DNA of 64,000 bases, from the NCBI RefSeq assembly GCF_044704955.1, contig NC_091999.1:35154001-35218000 (forward strand). The letters run 5' to 3'. Shown piece after piece: positions 1 to 64,000 of the stretch. This DNA comes from Pristiophorus japonicus. Taxonomy: Eukaryota. The notes under the pieces are model-generated. The model worked only from the letters and a program-made list of their open reading frames with translations. It made no database searches and had not been told where the DNA came from. The position numbers and the translations under genes are program-made. Every line of letters starts with the position of its first letter. Positions within the stretch are counted from its first letter, which is position 1.

Positions 1-1125
1 ACAAAAAGCAAGAAACTATAGACTAGTGAGCCGAACATCTGTCATTGGGAAAATGCTGGAGTCCATTAAGAAAGCAGTCACGGGACATTTGGAAAAGCAT
101 AATTCAATCAAGCAGAATCAGCATGGTTTCATGAACGGGAAATCATGTTTGACAAATTTGGTGTAGATCTTTGAGGATGTAACGAGCAGGGTGGATTAGG
201 GTGAGCCATTGGATGTAGTGTATTTGGATTTCCAGAATGCATTCGATAAGGTGCCACATAAAAGTTTACTGCACGGTAAACGTTCATGGCGTTTGGGTTA
301 CCATATGGATAGAGGATTGGCTAACTAACAGATCGCAGAGTCAGGATAAATTGGTCAATTTCCGGTTGGCAAACAGTAACTCATGGTGTGCCGCTAGGTT
401 CGGGGCTGGAACCTCAACTATTTACAATCAATAGTAATGACTTGGATAAAGGGCTGCAGCGTAATATAGCCAATATGCAGATAATACAAAGATAGATGCG
501 AAAGAAAATTGTGAGGAGGACACAAAAAATCTGCAAAGGGATATGGAGAGTCTAAGTGAGTGGGCAAAACTGTACAGGATATTGATGATGCCACACATAG
601 AGTACTGCGTCCAGTTTTGGTCTCCGTATTTAAGAAAGGATATACCTGCATTGGAGGTATTTCAACGAAGATTGATTCCGGAGATAGGTTGAGTAGGTTG
701 GGCGTATGCACATTGGAATTCAGAAGAATGAGAGGTCATCTTATTGAAACTTATAAGATAATAAGGGTGCTCGACAAGGTGGATGCAGAGAGGCTATTTC
801 CACTCATAGGGGCAAATAGAACTAGTGGACATATTCTCAGAATAAGGAGCCGCCCATTTAAAACTGCGATGAGGCGGAATTTCTTCGCTCAGAGTCTTGT
901 AAATATGTGGAATTCGCAGCCCCAGAGATTTGTGGAGGCTAGGTCATTGAATATATTTAAGGTGGAGATAGAAAGGTCTTTGAATGATAAGAGAATAAAG
1001 GGTTATGGGGATCGCGCGGAGAGTTGGAGCTGAGTCCATGATCAGATCATCCATAATACTAAGTTGCAGAGCAGGATCGAGGGACCAGGTCGTCTCCTCC
1101 TGCTCCTATTGCTTATGTTCTTTTG
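1..1125 (+). mobile_element. Decayed CR1-clade LINE, 3' part (RT to 3'UTR)
   Basis: RT remnants (QHGF, YLDFQ-AFDKVPH); C-terminal LEFRRMRGHLIETYKI in ORF 560-1033; CR1-type 3'UTR ending in ttatgttc-like tail; stops and deletions. Confidence 0.9.
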
Positions 1126-2050
1126 TTTACATTACACTAGGCACTATCTTTGTTGAAATTACACGAAACCTTGTCGTTGTTTAATTACATTAGGCCCTGT
1201 CTCTGTTGATGTTACACTCGACCTTGTCTCTCTTCAGATTGCACTGCGCCCTGTCTATCTTTATATTACACTCGACCGTGTCTCTGTTTAAATTACACTA
1301 GACCCTGTCTCTGTTTAAATTACACCCTGTCTCTGTTTATATTGCATTAGACCCTGTCTCTGTTGATATTACACTGGGCCCTGTCTCTGTTTATATTACA
1401 CCAGGCCCGTTCTCTCTTTATATTACACAGGACCCTGTTTGTCTTTATATTACACTAGACCCTTTCTCTTATTATATTATACTGGGCCCTGTCTCTCTTT
1501 ATATTACTCTAGGCCCTGCCTCTCTTTTTATATTGCATTAGGCCCTGTCTTTGTTTATGTTACACTAGACCCTGTCTACCTTTAAGTTACACTAGGCCCT
1601 GTCTCTGTTTATATTACAGCTGTCCCGGTCTCTCCTTATATTACACTGGACCCTTTCTCTCTTTATATTACACTTGGCCCTGTCTCTCTTTAAATTACAC
1701 TGGACCCTGTCTATCTTTATATTGCACTCGGCCCTTTCTCTGTTTATGTTACACTAGACCCTGTATCCCTTTATTTTACACTAGACCCTGTCTCCCTTTA
1801 TGTTACACTCGACCTTGTCTCTGTTTATATTACACTGGACCCTTTCTCTCTTTATATTACACTAGACCCTGTTTCTCTTTATATTACACTAGACCTTGTC
1901 TCTTATTATATTATGCTGGGCCCTGTCTCTCTTTATATTGCACTAGGCCCTGTCTCTGTTTAGATTGCACTAAACCCTATCTACCTTTATGTTACACGAG
2001 GACCTGTCTGCCTTTATGTTAAACTGGGCCATGTATCCATTGACGTCACA
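1126..2050 (+). repeat. 27-bp minisatellite (TATTACACTAGACCCTGTCTCTGTTTA)n
   Basis: Tandem degenerate units read directly. Confidence 0.95.
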
Positions 2051-2729
2051 AGACAGTGTCTGTTTGTGTCAACCGGGGCTCAGTGTTTCTCACTTTTGCT
2101 TCAGTATTAGATAGTTTTTGGATACACTCCCACTCCAGGGACTATATCTCTATTTATTGTACAACAGACACTGTTGTCAGTTACTTCTGCACGCAGTCAT
2201 GCGTCTGTTAGATAGACAGAAGCTACATAGACGGTGGATAGATATTAATATAAATGAATATATATATGTGTGTGGGTGGGAGGATGCAATACTTTTTTCG
2301 ATGGAACATACGTTTAATTTCGTTACTAGCTGTCAAGAGTTGTGTGCAAAGTACTTTAGATCTGGTATTGTGTCGGTAATATTTGTGTTGAGAGGATGGG
2401 CTGAATCTTGTAACAATCTCCCAGAGATGGACTAGGATTGAGGGACAGAATTGAAAGTGAGCAATTCACTACACTTTGCACTACTTAGTGGCACTCTGTG
2501 TGTTAAAGGTTAATAATTCACACTTGTGTTGCACTGTGCTCATTTCCCCCAGTTATTTAATGTTAAGGAGTGTTTTTCCTGCAATATTTTCTATTGAGCT
2601 TTCACGTGACCCACTGGTTGTGTCAGACAGAGTCTGGAACCGTGACCGCACAGCACCACCGGATGGGCGGCCGCAGGGTCCTAATCTCCACCGTATACCT
2701 TCACATTATGACGATCAACTGAAAAGAGC

Positions 2730-2871
2730 NNNNNNNNNNNNNNNNNNNNNNNNNNNNNNNNNNNNNNNNNNNNNNNNNNNNNNNNNNNNNNNNNNNNNNN
2801 NNNNNNNNNNNNNNNNNNNNNNNNNNNNNNNNNNNNNNNNNNNNNNNNNNNNNNNNNNNNNNNNNNNNNNN
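2730..2871. other. Assembly gap (142 N)
   Basis: N run; the paralogous position (~17052-17085) is a (TG)n-like microsatellite. Confidence 1.
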
Positions 2872-3334
2872 GTGCAATTGCATTCCACGAAGATAAATGA
2901 TTATCTTCAACCATTATTTTTCAGCATTTCATTTTAATGAATAGCTATTTGCAGATCGTTTAATACCTTTAACATTTATTGATACCATATTGTCTTGAAT
3001 ACTCTGCTTTAGAAAGTGATGTCACGCTGACCTTTCTGTTATCAAGGTGTCCATGTCTATCCACAGTATTCAGTGGGAAAGGGGATTAAATCACACCGAG
3101 GACAATGAGCAGCCAGCCACCAGTCTATGCACTTTATTGTCCCCAGTGATCACCTCACCATCACACAGACTCCACTGATATGCACCTGCCGTGGGTGATG
3201 ATTACTGCAAATTTTCTTAAACATGAAACTGCACCTGTACCTGGCTTGAGGTTAATAAATCTGTAAATAGCTGACTCATTGTTTCTCTCATTACACAGAC
3301 ACCGTCGCAGTATTTACTGCAATAGACCAATTCT

Positions 3335-4495
3335 CAGTTTATATCGTTGATGTGGTTGACTTCCAAAAGGTGTTTGAAAAACTGCCCTGACAATATCTTG
3401 GCCAGCAAAGTTGAAGTCCATAGAATAAAAGGGATAGTGGCAGCATGGATATGAAATTGAATGAGTGACAGGAATCAGAGAGCAGTGTTTTTTTTGTACT
3501 GGAGGAAGGTATACAGTGGTGTTCTGCAGCAGTTGGTGCTAGGAACACTGCTTTTCTTGATTTATATTCATGACTTAAATTTAGGTGTAATGGCACTTTT
3601 TCAAATTGCAGATGACTCAAGCTTGGAAGTATAGTGAACAGTGAGGAGGATAGTGAGAGACTTCAAGAGGACATAGAGATGCTGGTGGAATAGACGGACA
3701 CGTGGCAAATAAAAAGCAGAAAATTGTGAAGTGATACATTTGGTAGGAAGAACGAGGAGAGGCAAAATAAACTAAAGGATACAATTCTAAAGGATGTGAT
3801 GAACACAGAGATCTGGGGGTATATGTGCACAAATCATTCAATTGGCAGGACAGGTTGAGGAAGTGTTTTAAAAAGCAAACTTTATCCTTGGCTTCATAAA
3901 TAGAGCCATAGAATACAAAATCATAGAAACGATGATGAACCTGTATAAAACACAGATTAGGACTCAACTGGAGTATTGTGGCCAATTCTGGGCACCGCGC
4001 CTTAGTAAAGATCTGTAGGCTTTAGAGAGGCTGCAGAAAATATTTACATGTGGTTCCAGGGACAAAGTACATTGGGTATGTGAATAGACTAGAGAAGCTG
4101 GGGTTCTTCTCCTTAGAGCAGAGAAGGGTGAGATGATATTTGATCGAGCTGTTCAGAATCATAAGGGGTCTAGACAGAGTAGTTGGCGAAAAACTTTTCC
4201 CATTGGCGGAAAGGTTGAGAAAATAGGACACAGATTTAAGGTGATTGACAGAAGAACCAAAGGCGATATAACGGAAACATTTTAATGTTGTCAATGTTTA
4301 GAATCTGAAATGTGGTAGGGGCAGATTCAATCATGGCATTGCAAAGGGAATTGGATAACTACATGAAAGAAGAAAATTCACAGGGCTACGCGAAAGGGCG
4401 GGGGAGTGGAGTGCTGAAATGCTCTTGCAGAGAGTGGCACGAACTATATGGACCGAAAGACCCACTTCTGTGCTGTAACCATTCTATGATTTTAT
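3335..4495 (+). mobile_element. Decayed CR1 LINE 3' fragment
   Basis: RT remnants (DFQK, FQIADD), RPQLEYC-like segment, attctatgat tail. Confidence 0.85.
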
Positions 4496-4561
4496 AATAC
4501 ACCAGAGCCTGTCTCAGTTGTTAGTGAACTGGACACTGTTCCAGTTTATATAACCCCACAC

Positions 4562-4960
4562 ACCAAGTTAAATATTCACTCCCTCCACCACCGGCGTACC
4601 ATGTCTGCAGTGATTACTATCCACAAGATGCTTTGCATTAACTCGACAAGACATCTTCGAAAGCTCTTTCCAAACCTACGACCTCTTCCAACGAGAAGGG
4701 CAAGGGCAGCAGGCTCATGAGAACACCATCATTTCCACGTACTGTCCAAATCACACACCATCCTGACTTGGAAATGTATTATCGTTCCTTCATAGTCACT
4801 GGGTCAAATTCGTGGAACCCTTCCCTAACAATGTGCAAGGACCTTCATCACACGGTCTGCAGCCGATCAAGGTGGCAGCTCATCACCTGCTTATCAAGGC
4901 TAATTATGGATAGACCATCAATGATGGCCTTGCCAGCGACACCCACATGCCAGGGACCAA
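4562..4960 (+). mobile_element. 3' end of an old non-LTR element (paralogue ~18735-19135)
   Basis: cactccctccaccaccggcg...tacaagatgc motif (HSLHHRR-type LINE C-terminus); clade not resolved. Confidence 0.6.
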
Positions 4961-5231
4961 TTAACCTACTAATATTATACTCGACACTCTCTCGGATATT
5001 ACTGGAATATGCCATGCCTTTGGTCCAATTACAAAATACCATGTATCTGTTTATATTAAACTCGACAAGGACATTGTTTATATTACATTAGCCCCATCTT
5101 TTCACATTACTGCACTAGACCATGTCTCTGTTTGTATTAGACTAGACCCTGTCACCGTTATGACTGCATTAGGTTATGTCCTTGTTTATATTAAGCTAGA
5201 CGCTGTCTCAGTTATTACTGCTCTAGACCAT

Positions 5232-5560
5232 GTAACTCCCAGGGCAGGTACAGCATGTGTCAGATACAGAGCAAACTCCCTCTATCCTGTCCCATCACAC
5301 ACTGCCCGGGCACGTACAGCACAGTTTAGACACAGAATAATGCTCCCTTTACAAAGTCCCATCAAACAATCCCAGGGCAGGTACAGCACTCGTTAGATAC
5401 AGAGTCAAGCACACCCTACAATGTCCCATCAAACAATATCAGGGCAAGTACAGCACGGGTTAGATACAGAGTACAGATCCCTCTACACTGTCCCATCAAA
5501 TACTCGCATGCCACTTAATGCACAGTTCACATTTTGGATTGAAGCTCCCTCTGTGCACTC
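5232..5560 (+). repeat. ~67-bp tandem repeat (ctgtcccatcaaacactcccagggcaggtacagcacgggttagatacagagtaaagctccctctaca)
   Basis: About 4-5 units; same family at 19685-20010 (+) and 52538-53155 (-). Confidence 0.9.
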
Positions 5561-6354
5561 CAATCAATTTGGTCCGAGCCATATCCTTCTGGCTGAGGGG
5601 AATCTTTTGTTATCTGTTGATATTTATTTGTGGGGAAATGTCAATGAACAATTCTTGACAGATGGAACAGAAAATGGAAATAGGAGAGGGAGACGATACA
5701 TGTGATGTTGTTCTATATGCTGACGAGAAGGAATTTTCCCCATTCTCTCCGTGGGTTTCATCTTTACTTTATTCTAATATAATTTAGTAAAATGCACCAA
5801 AAAACAATTGTTACTGGAATCTGTTGAGACATTTCCATTTCTCTCTATCTTTATTTCGATGCTGTATTGGTGGGGAAACATTTATTGTGACTATGTCGCT
5901 CAATACTCTAATCTGGGACTTCTATTTCTGTGTTTGTTTACATAAACGCCTCACTGGTTGCCATGAAGTGTTCATGGCAGCAAAATCAGAACAACAGAGT
6001 CGCTTATTGATTAGTCTCAACTCATAACAATGGCTTATTTTAAGCATATTGACAGTGGGTACACATAAGTAGAAATATGTCGAACAGTGACGTTGGCTTC
6101 AGTTTTGTTCAATTACAACAGATGCAATTTATATCAAAGGGAATACATATTAAAATTAGTAATTCAGTTCTGAAAGTTCTGCTGCTTAATCAGTGGAACA
6201 TCTCTGAAGAGGTTGGTATTCCATTGGATCTCCATTTAATGGAAGATTTAACCAACTGAAATTGAACAAGTTTAACGAGTGAGCAGAGGCGTGTTCGACA
6301 CTCACAGTAATATCTAAGCTGTCACATATCGCAACTTGTATTTTGAAATGTTGA

Positions 6355-6820
6355 CATTTAGAAATACCTGGCATTATGTAGCGCCTTTCATGACCTCATG
6401 ATGTCCCAAAGTGATTTACAGCCAATTAATTACTTTGGAAGTGCGGTCACTGTTGTCATGTAGGAAACATGGCTGTCAATTGGTGCACATCAAGATCCCG
6501 CAAGCAGCAATGAAATAATGATCAGATAATCTATTTTTCAAATGTTGGTTGAGAGATAAGTATTTGCGCTGAAAACCCTGGAGAACTCCTCTACTCTTTA
6601 ATATAGTGCCATGAGTCTTTTAAAGTCAACCGAGTGAGAAGATGGGCCTCAATTTAATGTCTGCCCAGAAAGACGGCAGCTCTGGCCGTGCAGTACTCCC
6701 TCAGTACTGACAACGGGCGAGTTGGTGTAGATTATGGATCAGGTTTCTAGAGTGGGATTTAGTATCTGTGATCTTCTGAGTCAGAGGCGAGAGCGATCCT
6801 ATTGAGCCGAGGCTTGAACA
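6355..6820 (-). mobile_element. tRNA-derived Deu-domain-type SINE (SacSINE1-like), decayed
   Basis: Reverse complement matches the SINE at 24660-25115; tRNA-like head and L2-like tail. Confidence 0.65.
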
Positions 6821-8038
6821 GGTCAAAGGTTGTATTTTAAAATGCTGCCATTAAAATCATTGTGTCTGAAGTTCAGGGCCTGAGCAAAGTCTTACGCTGC
6901 TCCATTTATTATCAGGGGCCTGTTCTTTTATCTTGCCTGGGATGTCATTCCCACACTGGGATTTACACTGGGTCCATATAAAAGTGTTAGCAATTCCGCG
7001 GGGAACATCTGTAAGTGCATGAGGCAGAAGGACTCACCGAACCTGAGTTTTACACTGTGTGAGCTGCACCCTCAGAGCGGCTGGAAGCTGGGACTGTGCT
7101 CGTTAGAGCAGAGCAGGTTATGGCCCACTTAATAGAGGTGTTCAAAATGGTGAAGTGTTTTGATCGGGTATAAACGGAGATACGCCATTACTCCCTCCCA
7201 CCCTCCACCAGTATCTCCTTCTCTCCCTCCCTTCATCCCTCCCTACATCAATTGCACACTCCCTTTCCCCAACCCTCCCTCCCCTTATCCCTCGCTCCAA
7301 CCCTGCTTCACTCCACCCCGGCCTTGATCCACTCCTTTCACCCTCCATCCATCCCTCAGCCCAAACGATTCTTTTTTTCCCCTTTGCAGTGTTTCTGCTT
7401 CCATCGATGGGGATTCGTCAGCTGGAATTTTCTGCAGCCAAATCCTTCACCGGGATTTCATATATTTTAAGAAATAAGAGAGAGCGCGATGCTAAATCTA
7501 TACATTTAATCCCTCCACCCTCCCCTAAAAAAGTGATGTGAAATAACATGTTGACCTTTCCGTAGAGGGAGTTGGTTGGAAACTGGCGTTGGGTAGAAAT
7601 TCTAGTTGGGGCAGTCAGGATATTTTTACTTTTTTTAAATAAAAAAAATAAATTTTTACAAGACATCGTCGACTTTCAGCTGCCCTTTTTTCCACCCCCT
7701 TCTCGCTGTTGAGGACGGACCAGTTCCCGCCTCGATCTCGCTGCCATTGTGTATGTGGGATGGTAGGACACACGCTCTCACTACGCTGACAGACTTTGAG
7801 AAGCTGGGTCTGTTCACCTTACAGCAGAGAAGGGTGAGGGGAGATTTACCAGATTGGTACCAGGGATGAATGACTAGAAATACGAGTTCAGCCTCAGCTG
7901 TAGTATTGTGTCCAATTCTGGGCACCACACTATAGAAACATAGAAACATAGAAACATAGAAAATAGGTGCAGGAGCAGGCCATTCAGCCCTTCTAGCCTG
8001 CACCGCCATTCAATGAGTTCATGGCTGAACATGAAACT

Positions 8039-11025
8039 TCAGTACCCCATTCCTGCTTTCTCGCCATAACCCTTGATCCCCCGAGTAGTAAGGACTTCAT
8101 CTAACTCCCTTTTGAATATATTTAGTGAATTGGCCTCAACTACTTTCTGTGGTAGAGAATTCCACAGGTTCACCACTCTCTGGGTGAAGAAGTTTCTCCT
8201 CATCTCGGTCCTAAATGGCTTACCCCTTATCCTCAGACTGTGACCCCTGGTTCTGGACTTCCCCAACATTGGGAACATTCTTTCTGCATCAAACCTGTCT
8301 AAACCCGTCAGAATTTTAAACGTTTCTATGAGGTCCCCTCTCATTCTTCTGAACTCCAGTGAATACAAGCCCAATTGATCCAATCTTTCTTGATAGGTCA
8401 GTCCCGCCATCCCGGGAATCAGTCTGGTGAACCTTCGCTGCACTCCCTCAATAGCAAGAATGTCCTTCCTCAAGTTAGGAGACCAAAACTGTACACAATA
8501 CTCCAGGTGTGGCCTCACCAAGGCCCTGTACAACTGTAGCAACACCTCCCTGCCCCTGTATTCAAATCCCCTCGCTATGAAGGCCAACATGCCATTTGCT
8601 TTCTTAACCGCCTGCTGTACCTGCATGCCAACCTTCAATGACTGATGTACCATGACACCCAGGTCTCGTTGCACCTTCCCTTTTCCTAATCTGTCACCAT
8701 TCAGATAATAGTCTGTCTCTCTGTTTTTACCACCAAAGTGGATAACCTCACATTTATCCCCATATACTTCATCTGCCACGCATTTGCCCACTCACCTAAC
8801 CTATCCAAGTCACTCTGCAGCCTAATAGCATCCTCCTCGCAGCTCACACTGCCACCCAACTTAGTATCATCCGCAAATTTGGAGATACTGCATTTAATCC
8901 CCTCGTCTAAATCATTAATGTACAATGTAAACAGCTGGGGCCCCAGCACAGAACCTTGCGGCACTCCACTAGTCACTGCCTGCCATTCTGAAAAGTACCC
9001 GTTTACTCCTACTCTTTGCTTCCTGTCTGACAACCAGTTCTCAATCCACGTCAGCACACTACCCCCAATCCCATGTGCTTTAACTTTGCACATTAATCTC
9101 TTGTGTGGGACCTTGTCGAAAGCCTTCTGAAAGTCCAAATATACCACATCAACTGGTTCTCCTTTGTCCACTTTACTGGAAACATCCTCAAAAAATTCCA
9201 GAAGATTTGTCAAGCATGATTTCCCTTTCACAAATCCATGCTGACTTGGACCTATCATGTCACCATTTTCCAGATGCACTGCTATGACATCCTTAATAAT
9301 TGATTCCATCATTTTACCCACTACTGAGGTCAGGCTGACCGGTCTATAATTCCCTGTTTTCTCTCTCCCTCCTTTTTTAAAAAGTGGGGTTACATTGGCT
9401 ACCCTCCACTCCATAGGAACTGATCCAGAGTCAATGGAATGTTGGAAAATGACTGTCAATGCATCCGCTATTTCCAAGGCCACCTCCTTAAGTACTCTAG
9501 GATGCAGGCCATCAGGCCCTGGGGATTTATCTGCCTTCAATCCCATCAATTTCCCCAACACAATTTCCCGACTAATAAAGATTTCCCTCAGTTCCTCTTC
9601 CTTACTAGACCCTCTGACCCCTTTTATATCCGGAAGGTTGTTTGTATCCTCCTTAGTGAATACCGAACCAAAGTACTTGTTCAATTGATCCGCCATTTCT
9701 TTGTTCCCCGTTATGACTTCCCCTGATTCTGACTGCAGGGGACCTACGTTTGTCTTCACCAACCTTTTTCTCTTTACATACCTATAGAAACTTTTGCAAT
9801 CCGCCTTAATGTTCCCTGCAAGCTTCTTCTCGTGCTCCATTTTCCCTGTCCTAATCAAACCCTTTGTCCTCCTCTGCTGAGTTCTAAATTTCTCCCAGTC
9901 CCCAGGTTCGCTGCTATTTCTGGCCAATTTGTATGCCACTTCCTTGGCTTTAATACTATCCCTGATTTCCCTAGATAGCCACGGTTGAGCCACCTTCCCC
10001 TTTTTATTTTTACGCCAGACAGGAATGTACAATTGTTGTACTTCATCCATGCGGTCTCTAAATGTCTGCCATTGCCCATCCACAGTCAACCCCCTAAGTA
10101 TCATTCGCCAATCTATCCTAGCCAATTCACGCCTCATACCTTCAAAGTTACCCTTCTTTAAGTTCTGGACCATGGTCTCTGAAATTACTGTTTCATTCTC
10201 CATCCTAATGCAGAATTCCACCATATTATGGTCACTCTTCCCCAAGGGGCCTCGCACAATGAGATTGCTAATTAATCCTCTCTCATTACACAACACCCAG
10301 TCTAAGATGGCCTCCCCCCTAGTTGGTTCCTCAACATATTGGTCTAGAAAACCATCCCTTATGCACTCCAGGAAGTCCTCCTCCACCGTATTGCTTCCAG
10401 TTTGGCTAGCCCAATCTATGTGCATATTAAAGTCACCCATTATAACTGCTACACCTTTATTGCATGCACCCCTAATTTCCTGTTTGATGCCCTCCCCAAC
10501 ATCCCTATTACTGTTTGGAGGTCTGTACACAACTCCTACTAACGTTTTTTGCCCTTTGGTGTTCTGCAGCTCTACCCATATAGATTCCACATCATCCAAG
10601 CTAATGTCTTTCCTAACTATTGCATTAATATCCTCTTTAACCAGCAATGCTACCCCACCTCCTTTTCCTTTTATTCTATCCTTCCTGAATGTTGAATACC
10701 CCTGAATGTTGAGTTCCCAGCCCTGATCATCCTGGAGCCACGTCTCCGTAATCCCAATCACATCATATTTGTTAACATCTATTTGCACAATTAATTCATC
10801 CACCTTATTGCGGATACTCCTTGCATTAAGACACAAAGCCTTCAGGCTTGTTTTATTAACACCCTTTGTCCTTTTAGAATTTTGCTGTACAGTGGCCCTT
10901 TTTGTTCTTTGCCTTGGGTTTCTCTGCCCTACACTTTTCCTCATCTCCTTTCTGTCTTTTGCTTTTGGCTCCTTTTTGTTTCCCTCTGTCTCCCTGCATT
11001 GGTTCCCATCCCCCTGCCATATTAG
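8039..11025 (-). CDS. CR1 ORF2: AP endonuclease + reverse transcriptase (1-nt frameshift at ~8760; frame open upstream of the first ATG at 10944 into the ORF1 end)
   Basis: NARS, ITETWL, GDFN, SDH endonuclease motifs; QGSVLGP and FADD RT motifs; ORFs 8701-10944 and 8039-8791 join. Confidence 0.95.
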
Positions 11026-11969
11026 TTTAAATCCTCCCCAACAGCACTAGCAAACACTCCCCCTAGGACATTGGTTCCAGTCCTGCCCAGGTGCAGACCG
11101 TCCGGTTTGTACTGGTCCCACCTCCCCCAGAACCGGTCCCAATGCCCCAGGAATTTGAATCCCTCCCTGCTGCACCACTGCTCAAGCCACGTATTCATCT
11201 GCGCTATCCTGCGATTCCTACTCTGACTATCACGTGGCACTGGTAGCAATCCCGAGATTACTACTTTTGAGGTCCTACTTTTTAATTTAGCTCCTAGCTC
11301 CTTAAATTCGTTTCGTAGGACCTCATCCCTTTTTTTGCCTATGTCGTTGGTACCAATGTGCACCACGACAACTGGCTGTTCTCCCTCCCATTTCAGAATG
11401 TCCTGCACCCGCTCCGAGACATCCTTGACCCTTGCACCAGGGAGGCAACATACCATCCTGGAGTCTCGGTTGCGGCCGCAGAAACGCCTATCTATTCCCC
11501 TCACAATTGAATCCCCTATCACTATCGCTCTCCCACTCTTTTTCTTGCCCTCCTGTGCAGCAGAGCCAGCCACGGTGCCATGAACTTGGCTGCTGCTGCC
11601 CTCCCCTGATGAGTCATTCCCCTCAACAGTACCCAAAGCGGTGTATCTGCTTTGCAGGGGGATGACCGCAGGGGACTCCTGCACTACCTTCCTTGCTCTA
11701 CTCTTCCTGCTGGTCTTCCATTCCCTATCTGGCTGTGGACCCTTTCCCTGTGGTAAGACCAACTCACTACACGTGATACTCACGTCATTCTCAGCATCGT
11801 GGATGCTCCAGAGTAAATCCACCCTCAGCTCCAATTCCGTAACGCGGACCGTCAGGAGCTGGAGGCGGATACACTTCCCGCACACGTAATCGTCAGGGAC
11901 ACCGGAAGCGTCCCTGAGTTCCCACATGGTACAGGAGGAGCATAACACCCGACCGAGCTCTCCTGCCAT
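11022..11969 (-). CDS. CR1 ORF1 (315 aa): CxxC...CxxC zinc knuckle + leucine zipper + SGNH esterase domain
   Basis: CSSC/CGKC, heptad leucines; SGNH blocks GDS, PGA, GTND, DGLH all intact. Confidence 0.95.
   Translation of the reverse strand: MAGELGRVLCSSCTMWELRDASGVPDDYVCGKCIRLQLLTVRVTELELRVDLLWSIHDAENDVSITCSELVLPQGKGPQPDREWKTSRKSRARKVVQESPAVIPLQSRYTALGTVEGNDSSGEGSSSQVHGTVAGSAAQEGKKKSGRAIVIGDSIVRGIDRRFCGRNRDSRMVCCLPGARVKDVSERVQDILKWEGEQPVVVVHIGTNDIGKKRDEVLRNEFKELGAKLKSRTSKVVISGLLPVPRDSQSRNRRIAQMNTWLEQWCSREGFKFLGHWDRFWGRWDQYKPDGLHLGRTGTNVLGGVFASAVGEDLN
11025..11031 (-). promoter_or_regulatory. Candidate -1 ribosomal frameshift heptamer U_UUA_AAC
   Basis: ORF1 ends GAT TTA AAC TAA; the -1 frame TTT AAA CTA ATA TGG... 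is the ORF2 frame. Confidence 0.7.
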
Positions 11970-12136
11970 GTCTTAACCCTTAGATACACTTAAACTGGTA
12001 ATAACAATGTTAAAAGTTACTGACCAATATAAGAAGAAAAAGAAAAACTACTCACCAATCACCAGCCAATCACTTACCCCCTAGGCTGTGACGTCACCTT
12101 TGTTTTTTTGCCTTCTCCCTGTAGCTGCACCGGTAC

Positions 12137-12406
12137 GCCTCTCGCCGACCCCGGACTCACGCTGCTCCGAGCTCCCGCCTCCTCGACTGACTGCTCGAAC
12201 TGCTCGACTCCCGCTGGCCTTTATAGGCCTCTCGCCGACCCCGGACTCGCGCTGCTCCGAGCTCCCGCCTCCTCGACTGACTGCTCGAACTGCTCGACTC
12301 CCGCTGGCCTTTATAGGCCTCTCGCCGACCCCGGACTCGCGCTGCTCCGAGCTCCCGCCTCCTCGACTGACTGCTCGAACTGCTCGACTCCCGCTGGCCT
12401 TTATAG
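12137..12406 (-). repeat. Three 90-bp CpG-rich 5'UTR monomers, each starting CTATAAAGG
   Basis: Units start at 12137, 12227 and 12317 on +; identical except one base. Confidence 0.95.
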
Positions 12407-12409
12407 TGT

Positions 12410-13925
12410 GTAGTGCAATATAACTCAGACAGGACCTAGTGTAATATAAACCAGGTCATGAATTTTATTAACCGAGAAATATCTGTTTCAGTAATATTTG
12501 ATATCGAGACTTATGTAATATAAACAGATATATGGTCAGATATAATTTAAATGAAATATATTCTGGTGCAGAAATAACTGGGACTGGGCCATGTGTAATA
12601 TAAACAGGGACATGGTCCAGTACAATATAAACTAAGACCAGGTTAAGTACACTAATAACTTAGACAGTTATGCCCTGCTGAAGTTACACTGATCGAGAGA
12701 ATGCCTCTGTTAAAAGTACAGTAGGACATGTCTTAGTTTTTGTTGCAAAGGAACTTGTCTCTGTTTATGTTACAGTAGGTCCAGTCTCTGTTTATATTAC
12801 AGTCGACAATATCTCAGTTTATATTACAGTAGACAAGTGCTCAATTTATAATACACTGGACAATATCTCTGTTTATATTACACTAGACAATGTCTCAGTT
12901 TATATTACACTCGACAATGTCTAAGTTTATATTACAGTAGACAATGTCTCAGTTTATATTACACTAGACAATATCTCTGTTTATATTATACTAGACAATG
13001 TCTCTGTTTGTATTGTACTAGACAATGTCTCTGTTTATATTACACTAGAATATTTCTCTATTTATATTACGCTAGACAAGGTGCATGTTTACATTGTCCT
13101 GGAGAATGTTTCTGTTTATATTACACAAGACAATCTCCCTGTTTACATTACACGAGACAATGTCTCAGTTATTACTGCACCAGACCATATCGCTGGTATC
13201 TTCCACTAGGTCCTGTCTCCGTTAGTACTGTACTAGACTCTGTTTCTGTTAATATTGCACAATGTCCAGCCTCATTCATCATTGCACTTGACCCGGTCAC
13301 TAGATATATTACAATATGTTCTGCATCTGTTCATATTACACTGAGCCATACCTCAGTTATTACTGTACTAAGCCATGTCTCTGTTTATATTACACAATTT
13401 TCTAGTGTAATATAAACAGAGACATTGTCGAGTATAATACAAACAGAGACATTGTCTCGATCAGTGTCTCTTTATATTACACTAGGCTCTGTCTCAGTTA
13501 TCGCTGCACTAGAACCATGCATGTGATTAAATTACAATCAGCCTTGTCTCAGTTTACATTACACGATGCCCTGTCTCAGTTATTATTGTTATGGACCGTG
13601 CCTATGTTCATGTCGTCTTAGGTTAAGTACTGTCTCATTTATTGCTGCACTCGGCTATGTATCTCTCACATTACACGAAATCTTACCTCAGTTAAATTGC
13701 ACGAGGCAATGTCTATGTTTATAGTACACTGGTCACTCTCAGTTATTATAATCTATACCATGTCTCTATATATGTTACACTAGGCACTGTCGCAGTTTTT
13801 ACTATACTAGACGATGTCTCCTCTATGTATTGCTCTAGGTGTTGTCTCTGTTATTAATGGATTAGAATATTCCTCTGTTTAAATTTCACGATACGCTTTA
13901 TCAATTAGTTCTGAACTATACCATG
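12410..13925. repeat. 27-bp minisatellite, degenerate, in both orientations
   Basis: tagtgtaatataaac (-) units at 12410-12670 and 13400-13455; tattacactagac (+) units elsewhere. Confidence 0.85.
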
Positions 13926-14089
13926 CCTCTACTCAATTCGATGACGGATGATCGGCATCTTAACTCCATCGACCAGCACTGGTTCCGTCACCCGTAATAT
14001 CCTAACCGGAACAAAATCTACCAATCAATCTCTGGCAGCAATCAGAACATAATGTCTCTGCCGGTTATAGCCTTCCCTTTATGTAGGGA

Positions 14090-14865
14090 TTTGATAGCTT
14101 TAATAGTGAGACACTGTTTACACTGACAGGAGTGTCGGTAACCAGGGGGCACAGATTTAAGATCCTTTGCAAAAAAAAACAGAAGGGACATGAGGAGATG
14201 TTTTAATATAGCAAGTTGTTCTGATCTGAATTGCAGAAGGTATACACTGTCTTTCGTTTTTATAAATAGAGATATAGATGCAAATGCAAGGAACTTATTG
14301 CTAAGCATCTGTAAGGCATTGTTTATTGTGAGCGCCACATTTTAGGAACGATTGAACGGCCTTGGAAAGGGTGCAGCGGAAATTTACTAGAATAGTACCC
14401 TGGATGAAAGACTTCAGTTAAGTGAAAACACTCGGGGCATTGGGATTGTTGTTATTCGCGCAGAGAAATCTAAAGTGAGCTTGATAAACATGTTCAAGAT
14501 CGGGAATGGGTCTGACACTATAAATGCGAAGATAATGTTTCATTGGCTGACCGGTCTGTAACCAGAGAACACAGGTTTAAGCAACTTGGCAAAAGAGCCA
14601 GAGGCGAAATGAGGAAAAAGAAATACACAACGAGCTGTTATGATCTGGAATACACTACCTGATAGGGTGCTGGAAGTAATTCCGGAAATAAGTTTCAAAG
14701 GGGAATTGGGTAAATAATGTATTTGAATAAATGCAGGGATATTGGGAAACAGCAGGGGAAGTGGGACTAATTGATTAGCTGTTTCAGCTTAGTGTCAGCA
14801 CAGGCACAACTGGGCTGAATGTGCACGTTATCTACTGTATCATTCTTCGATTCTGTGATTCTATA
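14090..14865 (+). mobile_element. Old CR1 3' fragments
   Basis: aaccagggggcacagatttaag motif twice; attctgtgattct tail. Confidence 0.7.
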
Positions 14866-14984
14866 ACTACATCATGTCTAGGTTCATATTACACTAAGAC
14901 CCGTCTCTGTTTATAAAACACTAGATCCTGCCGCAGTTATTATTGCAATGGACAAGGAATATTTTTAAATCATGCTAGGACTAA

Positions 14985-15870
14985 GAATATAAGAACATAA
15001 GAAATAGGAGCAGGATTAGGCCATTTGGCTCCTCGAGCCTGCTTTGCCATTTAATCATGGCTGATCTGATCATGGACCCAGCTCCACTTCCCTGCCCGTT
15101 CCCCATAACCCTTTATTCCCATATCGCTCTAAGATCTGTCCATCTCCGTCTCACATATATTCAATGACCCAGCCTCCACAGCTCTTTCTGGCACAGAATT
15201 CCACAGCTTTACAACCCTCTTAGAGAAGAAATTCCTCCTCACCTCAATTTGAACTGGGCAGCCCCTTATTCTGAGAATACGCCCCATCGGTTTAGTTTCC
15301 CCTATGAGTGGAAATATCCTCTCTGCATGCATCTTGTCGAACCCCCTCATCATCTTATATGTTTCGATAAAAACACCTCTCATTCTTCTGAATTCCAACA
15401 AGTATAGGCCCAACCTGTTCGACCTTTCTTCATAAGACAACCACCGCATCTTCGGAATCAACCTAGTGAACCTGCTCTGAACAGCCTCCAATGCAAGTAT
15501 ATCCCTCCTTAAATGCGGAGACCCAACCTGTAAGCAGTACTCTAGGTTTGGCCTCACCAATACAGTGTACAGTTGCAGCAGGACATCTCTGCTTTTATAC
15601 GCTATCCTGCTTGCAGTAAAGGCCAACATTCCATGTGCCTTCCTGATTATTGCTGTATCTGCATACTAACTGTTTGCGTTTCATGCACAAGGACCCCCAG
15701 GTCCTTCTTTACCGCAGCACTTAGCAATTTTTCTCCATTTAAATTATGATTTACTTTTTTAGTTTTTCTGCCAAAGTGTGCCAAATTTTTGCTCACTCAC
15801 TTAGCCTATCTATATCATCTTACATATTTTTTTAGTGTCTTCCTCACAATTTGCTTTCCCACCCAACAGT
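14985..15870 (-). mobile_element. CR1 LINE 3' fragment
   Basis: ORF 15129-15629 encodes the ORF2 C-terminus (LVRPNLEYC, LEFRRMRG); (TTCTTATG)n tail. Confidence 0.9.
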
Positions 15871-15959
15871 TCGTTTTACTCCCCCCACTTGAATGGCCCC
15901 CTTACCTCGGTTCTGTGGTCAGTTTACTCATCTACCCTGTAGTCCCTGTCTTGCTAATT

Positions 15960-16515
15960 GAGGCCCTGGACCCTGTCACATTTAGTACTGCAATAGACCC
16001 AGTCTCTGTTTATATTACACTCGACCCTGTTTCTGTTTATATTACACTAGTCCCTGTCTCTGTTTCTATCACACTACACCGTTCACTGTTAATATTATAT
16101 TAGACCCTGTCTCAGTTTAATTTGCACAAGGCCCTGTCCCTATTTATATTACAGTATACCCTGACTAGGTTTATATTACACAAGGCCCTGTCCCTGTTTA
16201 TTTTACAGTAGACCTTGCCACTCTTTATATTACACTCGGCTTTGTCCCTGTTTATATTACACTATACCTTGTCTCTCTTTATATTACACTAGACCCTGTC
16301 TATGTTTATATTACACTAGCCCCTATCTCTGTTTATATTACATTACACCCTGTATCCGTTATTCCTGACATAGACCATATCTGAAATACATTATATATTA
16401 TACCCCGTCCCGCTTCATATTGCACCAGACAATGTCTAAAATATTAGTGCACTGGACGCTGTCTCTATTTATTATACAACAGACCCTGCCTCAGTTATTT
16501 CTGTACTTGACCATG
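15960..16515 (+). repeat. 27-bp minisatellite
   Basis: Tandem units read directly. Confidence 0.9.
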
Positions 16516-17544
16516 CGTCTGTTACACAGGCAGAAGATTTAAAGAGGAATCGATAGATATTAATATAAATAAAGATGTATGTGTGTGTGGGTGTGAGGAT
16601 ACAATGCTTTTTTGGTTTGAAGTATATGTTTCGTTTTGTTAACAGCTATCAACAGCTATGTGCAATTACTAATTATTCTGGTATTGTGTCGGTTATATTG
16701 GTGTCGAGACGATGGGTTGAATTTTGTAACACTCTCCCAGAGATGGACTGCGATTGAGGGACAGGATTGAAGGTCAGCGATTCACTGCAGTTTGCACTAC
16801 TTAGTGGCACTCTGTGTGTTAAAGGTTCCTAATTCACACGTGCGTTGTCCTGTGCCAATTGCTCCCTGTTCTTTAATGTTAAGGATTGTTTTTCCTCCAG
16901 TGTTTGCTATTTAGCTGCCACGTGATACATTAATTGTGTCAGACAGAGCTAGGACCGTGACGTCACAGCACTGTCGGATGGGCGGCCGCGTGGTCCTATC
17001 ATCCACTCGAAAAAATGTCTCAACTGGTTAAGATGTACAACTGCAAAGAGCATGTGTGTCTGTATGTGTGTGTATGTGTGTGTACAAAACACGTCATTCA
17101 TAATGTATGCATTCTACAAAGATAAATGATAAGCTTCAACCATTGCTTTTCAGCATTTTATTGTATTCAAAATGCAATTGCAGGTCGTTAATACCTTTAC
17201 CATTTAATGATAACCCATTGTCTTGTCAGCTCTTGTTTAGAAAGTGTTGTCAGACTGATCATTCCTTTACCAAGGTGACCAAGTCTGTCTGCAGTATTCA
17301 GTGGGAAAGTGGATTTAGTCACACCGAGGATAATGAGCAGCCACCCACCTGTCTCTGCGCTTTACTGTCCAGTGATCAGCTCACCATCACACAGATGCTC
17401 CTGAGATTTACCACAATGTGTAAGTGATGGAAAAATGAAAATGCACCTATACCTGGCATGAGGTTAGCAAATATGTAATTATCTAACTTATTGCTTCTCT
17501 CATTAAAACAGACCCCGTCGCAGTTTTTACTGGACAAGACCCTC

Positions 17545-18670
17545 AGTTTATATGCTTGATGTGGTCCACTTCCTTACCAGCAAAGTTGAAGCCAATAGAA
17601 TAAAAAGGACAGTGGCAGCATGGATATGAAATTGGTTGAGGAATCAGAAGTAGTTTTTTTTGGACTAGGGGAAGGTATACAGTGGTGTTCCGCAGCGACT
17701 GGTACTCGGAACTCTGCTTCTTTTGATTTATATTCTGACATGGATTTTGGTATATGGGGCACAATTTCAAAATTGTCAGATGACTCAAAGCTTGGAAGCA
17801 CAGTGAACAGTGAAGAGGATAGTGATGACTGCAAGAGGACATAGATGTGCTGGTGGAATGGATGGACACGTGTCAAATAAAAGGGAAAACATTTTGAAGT
17901 TATACATTTTTGTAGGAAGAAGGAGAGGCAAAATAAACGGAAGAGTAGAATTCTAAAGCGCGTGATGAACAGAGCTACCTGGGGATATGTGTTCACAAAT
18001 TATCGAACGTGGTAGGGCAGGTTGAGAAAGTGGTTTAAAAATCATACGGAATCCTGGGCTTCATTAATAGAGGCATAGAATACAAAAGCAATGATCAACC
18101 TGTATAAAACACTGGTTAGTCCGCAACTCAGTATTGTGTCCAAATCTGGACTCCGCACTTTAGGAAGTATGTGAAGGTATTAGAAAGACTGCAGAACAGA
18201 TTTACGTGTGTTTCCAGGGATAAGGTTCTTCAGTTTTGTGGATAGACTGGAGTGGCTGGGATTGTTCTCCCGAGACCAGAGAAGTTTGAGATGAGATTTG
18301 AGAGAGGTGTTCAGAATCATTCCGGGTCTAGACAGAGTAGCTGCCGAGAAACCGTTCCCATCGGCGTAAGATTCGAGAACAGAGGACACAGATTTAAGAT
18401 GATTGGCAGGAGCACCAAAGGCGACGTGGGGAAAGTGTTTTAAAGCAGCGAGCGGTTAGGATCTGGAATGCACTGTCTGAAAGGGTAGTGGAGCCAGAGT
18501 CAATCATGGCATTGCAAATGGAATTGGATAAGTAGCTGAAGGAAGAAAATTCACAGGGCTGCGGGAAAGGACGTGGGAATCGACGAACTTAAATACTCTT
18601 GCAGAGAGCGGCACGGGCTATATGGGCCCAATGGCACTTTTATGTGCTGTGACCATTCTATGATTGTATA
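17545..18670 (+). mobile_element. Decayed CR1 3' fragment (paralogue of 3335-4495)
   Basis: ISKLSDDSKLG RT remnant; attctatgat tail. Confidence 0.85.
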
Positions 18671-20824
18671 ATACACCGGAGCCTGCTCAGTTATTACTAT
18701 ACTAGACCCTGTTCCTGTTTATATTACGTCATCGATTAAAAAGTCACTCCCTCAACCACCAGCGGACCATGTCTGCAGTGAATAGTATCTACAAGATGCA
18801 TTTCAACAACTCGCCAAGACATCCTCGACAGCACTTTTCAAACCTTCTACCTCTTCCGCCTAGAAGGACAAGGGCAGCGGGCTTGTGGGAACATCATCAC
18901 CTCCACGTAACCCTCCAAATCACACACCATTCTGACTTGGAAATTTATTACGGGTTCCTTCATAATTGTTGGGTCAAATTAGTGGAACCCCCTCCTTAAC
19001 ACTGTGGGAGTACCTTCACCACACGGACTGCAAGCGGTTCACGGTCGCAGTTCAACACCTGATTTTCAAGTCCAATTCGGGTTAGGCATTCAATGTTGGC
19101 CTTGCCAGCGACACCCACATGCCAGGCATGAATAAAACACTGTCCCTGTATCAATAATTACTGCACTAGGTCCTACCTCAGTTATTACTGCACTAGAGCT
19201 ACTAATATTGTACTATGCCGTGTCTCAGATATTACTGGAATATACCATGCCTTTGTTCCTATAACTCAGGATCATGTCATTTGGAACACTGATATATACA
19301 TATCTCGAACTGTGACGTTGTCTTCATTTTTGTTCAATTAGAGCAGATGTCTTATATATCAAAGGGAATACATTGCAAAATGAATAAGTCAGTTCTGAAA
19401 ATTCTGCTGCTGAAATTAGTGGAACATCCCTGAACAGGCTGCTATTCCACTGGATCTCCATTTATTGGAAGATTTAACCCATTGAAACTAAATAATTTAA
19501 ACAGATATTACTGGAATAAGCCATGCCTTTGTTCCTATTACTCAGGATCATGTCTCAGATTATAATAAACGAGACAAAGACACTGTTTTTATTACACTAG
19601 CCCCATTCTTTCATGTTAAAAAACTAGGCTATGCCTCTGTTTATATTAAATTAGACCCTGTCTCAGTTATTACTGCACTATACTCTGTAACTCACAGGGC
19701 AGGTACAGCATGTGTCAGAAACAGAGTAATGCTAACGCTACAACGTTCCATCAAACACTCCCAGGGCAGATACAGCTCGGGTTAGATACAAAGTAAAGCT
19801 CTCTCCACTGTCCCATCAAACATTCCCAGGGCAGATACGGCACGGGTTAGATACAGAGTAAAGCTCTATCTACACAGTCCCATCAAACACGCTAAGGGCT
19901 GGGACAGCACGGGTTTGAAGCAGTGTAAAGATCTCTCTACATTATCCCATCAAAAACTCCCAGATCATTTCAAACACATGTCACATTTTGGATTAAAGCT
20001 CCCTCTGCGCACTATCATCAACTTGATTCGAAGCATTTCAGTAGGGCTCATTTGTTAGATGTTGACATCTTGTTGTGGGGGGAACGCCAATTATCCATTC
20101 TTGAGAGACAAGACGGAAAGTGGAAACAGGGGAGGGAGAGGATACAGGAAATCTCCACTGTCACATTTGTGATGTCACGATATACGGTGACTAGAATCTT
20201 TCCCAATTCTGTCCGTGGGGATCATCTTTACTTTATTCTCCTATAATGTAGAGATGTACCAAAAAACAATTGTTGCTGGAATCTGTTGAGAGATTTGCTT
20301 TATTCTATCCTTATGTCTATGCTGTGTTGGTGTGGAAACATTTATTCTGTTTCCGTCACTCAATACTCTAATCTGGGACTTCTATTTCCGTGATTATTTA
20401 CATAAACGACTTACTGGTTCTCATGAAGTGTTCATGACAGCAGAATCAGATCAACAGAGTCAGTTATTGATTAATTTCAACTCACAACAAGGAATTATTT
20501 TAGTAATATTGACAGTTGATACAACATTAATAGAAATATGTCGAACAGTGACGTTTGCTTTAGTTTTGATCAATTAGAACAGATTTGATTTTTATCAAAG
20601 GGGATAAATATTAAAATTAATCATTCAGTTCAGAAAATTCTGCTGCCAGGATCAGTGGACCATCTATGAATAGGCTGCTATTCCACTGGATCTCCATTTA
20701 GTGGAAGATTTAACCTTTGGAAATTAAACAAGTTAAAACAGTAACCAGAGCAGTGTCCTACAATCACTTTAATATGTGAACTTTTCACGTATCGCAACTT
20801 GTATTTTCAAATGTTTAAATTTAG

Positions 20825-21280
20825 CCACAGCTTGCATTTATATATCGCCTATCATGACTTCATGTTGTCCCAAAGTGCTTTACAGCCAATGAATGACTTT
20901 TAAGTGTGGTAACTGTTGCAATGTAGGAAATGGGGCAGCCAATTTGTGCACAGCAAAAGACCAGAAAAAGCAATGAAATAATGCTTAGATAATCTATTTT
21001 TCAGATGTTGGTTGAGGGTTACATATTTGACCTAGAAACCCTGGAGAACTCCTCTGCTCTTTAATAGAGTGCCATGAGTCTTTTAAATCCAACTGAGTTG
21101 GAAGTTTGGGCCTCAGTTTAATGTCTGCACCGAAAGCTGGCGCATCTGACCGTGCAGCACTACCTTAGTACTGGCACTGGGCATGTCGGCATAGATTTTG
21201 TGCTCAGGTCTCTGGAGTGGGTTTAGTATCTGTGACCTTCTGATTCAGAGCCGAGAGCGATCACACTGAGCCGAGGCTTG
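20825..21280 (-). mobile_element. Deu-domain-type SINE (paralogue of 6355-6820)
   Basis: Sequence similarity to the other two copies. Confidence 0.65.
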
Positions 21281-22157
21281 AACATATCACACCTTGAATT
21301 TTAAAATTTTGCCATTCAGCTCATCGTATCTGAAGTTCAGGGTCTGACACCAGACTGACACCGATTTATTATCAGAGGCCAGTTCTTTTATTTTACCTGG
21401 GATGTCATTCCCACACTGTGATTTACAGTTGGTATATATAAAAGTGTCGGCGATTCTGCAAGGAACATCTGGTAGTGCCCGAGGCAGAGGGACTCACGGA
21501 ACCTGAGTTTTACCCTCTGTGAGCTACACCATCAGAGCAGCTGGAAGCTGGAACTGTTCTCCTCAGAGCCGAGCAGGTTTGGGCCACTTAATATAAGTGT
21601 TCAAAATAATGGAGAGTTTTGATCGGGTAAATTGGGAGATACTCCATCACTCTCGACCACCTTCCTCCCACCCTACACCCGTCTCTCCATCCCTCCCTCG
21701 CTTCATACCTCCCACCCTCCATACCTCCATCACTCCCTCAATCAATCGCTCCCTACCTGTACCCATCCCTCCCTCCCTCCATCACTCCACCCTTCCCTTG
21801 CTCCATTCCTCCCTCCCTCCAGCATTCTCTCAGCCAAGTGATTCCTATTTTCCCTTTGCAGTGTTTCTGCTTCCATCGATGAGGATTCCTCAGCTGGAAT
21901 ATTCTGCACCCAATTCCTTCACCGGGCGTACATATATATTAACAAATAAGTGAGAGAACGATGGCAAATATATATAGTTAACCTCACACCATTAAAAAAA
22001 CTGACAAGAAATAATATTGTGACTTTTCCAGAGAGGGAGTGGGCTCGGTAACTGGTACTGGGTAGAAATTCTACTTGGCGCAGTCAGGATATCTTTCCAT
22101 TTTATAATTATTTTTAAAAGGTAAGAATTAAAAAAAATGTTTTAATACATCGTCGAC

Positions 22158-22744
22158 AATTCTGGGCATCACACTTTAGGAAGAATCTGAAGAATTTCGA
22201 GAGGGTACAGAAGAAATTTATTGGAAACACATCAGGGATGGGGGATTAAATTAGGTCGAGAGACTGGATAAGCTGTGGTTGTTCTCCTTGGAGCAGAGAA
22301 GGATAAGAGGTGATTCACGAGATGAGTACCAGGCATGAAGGAGTTCAGTCATTGTGGAGAGACAGGAGAAGATGGGATTCTACTCCTTAGAGGAGAGAAG
22401 TAAGAGGAGATTTGATAGACGTGTTTAAAATCATCAAGGGTTTAGATAGAGTAAATAAATAGAAACTGTTTCAGGTGTAAGGTGATTGGCAAAAGAACCA
22501 GAGGCGATATGTGGACAAACTTATTTATGCAACCACTGGTTAGGATTTGGAGTGTACTCCCTGATAGGGTGGTAGATACAGATTCAAGATTATCTTTCAA
22601 ACTGAAATTTTATCAATACCTGAAGGAGAAAAATGCAGGGATATAGTGAAAGAGCGGGAGAGTGAGTCTATTTGATTGCTCTTGGGAAGAGCCGGCTCAG
22701 AATCTATGGCCTGATTTGGCACTGTCCGTGCTGTACTAATCTAT
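22158..22744 (+). mobile_element. Old CR1 3' fragment(s)
   Basis: caattctgggcatcacactttagg, gagcagagaagg...gatttgataga; tail interrupted by the MITE. Confidence 0.75.
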
Positions 22745-23320
22745 GGGCCCGAGTTTGGTCAAACCTGAATTCCGCCCAAGTACCGTTGAAAGGGCTGCTA
22801 AGATCCTCACGGTGCAGTGTGGAAGTTTGGTGGAAAAATGGGAAAAATAATGCCCAGTGGAAAAAAATTGGCCTTACACACCGATTACAGGCAGCAACGG
22901 GCCGTGGTTCGGATTCTGGCTGGTAAATGCGATCCTTGGCAAAGAAATGCCGACGATAGAATCCAGCCCATGGAGGGGGCAACGGGAAAAAACATTTCAA
23001 CAAATGAAATGGAAACTATTACAAATCGTTCAGAGGACCAACAAAATGGCAAAAAAATAAATGAAGAAAACAAGTGCACTAACCTTTTCTTGCAAGTCTC
23101 CATTCTCACCGTTCAGGTAAGAAATGCCTACACGCAGCAGTCTCTTCTGCTGCCAGAACGGAGGACTGGCTGAACCAATCTCGGGAGGGAGCGGGCGGGA
23201 AGTGTTTTGTCGGAGTTGCGACCTCACCAAAATCGATCGGAGAGGAGAGCATGCAAAATACAGGGAGAGCGTGGAGAAAACGCGGTGGCAGCTGGCAATA
23301 CGTCCAACAAATTCGGGCCC
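22745..23320. mobile_element. Non-autonomous DNA transposon (MITE), PIF/Harbinger-like
   Basis: TIRs GGGCCCGAGTTTG / CAAATTCGGGCCC (12 of 13 match); flanks TAT and TGT; no transposase. Confidence 0.75.
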
Positions 23321-23369
23321 TGTGATTCTGTGAAAATGTTACCACGTGCAACAGGGGCATTAAACAGAG

Positions 23370-24645
23370 GGCACAGCTATGACTGCACAAGACCATGTCT
23401 CAGTTTCTAGGCACTGTCTCTGTTTATATTGTATTAAGCCCTGTCTCTGTTTAAATTACACTAGACACTGTCTCTGTTTATATTACACCGGGCCCTGTCT
23501 CTATTCATATTACACACGACTCTGTCTCTGTTTATATTACACTAGATCCTGTCTCTGTTTATGTTACACTAGACCCTGTCTCTGTTTATATTACACTGGA
23601 TCCTGTTTCTGTTTAAATTACACTAGAACCTGTCTCTGTTTATAATACACTAGACTCTATCTCTGTTTATATTACACTAGACCCTGTCTTTCTTTATATT
23701 ACACGAGACCATGTCAATGTTGATATTACACTACAACCTGTCTCTGTTTATATTATACTGGACCCTGTCTCTGTTTATATTACACTAGACTCTGTCTCTG
23801 TTTATATAACACTAGTCCCTGACACTGTTTATTTTACACTGCAAGCTCTCTCTTTTTATATTATACTGGACCCTGTCACTGTTTATATTACATTAGACCC
23901 TGTCTCTGTTTATATTACACTGGGCCCTGTCTCTGTTTATATGACACTAGATCCTGTCTCTGTTTATATTAAATTGGGCCCTGTATCTGTTTATATTACA
24001 CAAGACCCTGTCTCTCTTTAGATTACACAAGACCATGTCAATGTTGATATTACACTACAACCTGTCTCTGTTTATATTATACTGGACCCTGTCTCTGTTT
24101 ATATTACACTAGACTTTGTCTCTGTTTATATAACACTAGTCCCTGTCACTGTTTATTTTACACTGCAAGCTGTCTTTGTTTATATTATACTGGACCCTGT
24201 CACTGCTTATATTACATTAGACCCTGTCTCTGTTTATAATACATCAGATTCTGTTTCTGTTTATATTACACCAGACACTGTCTCTGTTTATATTGTCCTC
24301 GACTCTGTCTCTCTTTATATTACACTAGACGATGTCTCTGTTTATTTTACACTAGACCTTGTCCCGGCTTATATTACATTAGAACCTGTCTCTGATTAAA
24401 TTACACTAGACCCTGTCCCTTTTTATATTACACTAGATCCTGTCCCTGTTTATATTACATTAGACCTTGTCCCTGTTTATATTACATTAGACCTTGTCCC
24501 TGTTTATATTATACTAGACCCTATCTCTGTTTATATTACATTAGACATTGCCCCTGTTTATATTACACTATCCCTATCTCTGTTTATATTACACTAGACC
24601 CTGTCTCTGCTTATATTACACGGGGTCATGTATTCATTGCACTGC
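23370..24645 (+). repeat. 27-bp minisatellite, long homogeneous array
   Basis: Tandem units; includes a higher-order duplicated block (23705 and 24028 gaccatgtcaatgttg...). Confidence 0.95.
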
Positions 24646-24659
24646 ACAAGACAACGTCT

Positions 24660-25115
24660 GTTTGTGTCAGCCAAGGCTCAGTGTATCTCACTTTCCCCTC
24701 GGTCTAAGTTAGTTTTGCGATAAACTCACAATCCAGAGACTTGAGCGCAAAGTCCAGACACATCAATCCTGGTGCCAGTATTGAGTGATTGCAGCACTGT
24801 CGAAGTTGCCGACTTTGGGTTGAGAAGTTAACCCGAGGCCCCATCTGCCCCTCAGATCAACTTAAATGGTCCGATGGCATGATTGTGCAGAAGAGCGGGT
24901 GATTTTTCCCCAGTGTCCGGTTCAATAACTTCCACTCAACAAACAATACTGAGAAAACCGATTATCTTCGCATTGATCATTTGCAGTTTGTGGGATCTTG
25001 CTGCCATGTTTCTCACATTACAACAGTGACGAAACTTCAAGGAATTTCATTGGCGGCAAAGCTCTTTGGGACGTGCTCAGGTGGTGAAAGGGGCTGTGTA
25101 AATGCAAGTCTTTCT
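24660..25115 (+). mobile_element. tRNA-derived Deu-domain-type SINE (SacSINE1-like)
   Basis: gtcagccaaggctcagtg head, cgaggccccatctgccc core, gtgaaagg...taaatgcaagtcttt L2-like tail; a head fragment also lies at ~2065-2140. Confidence 0.7.
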
Positions 25116-25204
25116 TTCTTATTGATGGGTGCATTTTATTTTGAATAATCTTCAAATGATGCATTTCCACGCCGAGGAAGGAGTAATATCAGCACATGGA
25201 CAGC

Positions 25205-25650
25205 AACACACACATCAATGTGTTCCGCACACATCAGCATGATCCTCACACACATCAATGTTAATTGCATACATAAATTTGTTCCACACACACATCAATG
25301 TGTTCCATACACAGACATCAATTTGTTCCACACACACACATCAATGTACTCCACACACATCAATGTGCTCCACACATATATCAATGTGCTCCACACACAC
25401 ACATATCAATGTGCTCCACACAGACATCAATCTGCTCCACACACACACATATCAATGTGCTCCACACACATCTGAATGTGCTCCACACACACACATATGA
25501 ATGTGGTCCACACACACATCAATGTGCTCCACACACATACATATCAATATGCTCCACACACACATCAATGCGCTCCACACAGATACATCAATGTATTCCA
25601 CACGCACACATAAATGTGCTCCTAAACACATCAATGTGCTCCACACACAA
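25205..25650 (+). repeat. CA-rich ~20-bp repeat (CACACACATCAATGTGCTC)n
   Basis: Read directly. Confidence 0.95.
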
Positions 25651-25704
25651 TAAATGGTGTTAAAATGTTGGTAATTAACAAAAGCGAAAGTCCAGTTATT
25701 CAAG

Positions 25705-25927
25705 GGGCAGTCAAGGAATGAGTTGAGGCTAGCTCATTGAATGTATTCAAGTCACAGATAGATAGATTTTTAACCAATAAGGGAATTGAGGGTTACCGGG
25801 AGCGGGCGGGTAAATGGAGCTGAGACCACGGTCAGATCAGCCATGATCTTGTTGAATGGCGGAGCAGGCTCGAGGGGATAGATGGCCTACTCCTGTTCTT
25901 AATTCTTATGTTCTTATGTTCTTATGT
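25705..25927 (+). mobile_element. CR1 3' end
   Basis: 3'UTR and (TTCTTATG)3 tail. Confidence 0.9.
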
Positions 25928-26174
25928 ATTAAATAAATTATTTTGCGCTGGGTGAGCGAGAGGTGTTAATCAGTATGTCCAAATAAGTCCCTTCCCTTCC
26001 TCATATTGTAGCATATAATCTTATTAGCTCACTGTGCAGAAATAGGCCATTTGGCCCATCGCATCCTTACTGGACCTCTACTGGAATAACCGAAATCTAA
26101 TTATGATGGTCCGCTCTTTCTGCATAGCTTGGTATCATACTTGCTTCAGACAATTTTTCCACCGTCCTCTTGAA

Positions 26175-26216
26175 AGATGTTCTGATGAAGGGTCATCGAC
26201 CTGAAACGTTAACTCT
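26175..26216 (+). ncRNA. Minimal type I hammerhead ribozyme motif in a Penelope-like repeat (repeat extends to ~26270; partial second unit 26415-26492)
   Basis: AGA(U)GUU-CUGAUGA-A-GGGUC/AUC/GACCU-GAAA-CGUU-AACUCU. Confidence 0.7.
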
Positions 26217-27164
26217 GTTTCTCTCTCCTGCCTGGCCCACTGAGACTTCCAGCCTTTTCTATTTTTGTTTTAATCCTTAAAACATGTAGCGGCCTTTCTC
26301 TCAAAGAGTGCCTCACGCGCATAACCTCTCTCCTCTTTGCCCCAGACTTAACAAATCTCCTCTCTGCCTTTCTCTCTCAGACATCACCTAACTCACACAA
26401 CCTCTCTCCTCTCTCTGAAGCGTTAAGCCTGTTTCTCTCTCCACAGATGCTGCCTCACCAGCTGAGATTTAAAGTGTTTTGTGTTTTTATTTTGTCACTT
26501 AAAAGATGTAGTGGCCTTTGCCTCAGAGAACACCTAACGAACTCTCCCTCTCCCCGATCTCTCCCTCTCTGTCTCTCAGACAGCATCTAAATTATCTAAA
26601 ACCGACTATTTTCCAATAGCACTGTTTGGGGTAAATTCATTTTTATTTCCCCTCTTTTATCCCAGTGATCACATTCAGTCCATCGCGCTCGTTAGTGAAC
26701 GTGTTAAACCCCCAAAAAAGTTATTCGGTTTTAATCGTTAACGTGAGAATGGAGGTGAATGCAATATTGAGATGAAGGGCAATCTGTGCTGTGGGTCTTG
26801 GTGCTGTCAGGGTGAGGCCTCCCTCACAGACGGGAAGCCTGTTCATGGTGATAACATCAAACTGACGCTATTTCAGTCTCAGGCATCACAACTTCCTGTT
26901 TCTGTGCTGCCGGCTCCAAACCGCACATCTCACTTCTGGGCAGTAAATAAACGCAGGGGTCGCAATCTGGTGGAAACATCTGACAAGGAGACCTATATCT
27001 GGCCAGGGAGTCGGTGCAGAGCCACGCATTGCGGTGACATTTGCAAATGAGGCTGTTGTTCAGAGTGTCCATTCTGGAAATGACTAGCGGTGTGTGTGGA
27101 TCAGCCACTGAGCTCCCTCTGCTCTCTGAAGCCGGGAGCTGGTCACTCACTCCCTTTCATTTGA

Positions 27165-27412
27165 TATGGTGATGTTTTTCTTTACGCAGCGAGTTGTTGT
27201 GAAATGGAACACACTGCCTGGCAGGGTGGTGGAAGCAGATTCAGTAATAACTCTTGAATGGGAATTGGACAGATACATGAAGGGAGAACATCACAGGGCT
27301 ATGGGGAAAGAGCAGGGGAGGGGGACTAATTGGATTGCTCTTTCAAAGAGCCGGCACAGGCACGATGGGCTGAACGGACTCTTTCCGTGATGTATCATTC
27401 TGTGATTCTACT
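27165..27412 (+). mobile_element. CR1 3' end
   Basis: FFTQRVV...WNTLP; attctgtgattct tail. Confidence 0.85.
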
Positions 27413-28089
27413 TCTCAGCTTTTATCTCCCACCATCTCGTTTCTCCTCTTTTTAAGTCTCTTTCTCTCTTTCTCAGTCTTTCTGGGCTTCATACATTAAA
27501 GTTTAGACTACAGAAGTGGGCCGAATACTGCAGCTGGGGCCGAACCTGTGATTTATAAACCTTTAGCAATAACGTCCTTGCTTTAGATTGGAAATTGGCG
27601 GCAAAATAATCTGGTATGTTCTCCCAGTGGAGTTTCTGTCCCTTCTGGAGAAGGTACTGAACCGATTGCTTTAAAACAAGAAACTCCCTTTGTTGCGGTT
27701 ACACTAAGAGCCCTGGGAGTCATTTTCATCATCACGCTCGGGCGGTAACCCTGTCGCAGGATCCATCACCTGTAATAAAAACATAAGAACATAAGAAATA
27801 GGAGCAGTTGTAGGTCAAACGGCCCCTCGAGCCTGCTGCACCATTTAATATCAAGGGTCTGCAGGTTTTCTCAAGGCCTCAAAGGGGCTCACATCAACTT
27901 TCATCTTTCAGTCCTCTTCCACCCTTGTATTTTCACACCAGACCTCGCTTCTGTTGTGATCTCTTCCCGATGTTATTCTTAAACCAGATCCCATTTCTTC
28001 TCTTGTAACACCACACTCCCCGCCTCTATTAGACAGGAGCATAGGAACACGAGGAGAATGGTCTGCCCCTCGATCCTGTATCGATAGCC

Positions 28090-30235
28090 AATTACATAAG
28101 AACGTAAGAAAACGTAGCAGGACTCGGGCATGCGGCCTCTCAAGACTGCTCCGCCATTTAATATCATCATAGCTGATCCGATCAGGGACTCAGCTCCACT
28201 TCCCTCCCCGCTCTCCATAACCCCTTATTACCTTATCAGTTAAGAAACTGTCTATCCGGTCTTAAATTTATACAGTGACCCAGCTTCCACAGTTCTCTGA
28301 GATAGCGAATTCAACAGATTTACAACCCTCTGAGAGAAAAAGTTCCCCCTCATCTCAGTTTTAAATGAGCGGCCACTTATTATAAAATTATAGAATCATA
28401 GAAACATAGAAAATAGGTGCAGGAGTAGGCATTTGGGCCCTTTGAACCTGCACAACCATTCAATAAGTTCATGGCTGATCATTCTCCTCAGTATCCCGTT
28501 CCTGCTTTCTCTTCATACCCCTTGATCCCTTCATCCCTTGAATATATCCAATGAACTGGCATCAACATCTCTCTATGGTCGAGAATTCCACATGTTAACA
28601 ACTCTCTGAGTGAAGAAGCTTATCCCCATTTCAGTCCTAAATGGCTTACCCCTTATCCGTAACTTTTGTCCCCTGGTTCTGGACTTCACCAACATCGGGA
28701 ACATTCTTCCTGCATCCAACCTGTGCAGTCCCGTCAGAATTTTACATGTTTCTATGAGATCCCCTCTCATCCTTCTAAACTCCAGTGAAACAGGCTCAGT
28801 CGACCCAGTCTCTTCTCATATGTCACTGCTGTCAACCCGGGAATCAGTCTGGTGAACCTTCGCTGCACTCCCTCAATAGCAAAAACGTCCTTCCTCAGAT
28901 TAGGAGAACAAAACTAAACACAATATTCCAGGTGAGGCCTCACCAAGGCTCTGTACAACTCCGGTAAGACCTCCCTGCGCCTATACACAAATCCTCTAGC
29001 TATAAAGGACAACATACCATTTGCCTTCTTCACCGCCTGCTGTGTCTGCATGCAAACTTTCAATGACAGACGTACCATGGCACGCAGGTCTCGTTGCAAC
29101 TCCCGTTTTCCTGATCCCCTGCCATTCAGATGATATTCTGCCTTCGTGTTTTTGACACCAAAGAGGATAACCTCACATTTATCCACATTATACTGCATCT
29201 GCATTGCACTTTCCCACTCACCTAAACAGACCTAGTCACCCTGACGCCTCTTAGCATCCTCCTCACAGTTCAAACCGCCACCCATCTTCGTGTCATCTGC
29301 AAACTTGGAGATAGTACACTCAATTCCTTCATCTAAATCATTGATGTATATTGTAAATTGTTGGGGTCCCAGCACTGAGCCCTACAGCACCCCACTAGTC
29401 ATTGCCTGCTATTCTGAAAAAGACCCGTTTATGCTGAAACTCTGCTTCTTGTCTGCCAAACAGTTCTCTATCCACGACAGTACATTACCCCCCAATACCA
29501 TGCGCTTTAATTTTGCGTCACAATCTCTTGTGTGGGACCTTGTCAAAAGCCTTTTGAAATTCCAAATACACCACATACACTGGTTCTCCCTTGACTACTC
29601 TTTGTTACATCCTCGAAAAATTCTAGAAAATTTGTCAAGCATGATTTACCTTTCCTAAATCCATGCTGACTTGAACCGATCCTGACACTGCTTTCCAAAT
29701 GCGCTGCTATTCCATCTTTAATGATTGATTCCAACATTTTCTCCACGACTGATGTCATGCTAACCGGTCCATAAATACCCGTTTTCTCTCACCCTCCTTT
29801 GTTAAAAAGTTGTATTACATTAGCTACACTCTAGTCCATAGGAATTGATCCAAAGTCGATAGACTTTTGGAAAATGATCACCAATGCACCCACTATTTCT
29901 AGGGCCACTTCCTTAAGTACTCCGGGATGCAGACTATCAGGCCCCGGGGACTTATCGGCCTTCAACACCATCAATTTCCCTAACAATTTCCAGGCTAATA
30001 ACGATTTCCTTCAGTTCCTCCTTCTCACTAGACCCTCGTTCCCGCAATATTTCATGAAGGTTATTTGTGTCTTCTTTCTTGAAGACTTAACCAAAGCATT
30101 TGTTCAACTGGTCTGCCATTTCTTTGTTCCCCATTATAAATTCACTTAAATCTGACTGCAAGGGATCTACTTTTGTCTTAACTAATCTTTTTCTCTTCAC
30201 GTATCGATAGAAGCTTTTGCATTCAGTTTTCAGTT
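28090..30235 (-). mobile_element. Two adjacent decayed CR1 copies (28090-28385 and 28395-30235)
   Basis: RT and C-terminal peptides in ORFs 28573-28770, 28914-29204, 29543-29758; 8-bp tails. Confidence 0.9.
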
Positions 30236-30244
30236 CTGACAGAA

Positions 30245-31020
30245 AACCCTAGTTCTCGTTCTAGTATCCCCTATTAGTGGAAACATCCTCTCTGCATCCA
30301 CTATGTAAAGCCCCCCATAATCTTATAGGTTTCGAGAAGATCACCTCTCATTCTTCTCAACTCCAATGAGTTGAGGCCCAACCTACTCAACCTTTACTCA
30401 TAATTAACCCCTCATCTCCGGAATCAACCTTGTGAACCTTCTCTGAACTGCCTCCAAAGCAAGTTCATCCAGTCGTAAATATGGAAAACAAAACTGCACA
30501 AAGTATTCCAGGTGTGACCTCACCAATACCCTGTACAACTGTAGCAAGATTTCCCTGCTTTTATACTCCATCCCCTTTGCGACAAATGCCAATATTCTAT
30601 TGGCCTTCCTGATCACTTGCTCTACTTGCATACTAATATTTTGTGTTTCTTGCACAAGTGCCCCCAGGTCCCGCTGTACTGCGGCAATTTTGCAATTTTT
30701 CTCCATTTAAATAATAACTTGATCTTTGATTTTTTTTCTGCCAAACTACAACTAAAGGGCAAAATCTTAAAATAAGGGGCAGCCCATTTAAAACTGAGAT
30801 GAGGAGGAATTTCTTCCCTCAGATGGCTGTAAATCTGTGGAATTCGCTGCCTCAGAGAGCTGTGGAATCCGGATCATTGAATGAATGTAAGACAGAAATA
30901 TACAGTTTCTAAAACGATAAGGGAATAAGGGGTTATGGGGAGCGGATAGGGAAGTGGACCTCAGTCCATGATCGCTTCAGCCATGATCTTTTTCAATGGC
31001 GGAGCAGGCTCGAGGGGCCG
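30245..31020. mobile_element. 5'-inverted CR1 insertion (30245-30744 minus, 30745-31020 plus)
   Basis: Minus part ends and plus part starts at the same element position (ACTAGAACTAGGG). Confidence 0.7.
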
Positions 31021-31194
31021 TAAGAAAATAAGAAATAGAAGCATGAGCAGTCTATTTGGCCCCTCGAGTCTGCTCCACCATTTAATAAGATCATGGCTGA
31101 TCTGCTGCTGGGCTCAGTTTCACTTCCCTGCCCGCTCCACATAACCCTTCACACCCTTACTCAAAAATCTGTTGAACTCCACCTTAAATATATT

Positions 31195-32530
31195 AAGTCG
31201 TAGCAGGATATTTAGAAAATCATAATTGCAATCAAGCAGCATAAGCATGGTTTTATGAAAGGGAAATCGTGTTTGATAAATTTATTAGCGTTCTTTGAGG
31301 ATATAACGACCAAGGGTGGATGAAGCGGAACTGGTAGATGTAGTGTATTTGGATTTCCAAAAGGCATTCGATAAGGTTGCACATAAAGATTACTATCCAT
31401 GATAAGAGGTCATAGTTTTGGGGGTAATATGGATGGAGGATTTGCTAACTAACAGAAAACAGGGTTGGGATAAAAGGGTCATTTTCAGGTTGGCAACTGT
31501 AACTAGTGGGGTGCCACAGGGATCAATGCTGGAGCCGCAACTATTTACAATCTATATTAATGACTTGGATTAAATGACAGTGTAATGTTGGCAAATTTAC
31601 TGATTACACAAAGATGGGTGGGAATGCAAGTTGTGAAGAGGACACAAAGAGTCTGCAAAGGGATATAGACAGGCTCAGTGAGTGGACAGAAAAATTGGCA
31701 GCTGGCTTATAATGTGGGAAAATGTGAGGTTATCAACTTAGGTAGGAAGAATAAAAAAGCAAAGTATTGTTTAAATGGAGAGAGACTACAGAATGCTGCG
31801 TGATAGAGGTATTTTGGGGTCCTTGTACATGAAACACAAACAGTTAGCATGTAGATAGAGCAAGTAATCTGGAAGGCAAATTGAATGTTGAGCTTTATTG
31901 CAAGGGGGATGGAGTATAAAAGTAGGGAAGTCCTGCTACAATTGTACAGGGTGTTGGTGAGACCACACCTGGAGTATTGCGTACAGTTTTTGTCTCCTTA
32001 TTTAAGAAAGTACATACTTGCATTGGAGGCAGTTCAGAGAAGGTTCATGTGGTTAATTCCTGAAATGAAAGTGTAGCCTTATCAGAACATTGTGAGCAGG
32101 TTGGGCCTGTACTCATTGGTGTTTAGAAGAATATGAGGTAATCTTATTGGTGAATATACGATTCTGAGGGGGCTTGACAGGGCAGATGCTGAGAGGATAT
32201 TTCCCCTCCTTGGGGAATCAAGAACTAGGCGGCATAATTTCAGAATAAGGGGTCACCCATTTAACACGGAGATGTGGAGGAATTTCTTCTATCAGAGGGT
32301 CGTGGATCTTAGGAATTCCCTACCTCTGAAAGCTGCAGAAGCTGGGACATTGAATATATTCAAGACTGAGACTGACAGATTCTTGAACTACAGGGGAGTC
32401 AAGGGTTCGGGGTACAGGCAGTAAAGTGGAGTTGAGGCCAATATCAGGTCAGCCATAAGCTGATTGAATGGCGGCGCAGTCTTGAGGGGCCGAATGGCCC
32501 ACTCCTGCTCCTAGTTCTTATGTTCTTATA
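31195..32530 (+). mobile_element. Decayed CR1 RT-3' fragment
   Basis: [27 protein letters not shown]; (TTCTTATG) tail. Confidence 0.9.
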
Positions 32531-32534
32531 TAGC

Positions 32535-33060
32535 AAACACTTCGTGTGTGTTTTTTTTGTTCCTCTCAACAAACTGAGAGCTGTTGAAATCAGTGGACAT
32601 AGGTCCCTGCGCATGCAGATCCGGCGGTGCTGTGAGGTCACGGTTCCAGGCTCTGTCTGACACAATCAGTGCGCCATGTGAAAGCTAATGGAAATTATTG
32701 CAGGAAAAACAATCCTTAACATTAAAAACTGTGCGCAATTGGCACAGGGCAACACAAGTGTGAATTAGTAACATTTAACACACAGAGTGCCACGAAGTAA
32801 TGCAAAGTGCAGTGAATTGCTCACCTTCAGTCCAGTCCCTCAATCCCAGTCCATCTCTGGGATATTTTCACAAGATTCACCCCATTCTCGCAACACAAAT
32901 ATTAACGTCACAATACCAGATCAATATGACATTGCCCAATACTGCTGATAGCTGTTAACAAGAATAAATTTGCTCCTAAGTAAATAAAAATAATTACATC
33001 CTCTCACTCACGCAAATATATATTTTGACGATTATCAATATCTATCTATCATCTGTCTCT
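32535..33060 (-). repeat. Third, inverted copy of the unique block at 2200-2729 / 16520-17050
   Basis: Reverse complement contains gtgtcagacagagcctggaaccgtgacctcacagcacc and cccagagatggactgggattgagggac. Confidence 0.9.
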
Positions 33061-34330
33061 CTACCTTACAGAGACAGGGTCTAGTGTAATATAAACAGAG
33101 ACATGTTGTAGTGCAGTAATAACTGAGGCAGGGTCTCGTGTGATATAAACAGGGACAGGGTCTAGAATAATATAAAGAGTCAGGGTCTCGAATAATATAA
33201 AGAGACAGGGCCTAGTGTAATATAAACAAAGACAAGGCCTTGGGTAATATAAACAGAGATACGGTATAGTGTAGTAATAACTGAGACAGTTACTGCTGTA
33301 TAATAAATATAATTTTGCTGTAATCACTGAGGTACTGCCTAATGCAATCTTTTTTTATTTCTTCGTCATGGGGTCTGGATTTCACTGGCAAGGCGAGCAT
33401 TTATTGTCCTTCCCTACATGCCCTTGAGAAGGTGGTGGTGAGCCGCCTTCTTGAACCACTGCAATGCGTGTGGTGAAAATACTCAGTGCTGACTTTGTTC
33501 TAGCGGTTTGATACAACTGATTGGCTTACTGGGTCATTCCAGTGGGCAGTTAAGAGACCCTTGCTGTGGGTATGGAGTCACATATAGGCCAGACTGGGTA
33601 AGGATGGCAGATTTCATTCCCTAAAGGACAATCCGGTAATTTCATGGTCAGCATTACTCATACTAGCTTATGATTCCAATTTTATATTCAGTTAACTGAA
33701 TTTAAATTCGCCCAGCTGTTGTGGCTGGATTTGAAATCACGTCTCTGGATTATTCTTCTTGATCTGTGGATTAGTCCAGTAACATAACCACTATGCTACC
33801 GCACACTGTATAAACAGAGTCATGTTGTATGGCGGTAATAACTGAGACAGGTTTTCTTGTAAGTTAAACAGAGAGAGAGTGTTTCGTGTAATGTAAACAG
33901 AGACAGGGTCTAGTGTAATGTAAACGTCTATGATTCTATCACCACCTCTCATCATTTTAATCACCTCAGTAAATGTAACTAAGACACAGCCTTGCATAAT
34001 ATAAAAATATGTATGGTCTAGTGCAGTAATAACTAGGACAAGGTCGAGTGCAATATGAACAGCAGGTTATGCTGTAAAAGATTTCACACATGGTCTAGGG
34101 CAGTAATAACTGAGACAGGGCCCAGTGTAACTTAAACAGAGACAGGGTCTAGTGTAATATAAACAGTGTCAGGGCCTTGTGTAAAATAAACAGAGACAGG
34201 GTCTAGTGTATTATAAACAGAGACAGGATCTAATGGAATATAAACAGAGTCAAGGTCTAGTGTATTAAACCAGAGACAGGGTCTAGTGGAATATAAACTG
34301 AGACAAGGTCTAGTGTGATGTAAACGTCTA
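33060..34330 (-). repeat. 27-bp minisatellite (reverse orientation) interrupted by a SINE/LINE-tail element at ~33350-33800
   Basis: tagtgtaatataaacagagacagggtc units; gcccttgagaaggtggtggtgagccgccttcttgaacc LINE tail with tRNA-like head. Confidence 0.8.
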
Positions 34331-34456
34331 ATGATTCTTTCACCACCTTTCAGAATTTAATCACCTCTTAAAATCAACCTTTAACCTTCCCTGCTCAATC
34401 CCAATTTCTCTAGTCTCTGCATAACTGAAATGCCTCATTCCTGGTAGAATTCTAGT

Positions 34457-34790
34457 CGAGGATGACTTGCTTCCACTCTAATAGTGAGTTATCGGGTGAC
34501 TGGAGAGTCCGATGCGGGACCTACAGTCTATGTCGCATGTGGTCAGACAGTGGTTGAAGGAAAGGGTGGGTGGGGAGTCTGGTTTGCGGCATGCTCTTTC
34601 GGCTGTTCACACTTGGTTTCTACATGCTCTCGGCGATGAGACTCAGCGCCCTTCCGAATGCTCTTCTTCCATTTAGGGTGGTCTTTGGCCAGAGAGTTCC
34701 AGGTGCTGGTGGGGCTGTTGCACTTTATCAAGGAGGCCTTGAGGGTGTCCTTGAAACGTTTCCTCTGCTCGCTTGCCGTGTTGAAGCTCC
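34457..34790 (-). mobile_element. RTE-clade LINE 3' fragment
   Basis: QRKRFKDTLKASLIKC...W..LAKDHPKW is a typical RTE C-terminus. Confidence 0.8.
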
Positions 34791-34856
34791 ACGTAGGAAC
34801 CGCTGTGTCATGCCCCACAACGCTTCCGAGAGCTCCGCGCTCCTCCAATACTTGAC

Positions 34857-35085
34857 TGTTGAGCATCCCTGATTTTAATAACCCCACCATCGCCATGCCT
34901 TCAGCTGCCAAGGCCCTAACCTCTGGAATTCCCTCCCTAACACTCTCCACCTGTCTTCCCTTCTTTAAGAAGCTCCGTAAAACGTACTCTTTGATGAAGC
35001 TTTTGATCACCTATCCCAATATCTCATTCTGTGACTCGGTGTCACAATTTGTTTGATAACACTCCTCTGAAGTGCTTTTAGGGCA
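34857..35085 (+). mobile_element. L2-type 3' end
   Basis: gccttcagctgccaaggccctaacctctggaattccctccc, matches 57200-57250. Confidence 0.65.
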
Positions 35086-35089
35086 TGAA

Positions 35090-35466
35090 GTTGCCCCAAT
35101 TCTGAAGGGATGGGACAGGTGAGCTGCGGGTAGAATGTTCCCGATGTTGGGGAAGTCCAGAACCAGGGGACACAGTCTTAGGATAAGCGCTAGATCATTT
35201 AGGACTGATATGAGGAGACATTTCTTCACTCAGAGAGTTGTTAGCCTGTGGAATTCCTGCCACAGAGAGTTGTTGATGCCAGTTCATTGGATATATTCAA
35301 GAGGGGGTTTGATATGACCCTTCCGGCTTAGGGGATCATGTGGTATGGAGAGAAAGCAGGAAAGGGGTACTGAGGTGAACGATCAGCCATGATCTTATTG
35401 AATGGTTGTGCAGGGTCGAAGTGCCGAAAGGCCTAATCCTGCACCTATTTTCTATGTTTCTATGTT
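35090..35466 (+). mobile_element. CR1 3' end
   Basis: MFPMLGKSRTRGHSLRI; (TTTCTATG)n tail. Confidence 0.9.
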
Positions 35467-38400
35467 TAATCTGTTCTGCGCCGTCTTCAAGGCCGTGACA
35501 TATTTCCCAAAGTCTGGACTGAAATTAATTCAATCTCTATTGTTCCATTAGATTAATTATAAGGATTCTTTCTCTCTTAAAATTGGACAGAGCAGTAATC
35601 TGAGTATTAGTAATTATTAATTGATAAAGACGATATAATTTGTTCTGACAATGCAGCTGGTGACTTGTCTGCTCAGCAACAGCAGCCTCTGCATGATTCC
35701 TGTTTCAATAAGCTCATTCTCGCCACCTGCTGATCATGTACAACTACTGCAGGGGCCAGAGTTTTTTAAACATGTTTATTTAATTCCACATACAACAACT
35801 TGCATTTTCCCAGTGACGTTCGCCCAGAGGAGTTTCTCAGAGCAAACCACAAGAGGGCCAAGAGATGAGGGGAAGTTAAGGGAGAAAGGACGCAATTCGT
35901 GTTATCAATTCTCAGGAGGTTTTCATGGAAAGGTGTGAAGATATATACGAACATAAGAATTAGGAGCAGGAGTCGGCCATAGGGCCCCTCGAGCCTGCTC
36001 CGCCATTCAATAAGATCATGGTTCATCATCGACCTCAACTCCACTTTGCTGCATTATCCCCATATCTCTTGATTCTCCTACAGTCCAAAAATCTATCTAT
36101 CTCAGCCTTGAATATACTCAACGACTCAGTATCCATAATCCTTTGGATTGAGAATTTCAAAAATTCACAACGCTCTGAGTCATGGAATTCATCCTCTTCT
36201 CTCTCTTAAATGGCCAACCCGAAACAATGCCCTCTTGTTCTAGACTCTCCGGCCTTGGGGAAACAATTTATTCGCATCTACCCTGTCAATACGTTTCAGA
36301 ATATTGTATCTTTCAATGGGAGCATCTCTCATTCTTCTACACTGCAGAGAGCACAGGCCCATTCTATACAATCTCTCATCATAAAACATATCTCTCATCC
36401 AAGGATTCAATATAGTAAACCTCCGTTGCACGACCAGCAAGGCAAGTATATCCTTCCTTAGTAAAGGAGACACAAACGGCCCAATGCTCCAGGAGTCTGG
36501 AGTGCAGGTCCAAATATCTCTGAAGGTAGCAGGGCAGGTAGATAAGGTCGTTAAAAAAGTAGATGAAATACGGGCCTTTATTAGTCGTAGCATAGAATAT
36601 AAGAGCAGAGAGGTTATGCATTAAATCTATAAAACACTAATGAGGCCACAGTGAGAGTACTGCATTCAGTTCTGGTCACCACATTACAGGAAATATGTGA
36701 TTGCACTAGAGAGGGTATAGAGGAGATGAACGAGGATGTTGCCTGGACTGGAGAATGTTACCTATGGGGAAAGATTAGATAGTCTGGAGTTGTTTTCTTT
36801 GGAACAGAGCAGGCTGAGAGGAGATTTAATTGACGTGTACAAGATTATAGAGGGCCTAGATCGAGTGGATTGGAAGGAGCTATTTCGCTCAGCAGAGTGC
36901 TCAATAACCAGGGAGAATAGATGTAAAGTAATTAGTAGAGGATTCGAGGGGATCGAGGAGAAATACTTTTCATCCAGAAGGTGGTAGGAGTCTGGAACTC
37001 ACTGCCTGAAGGGAGGTAGAGGCAGAAACCCTCATCTCATTGAAAAATACCTGGATATGCACTTGAGGTGCTGTAACCCACAGGGCTATGAACCAAGAGC
37101 TGGAAAGTGCGATTAGGCCGAATGGCTGTTTCTCGGGAGGCAGAGACACGATGGGCACAATTGCCACCCTCTGTGTTGTAAACATCTATGATTCTGTCAC
37201 AACCTTTCATCATTTTAAACACCTCTATTATATCATCCTTTAACCTTCCCTGATCAATCCCAGTTTCCCTAGTCCCTGCATAACTGAAATACCTCATTCA
37301 TGTCAGAATTCTAATTAACCTCTTATGCACCATCTTAAGGCCTTGACATACTTCCCAAAGTCTGGATTGAAATTAATTCCATCTCTATTGTTCCGCCAGA
37401 TTCATTCTAAGTATGCATGCTCTCTTAAAATTGGACGAGCAATAATATCAGTATTAGTAATTATTGATTGACAACAATTATACAACTTGTTCTAACAATG
37501 CAGATAGTGACTTATCTGGTCAGCAGCAGCAGCCTTTGCATGAATAATGTTTCAATAAGCTCACCTTCGCCATCTGCTGATGATAAACATCTACTGCTGC
37601 CGCCAGAGTTTTTTTAAACATGATTATTTAATTCCACGCACAATAACTTGCATTTTCCCAGTGACGTTCATCCAGAGGAGTTTCTCACAGCTAACCACAA
37701 GAGGGCCAAGAGATCAGGGGGAGTTAAGGGGGAAAGGACACAATTCGTATTATCAATTCTGAGGAGGTTTTCATGGGAAGGTGTGAAGTTATATGGAACA
37801 TAAGATTTAGGAGCAGGATTAGGCCATACGGCCCCACGAGCCTGCTCCACCATTCATGCAGATCATGGCTGATCATCAACCTCAACTCCACTTTGCTGCA
37901 TTATCCCCATATCCCTTGATTCTCCTACAGCCCAAATATCTATCTATCTCAGCCTTGAATATACTCAACGACTCAACATCCAAAGTCCTTTGGATTGAGA
38001 ATTTCAAAGACTCACAACGCTCTGAGTGATAGCATTCATCCTCTTCTCTGTCTTAAATGGCCCACCACTTATCCTGAAACTATGCCTTCTAGATGTAGAC
38101 TCTCCAGCTAGGGGAAACATCCTCTCAACATCTAACCTGTCAATCCCCTTCGGAATCCTGTATCTTTCAATAAGCACACCACTCATTCTTTTAAACTGCA
38201 AAGAGCAGTGCCCATTCTATACAATCTCTCATCATCCAGGATTCAATCTAGTGAACCTCAGTTTCACCACCACCAAGGCAAGTATATTCTTCCTTAGATA
38301 AGGAGACCCAAACTGCCCCAGTACTCCAGGACCTTGGAGTACAGGTCCACAGATCGCTGAAGGGTGCAGGCCAGATAGATAAGGTGTTTTAAAAAGGAAT

Positions 38401-39013
38401 ACTGAATACGTGCCTTTACTAGTCATGGCATAGAATATAAGAGCAGCGAGGTTCGGCATTAACACTATAAAACACTCGTTCGGCCACAGTGTGCAGTTCT
38501 GGTCACCACATTACAGGAAATATGTGATTGCACTAGAGAGGGTACAGAGGAGATTGAAGAGGATGTTGCCAGGACTGGAGAATTTTTGCCACGATGAAAG
38601 ATTGGACAGACTGGAGTTGCTTCCTTTGGAACAGAAGAGGCTGAGGGGAGATTTAATTGACGTGTACAAGATTATTGTGGTGGGAAAATTATTGGAAAAT
38701 GTCCTAAACGACAGGATGAATCTTCATTTGGAAAGGCAAGGATTAATTAGGGACAGTCAGCACGGATTTCTTCAGGGAAGATTGACCCTCTTGGTTACCT
38801 CCTCTAAAAATACAATCAGTTTCCACGTGGTAGACTGGTCATGAAGTTTAAAGCCCATGGCAGCTAGGGAAAAATGGCAAGTTGTATCCAAAATTGGCGA
38901 GGAGGTAGGAAGCAAAGGGTAATGATTGATGGATTTTTTTTGACTGGAAGGATGTTTCCAGTAGGTTTCCGCCGTGCTCAGTACTGGGTCCCTTGCTTTT
39001 TGTGGTACATATC

Positions 39014-42000
39014 TGTGATATATGTGGATTTGTATTTACTCTGTACAGCAACCAGAGGGCTCATTCCCCGGAGTCGCAAGGCATCCCATCATCCCTTGGA
39101 AGCACAACTATTTATGAAGGCTTCACAGGTTGGTGAGGCACTCTGCAATAAAAGACTAAGGTCACACTTTACTTTGAGCTCACAGTTTTCAATCTGACTC
39201 TTTCTCCATACACTACAACTGGCGATGAGATACAGTTAGCAAACCCAAAGATGCAGGGAACAGTGTGCATCCTGGAGAAATTTTCGCAGGGAGATGATTG
39301 GGAGACTTTTGCCGAGCGACTCGACCAATACTTCGTGGCCAACGAGCTAGATGGGGAAGAGAACGCTGCCAAACGAAGGGCGATCATCTTCACCCTCTAT
39401 GGGACACCAACGTATGGCCTCATGAAGAATCTGCTCGCTGCATCGAAACCAACGGAGAAATCATGTGACGATTTGTGCACACTGGTCCGAGAGCATTTGA
39501 ACCTGAAAGAAAGCATTCTGATGGCGACGTACAAGTTCTACACCTACAAAAGATCTGAAGGCCAGGAATAGCGATTCATCTCGCCGAGCTAAGACGCCTT
39601 GCAAGACATTGCGAATTTGAAGGACATTTGGAGCATATGCTCAGAGACTTTTTCGTACTTGGCATTTGCCACGAAACCTTACTTGGCAAACTTTTGAGTG
39701 TAGAGACACCAACCTTGAGTAAGGCCATAGTGATAGCCCAGGAGTTCATCGCCACCAGTGACAAAACTAAGCAAATCGCTCAGCACACAAGTGCTGCTAC
39801 AAGTACTATGAACAAAGTGATTTTTTTTCGAATCGGAACGTACAGGACAGGTCACACATTCCTGCAGCGACACGTCGGCCGATGTCTCCGAGTCACCCAT
39901 CAAGCGTGATGAATGCAAGGCCAATAACACCTTGTTGGCACTGCGGGGATGATCATCGTTTCCATTCATGCCGTTTCAAAGGATACGTTTGAAAGGGCTG
40001 TGGAAAATTGGGACACCTCTAACGAGTGTGCAGGCGAGCTGCTAAGCCTTCTAAACCTGCAAACCATCACGTTACAGAGGAGGATCATGAAGAAACAGAG
40101 CTTCAGATAGAGGAGGCAGAGGTACATGCGGTACACACATTCACCACGAATTGTCCCCCCGACAACACTGAATGTTGAACTCAATGGACTCCCGGTGTCA
40201 ATGGAGCTGGACATGGGCGCAAGCCAGTCCAATATGGGCAAAACGACTTTTGAAAGATTGTGATGGAACAAGGCCTCAAGGCCAGTCTTAACTCCAATTC
40301 GCACGAAACTAAGAACGTACACAAACGAACTGATTCCTGTAATCGGCAGTGGTACCGTAAAGGTCTCTTATGATTGAGCGGTTCACAAGCTACCACTCTG
40401 GGTGGTATCGGGCGATGGTCCCACGCTGCTCAGCAGGAGCTGGTTTGGAAAGATACGCTGGAACTGGGATGACATCCGAGCGCTATCGCCCGCTGACGAC
40501 ACTTCCTGTGCCCAGGTCTTAAGCAAATTTCCTTCGCTGTTTGAACCAGGCATCGGAAAACAACCAGGAGCAAAAATGCAGATGCACCTAATTCTGGGGG
40601 CGCGACCCATCCATCAGAAGTCGAGAGAAGTACCGTACATGATGAGAGAAAGGGGAGTGATCGAGCTTGACCGGCCACAAAGAGAGGGCATCATTTCACC
40701 GATCGAGTTCAGTGCGTGGGCCAGTCCTATTGTCCAGTCCTCAAGGTGGATGGAATCGTCAGAATCTATGGTGATTACAAAGTAACTATCAATCGTTTCT
40801 TCCTGCAGGACCAATACCAATACCAAAAGCCGATGACCTCTTTGCAACGCTGGCGGGAGGAAAGACCTTCCCGAAGCTGGATCTGACTTAAGCCTACATG
40901 ACGCAGGAACTGGAGGAATCAGCAAAGGCCGTCACCTGCATCAACACGCACAAATGTATTTTTGTTTATAACAAATATCCATTTGGATTTCGATCAGCGG
41001 CGGCGATATTCCAGAGAAACATGGAAAGTTACTGTAGTCGGTCCCGCACACCGTGGTCTTCCAGGACGAAATCTTGCTCACAGGTCGGAACACAGTCGAG
41101 CAGCTGCAGAACCTGGAGGAGGTTCTTAGTCAACTCAACCGTGTGGGGCTCAGGTTAAAACGCTTGAAGTGAGCGCAATCGAGAACGCACTGAGGCCACA
41201 GAACGTGACGGAGCTGCGGTCGTTTCTGCGACTCTTGAACTACTTTGATAACTTCTTACCGGGTCTCATCACCCTGCTAGGACCACGACATGTCTTCCTA
41301 CGAAAAGGAGGCGAATAGGTTTGAGGCAAAAGCCAAGAAAATGCCTTTGTAAAAGCGAGAAAATTATTATGCTCAAACAAATTGCTCGTGTTGTATGATC
41401 CATGTAAGCGTTTGGTACTGGTATGTGTGTATCGGGTGTGTATTGCAACAAGCTAATGATTTTGGGAAACCGCAATTGGTTGCTTATGCATCCAGGCGTC
41501 TGTCTAAGGCCGAGAGAGGCTACAGCATGATTGAAAAAGAAGCGTTAGCGTGTGTCCATGGGGTGAAAAAATGCAGCAAAACCTGGTTGGGCTAAAATTC
41601 GAACTTATGTCCCTGTTTCTCGAGAGTAATGGGATAAATACCAACGCATTGGCGCGCATCCAGAGATGGGCGCTCACGTTGTCAGCATACAATTACGCTA
41701 TTCGCCACAGTCCAGGCACGGAAAACTGCGCTGATGCTCTCAGTAGGCTGCAGTTGCCCACCACGGGGGTGTAAATGTTGCAGCCCGCAGATCCAACAAT
41801 GGTAATGGAAGCATTTGAGGGTGAGCAATCACCCGTCTCTGCCCAGAAGATCAAAACTTGGACAAGCCAGGACCCCTTATTATCTCCAGTCAAAAGCTGC
41901 GTGCTTCATGGGTGCTGGTCCAGTGTATCAGTGGAAATGCAGGAAGAGATAATGCGATTCCAGCGGCGCAGAGATGAAATGTATATACAGGCAGACTGCC

Positions 42001-43433
42001 TTCTGTGGGGCAATCGAGTAGTGGTCCCCAAGAAGGGCAGAGACACCTTCATCAATGACCTTCACAGTACCCACCCAGGCATCATAATGATGAAAGCGAC
42101 AGCCAGATCGCACATGTGGTGGCCCGGTATCGATGTGGATTTAGAGTCCTGCGTTCACAGATGTAATACATGTTCGCAGTTAAGCAATGTACCCAGGGAG
42201 GCGCTCCTGAGTTTATGGTCTTGGCCCTCCAAACCGTGGTCTAGGGTACAGGTCGACTATGCAGGCCAATTCTTGGTTAAAATGTTCCCTGTGGTTGTAG
42301 ATGCATACTCCAAGAGGATTGAATGTGAGATAATGTTGGCTAGCATGTCCGCTGCCACCACTGAAAGCCTGCGGTCCATGTTTGCCAATCACGGCTTACC
42401 CGATGTTCTGGTGAGTGACAACGGGCCATGTTTTACCAGTGCTGAGTTCATAGAATTCAAGACCCGTAACGGGATCAAACATGTCACATCTGCCCAGTTT
42501 AAACCAGCGTCCAACGTTCAGGCAGAGAAAGCAGTGCAAACCTCAAGCAAGGCTTGAAGAGGGTAACTGAAGGCTAACTGCAGACTCGCCTATCCCGAGT
42601 CCTGCTTAGCGACTGCACACGTCCCCACTCACTCACTGGAATCCCACCTGCTGAACTGCTCATGAAAAGAGCACTTAAGACAAGGCTCTCGTTTGTTCAC
42701 ACTGATCTACATGAACAGGTAAAGAGCAGGCGGTTTCAACAAAGTGCATACAATGATAGCGCAAATGTGTTGAAGTCAATGATCCTGTATTTATACTAAA
42801 TTATGAACAAGGTCCCAAGTGGCTTCCCGGAAATGTCGTGGCCAAAGAGGGGAGCAGTGTGTTTCAGGTCCAACTTACAAATGGTCTCATTAAACGGAAA
42901 CACTTGGACCAATTCAAACTCACATTCACGGACTACCCTGAGCAACACACATTGGACCCTACTTTTTTAGATCCCCCAACATACACACCAGTGACGGCCG
43001 ACACCACGGTTGACCACGAAGCAGAACCCATCACCCACACCAGCCCTGCAGAGCCCAACACACGAGGCAGCCCAGCAAGGCCAGCTGCACAGAGCCCAGC
43101 GAGGGCCCAACAAATGATTCATCAACACCAGCTTTCACACCGAGACGATCAACCAAGGTAAGAAGGGACCCAGATCGACTCACATTGTAAATAGTTACCC
43201 TATTGATTTTGGACGGGAGTGCTATTATATTGTGGACTTGTATTTACACGGTACAGCCACCAAAGGGCTCATTACCCGGAGTCCTAAGGGATCTCATAAT
43301 CCCTTGGGAGCACAGGTATTTAAGAAGACTTCACGCGTTGGAGAGCCACTCTGGAGACCTGCATTGCAAGACTAAGTTCGCTCTTTACTTTGAGCTCACA
43401 GTGTTCAGACTGACTCTTTCTCCATACACTACA
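39014..43433 (+). mobile_element. Full-length decayed Ty3/Gypsy LTR retrotransposon (Mag-like)
   Basis: LTRs 39014-39217 and 43220-43433 (TG...CA); 5-bp TSD ATATC; PBS TGGCGATGAG at 39220; purine tract before the 3' LTR; gag-PR-RT-RH-IN order. Confidence 0.95.
39251..43160 (+). pseudogene. Disrupted gag-pol of the Gypsy element
   Basis: Gag DDWETFAERLDQYFVAN; protease LDMGAS; RT WASPIV; RNase H YSMIEKEALA; integrase ORF 41775-42557 (HHCC, VDYAG, SDNG); many stops and frameshifts. Confidence 0.92.
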
Positions 43434-46139
43434 ATATCAACGATTTTGATTTGAATATAGGGAGAGTGATTAAGAATTTTGCAGACGACACTAAAATTGG
43501 CTGTGTGGTTGATAATGAACAGGAAAGTCATGTGCTGCAGGAGGATATCAATCTACTGGTCAGGTGGGCAGAGCAGTGGCAAATGGAATTTAATTCAGAG
43601 AGGCGTGAGCCGATGCACTTTGGGTGAGCTAATAAGGAAAGGATATAAACATTAAGCGGTAGACCACTTAATAGTGTAGACGAACAAAGGGACCTTGGAG
43701 TGCTTGTCCACAGATGCCTGAAAGTAGCAGGCCAGGTGGATAAGGTGGTCAATAAGGCATACGGAATGCTTGCTTTATTGGCCAAGGCATAGAATATAAG
43801 AGCAGGGAGGTTATGCTTAAAGTGTATACTACTTTGGTTAGGCCACAGCTGGAGTACTACGTGCAGTTCTGGTAGCTATGTTATAGGAAGAACGTGATTT
43901 CTGATTGCACTGGAGAGGGTGCAGGTGAGATTTATGAGGGTGCTGCCTGAAATGGAGAATCTTAGTTATGAGGACAGATTGGATAGGCTGGGTTTGTTCT
44001 CATTGGAACAGAGGAGGTTGAGTGGAGCCCTCATTGAAGTGTACAAAATATTGAGGGGCCTGGATATAGTGGATAGTAAGGGCCTATTTCCATTGGTGGA
44101 TCAATCTATTACGAGGAGGCATACTTTTAAGATGGTTGGTGGAATGTTTAGAGGGGATTTGAGATGAAGGCATCTATACACAGAGGGTTCTGTGGATCGG
44201 GAACTCTATGCCTGGAACAGTGGCGGATGCAGAAAACCTCTCCACTTTTAAGAGATGGTTGGATGGGCATTTAAAGTGCCGTAATCTGCAGGGTTACAGA
44301 CCGAGAGCTGATAGCTGGGAGTAGACTTGATGACCTTTTGTTGGACGGAGCAGATATAATGGTAAGTACTGCAGGGAACAGAATTCGGCCAAGATGATCT
44401 CTCAGAATAATTTCGATCGCTTGGATGGGTCAGAGAGTAATTTTCCCAGATCTATTCTTCCTAAATTGGCCTGGGTTTTTACCTGGTTTTTGCCTCTGGT
44501 TTTGAGATCACATGGTTCCGGTTGGGGTGGAGTGTAGATTGTTTCAGTATAAGGGGTGTCGCAGTTGCGTGGAGCGGACTGGTTGAGCTGGGTGCTCTTT
44601 GCCTTTCTGTCATTGGTCATAGGTTTATATGTAAATTTTGTGCTGCTGACCAAGGCCTGTGTAGTTCTTTGTCGATCGGCGTGGACACGATGGGCCGAAT
44701 TGGCCTCCTTCTGTGCTAGAATTTCTACGTTTCTATTTTTCTAGTATAAGGTGCTTGGATAGAGTTGCTAGGAAGGAACTAATTCCCTGAGCAGAGTGGT
44801 CAACGACCAAGAAAAATAGATGTAAAGTAATTGCTGGAAGGATGAGAGGGGATGGAGGAGAATTCCTTTTCATCCAGAGGGTGGTGAGGTTCTGGAACTC
44901 ACTGCCTGAAAGGGAGGTACAGGCAGAAATTCTCATCTCATTGAAAAAGTACCTGCATATGCACTTGAGGTGCCTGAACATACAGAGCTATGGACCAATG
45001 GAACGTGTGATTAGGCCGGATCGCTGTATTTCGGCCGGCACGGACATGATGGGCACAAAGACCTCCCACTGTGTCGTTAACCTCGATGATTCTGTCACAA
45101 CCGTACATCATTTTAATCACCTTTATTAAATCATCCTTTACCCTTCTATGCTCAATTCCAGTTTCCCTTTCGCTGCAAACTGAAATACCTCATTCCCGGG
45201 AGAATGCTAGTAAATCTTTTCTGCACCATCTTCACGGCCTTGACATACGTCCCAAAAACTGGTTTGAAATTAATTCAATCTCTATTGTTCTATCAGATGA
45301 ATTATAAGGATGCATGCTCTCTTAAAATTGGACTGAGCAGAATTCTGAGTATTTGTAATTATTGATTGATAACAATTACATAACTTGTTCTGACCATGCA
45401 GACAGTGACGTATCTGCTCAGCAACAGCAGCCTCTGCATGATTCATTTTTCAATAAGCTGACTGTCGCCTCCTGCTGATCAAAACATCTACTGCAGGCGC
45501 CAGAGTTTTTTGAACATATTTATTTAATTCCACACACAACAACTTACATTTTCCCAGTGATGTTCACACAGAGGAGTTTCTCAGAGCAATGCACAAGAGG
45601 GCCAAGTGAGCAGGAGGAGTTAAGCGACAAAGGACACAATTTGTGTTCTCAATTCTGAGGAGGTTTTAATGGGAATGTGTGAAGTTATATAAGAACATAA
45701 GAATTAGGAATAGGAGTAGGCCATACGGCCTCTCGAGCCTGTTCCACCATTCAATAACATCATGGTTGATCATCTACCTCAACTCCATTTTGCTGCATTA
45801 TCCCCATATCCCTTCATTATCCTGCAGTCCAAACATCTATCTACCTCAGCCTTGAATATACTCAACAACTCAACATCCACAGGCCTTTGGATTGAGAATT
45901 TCAAAGATTCACAACGCTCTGAGTGATGACATTCATCCTCTTCTCTGTCTTCAATGGCCCAGCCCTTATCCTGAAACTATGCCCTCTAGATGTAGACTCT
46001 CCATTCAGGGGAAACAACTCTCAGCATACAACCTGTCAATCCCCCTCATAATAACTTAGCTTTCAATGAGATCTGAATTGCTCATTCTGTGTTTCTAGAA
46101 TTGGATCTTAAGCAACGCGGGCAATAAAACACAAGCAAA

Positions 46140-46400
46140 ATAGTGCGGGCGGGTGGGAGCGGGTGATTAATAAACTGCGGTTAGGCCGCGACGCACGATT
46201 TATAAAGTTGGAGAACAGCCTCAAGGCCTGAAAGTGAACCAGCGGCTCGGTCTATGTTCCATCCGACGGCGCCCGTGTGGCTTTTCATTGGTGACAGACC
46301 CGGTACGGACAGCCATCTTGGTGCAGGAAAGAGCGAATGGTTCCCCTTGCAGTGCGGCCATCTTGGTACTGGAACGAAGCGTGGGCGGGGTTTAGTGTCC
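46140..46400 (+). promoter_or_regulatory. CpG-rich promoter-like segment upstream of the zinc-finger remnant
   Basis: Two YY1-type GCCATCTTG (46312, 46357), GC box GGGCGGGG (46383), TTTATAAA (~46199), ATTGG (~46287). Confidence 0.55.
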
Positions 46401-46699
46401 CAGTGACTCGGAGATAAATTCATTGACTCATTGATTTTTTTCTCACTCTGCTCACAGCGGGTGAAGAACTGAAACCAACCAGAGCAGAGGGAGGGAGAAA
46501 ACTGGAAGTGCAGGAAAGAAATGTCAGAGATGGTGCGATGGGTTTGGATTTCAGCACAGGGAGGAAGGAGAGTGTGGGATGGGGATTTACAGGTTTGGGG
46601 GAACAAGAGAGGAAAGAATGTTCCATAGAAAAGAGAATTGTCTGTTCTGAATTTCTATCCTGTCCTAACACTGATGTATTTTGTAAACTCCTTTTACAG

Positions 46700-46845
46700 G
46701 GTATTAGTAGGAGAGGATTTGTAGACAGGGAACTCGAACCAAACATCGCGTCAAGATCTGATAGAGTCACTCGATTAATCAGGACCTGAATATCATCGGC
46801 CTGTGAATGTGGAAGGAGAAATATGTGTGTGTTCTGTCTGTGAGA
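46700..46845 (+). pseudogene. Truncated C2H2 zinc-finger gene exon
   Basis: Acceptor ctccttttacag; encodes EYHRPVNVEGEICVCSVC, then breaks off; paralogous to 53530-53816 (-). Confidence 0.7.
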
Positions 46846-46884
46846 ATCCTGGAATGTCACATCCTGAACTGTTCTGTCCAGGAA

Positions 46885-46990
46885 TCTGAAATAAAAACAG
46901 AAAATGCTGATAATCACAACGGGTCAGGCAGCAACTTTGGAGAGAAACAGAGTTAACGCTTCAGTTTGATGACCGTTCCTCAGAACTCTC
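46885..46990 (-). mobile_element. Penelope-like repeat with a degenerate hammerhead core
   Basis: Reverse complement AGAGTT-CTGAGGA-...-GAAGC-GTT-AACTCT, then tail as at 26211-26270. Confidence 0.65.
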
Positions 46991-47269
46991 TTCAGAAAAG
47001 AGTTTACAATAAAATTAATAAACTTTTCCTTCAATCCTAAATTGAGCTTTGGTACAAAATCTACAATTCAGTGTCTGAAAGGTTTCACTGATGCACATCT
47101 CCAATTAGAAAGTGCTGATTAATCCTTGCTGACAAAGCTTACTGACTTACACATTACACACAGCGGCCCCTAAATTATCCACCACACAGAAGGGAAATGG
47201 GAACTGGTGAAGAATCAATGTCCCAAATGTTGCCCCTCTGTCTGGTGCAGCAATCTCCTCGGCACGGGA

Positions 47270-50200
47270 ATAGAAACATAGAAACACAGAAAATAGGTGC
47301 AGGAGTAGGCCATTCGACCCTTCGAGCCTGCACCGCCATTCAATGACTTCATGGCTGAACATGCAACTTCAGTACCCCATTCCTGCTTTCTCGCTTTACC
47401 CCTTGATCCGCCTAGTAGTGAGAACTACATCGAACGCCTTTTAGAGTATATTTAGTGAATTGGCCTCAACAACTTTCTGTGGTAGAGAAATCCACAGGTT
47501 CACCACGCTCTGGGTGAAGAAGTTTCTTCTCAACTCGGTCCTAAATGGCTTACCCCTTATCCTTAGACTGTGACCCCTGGTTCTGGACTTCCCCAACATT
47601 GGGAACATTCTTCCTGCATCCAACCTGTCCAACCCCGTCATAATTTTAAACGTTTCTATGAGATGCCCTCTCATTCTTCTGAACTCCAGTGAATACTAGC
47701 CCAGTTGATCCAGTCTTTCTTGATATTTCAGTCCCGCCATCCCGGGAATCAGTCCGGCGAACCTTCGCTGCACTCCCTCAATAGCAAGAATGTCCTTCCT
47801 CAAGTTAGGAGACCAAACTGTACACAGTATACCAGGGGTGGCCTCACCAAGGCCCTGTACAACTGCAGTAACACATCCCTGCACCTGTACTCAAATTCCT
47901 TCGTTATGAAGGCCAACATGCCATTTGCTTTCTCAATCGCCTGCTGTACCTGCATGCCAATCTTCAATGATTGATATACCATGACACCCAAGTGTCATTG
48001 CACCTCCCCTTTTCCTAATCTGTCACCATTCAGATAATAGTCTGTCTCTCTGTTTTTACCACCAAAGTGAATAACCTCACATTTATCCACATTATACTTC
48101 ATCTGCCATGCATTTGCCCACTCACCTAACCTATCCAAGTCACTCTGCAGCATCATAGCATCCTCCTCACAGCTCACACTGCCACCCAACTTAGTGTCAT
48201 CCGCAAATTTGGAGATACTACATTTAATCCCCTCGTCTAAATCATTAATGTACAATGCAAACAGCTGGGGCTCCAGCACAGAACTTTGCGGTACCCCACT
48301 AATCACTGCCTGCCGTTCTGAAAAGTACCCATTTCTCCTACTCTTTGCTTCCTGTCTGCCATCCAGTTCTCAATCCCCGTCAGCACACTATCCCCAATCC
48401 CATGTGCTTTAACTTTGCACATTAATCTCTTCTGTGGGAACTTGTCGAAAGCTTTCTGAAAGTCCAAATACACAACATCAACTGGTTCTCCTTTGTCGAC
48501 TCTACTGGAAACATATTCAAAAAATTCCAGAAGATTTGCCAAGCATGATTTCCTTTTCACAAATCCATGCTGACTTGCAACTATCATGTCACCTCTTTCC
48601 AAATGCGCTGCTATGATATCCTTAATAATTATTTCCATCATTTTAACCACTACCGATGTCAGGCTGACTGGTCGATAATTCGCTATTTTCTCTCTCCATC
48701 CTTTTTTAAAAAGTGGGATTGTATTGGCTACCCACCACTCCATAGGAACTGACCCAGAGTGTATGGAATGTTGGAAAATGACTGTCAATGCATCCGCTAT
48801 TTCCAAAGCCACCTCTTTAAGTACTCTGGGATGCAGTCCATCAGGCTCTGGGGATTTATCGGCCTTCAATCCCATCAATTTCCCCAACACAATTTCCCGA
48901 CTAATAAGGATTTCCCCCAGTTCCTCCTCCTTACTAGACCCTCTGACCTCTTTTATATCCGGAAGGTTGTGTCCTCCTTAGTGAATATCGAATCAAAGTT
49001 CTTGGTCAATTGGTCTGCCATTTCTTTGTTCACCGTTATGACTACCCCTGATTCTGACTGCAGGGGACCTACATTTGCTTCAGTAACCTTTTTCTCTTTA
49101 CATATCTATCGAAGCTTTTGCAGTCCGTCTTAATGTTTGCTGCAAGCTTCCTCTCGTACTCTATTTTCCCTGCCCTAATCAAACCCTTTGTCCTCCTCTG
49201 CTGAGTTCTAAATTTCTCCCAGTCCCTGGGTTCGCTGCTATTTCTGGCCAATTTATATGCCACCTCATTGGCTTTAATAATATCCCTGATTTCCCTTGAT
49301 AGCCATGGGTGAGCCATCTTCCCTTTTTTATATTTACGCCAGACAGAGATGTACAATTGTTGTAGTTCATCCATGCTGTCTCTAAATGTCTGCCATTGCC
49401 CATCTGCAGTCAACCCCTTTAGTATCATTCGCCAATCTATCATTGGCCAATTAACGCCTCATACCTTCAAAGTTACCCTACATTAAGTTCTGGACCATGG
49501 TCTCTGAATTAACTGTTTCGTTCTCCATCCTAATGTAGAATTCCACCATATTATGGTCACTCTTCCTCAAAGGGCCTCGCACAACGAGATTGCTAATTAA
49601 TCCTCTCTCGTTACACAACACCCAGTCTAAGATGGCCTCCCCCCTAGTTGGTTCCTCGACATATTGGTCAAGAAAACCATCCCTTATGCACTCCAGGAAA
49701 TCCTCCTCCACCGTATTGCTTCCAGTTTGGTTAGCCCAATCTTATGCATATTAAAGTCACCCATGATAACTGCTGCACCTTTATTGCATGCACCTCTAAT
49801 TTCCTGTTTGATGCCCTCCCCCACATCACTGCTACTGTTTGGAGGTCTGTACACAACTCCCACTAACGTTTTTTGCCCTTTGGTGTTCTGCAGCTCTACC
49901 CATATAGATTCCACATCATCCAAGCTAATGTCCTTCCTAACTATTGCATTAATCTCCTCTTTGACCAGCAATGCTACCCCACCTCCTTTTCCTTTTATTC
50001 TATCCTTCCTGAATGTTGAATACCTTTGAATGTTGAGTTCCCAGCCCTGATCATCCTGGAGCCACGTCTCCGTAATCCCAATCACATCATATTTGTTAAC
50101 ATCTATTTGCACAGTTAATTCATCCACCTTACTACGGATACTCCTTGCAGTAAGACACAAAGCCTTTAGGCTTGTTTTTTTAACACCCTTTGTCCTTTTA

Positions 50201-51945
50201 GAATTATGATGCAGTGTGGCCCTTTTTGCTTCTTGCCTTTGTTTACTCAACCATCCACTATTGCTTTTTACCTTTCTACCGTCTGTTTCTGGCTCCATAT
50301 TACTTCGCCCTGTCTCGCTGCATAGGTTCCCATCCCCCTTCCATATTCGCTTAAACACTCCAGAACTGCATTAGCAAATGTTACCTCTAGGAGACCAGTT
50401 CCAGCCCGGCCCAAGTGCAGACTGTCCCTTTTGTACAGGTTCCACTTCCCCCAGAACTGGTTCCAATGTCCCAGGAATTTGAATCCCTCCCTCTTGCACC
50501 ACTGCTCAAGCCACGTATTTATTCTAACTACCCTGCTCCCTCTACTCTGATTAGCACGTGGCACTGGTAGCAATCCAGAGATTCCTACCTTTGAGGTCCT
50601 ACTTTTTAATTTAAATCCGAGCTCCCTAAATTCAGCTTGTAGGAACTCTTCCCGCTTCTTACCTATATCGTTGGTACCTACATATACCACGGCAACTGGC
50701 TGTTCACCCTCCCTCTCCAGAATGCTTTGCAGCCGCTCTGAGACATCCTTGACCCTTGCACCAAGGTGGCAACATACCATCCTGGAGTCTAGGTTGCGGC
50801 CGCAGAAACTCCTATCTATTCCCCTTACAATAGAGTCCCCTATCACTTTAGCTCTCCCACTCTTTTTCCCATATTTCTGTGCAGCAGAGCCACCCACGGT
50901 GCCATGAACCTGGCTGCTGGTGCCTTGCCCTGGTAAGTCTTCTTCCCCAACAGTATCCAACACGGTATATCTGTTTTGGAGGGAGATGACAGCAGCAGCA
51001 CTAACTTCCTGCTCTTGCCTTGTCTGTTGGTCACCCATTCACTATCTATCATAAACCTTACTGCGGTCTGACCAACTCACTAAATGTGCTATCCACAACA
51101 TTCTCAGCATCGGGCATGCTCCAGAGTGAGTCTATCCGCAGCTCCAATGCCGTCATGTGGTCTGTCAGGAGCTGCAGCTGGACACACTTCCTGCACACAT
51201 AGTAGTCAGGGACACGGGAAGCGTCCCTGATTTCCCACATAGCACAGGAGGAGCATGACACGGGTCCGAGCTCTCCTGCCATGACTTAACCCTTAAATTA
51301 ATTTACATACTAAAATTTACTGAAACACCAAACAGCTACTTAGTAGTTCGCTGCCAATTAAACCAATCTAAACCTCAGTCTAAAAGAGAGTTATACTTAC
51401 CAGTCGAACAGCTATCCATTTACCAGCTTGGCTGTGACGTCACCTCTCAATTTGGCACCCCTCTATCTTTGTCTGCAGCTGGTTGGGCTGGTCTCTGGGC
51501 CTCCATCTCATACCCTCGCACTCCTTATCAGCTGCTCTAGTGTCAGCACTGGTAGGAAAAACAAGAGAAAACAGCACCAGCCACCCCAACTTGCCCGAAC
51601 TCACCCACTTACCAAATTCACAAATGCCATTCTATGCTGCTGCACTCCGTGCTCTGCACGAACTGCCTCTTTTTAAACTGTATCTAGGTCAGATGACTCA
51701 CTACTGGTCAGTCGTTTACAGAACTGATTTTAACTAGCTGCTACTTGCCTCCTACTGGAGAGTTACCTTGGTTTTCAATGCCTAAACCTGAAAGATCTGA
51801 CTTTTCCCTTTTAAATTAAACTGCTACTTGCCACTAACAATTTATACCAACGTTCAAATGGTTTCAAGAGTATAACCCTTAAATCTCACCCACTTACCAA
51901 ACTCACAAATGCCACTATATGCTGTTGCACTCCGTGCTCTGGAGA
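47270..51945 (-). mobile_element. Full-length decayed CR1 LINE related to 7933-12406, with a different 5'UTR
   Basis: ORF1 pieces (51058-51282, 50268-51038; GDS, GTND, DSLH); ORF2 pieces 47441-50358; (TTTCTATG) tail; multiple frameshifts. Confidence 0.93.
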
Positions 51946-51986
51946 CAAGTCCAATCCAAGTAACGGGCTGCGTTTAATCCTTCTGG

Positions 51987-52539
51987 GGCTGTGGGGTTGG
52001 TTTATATGGGAAAGGAGGCGATTGGTTTCAGTGAGTGTGGGGCTGGTTCATATCAGACAGGAGGGAATTCGTGTCATTGACCGTGGAGCTGGTTTATATC
52101 AGACAGGAGGGGATTCGTGTCAGTTGACTGTGGGGTTGGTTTATATCAGACAGTAGGAGATTGGTGTCAGTGACTGTGGGGTTGGTTTATATCAGACAGG
52201 AGGGGATTGGTGTCAGTAACTGTGTGGTTGGTTGATATCAGACAGGAGGGTATTGGTGTCACTGACTGTGGGTTTGGTTTATATCAGATAGGAGGGGATT
52301 GGTGTCAGTGACTGTGGGGTGGGTTTATATCAGACAGGAGGGGATTGGTGTCAGTGAATGTGGGGTTGGTTTATATCAGACAGGAGGGGATTGGTGTCAG
52401 TGATTTTGGGGTTGGTTTATATCAGAAAGGAGGGGGTTGATGTCAGTGACTGTGAGGTTGGTTTATATCAGACAGGAGGAGATTGGTTTCAGTGACTGTG
52501 GGGTTGGTTGATATAAGACAGTAGGGGATTGGTGTCAGT
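51987..52539 (+). repeat. 46-bp minisatellite (gactgtggggttggtttatatcagacaggaggggattggtgtcagt), ~12 units
   Basis: Read directly. Confidence 0.95.
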
Positions 52540-53155
52540 ATCTAACCCCGTGCTGTACCTGCCCGCGGACTGTTTGTTGGGGCAGTGTATATGGAGCTTT
52601 GCTTTGTATCTAACGCGTGCTGTACCTGCCCTGGTAGTGTTTGATGTGGCAGTGAAGATGGAGTTTTGCTCTGCATCAAACCCGTGCTGTACCTGCCATG
52701 GGATTGTTTGATGGGACAGTGTAGAGGGAACTTTACTCTGTATCTAATCGGGTGCTGTCAGAGTCCTGGGAGTTTTGATGGTGCAGTGTAGTGGGAGATT
52801 ATCTCTGTATCTAACGCCGTGCTGTACCAGCCCTGGGATGTCTGATGGGACAATGTAGAATGATTTTTACTCTGTCTCTAAGCCTATGCTGTACGTGCCC
52901 TGTGAGTCTTTGATGGGACAGCGTAGAGGGAACTTTACTCCGTATCTAACACGTGCTGTACCTACCCTGGGAGTATTTGATGTGGTAATGTCGAGGGAGT
53001 TTTACTCTGTATCTAACCCCGTGCTGTACCTGCCCTGGGAGTGTTTGATGGGATAGTGTCGAGGGAGCTTTACTCTGTATCGAAACCAGTGTTGTCCGTA
53101 CCCTGGGTGTGTTTGCTGGGGCAGAGAAGATGGAGCTTTAATCTGTATCTAACAT
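52538..53155 (-). repeat. ~67-bp tandem repeat, ~9 units
   Basis: tatctaacccgtgctgtacctgccctgggagtgtttgatgggacag units. Confidence 0.9.
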
Positions 53156-53369
53156 TATCCACCCCTCAGCCGCCAGTTCCCGGTTCTCCTGCATCGTTCC
53201 AGCCTGAAGCTCAAAAAAGCGGCCCCATGGCAAACTCCAGGACAGGAAGTGAATCATAGAAAGTCTGCAAATAAACGCACATTGGTGATTAGTTGAGGAG
53301 AGTCGCACACCAAAATTACAGAGCGAAAGCTTATAGTGAAGGACAGAGTATTGGGAAGAGGAATGGAGA

Positions 53370-53528
53370 TAGAGTCGGCACCTTCAGGGGCGGAGAGGGA
53401 TGGGAACCAGTGAGTGTTGAACTGAACCCAGTCAGAGTCAGTACCTTCAGGGGAGGGGAACCAGTGAGTGTCGATCTGAAGCCAGCCAGAGTCAGTACCT
53501 TCAGGGGAGGGGAACCAGTCAGTGTAGG
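53370..53528 (+). repeat. Three ~54-bp tandem units (agagtcagtaccttcaggggaggggaaccagtgagtg...)
   Basis: Read directly. Confidence 0.85.
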
Positions 53529-53529
53529 A

Positions 53530-53816
53530 CTCCCCGCTGCGAATGGTGGAATATTTTTCAGGAAGTATAAATGATTAAAGCTCTTTCCACAGTCATTGCA
53601 CTGGAACATTCTCACTCGGGTGTGTGTGCGTGTCTCGGTGATTTTCCAGTCACACTGATGTTTGAAATATTTTCCCACGAACAGAACAGGCAAACATTTC
53701 TTCTTCCACATTCAAAGGCTGATGATATTCAGGTCCTGATGAATCGAGTCACTGTCAGATCTTGATATGATGATTGATTTAAATTTCTCGTCTGTAAATC
53801 CTCCTCTTCTAACACC
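53530..53816 (-). pseudogene. Truncated C2H2 zinc-finger gene exon
   Basis: Same acceptor as 46700; HTRVRMFQCNDCGKSFNHL finger; frameshifted; ends at an SGE linker. Confidence 0.8.
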
Positions 53817-54109
53817 CTGTAAAAGGAGTTTACAAAGTTCCAGGATAGAAAATCGAAACAGACATTTCTAGTTCCTATGGAATATTCTTTCCCCTCTCGT
53901 TCCCACAAACATGTGTTCCAATCAAACTAAAATAAGGCAAAATAAGCAACAAAAGCAAAGGGAATCTTCCCAACGAAACCTGAATGTAACTTCCAGTGTA
54001 TATGAGATCTTCCATACGCTGAGGTACCACTGGTCGCAGAAGGCATTAAGGAACCAGTGCACAACGCATGCTCTCTCTCCAGGGCCATCCGGCACTGACA
54101 ACACAAAAA

Positions 54110-55460
54110 AACACAAGAATTTGTCACAGGAATAGGCCATACGGCCCCTCGAGCCTGCTCCACCATTTAATCAGATCATGGCTGATCATTGACCATAACT
54201 CCACTTTCTTGCCCTCACTCTATATCTCTTGATTTCCCGACATTCCAAAATTCTACCTATTTCACTCTTGACTATATTCAACACATCAGCACCCACAGTC
54301 CTTTCGGGTAGAGAATTCCAAATATTTGCAAACCTCTGAGTGAGGGCATTCCTCCTCATCTCAGTCTTATATGGCCTACCCCTTATCCTGAGACTATGCC
54401 TCCTAGTTCTAGCCTTTCCAGCTGGAGGAAACAACCTCTCGGCATCCACCATTTCAATCCCCCTCAAAATCGTATCTATTTCAATGAAACACCTCTCGTT
54501 CTTATAAACACCAGAGAGTATCGGCCCATTCTGCTCAATCTCTCCTCATAGGAAAAACCCCCATCCCGTTAATCAATCTGACAAACGTTCGTTGCACTCC
54601 CTCAGATTAAGGAGACCAAAACTTTGCATAGTACTGCAGGTGTGGCCTCACCAGCGCCTTTTACAATTGTAGCAAGACTTTGTAATTCTTGTACTCCAAC
54701 CACCTGGCAATAAAGGCCAACATGCTTTCCTAATTGCTTGCTGGACCTGCATGCCAGCTCTCTGAGTTTCCTGTGCGAGGACACCTAAATCTCTCTGAAC
54801 ACTAACATTTATTAGTTTTTCACCATTAACAAAATATTCTGTTTTTCTATTCTTGCTAACAAAGTGAATAACCTCACATTTCCCCACATTATACTCCATC
54901 TGCCACCTTACTGCCCACTCACTTAACCTGTCCATATCCCTCTGCAGCTCTTTGCGTCCTCCTCACAACGTACTTTCCCTTCTGGCTTTGAATCGTCAGC
55001 AATCCTGTATACAATGCACTTGGTCATTAATATAGACTGTAAATAGTTCAAGTAAAGCGCTGGCACCCCACTGGTCACAGCCTGCCAACCGATAAATGAC
55101 CCGTTTATCCCTACTCTCTGTTTTCCATCCGTTAACCAATCCTCTATCCATATTAATATATTACCCCCAACTCCATGAGCTCTTAAGTTGCATTTTATGT
55201 GGCACATCAATTGCTTTTTGGAAATTCTAAAACATTACATCCACTGGTTCCTCTTCATCCACCCTGCTAGTTACATCCTCAAAAAAATTAATAACTGTAT
55301 TAAACACGATTACCTTTCATAGACACTGCCTAATCATACCATGATTTTCTAAAAGCTCTGTTACCACTTCTGTAGTAATGGATTCCAGCATTTTCCCAAG
55401 GACTGATGTCAGGTTAACTGGCCTGTAGTTTCCCGTTTTCTCTCTCCCTCCTTTCTTGAC
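54110..55460 (-). mobile_element. Decayed CR1 RT-3' fragment
   Basis: KKGGREKTGNYRPV, IADDSK, YNVGKCEVIHF. Confidence 0.9.
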
Positions 55461-55790
55461 CGTGGAAGAGAGGCAGGCAGCTAGAGTGACCCACCTCTGG
55501 GCCCCGCCCACCCCGGACCTACAAGTTGCTGTTTGAGCCAGGCCCAAGAGCAGGTCCAGGAGAAGATCCTCCGTCTTACCAACCCCTCTCTGCACCAGGC
55601 GGCCAAAGATTAGGAGCACGGGGCTAAAGTATAACCAAGAGTTGAGGAGCGGCCCCTTCAGGTTACTATTCAGGGGCTGCAATCTCTCACACTGAATATA
55701 TACATGGCCCATGGACTCCTCTAGGCCGCGAACATCACAAGCGGCCTGGCAATAAGGTGAAGCCGAAAAAGAGCGCGTATGACAGATGTC
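55460..55790 (-). mobile_element. Tx1/L1-clade LINE C-terminal fragment
   Basis: C...EESMGHVYIQCERLQPL...W..FSP.LLIFG...LLLGLA. Confidence 0.6.
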
Positions 55791-55799
55791 AGGTCGAGA

Positions 55800-56506
55800 A
55801 TACATCTGAGAGATCTAACGGTTTATGTGCACAGATCGTGGAAGGTGGCAGGACAGGTTATGAAAGCAGTTAAAAAAACTTACGGGAGCTTGGGCTTCAT
55901 GAATAGAGGTATAGAGTATAAAAGTGTGGAAATTAAGATCAACATGTATAAAACATTGATTCGGCCTCAACTACAGTAGTGTGTCCAATTCTGGGCACCG
56001 CACTTTAGGAAGGATGTGAAGGGCTTAGAGAGGGTGCAGAAAACATGTCCGATCATGATTCCAGGGATGAGGGCCTTCAGTAACGTGGATAAACTGGAGA
56101 AGCTGGGGCTTTCTCCTTAGAGCAAAGAAGATTTGATAGAGGTGTTTAAAATCATGAGGGGTCTGGACAGAGTAGTTAGAGGTAACCTGTTCCCATTGGT
56201 GGAAGGTTAGAGAACCAGAGGACACAGATTTAAGGTGATTGGCAAAACAACCACAGGCAACATGAGAAAAATATTTTTACACAGCGAGTGGTTAGGATCT
56301 GGAATGCACTGCCTGAAGGGATGGTGGACGTTGACTCAGTCACTGGTTTCAAAAGGGAGTTAGATATGTATCTGAAGGAGATAAATTTTTCGGGCTACAG
56401 GGAAAAGGCAGGTGAGTGGCACTAGCTGAAGTCCTCTTGCAGAGAGCCGGCACGGGTTCGACAGGCCGAATGGCCTCCTTCTGTGCTGTAACCATTCTAT
56501 GATTCT
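55800..56506 (+). mobile_element. CR1 3' fragment
   Basis: LGFMNRGIEYKS; attctatgattct tail. Confidence 0.85.
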
Positions 56507-56507
56507 A

Positions 56508-57252
56508 ACGAGGCCCAGCTGTATCGCACCACCACTTCTCTCGACCCCTCCACAGTCTCTAAATTGTCAGACTGCTTGTACAACATCCAGTACCAGGTGA
56601 GCAGAAATGTTCTCCAATTAAATATTGGGAAGACTGAAGCCATTGTCTTTTGTCCCCATCACAAACTCCATTCACTCGTCGCCGACTGCATCCCTCTCTC
56701 TAGCATCTGGCCGAGGCTGAACGAGACTGTTCGCAAACTTTCACCCTGAAATGAGCTTCCGAGCACATATCCGCACCTTAACCAAAACCGCCTATTTCCA
56801 CCCCCATAACATTGTCCGTCTCCGCCCCTGCCACAGTTCATCTGCTGCAGAAGCTCTCAACCATGCCTTTGTTACCTCTCGACTTGACTATTCCAACACA
56901 CTCCTGGCTGGCCTCCCATGTTCGACACTGAGTAAACCCGAGCTCATCCAAAACTCTGCAGCTCGTGTCCTAACTCGCACCAAGTCCTGTTCACCCATCA
57001 TCCATGTGACCGACATTGGCTCCCTGGTATGCAACTTATCAATTTCAAAATTCTCAGCTTATTTACAAATCCCTCCGTGGCCTCGACCCTCCCTATCTCA
57101 GTAATATCCTTCAGCCTCAAAAGCCAACCCCCCTCCCCATATATCTGTGCTTCTCAAATTCTGCCCTCTTGAGGATCCGTAATTATAATCACGAAACCAT
57201 CGGTGGTCCTGCCGTCTGCTGTCTAGGCCCAAAGCTCTAGAACTCCTTCCCT
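56508..57252 (+). mobile_element. L2-clade LINE RT C-terminal fragment
   Basis: LQLNIGKTE; AFVTSRLDYSNTLLAGLP; IQNSAAR. Confidence 0.88.
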
Positions 57253-57254
57253 CT

Positions 57255-57546
57255 GCAGGTAGGAGGTTTAGAGGGGATTTGAGGGGAAATGTCTTCACCC
57301 AGAGACTGGTGGGGGTCTGGAACTCACTGCCTGAAAGGATGGTAGAAGCAGAAATACTCAGCACATTTAAAAAGCATTTTGATTTGCACTTGAAGTGCCG
57401 TAAGCTACAGGGCAACGGACCAAGAGCTGGAGAGTGGAATTAGGCTGCATAGCTCTGTGTCGGCCGGCACGGACACGGTGGGCTGAAATGGCCTCCTTCC
57501 GTGCTGTAAATTTCTATGATTCTATGATTCTAAATCTATGATTCTA
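57255..57546 (+). mobile_element. CR1 3' end
   Basis: (ATTCTATG)n tail. Confidence 0.85.
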
Positions 57547-58238
57547 AATGGGCAGGGTTTAAACTAAAATGGCAGGGGAATGGGAATCTGTGCAGGGAGG
57601 CAGAGAGAAATAAAAAGGCGGCAGAAGCAAAAGGTAGGAAGGAGAAAAGCAAGAGTGGAGGGCAGAGAAATCAAGGGCAAAAATCAAAACTGGTCTACAA
57701 AAGGGCGCACTACAACATAATTCTAAAAGGACAAAGACTGTTAAAAAACAAACCTGAATGCTCGGATTCTCAGTGCGAGAAGCATTCGTAATAAGTTGGA
57801 TGAATTGACTGCGCAGATAGCTGTTAACAGATATGATGTAATTGGGATTATGGAGACATGGTTCGAGGGTAACCAAGGCTGGGAATTCAACATCCAGAGA
57901 TAATCAATATTCAGGAAGGACAGACAGGAAGGAAAAGGAGGTGGGGTAGCGTTACTGATTAAAGAGGAGATTAACGCAATAGTAAGAAAGGACATTAGCG
58001 TGGATGATGTTTTATCTATATGGATACAGCTGCGAAACACCAAAGGGCAGAAAACATTAGTGGGAGTTGTGTGCAGACAATCAAACAGTAGTAGGGAGTT
58101 TGGGGATGGCACCAAACAGGAAATTAGGGACACGTGCAATAAGGGTACAGAAGTTATCATGGGTCACATAAAGCTATAATTTGATTGGGCTATCCAAACT
58201 GGTAGCAATACTGTGGAGTAGGATTTCCTGGAGTGTAT

Positions 58239-58822
58239 CATCACCATAGGCAGTCCCTCGAAGCGAAGATGACTTGCTTCTGCACCAAAAAGGTTTGAGT
58301 TCACAGGTGTTTCAATGAAGGACCTAATATTCCAAATCCCGATCTACACTTTGGAGGGTGTACGATGCCTGTGCTTGGATGTTTTTAACGTGTGATGGCC
58401 GTTGCACACCAGCCACCACACAGGCTTGATAGAGCTAGGTCTTGGTCCAGTGGCAATGATTACCTCAGACGACTGGAGACCAGCTCAGCTGCACGGACCT
58501 AGCATACACGCATATAGCAGTGTGGGCAGGTCCATGCTGCCTCTGGGCACTCGCCTCTTTTTGGGCCCCAGACTCACGCCTCTCCTGGGCCCGGGTCACT
58601 TCCCTCTACAATCTCTTGGAGCTCCTTGGCCCCTCGTGCTGTGCCTGCTCGCACTGTAATGAGCGACCTGGCTTCACAACCGTCGACCTCCTGCAATGGT
58701 ATGCCACCGCCGCTCGCAGTTACCTCTGATGGCCCCGGCCTGCTGATGGTTTTGCAGGCCGGGACCGCGCTGCCGCACCCTGCTCCCTTTAATGCAGCCT
58801 TTCAATCACAGTAAATCCTCTA
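58239..58822 (-). mobile_element. Non-autonomous element with RTE-type 3' end
   Basis: 8-bp TSD GAGTGTAT (58231-58238, 58823-58830); gaagcaagtcatc..tcg shared with the RTE at 34457; (GAT)n-like tail. Confidence 0.7.
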
Positions 58823-60961
58823 GAGTGTATAAGGGATGGTTTTCTAGACCAACATGTCGAGGAACCAACTGGAGAGCAGGCCATCCTTGACTGGGTGATG
58901 TGTAGTGAGAGAGGATTAATTAGCAATCTGGTCGTGCCGGGCCCCTTGGAGAAGAGTAAGCATAATATGGTATAATTCTTTATTAAGATGGCGAGTGACA
59001 CAGTTAATTCAGAGACTAGGGTCCTGAACTTAATGAAAGGAAACTTCGACGGTATGAGACGTGAACTTGCTCGGATAGACTGGAAAATGATACTTAAAGA
59101 GTTGACGGTGGATAGGCAATGGCGGACATTTAACTATCACATAGATTAACTTCAACAATTGTACATCCCTGTCTGGAGTAAAAATGAAACAGGGAAGGTG
59201 GCTCTACCGTGGCTAGCAAGGGAAATTAAGAATAGGGTTAAATCCAAGGAAGATGCATCTAAATTGGCCAGAAAAAACAGCAAACCTGATGACTGGGAGA
59301 AATTTAGAATTCAGCAGAAGAGAACCAAGGGTTTAATTAGGAGGGGTGAAATAGAGGTATGAGAGTAAGCTTGCAGAGAACATACAAACTGACTGTAAAA
59401 GCTTCTGTAGATTAGTGAAGAGAAAAAGATTAGTGAAGACTAATGTAGGTCCCTTGCAGTCCGAATCAGGTGACTTCATAATGTGGAACAAGGAAATGGC
59501 AGACGAACTGAACACATACTTTGGTTCTGTCTGTACTAAGGAAGACACGAAAAAACTCACGTAAATACTAGGGAACCGAGGGTTGAGCAAGAAGGGGGAA
59601 CTGAGGGAAATCCTTAATATTCAGGAAATGGTGTTAGGGAAATTGAAGGGACTAAAGGCCGATAAATCCCCACGGCCTGATATTCTGCATCCCAGAGTAG
59701 TTAAGGAAGTTGCGCTTGGAAATGTTGATGCCTTGGTGGTCATTTTCCAATATTCCATTGACTCTGGTTCAGTTCCTATGGATTGGAGGGTAGCTAATGT
59801 AACCTCACTTTTTAAAAAAGGAAGGAGCGAGAAAACAGAGAATTATAGATCGGTTAGCCTGAAATCGTTTGTGGGGACAATGCTGGAATCAATTATTAAA
59901 GATGTAATAGCAGCGCATTTGGAAAGCAGTGACAGGATGAATCCAAGTCAGCATGGATTTATGAAATGGAAATCATGCTTGACAAATCTTCTAGAGTTTT
60001 CTGAAGATGTAACTCGTAGAGTGGACAAGGGATGTGATGTATTTGGACTTTCAAGAGGGTTTTGACCGACCAACACAAGAGATTAGTGTCCAAAATTAAG
60101 GCACATGGTATTGGGGGTAATGCATTGACGTGTATAGAGAACTGGTTGGCAGATAGGAAGCAAAGAGTGGGAATAAACGAGTCCTTTTCAAAATGGCAAG
60201 CAGTGATTAGTGGGGTGTCACATGGTTCAGTGCTGGTACCCCAGCTATTTACAATATACTTTAATGATTTAGACGAAGGAATTGAATGTAATATCTCCAA
60301 CTTTGCAGATGACACTAAGCTGGGTGGCAATGCGAGCTGCGAGGAGGAACCTAAGAGGCTGCAGGGGGCCAGGGACAGGTTCGGTGAATGGGCAAATGCA
60401 TGTCAGATGAAGTATAATGGGGATACATTTAAGGTTATCCACTTTGGTAACAAAAACAGGAAGGCAGATTATTATCTGAATGTTGACAGATCAGTAAAAG
60501 GGGAGGTTTAAAAAGACCTGGGTGTCATGGTTCATCAGTCATTGAAGGTAGGCATGCAGCTACAGCAGGCAGTAAAGAAAGCAAATGGTATGCTGGCCTT
60601 CATAGCGAGGGCATTTGAGTATATGAGCAGTGAGGTCTTACTGCAGTTGTACAGGGACTTGGTGAGACCATATCTTGACTATTGTGTGCAGTGTTGGTCT
60701 CCTAATCGGAGGAAAAACGTTTTTGCTATTGACGGAGTGCAGCGAAGGTTCAGCAGACTGATTCCCGGGATGGCAGGACTAACATAATAGGAAAGACTGG
60801 ATCGGCTCGGCTGATAATCACTGGAATTTAGAAGAATGAGAGGGGATCTCATAGAAACATATAAAAATCTGACCGGACTGGACAGGTTAGATGCAGGACG
60901 AATGTTCCCGATGTTGGGGAAGTCGAGAACCAGGGTGCACAGTCTAAAGATAAGGGGTAAG

Positions 60962-61780
60962 CCGGAAAGTGTGAGGTCATCCACCTTGGAAAAAAAAACA
61001 GTAAAAGGGAATATTATTTGAATGGGGAGAAATTAGAACATGCTGCGGTGCAGAGAGACCTGAGGTCCTTGTGCATGAATACCAAAAAGTTAGTTTGCAG
61101 GTGCTGCAGGTAATCAGGAAGGCGAATGTAATGTTGGCCTTCATTGCGAGAGGGATGGAGTACAAAAGCAGGGAGGTCCTGCTCACACTGTATAGGATAT
61201 TGTTGAGGCCGCACCTGAAGTACTGCGAGCAGTTTTGGTCACCTCACTTAAGGAAGGATCTACTAGCTTTGGAGGGGGTACAGAGACGATTCACTAGGCT
61301 GATTCCGGAGATGAGGAGGTTACCCTATGATGATAGATTGAGTAGACTGGGTCTTTACTCGTTGGAGTTCAGAAGGATGAGGTTTGATCTTATAGAAACA
61401 TTTAAGACAATGAAAGGGATAGACAAGATAGAGGCAGAGAGGTTGTTTCCACTGGTCGGGGACACTAGAACTAGGGGGCACAGTCTCAAAATAAGGGGGC
61501 GACAATTTAAAACCGAGTTGAGAGGGAATTTCTTCTACCAGAGGATTGTGAATCTGTGGAATTCTCTGCCAAGGAAGCAGTTGAGGGTAGCTCATTGAAT
61601 GTATTCAAATCACAGATAGATAGATTTTTAACCATTAAGGGAATTAAGGGTTACTGGGAGCGGGCGGGTAAGTGGAGCTGAGTCCACGGCCAGATCAGCC
61701 ATGTTCTTGTTGAATGGCGGAACAGGCTCGAGGGGCTAGATGTCCTACTCCTATTCCTAATTCTTATGTTCTTATGTGCT
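60962..61780 (+). mobile_element. Nested CR1 3' fragment
   Basis: ORF 61071-61598 encodes the ORF2 C-terminus; (TTCTTATG)n tail. Confidence 0.9.
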
Positions 61781-62139
61781 TCTGAGATGAGGAGACCCTT
61801 TTTCACCCAGAGAGTTGTGAACCTGTGCAATTATCTACCATAGAAAGTTGTGAATCCGATTCGTTGGACATATTAAAAATGGAGTTAGATGTGGCCCTTA
61901 TGGCGAAAGGGATCAAGATATATGGAGAGAATTCAGGAATGGGGTACTGAAGTTGCATGATCAGCCATGATCATATTGAATGGAGCTGCAGCATCGAAGA
62001 GGCGAATGGCCTACTCCTGCACGTACTTTCTATGTTTTTACGCTTCGGTATCAAATTATTCTCCAATAACGTTCCCATGAAGTGCCCTTGGACGATTTAC
62101 TACGTTGAAGGCACTATATAAATAGAGGCTAATTTTGTA

Positions 62140-62710
62140 ACTGTTGCCCAGGATGTTGTTTTGAGGTGATGAAGAGCTTGTTGCACAGGTTACTGTTGTG
62201 AGGGGATGAAGAGCTTGTTGCCCAGGTTACTGTTGTGAGGGGATGAAGAGCCTGTTGACAAGGTTACTGTTGTGAGGGGATGAAGAGCCTGTTGCCTAGG
62301 TCATTGTTGTGAGGGGATGAAGAGCCTGTTGCCTCGGTGATTGTTATAAGGGGATGAAGAGCCTGTTGCCTAGGTTATTGTTGTGAGGTGATGAAGAGCC
62401 TGATGCCCAGGTTACTGTTGTGAGGGGATGAAGAGCCTGTTGCCTAGGTTATTGTTCTGAAGGGATGAAGAGCCTGTTGCCTCGGTTATTGTTGTGAGGT
62501 GATGAAGAGCCTGATGCCCAGGTTACTGTTGTGAGGGGATGAAGAGCCTGTTGACCAGGTTACTGTTGTGAGGGGATGAAGAGCCTGTTGACCAGGTTAC
62601 TGTTGTGAGGGGATGAAGAGCCTGTTGCCTAGGTTATTGTTCTGAGGGGATGAAGAGCCTGTTGCCTAGGTTATTGTTGTGAGGTGATGAAGAGCCTGAT
62701 GCCCAGGTTA
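62140..62710 (+). repeat. 37-bp minisatellite (gttactgttgtgaggggatgaagagcctgttgcccag), ~15 units
   Basis: Read directly. Confidence 0.95.
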
Positions 62711-63794
62711 GTCCATCTCGCGGGCACTGGGACCTTGAAGCCCCACCAACTTATTGTTCCTGGGCAATGTGGTCGCGCATGCGCTGTGACCCTGCCCTGT
62801 GCAAGACGGTGGCCAGTGACCCCGCTGAGCCGGGCCTGCCACCACCGGGCATACCCGGGGGCCTGTGGGCCGGGATTGGGGCCTGAGGCCTATACCGGAT
62901 GTGTGTGAGGCTCCCCGGCCCACACGCGGATCCACATCCTTCCCCGCCCCTACAATCTCCGACCGCCTCCGTGAAGCATCTGACACACTCGAGCTCGGGG
63001 CAAACGCCGGAGCCGCAGGTTCTTGCTTGGGCCTGAGGCCCAACCCGGGTGTTTAGAAAGCCCCCCCCCCCCACTCGGTCCAGGGCTCCCCTGAGCTGCG
63101 CGCCGCCTCCCCGTTCCGGAATCTTCTCTCCGCCTCCAGCCGTTGGGCAGCCCACGGTCCAGGGGCATGTGACCAGAGCCCACGGCCTGATTGACAGGAG
63201 CTTTCACCCACTGGGGACTGAGATCGCCAGAACAGTGGGGGCCGGGTGTGATACGCACTGGAACGTGCTGACATCATGACGTCAATGCAACTTGATTCTC
63301 CTGAAGGAGAGAGGCTGGAGGTCAAGGTTGATGACATTCTGTGCTGACCCTTGACCTCCCTTGCTCCCCAGTGCAGACCAGGAGAGGTTGCACATTCCAG
63401 CTGCTCACTGTGGGGGTTGTCAGCTGACGCAGGCTGGGCTGCTGGTGGGCAGACTGCAGTTAAACTCACCGCCCTGGGCTCCTTCCACTGGTCACTGTCC
63501 ACTCACCACAGCAGCAAAGGCCAAGTCTGCAAAGGGACTATGATGCCCCCAACGTTGAATAGGCTGCCAACAATCATTGCATACCCTCACACATTGGCCC
63601 TTTCGATCGGCACTGGAAGGCAACCAGTGAATGTGGAACTGCTCACTGTGGAGGAATAGGAGGGTATGTTGATAGGGTGAGAGGAGGGTCGTGTGGCATT
63701 TAAATCCCGACGTGGACCAGTTCGGCCAAATGGCTTGTTCCTGAGCTGCACGTTCTAAAAATACCGTGAAAGGTCAAATCAAGGGTATCAGCAA

Positions 63795-64000
63795 CAACAA
63801 AAACAAAACTTGTATTTATATAACGCCTTTAATGTGTGAAACGTCACAAGGAATTTCACAGAATAATATAAGACAAAAAACTTGACACCAAGCCACATAA
63901 ACAGATATTAGGACAGGTGACCAAAAGCTTGGTCAAAGACATGGGTTTTGAGGAGCATCTTAAAGGAGGAATGAGAGGCGGAGAGGTTTAAGGAACGAGT
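63795..64000 (-). mobile_element. L2-type 3' end
   Basis: ggtgaccaaaagcttggtcaaagac... is the reverse complement of the L2 tail at 34940-35085. Confidence 0.75.

Follow-up and report, generated by a model that had tools for sequence, protein, structure and literature searches.

In retroviruses, LTR retrotransposons and nidoviruses, programmed -1 ribosomal frameshifting links the structural ORF to the polymerase (gag-pol, ORF1a/1b): a heptamer of the form X_XXY_YYZ lies at the end of the structural ORF, and the polymerase is encoded in the -1 frame. In equine arteritis virus, the heptamer is G_UUA_AAC, followed by a stop codon. The sequence U UUA AAC is given as the ORF1a/1b site of PRRSV in PMC11818727. 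LINEs are not generally thought to frameshift for their copying enzyme. The usual model of how their ORF2 is translated derives from L1. Mammalian L1, HeT-A, TART and the non-LTR elements of Paramecium also have to express ORF2 from a bicistronic RNA; for the last of these, +1 frameshifting, reinitiation or readthrough has been suggested, and in the literature compared a conserved -1 heptamer is described for none of these cases. Penelope-like elements likewise lack LTRs, and their ORF1 is separated from, and joined to, the RT by a frameshift; according to Craig et al. 2021 (PMC8557442), they belong to another class, however (GIY-YIG, telomerase-related RT), and use a pseudoknot as stimulator.

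Among the LINEs of birds, CR1 predominates; it makes up 11.8% of the chicken model chromosomes (PMC11835228). Vertebrate CR1 elements whose ORF1 is of type IVB (a zinc finger/leucine zipper and an esterase), placed in CR1 subgroup 7 by Metcalfe and Casane 2014, have an esterase ORF1, an EN-RT ORF2 and an 8-nt 3' tail in common with the element analyzed here. The word 'frameshift' occurs neither in that study nor in Schneider et al. 2013, and an earlier report of -1 frameshifting for CR1 was not found in the literature searched, whose coverage does not extend to key older CR1 papers.

Structure of the element and its ORF1/ORF2 junction

Our analysis focused on a window of 64,000 nucleotides from Pristiophorus japonicus, whose minus strand carries a young CR1 LINE. 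Its 5' UTR (11970..12410, 5' end approximate) consists of three tandem units of ~90 bp, visible as self-matches at 12406-12134; the number of units differs between sister copies. ORF1 (11022..11969) encodes 315 aa with N-terminal Cys motifs and a C-terminal SGNH/GDSL esterase (PF13472, E 3e-14), and ends in ...GEDLN*. ORF2 (8039..11031) lies in the -1 frame and encodes an AP-type endonuclease and a reverse transcriptase (PF03372, PF14529, PF00078); its linker (10825..11024) extends from the slip site to the endonuclease's first conserved Asn, which is codon 68 from the heptamer. The ORF2 lesion that the first-pass annotation placed at 8760 is real and is located near 8764, where one base is deleted in comparison with a sister copy of 99.5% identity. 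A 3' end of 8-nt microsatellite repeats is a hallmark of CR1. The 3' UTR (7933..8038) closes with such a tail, (TTTCTATG)n, which the sister copies also have; neither poly(A) nor LTRs are found. The window element thus has the features of an esterase-type CR1: the ORF1 esterase, the EN-RT ORF2 and the 8-nt 3' tail. Its RT is 57-60% identical to that of bird-like and deep-lineage loci, and the RT tree, built without named reference elements, leaves the deep forks unresolved. CR1 is very abundant in this genome, with 4923 exact matches to one 23-nt ORF1 motif.

As the first-pass annotation had it, ORF1 ends with GAG GAT TTA AAC TAA. The heptamer U_UUA_AAC (11025..11031, minus strand) stands in X_XXY_YYZ phase and is made up of the third base of Asp and the codons for Leu and Asn; it adjoins the stop codon TAA (11022..11024), for which relatives have TAA, TAG or TGA. 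The -1 frame is indeed that of ORF2: it has no stop between 11046 and 8701 and continues, as FKLIWQGDGNQCRETEGNKKEPKAKDRKEMRKS, into the endonuclease and the RT. Within the window, TTTAAACTAA is found only twice, each time at a CR1 junction.

Two related copies in the window required some revision of the earlier description. An older one of 89% identity (47270..51298, minus strand) has the decayed heptamer TTTAAGC already noted (50356-50350), and has additionally lost the stop (GAA); its codon matching the ATG at 10944 is AAA, not GTA, and an in-frame ATG is present instead at linker codon 19. The other (57549..58238, plus strand) is 5'-truncated and starts ~9 nt before an intact TTTAAAC TAA (57558-57567). 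The letters reported there are kept, but not in an ORF1 context, because similarity starts at 57549 and the 3' tail of another CR1 lies upstream.

Conservation of the heptamer and of the -1 frame

When genomic copies were anchored on an upstream ORF1 motif, so that the junction was not selected on, 29 out of 30 kept T/G_TTA_AAC. Over three families of this genome the count is 98 out of 108, a figure biased by the many copies that were found using proteins ending in LN. The heptamer is likewise present in 15 of the 16 metagenome loci that show the ORF1 end, located via a far-upstream CLPGA motif. Slippery variants among the relatives are U_UUA_AAC, G_UUA_AAC and G_GGA_AAC; the last occurs in two metagenome loci, which read CAG/GCG GGA AAC, so that position X and the following codon covary. 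In family A, to which the window element belongs, G_UUA_AAC is commoner than U_UUA_AAC (34/62); it is a less perfect heptamer, and this is a point against frameshifting. A search of a random 200 kb of the genome yielded only 3 junctions, and when an amphibian-like ORF1 served as query, most matches were once more to family A. Viral contigs gave one irrelevant partial match and were otherwise blank; GTDB gave three weak bacterial SGNH-like matches that are not LINEs. According to Metcalfe and Casane 2014, the esterase is restricted to vertebrate subgroups. Here, four deep lineages possess both the esterase and the junction.

The conservation at the junction acts at the nucleotide level and goes beyond protein coding. 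The terminal Leu codon is TTA in all 15 Leu-ending rows (background 26/179, 15%), while the Leu of the nearby DGxHL motif uses all six codons over 11 rows; synonymous changes are therefore not tolerated in the heptamer. AAC occupies all rows (background 19/58). Given the amino acids, a slippery heptamer would arise by chance with a probability of 0.04-0.18 per lineage, or ~1e-9 over eight deep groups if these were independent, a product that overstates the significance because the lineages are related. One could argue that only the Leu-Asn residues at the end of the esterase are selected and that the heptamer is a by-product, given that L314 and N315 rank with the best-conserved positions when ORF1 proteins are aligned. 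This reading is already contradicted by the codon usage and is extremely unlikely: there is no variation at the synonymous positions, and Gly takes the place of Leu precisely in those loci whose preceding codon has G as its last base.

At the protein level, 150 representatives were examined, of which 112 have the C-terminal motif; 67 of these end in Asn (62 as LN, GN or KN), including named proteins from lizard, swallow, turtle, eel, ray and chimaera. The LN/GN/KN end is absent from 35 of the 112 and from locus L171. In four sequencing runs from four other organisms, where the joints are single low-depth contigs, none of the variants listed falls within 11030-11022 or 11020-11001; those listed include the first base of the heptamer (T>G) and many upstream positions.

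The -1 frame is conserved as well. Counted from the heptamer, the open stretch of ORF2 measures 997 codons in 10 of 20 stretches analyzed (9 of the 10 youngest) and 930-1006 codons in L135, L137, L144 and L154; no stops were found in the -1 frame of young copies. The endonuclease Asn is situated at 11 different distances (codons 39, 50, 53, 54, 57, 63, 68, 71, 72, 90 and 95; codon 63 in L159), always in -1 phase.

The G-tract downstream of the heptamer

A G-tract (11005..11018, minus strand) with a G5 run at 11014-11010, 10 nt past the heptamer, is a candidate frameshift stimulator. A run of at least 4 G beginning 7-12 nt past the heptamer is conserved in 16 out of 16 lineages, at exactly 10 nt in 12 of them (background 1.4-12%). 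Engineered constructs provide a parallel: in Yu et al. 2014 (PMC3919603), G-rich RNA 6-8 nt past U3A3C causes ~7% -1 frameshifting in reporters. The spacer test there employed (G3U)4, however, whereas the CR1 junctions are natural and contain at best a putative two-tier G-quadruplex motif, in 12 of 16 lineages (background 2-22%).

A stem-loop or pseudoknot 5-9 nt downstream was not detected: RNAalifold predicts 0 pairs on 15 lineages, with programs that cannot model pseudoknots, local folding z-scores of -2.1 to +1.8 give no support for a hairpin, and Rfam returns no match at gathering score. The stretch past the heptamer is too C-poor for a local stem. An 11-nt exact complement of the G-tract within ORF1 (11654..11664, minus strand) is a possible long-range partner. 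Pairing at about -645 to -680 ranks first in family A, L137, L142 and L154 and falls in the top 0.1-4.4% for families B and C; it is absent in L135, L138 and L144. Chance complementarity is plausible, because the ORF1 site encodes a Pro-rich, C-rich motif; we keep this pairing as a lead, though a rather unlikely one. Pairing with the 3' UTR was rejected as a general explanation: only for two family A copies does it rank in the best 2% of windows, against 3.5%, 8% and 26% for the other three copies with a tail. Transcriptional slippage on the G-run was also rejected, because the run lies 3' of the ORF1 stop.

Expression of ORF2 and its consequences

We consider it very probable that esterase-type CR1 elements make ORF2 mainly as an ORF1-ORF2 fusion, via programmed -1 ribosomal frameshifting. 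Of the retrovirus-like frameshift proposed in the first-pass annotation, the heptamer, its phase and the open -1 frame stand; the slipping of the ribosome, its frequency and the action of the G-tract we infer from the sequence. According to this model, most ribosomes would terminate directly after Leu-Asn, setting ORF1p free, and a minority would slip one base back on the heptamer and continue into linker, endonuclease and RT. The product would comprise ~1310 aa in the window family, in line with the earlier estimate, which is correct (315 + 995). The slipping minority would fix the ratio of the two proteins, similar to gag and gag-pol. The G-rich tract ~10 nt downstream, and possibly also the adjacent stop, would probably stimulate the slip. 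The differences from the viral and LTR systems are that CR1 is a non-LTR LINE, has no protease for the fusion, and displays a short G-tract with no conserved hairpin detected. More speculative, and in our judgment possible rather than probable, is the wider proposal that heptamer, stop and G-tract 10 nt on form an ancient, undescribed cassette common to esterase-type CR1 from cartilaginous fish and amniotes to deep lineages. It would produce an esterase-endonuclease-RT polyprotein, with the G-tract as a stimulator of a new kind, whether as a two-tier G-quadruplex, as a tract bound by protein or as one strand of a long-range duplex with ORF1 ~650 nt upstream.

The main alternative is termination-reinitiation, which would yield ORF2 as a separate protein; ribosomes would restart on the AUG of those linkers that contain one and on a non-AUG codon in the others, and the heptamer would be a relic or an aid to termination. 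In family A an in-frame AUG is present at codon 19 or 29 in 43 of 47 copies (codon 29, 10942..10944 on the minus strand, in the young subfamily; mostly codon 19 in older ones), which could be compensatory turnover, and in the bird-like loci L137, L141, L142 and L154 an AUG stands at linker codon 4, two bases past the stop. The earlier statement that the initiator is not conserved therefore holds between lineages, but is weak within family A. Across lineages the linker AUGs occupy non-homologous codons (3, 4, 19, 22, 28, 29, 63 and 89), and no start codon conserved at or near the ORF1 stop, as in L1/SART1-type reinitiation, nor any universal ORF2 AUG was found over the lineages compared. Since Met accounts for 2.5% of ORF2 codons, most linkers of 39-95 codons should hold one by chance. 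No Met precedes the endonuclease Asn in 5 of 8 scorable family B copies, L138 and L159, and the remaining Mets of family B are single and at scattered positions. Absence of an AUG leaves room for reinitiation, because L1 ORF2 is thought to use AUG-independent initiation, according to the Atkins review (PMC5009743); such unusual initiation differs from the slip proposed for CR1. Reinitiation predicts neither the fixed TTA and AAC codons nor the covariation from U_UUA to G_GGA, nor a -1 frame that stays open back to the heptamer over 11 linker lengths. We regard it as unlikely as the sole route, though it may coexist with frameshifting.

It is very unlikely that the junction is instead a conserved RNA or DNA signal (for example in packaging, in ORF1p binding, as an internal promoter or in RNA processing), with ORF2 translated from a spliced or shorter transcript. 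A protein-binding site would suit a G-tract that is kept at the nucleotide level and lacks detectable local structure, but the fit of the heptamer variants to XXX-YYY tRNA re-pairing and the preserved -1 phase would be left unexplained. Readthrough of the stop was rejected, as a ribosome staying in the 0 frame would meet another stop within 0-63 codons.

If CR1 elements frameshift, the active enzyme would be an ORF1-ORF2 fusion in which the RT is linked to a lipid-binding esterase domain. An ORF2 annotated from an internal Met would then have the wrong N-terminus, and assays of ORF2 alone would miss the native protein. In that case, the conserved G-tract, which lacks a hairpin, would be an unusual kind of natural frameshift stimulator.

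Copies of the element and its junction in the shark genome

The CR1 element of the window is a member of a very young and abundant family (family A): a 23-nt motif of its ORF1 has 4923 exact matches in the 5.9-Gb genome, and 150 out of 150 scored matches to the esterase half show 100% identity. ORF1 (11969-11022, minus strand, 315 aa) ends in GAG GAT TTA AAC TAA, as the first-pass annotation had read it, and the -1 frame, open from 11046 onward on this strand, encodes the endonuclease and the reverse transcriptase (RT) of ORF2. In the window copy, ORF2 is broken by a one-base deletion near 8764. Counted from the heptamer, 997 open -1 codons are present in 10 of 20 fetched stretches, including nine of the ten youngest; the slip product would hence comprise 315 + 995 = 1310 aa, so that these sister copies bear out the earlier estimate of a fusion of about 1310 aa. 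The two further window copies cited in that annotation are real, but the one at 57558 is 5'-truncated immediately before the heptamer, and the decayed one at 50355 lacks the stop as well and carries an AUG of its own at codon 19. Within 57400-57570, the truncated element starts about 9 nt upstream of the heptamer and abuts the 3' tail of a different CR1 with the same orientation.

The window CR1 has a 3' tail of 8-nt repeats and a 5' UTR of tandem repeats (12134-12406, minus strand), with units of about 90 bp that each start near TATAAAGG. Among 12 sister loci, the unit motif occurs zero to five times; such variable units recall the promoter monomers of mouse L1. Degenerate tandem repeats with YTRPCL-like and ITLDPVSVY-like translations lie at 1513-2022, 12852-13415 and 23617-24399, one of them adjoining the CR1 5' end. 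Decayed ORFs at 39152-43161 (plus strand) presumably resemble, by their motifs, LTR-retrotransposon gag, RT and integrase.

At 30 loci anchored via an upstream ORF1 motif, the heptamer reads T_TTA_AAC (18), G_TTA_AAC (11) or is mutated (1). Searches with divergent proteins uncovered two further families in the same genome: family B (GGT/AGT TTA AAC TAG, -1 reading FKLAWQGDGNLKIDS) and family C (GCT TTA AAC TAA, -1 reading FKLNSGG). T/G_TTA_AAC is kept in 58 of 62 copies of family A, 18 of 20 of family B and 22 of 26 of family C, counts that are biased because most copies were found using proteins ending in LN. Since genomic copies decay neutrally, the comparison between lineages is the informative one.

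Conservation of the heptamer between lineages

A metagenome scan keyed on CLPGA, a motif lying well upstream of the junction, yielded 43 loci, of which 26 stop short of the junction, one breaks earlier and 16 show it; the heptamer is present in 15 of these 16. Eleven loci are bird-like, i.e. they resemble named bird and turtle proteins, and read GCT/TCT/TGT TTA AAC, with the stop mutated in one. The junctions of L138 (TGT TTA AAC TAG), L135 (TCG TTA AAC TAG), L139 (GCG GGA AAC TAG) and L144 (CAG GGA AAC TAG) belong to CR1-like elements that fall outside both the shark and the amniote groups. These four share the esterase ORF1, a type that Metcalfe and Casane (2014) found in vertebrate subgroups only. 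The RTs of L135, L138 and L144 are 57-58% identical to that of the window and sit on separate long tree branches. In L139 and L144, Gly takes the place of Leu and a G stands before its codon, which retains the XXX-YYY rule; this covariation, G_GGA_AAC, is the key result. The heptamer was not found at the ORF1 end of L171, a different esterase element and one of the 16 loci showing the junction. Its heptamer-free ORF1 end is followed by a C-rich stretch (L171:700-900), and this element type is a possible contrast group.

All 15 Leu-ending rows use TTA for the terminal Leu (background 26/179), and Asn is encoded by AAC in every row (background 19/58), whereas at the Leu of the DGxHL motif, found in 11 rows, all six Leu codons occur. 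Given the amino acids, the probability of a slippery heptamer is 0.04-0.18 per lineage, or jointly about 1e-9 across eight deep groups under an assumption of independence that holds only in part. The distance from the heptamer to the first conserved endonuclease Asn takes 11 different values, with the -1 phase every time; in exonuclease III this Asn, which we take to be catalytically important, aligns weakly with the N-terminal strand (E 0.019). By this sequence comparison, selection acts on the junction at the nucleotide level in CR1 lineages that are deeply separated.

In contigs from four runs of four other organisms, the first heptamer base varies (T>G, at 91% in one run), as do many sites upstream; no variant falls in 11030-11022 or 11020-11001 among the rows listed (36 further rows exist). 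At the protein level, 150 representatives were examined, of which 38 lack the C-terminal motif and 112 were scored: 67 are Asn-final (LN 50, GN 10, KN 2, other 5), ten have an internal LN/GN/KN/PN near the same position (KN in six), and the remaining 35 show neither feature. Named proteins ending in LN come from rays, sharks, a chimaera, an eel, a lizard, turtles and a swallow. Representatives P0183, P0199, P0222, P0233, P0242 and P0248 carry K-N at the usual LN/GN end and continue for 8-14 residues, which fits a putative A_AAA_AAC slip site inside ORF1. ORF1 ends in FF or FL near this position in P0163, P0188, P0194, P0205, P0215, P0217, P0218, P0245 and P0252; these ends could hide a U_UUU_UUN heptamer or may equally form an amphipathic helix. 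P0007, which a public record names an SGNH hydrolase of Pseudomonas aeruginosa, is a shark-type CR1 ORF1 (61% identical), probably through host contamination of that record.

Candidate stimulator and competing explanations

The absence of a classical stimulator at the CR1 junctions counts against frameshifting; a search for conserved local RNA structure around the junction found none. In all 16 lineages, four or more consecutive G begin 7-12 nt past the heptamer (background 1.4-12%), exactly 10 nt past it in 12 of them, and the position of this run downstream of the ORF1 stop rules out a coding role in the 0 frame. Possibly it acts as a two-tier G-quadruplex, for which a motif can be formed in 12 of 16 lineages (background 2-22%); engineered quadruplexes placed 6-8 nt downstream gave about 7% -1 frameshifting (Yu 2014, PMC3919603, portion covered). 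The G-tract might instead pair with ORF1: in the window it has exact 11-nt complementarity to 11664-11654, and the homologous, proline-encoding site is its top-ranked partner in family A as well as in three of the bird-like loci, whereas the deep lineages do not show this ranking. It may also bind a protein, by analogy with protein-stimulated viral frameshifts.

Very probably, a minority of ribosomes would slip by -1 with the Leu and Asn tRNAs on UUA AAC, aided by the G-tract, located at the entry channel for the mRNA, and perhaps also by the neighbouring stop, leaving ORF1p plentiful and the esterase-endonuclease-RT fusion scarce. Production of ORF2 by reinitiation seems unlikely to us. In-frame AUGs do occur in the linker between heptamer and endonuclease Asn in 43 of 47 scorable family A copies (codon 29: 30, codon 19: 14, codon 18: 1), and four bird-like loci have an AUG two bases past the stop, so that reinitiation may coexist with frameshifting there. 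However, AUG positions vary from lineage to lineage, five of eight scorable family B copies as well as L138 and L159 have no linker AUG, and at a Met frequency of 2.5% chance alone would yield such AUGs. That the junction serves another role is less probable still, and we give hardly any credence to the heptamer being a by-product of amino-acid selection. The junction is a real feature, and its sequence is best interpreted as a site of programmed -1 frameshifting with an unusual G-tract.

Relation to previous work

The portions covered of the full-text literature on CR1, non-LTR elements and frameshifting did not yield any account of -1 frameshifting in CR1. 'CR1' is absent from the first 300,000 of 449,034 characters of the Atkins 2016 review, and 'frameshift' from the covered text of Schneider 2013 and Metcalfe 2014. 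The same holds for CR1 frameshift terms in the covered parts of Galbraith 2021, and for a CR1 -1 frameshift in those of Guerin 2017, Rodriguez 2017, Craig 2021 (PMC8557442), Yu 2014, a 2025 review of programmed frameshifting (PMC11818727), snake and butterfly CR1 papers, and the first 300,000 characters of a chicken report (PMC11835228). The original CR1 descriptions may mention an overlap or a frameshift, a possibility we rate somewhat below even. The junction would represent a known mechanism, programmed -1 frameshifting, in an element class where frameshifting is not the accepted model.
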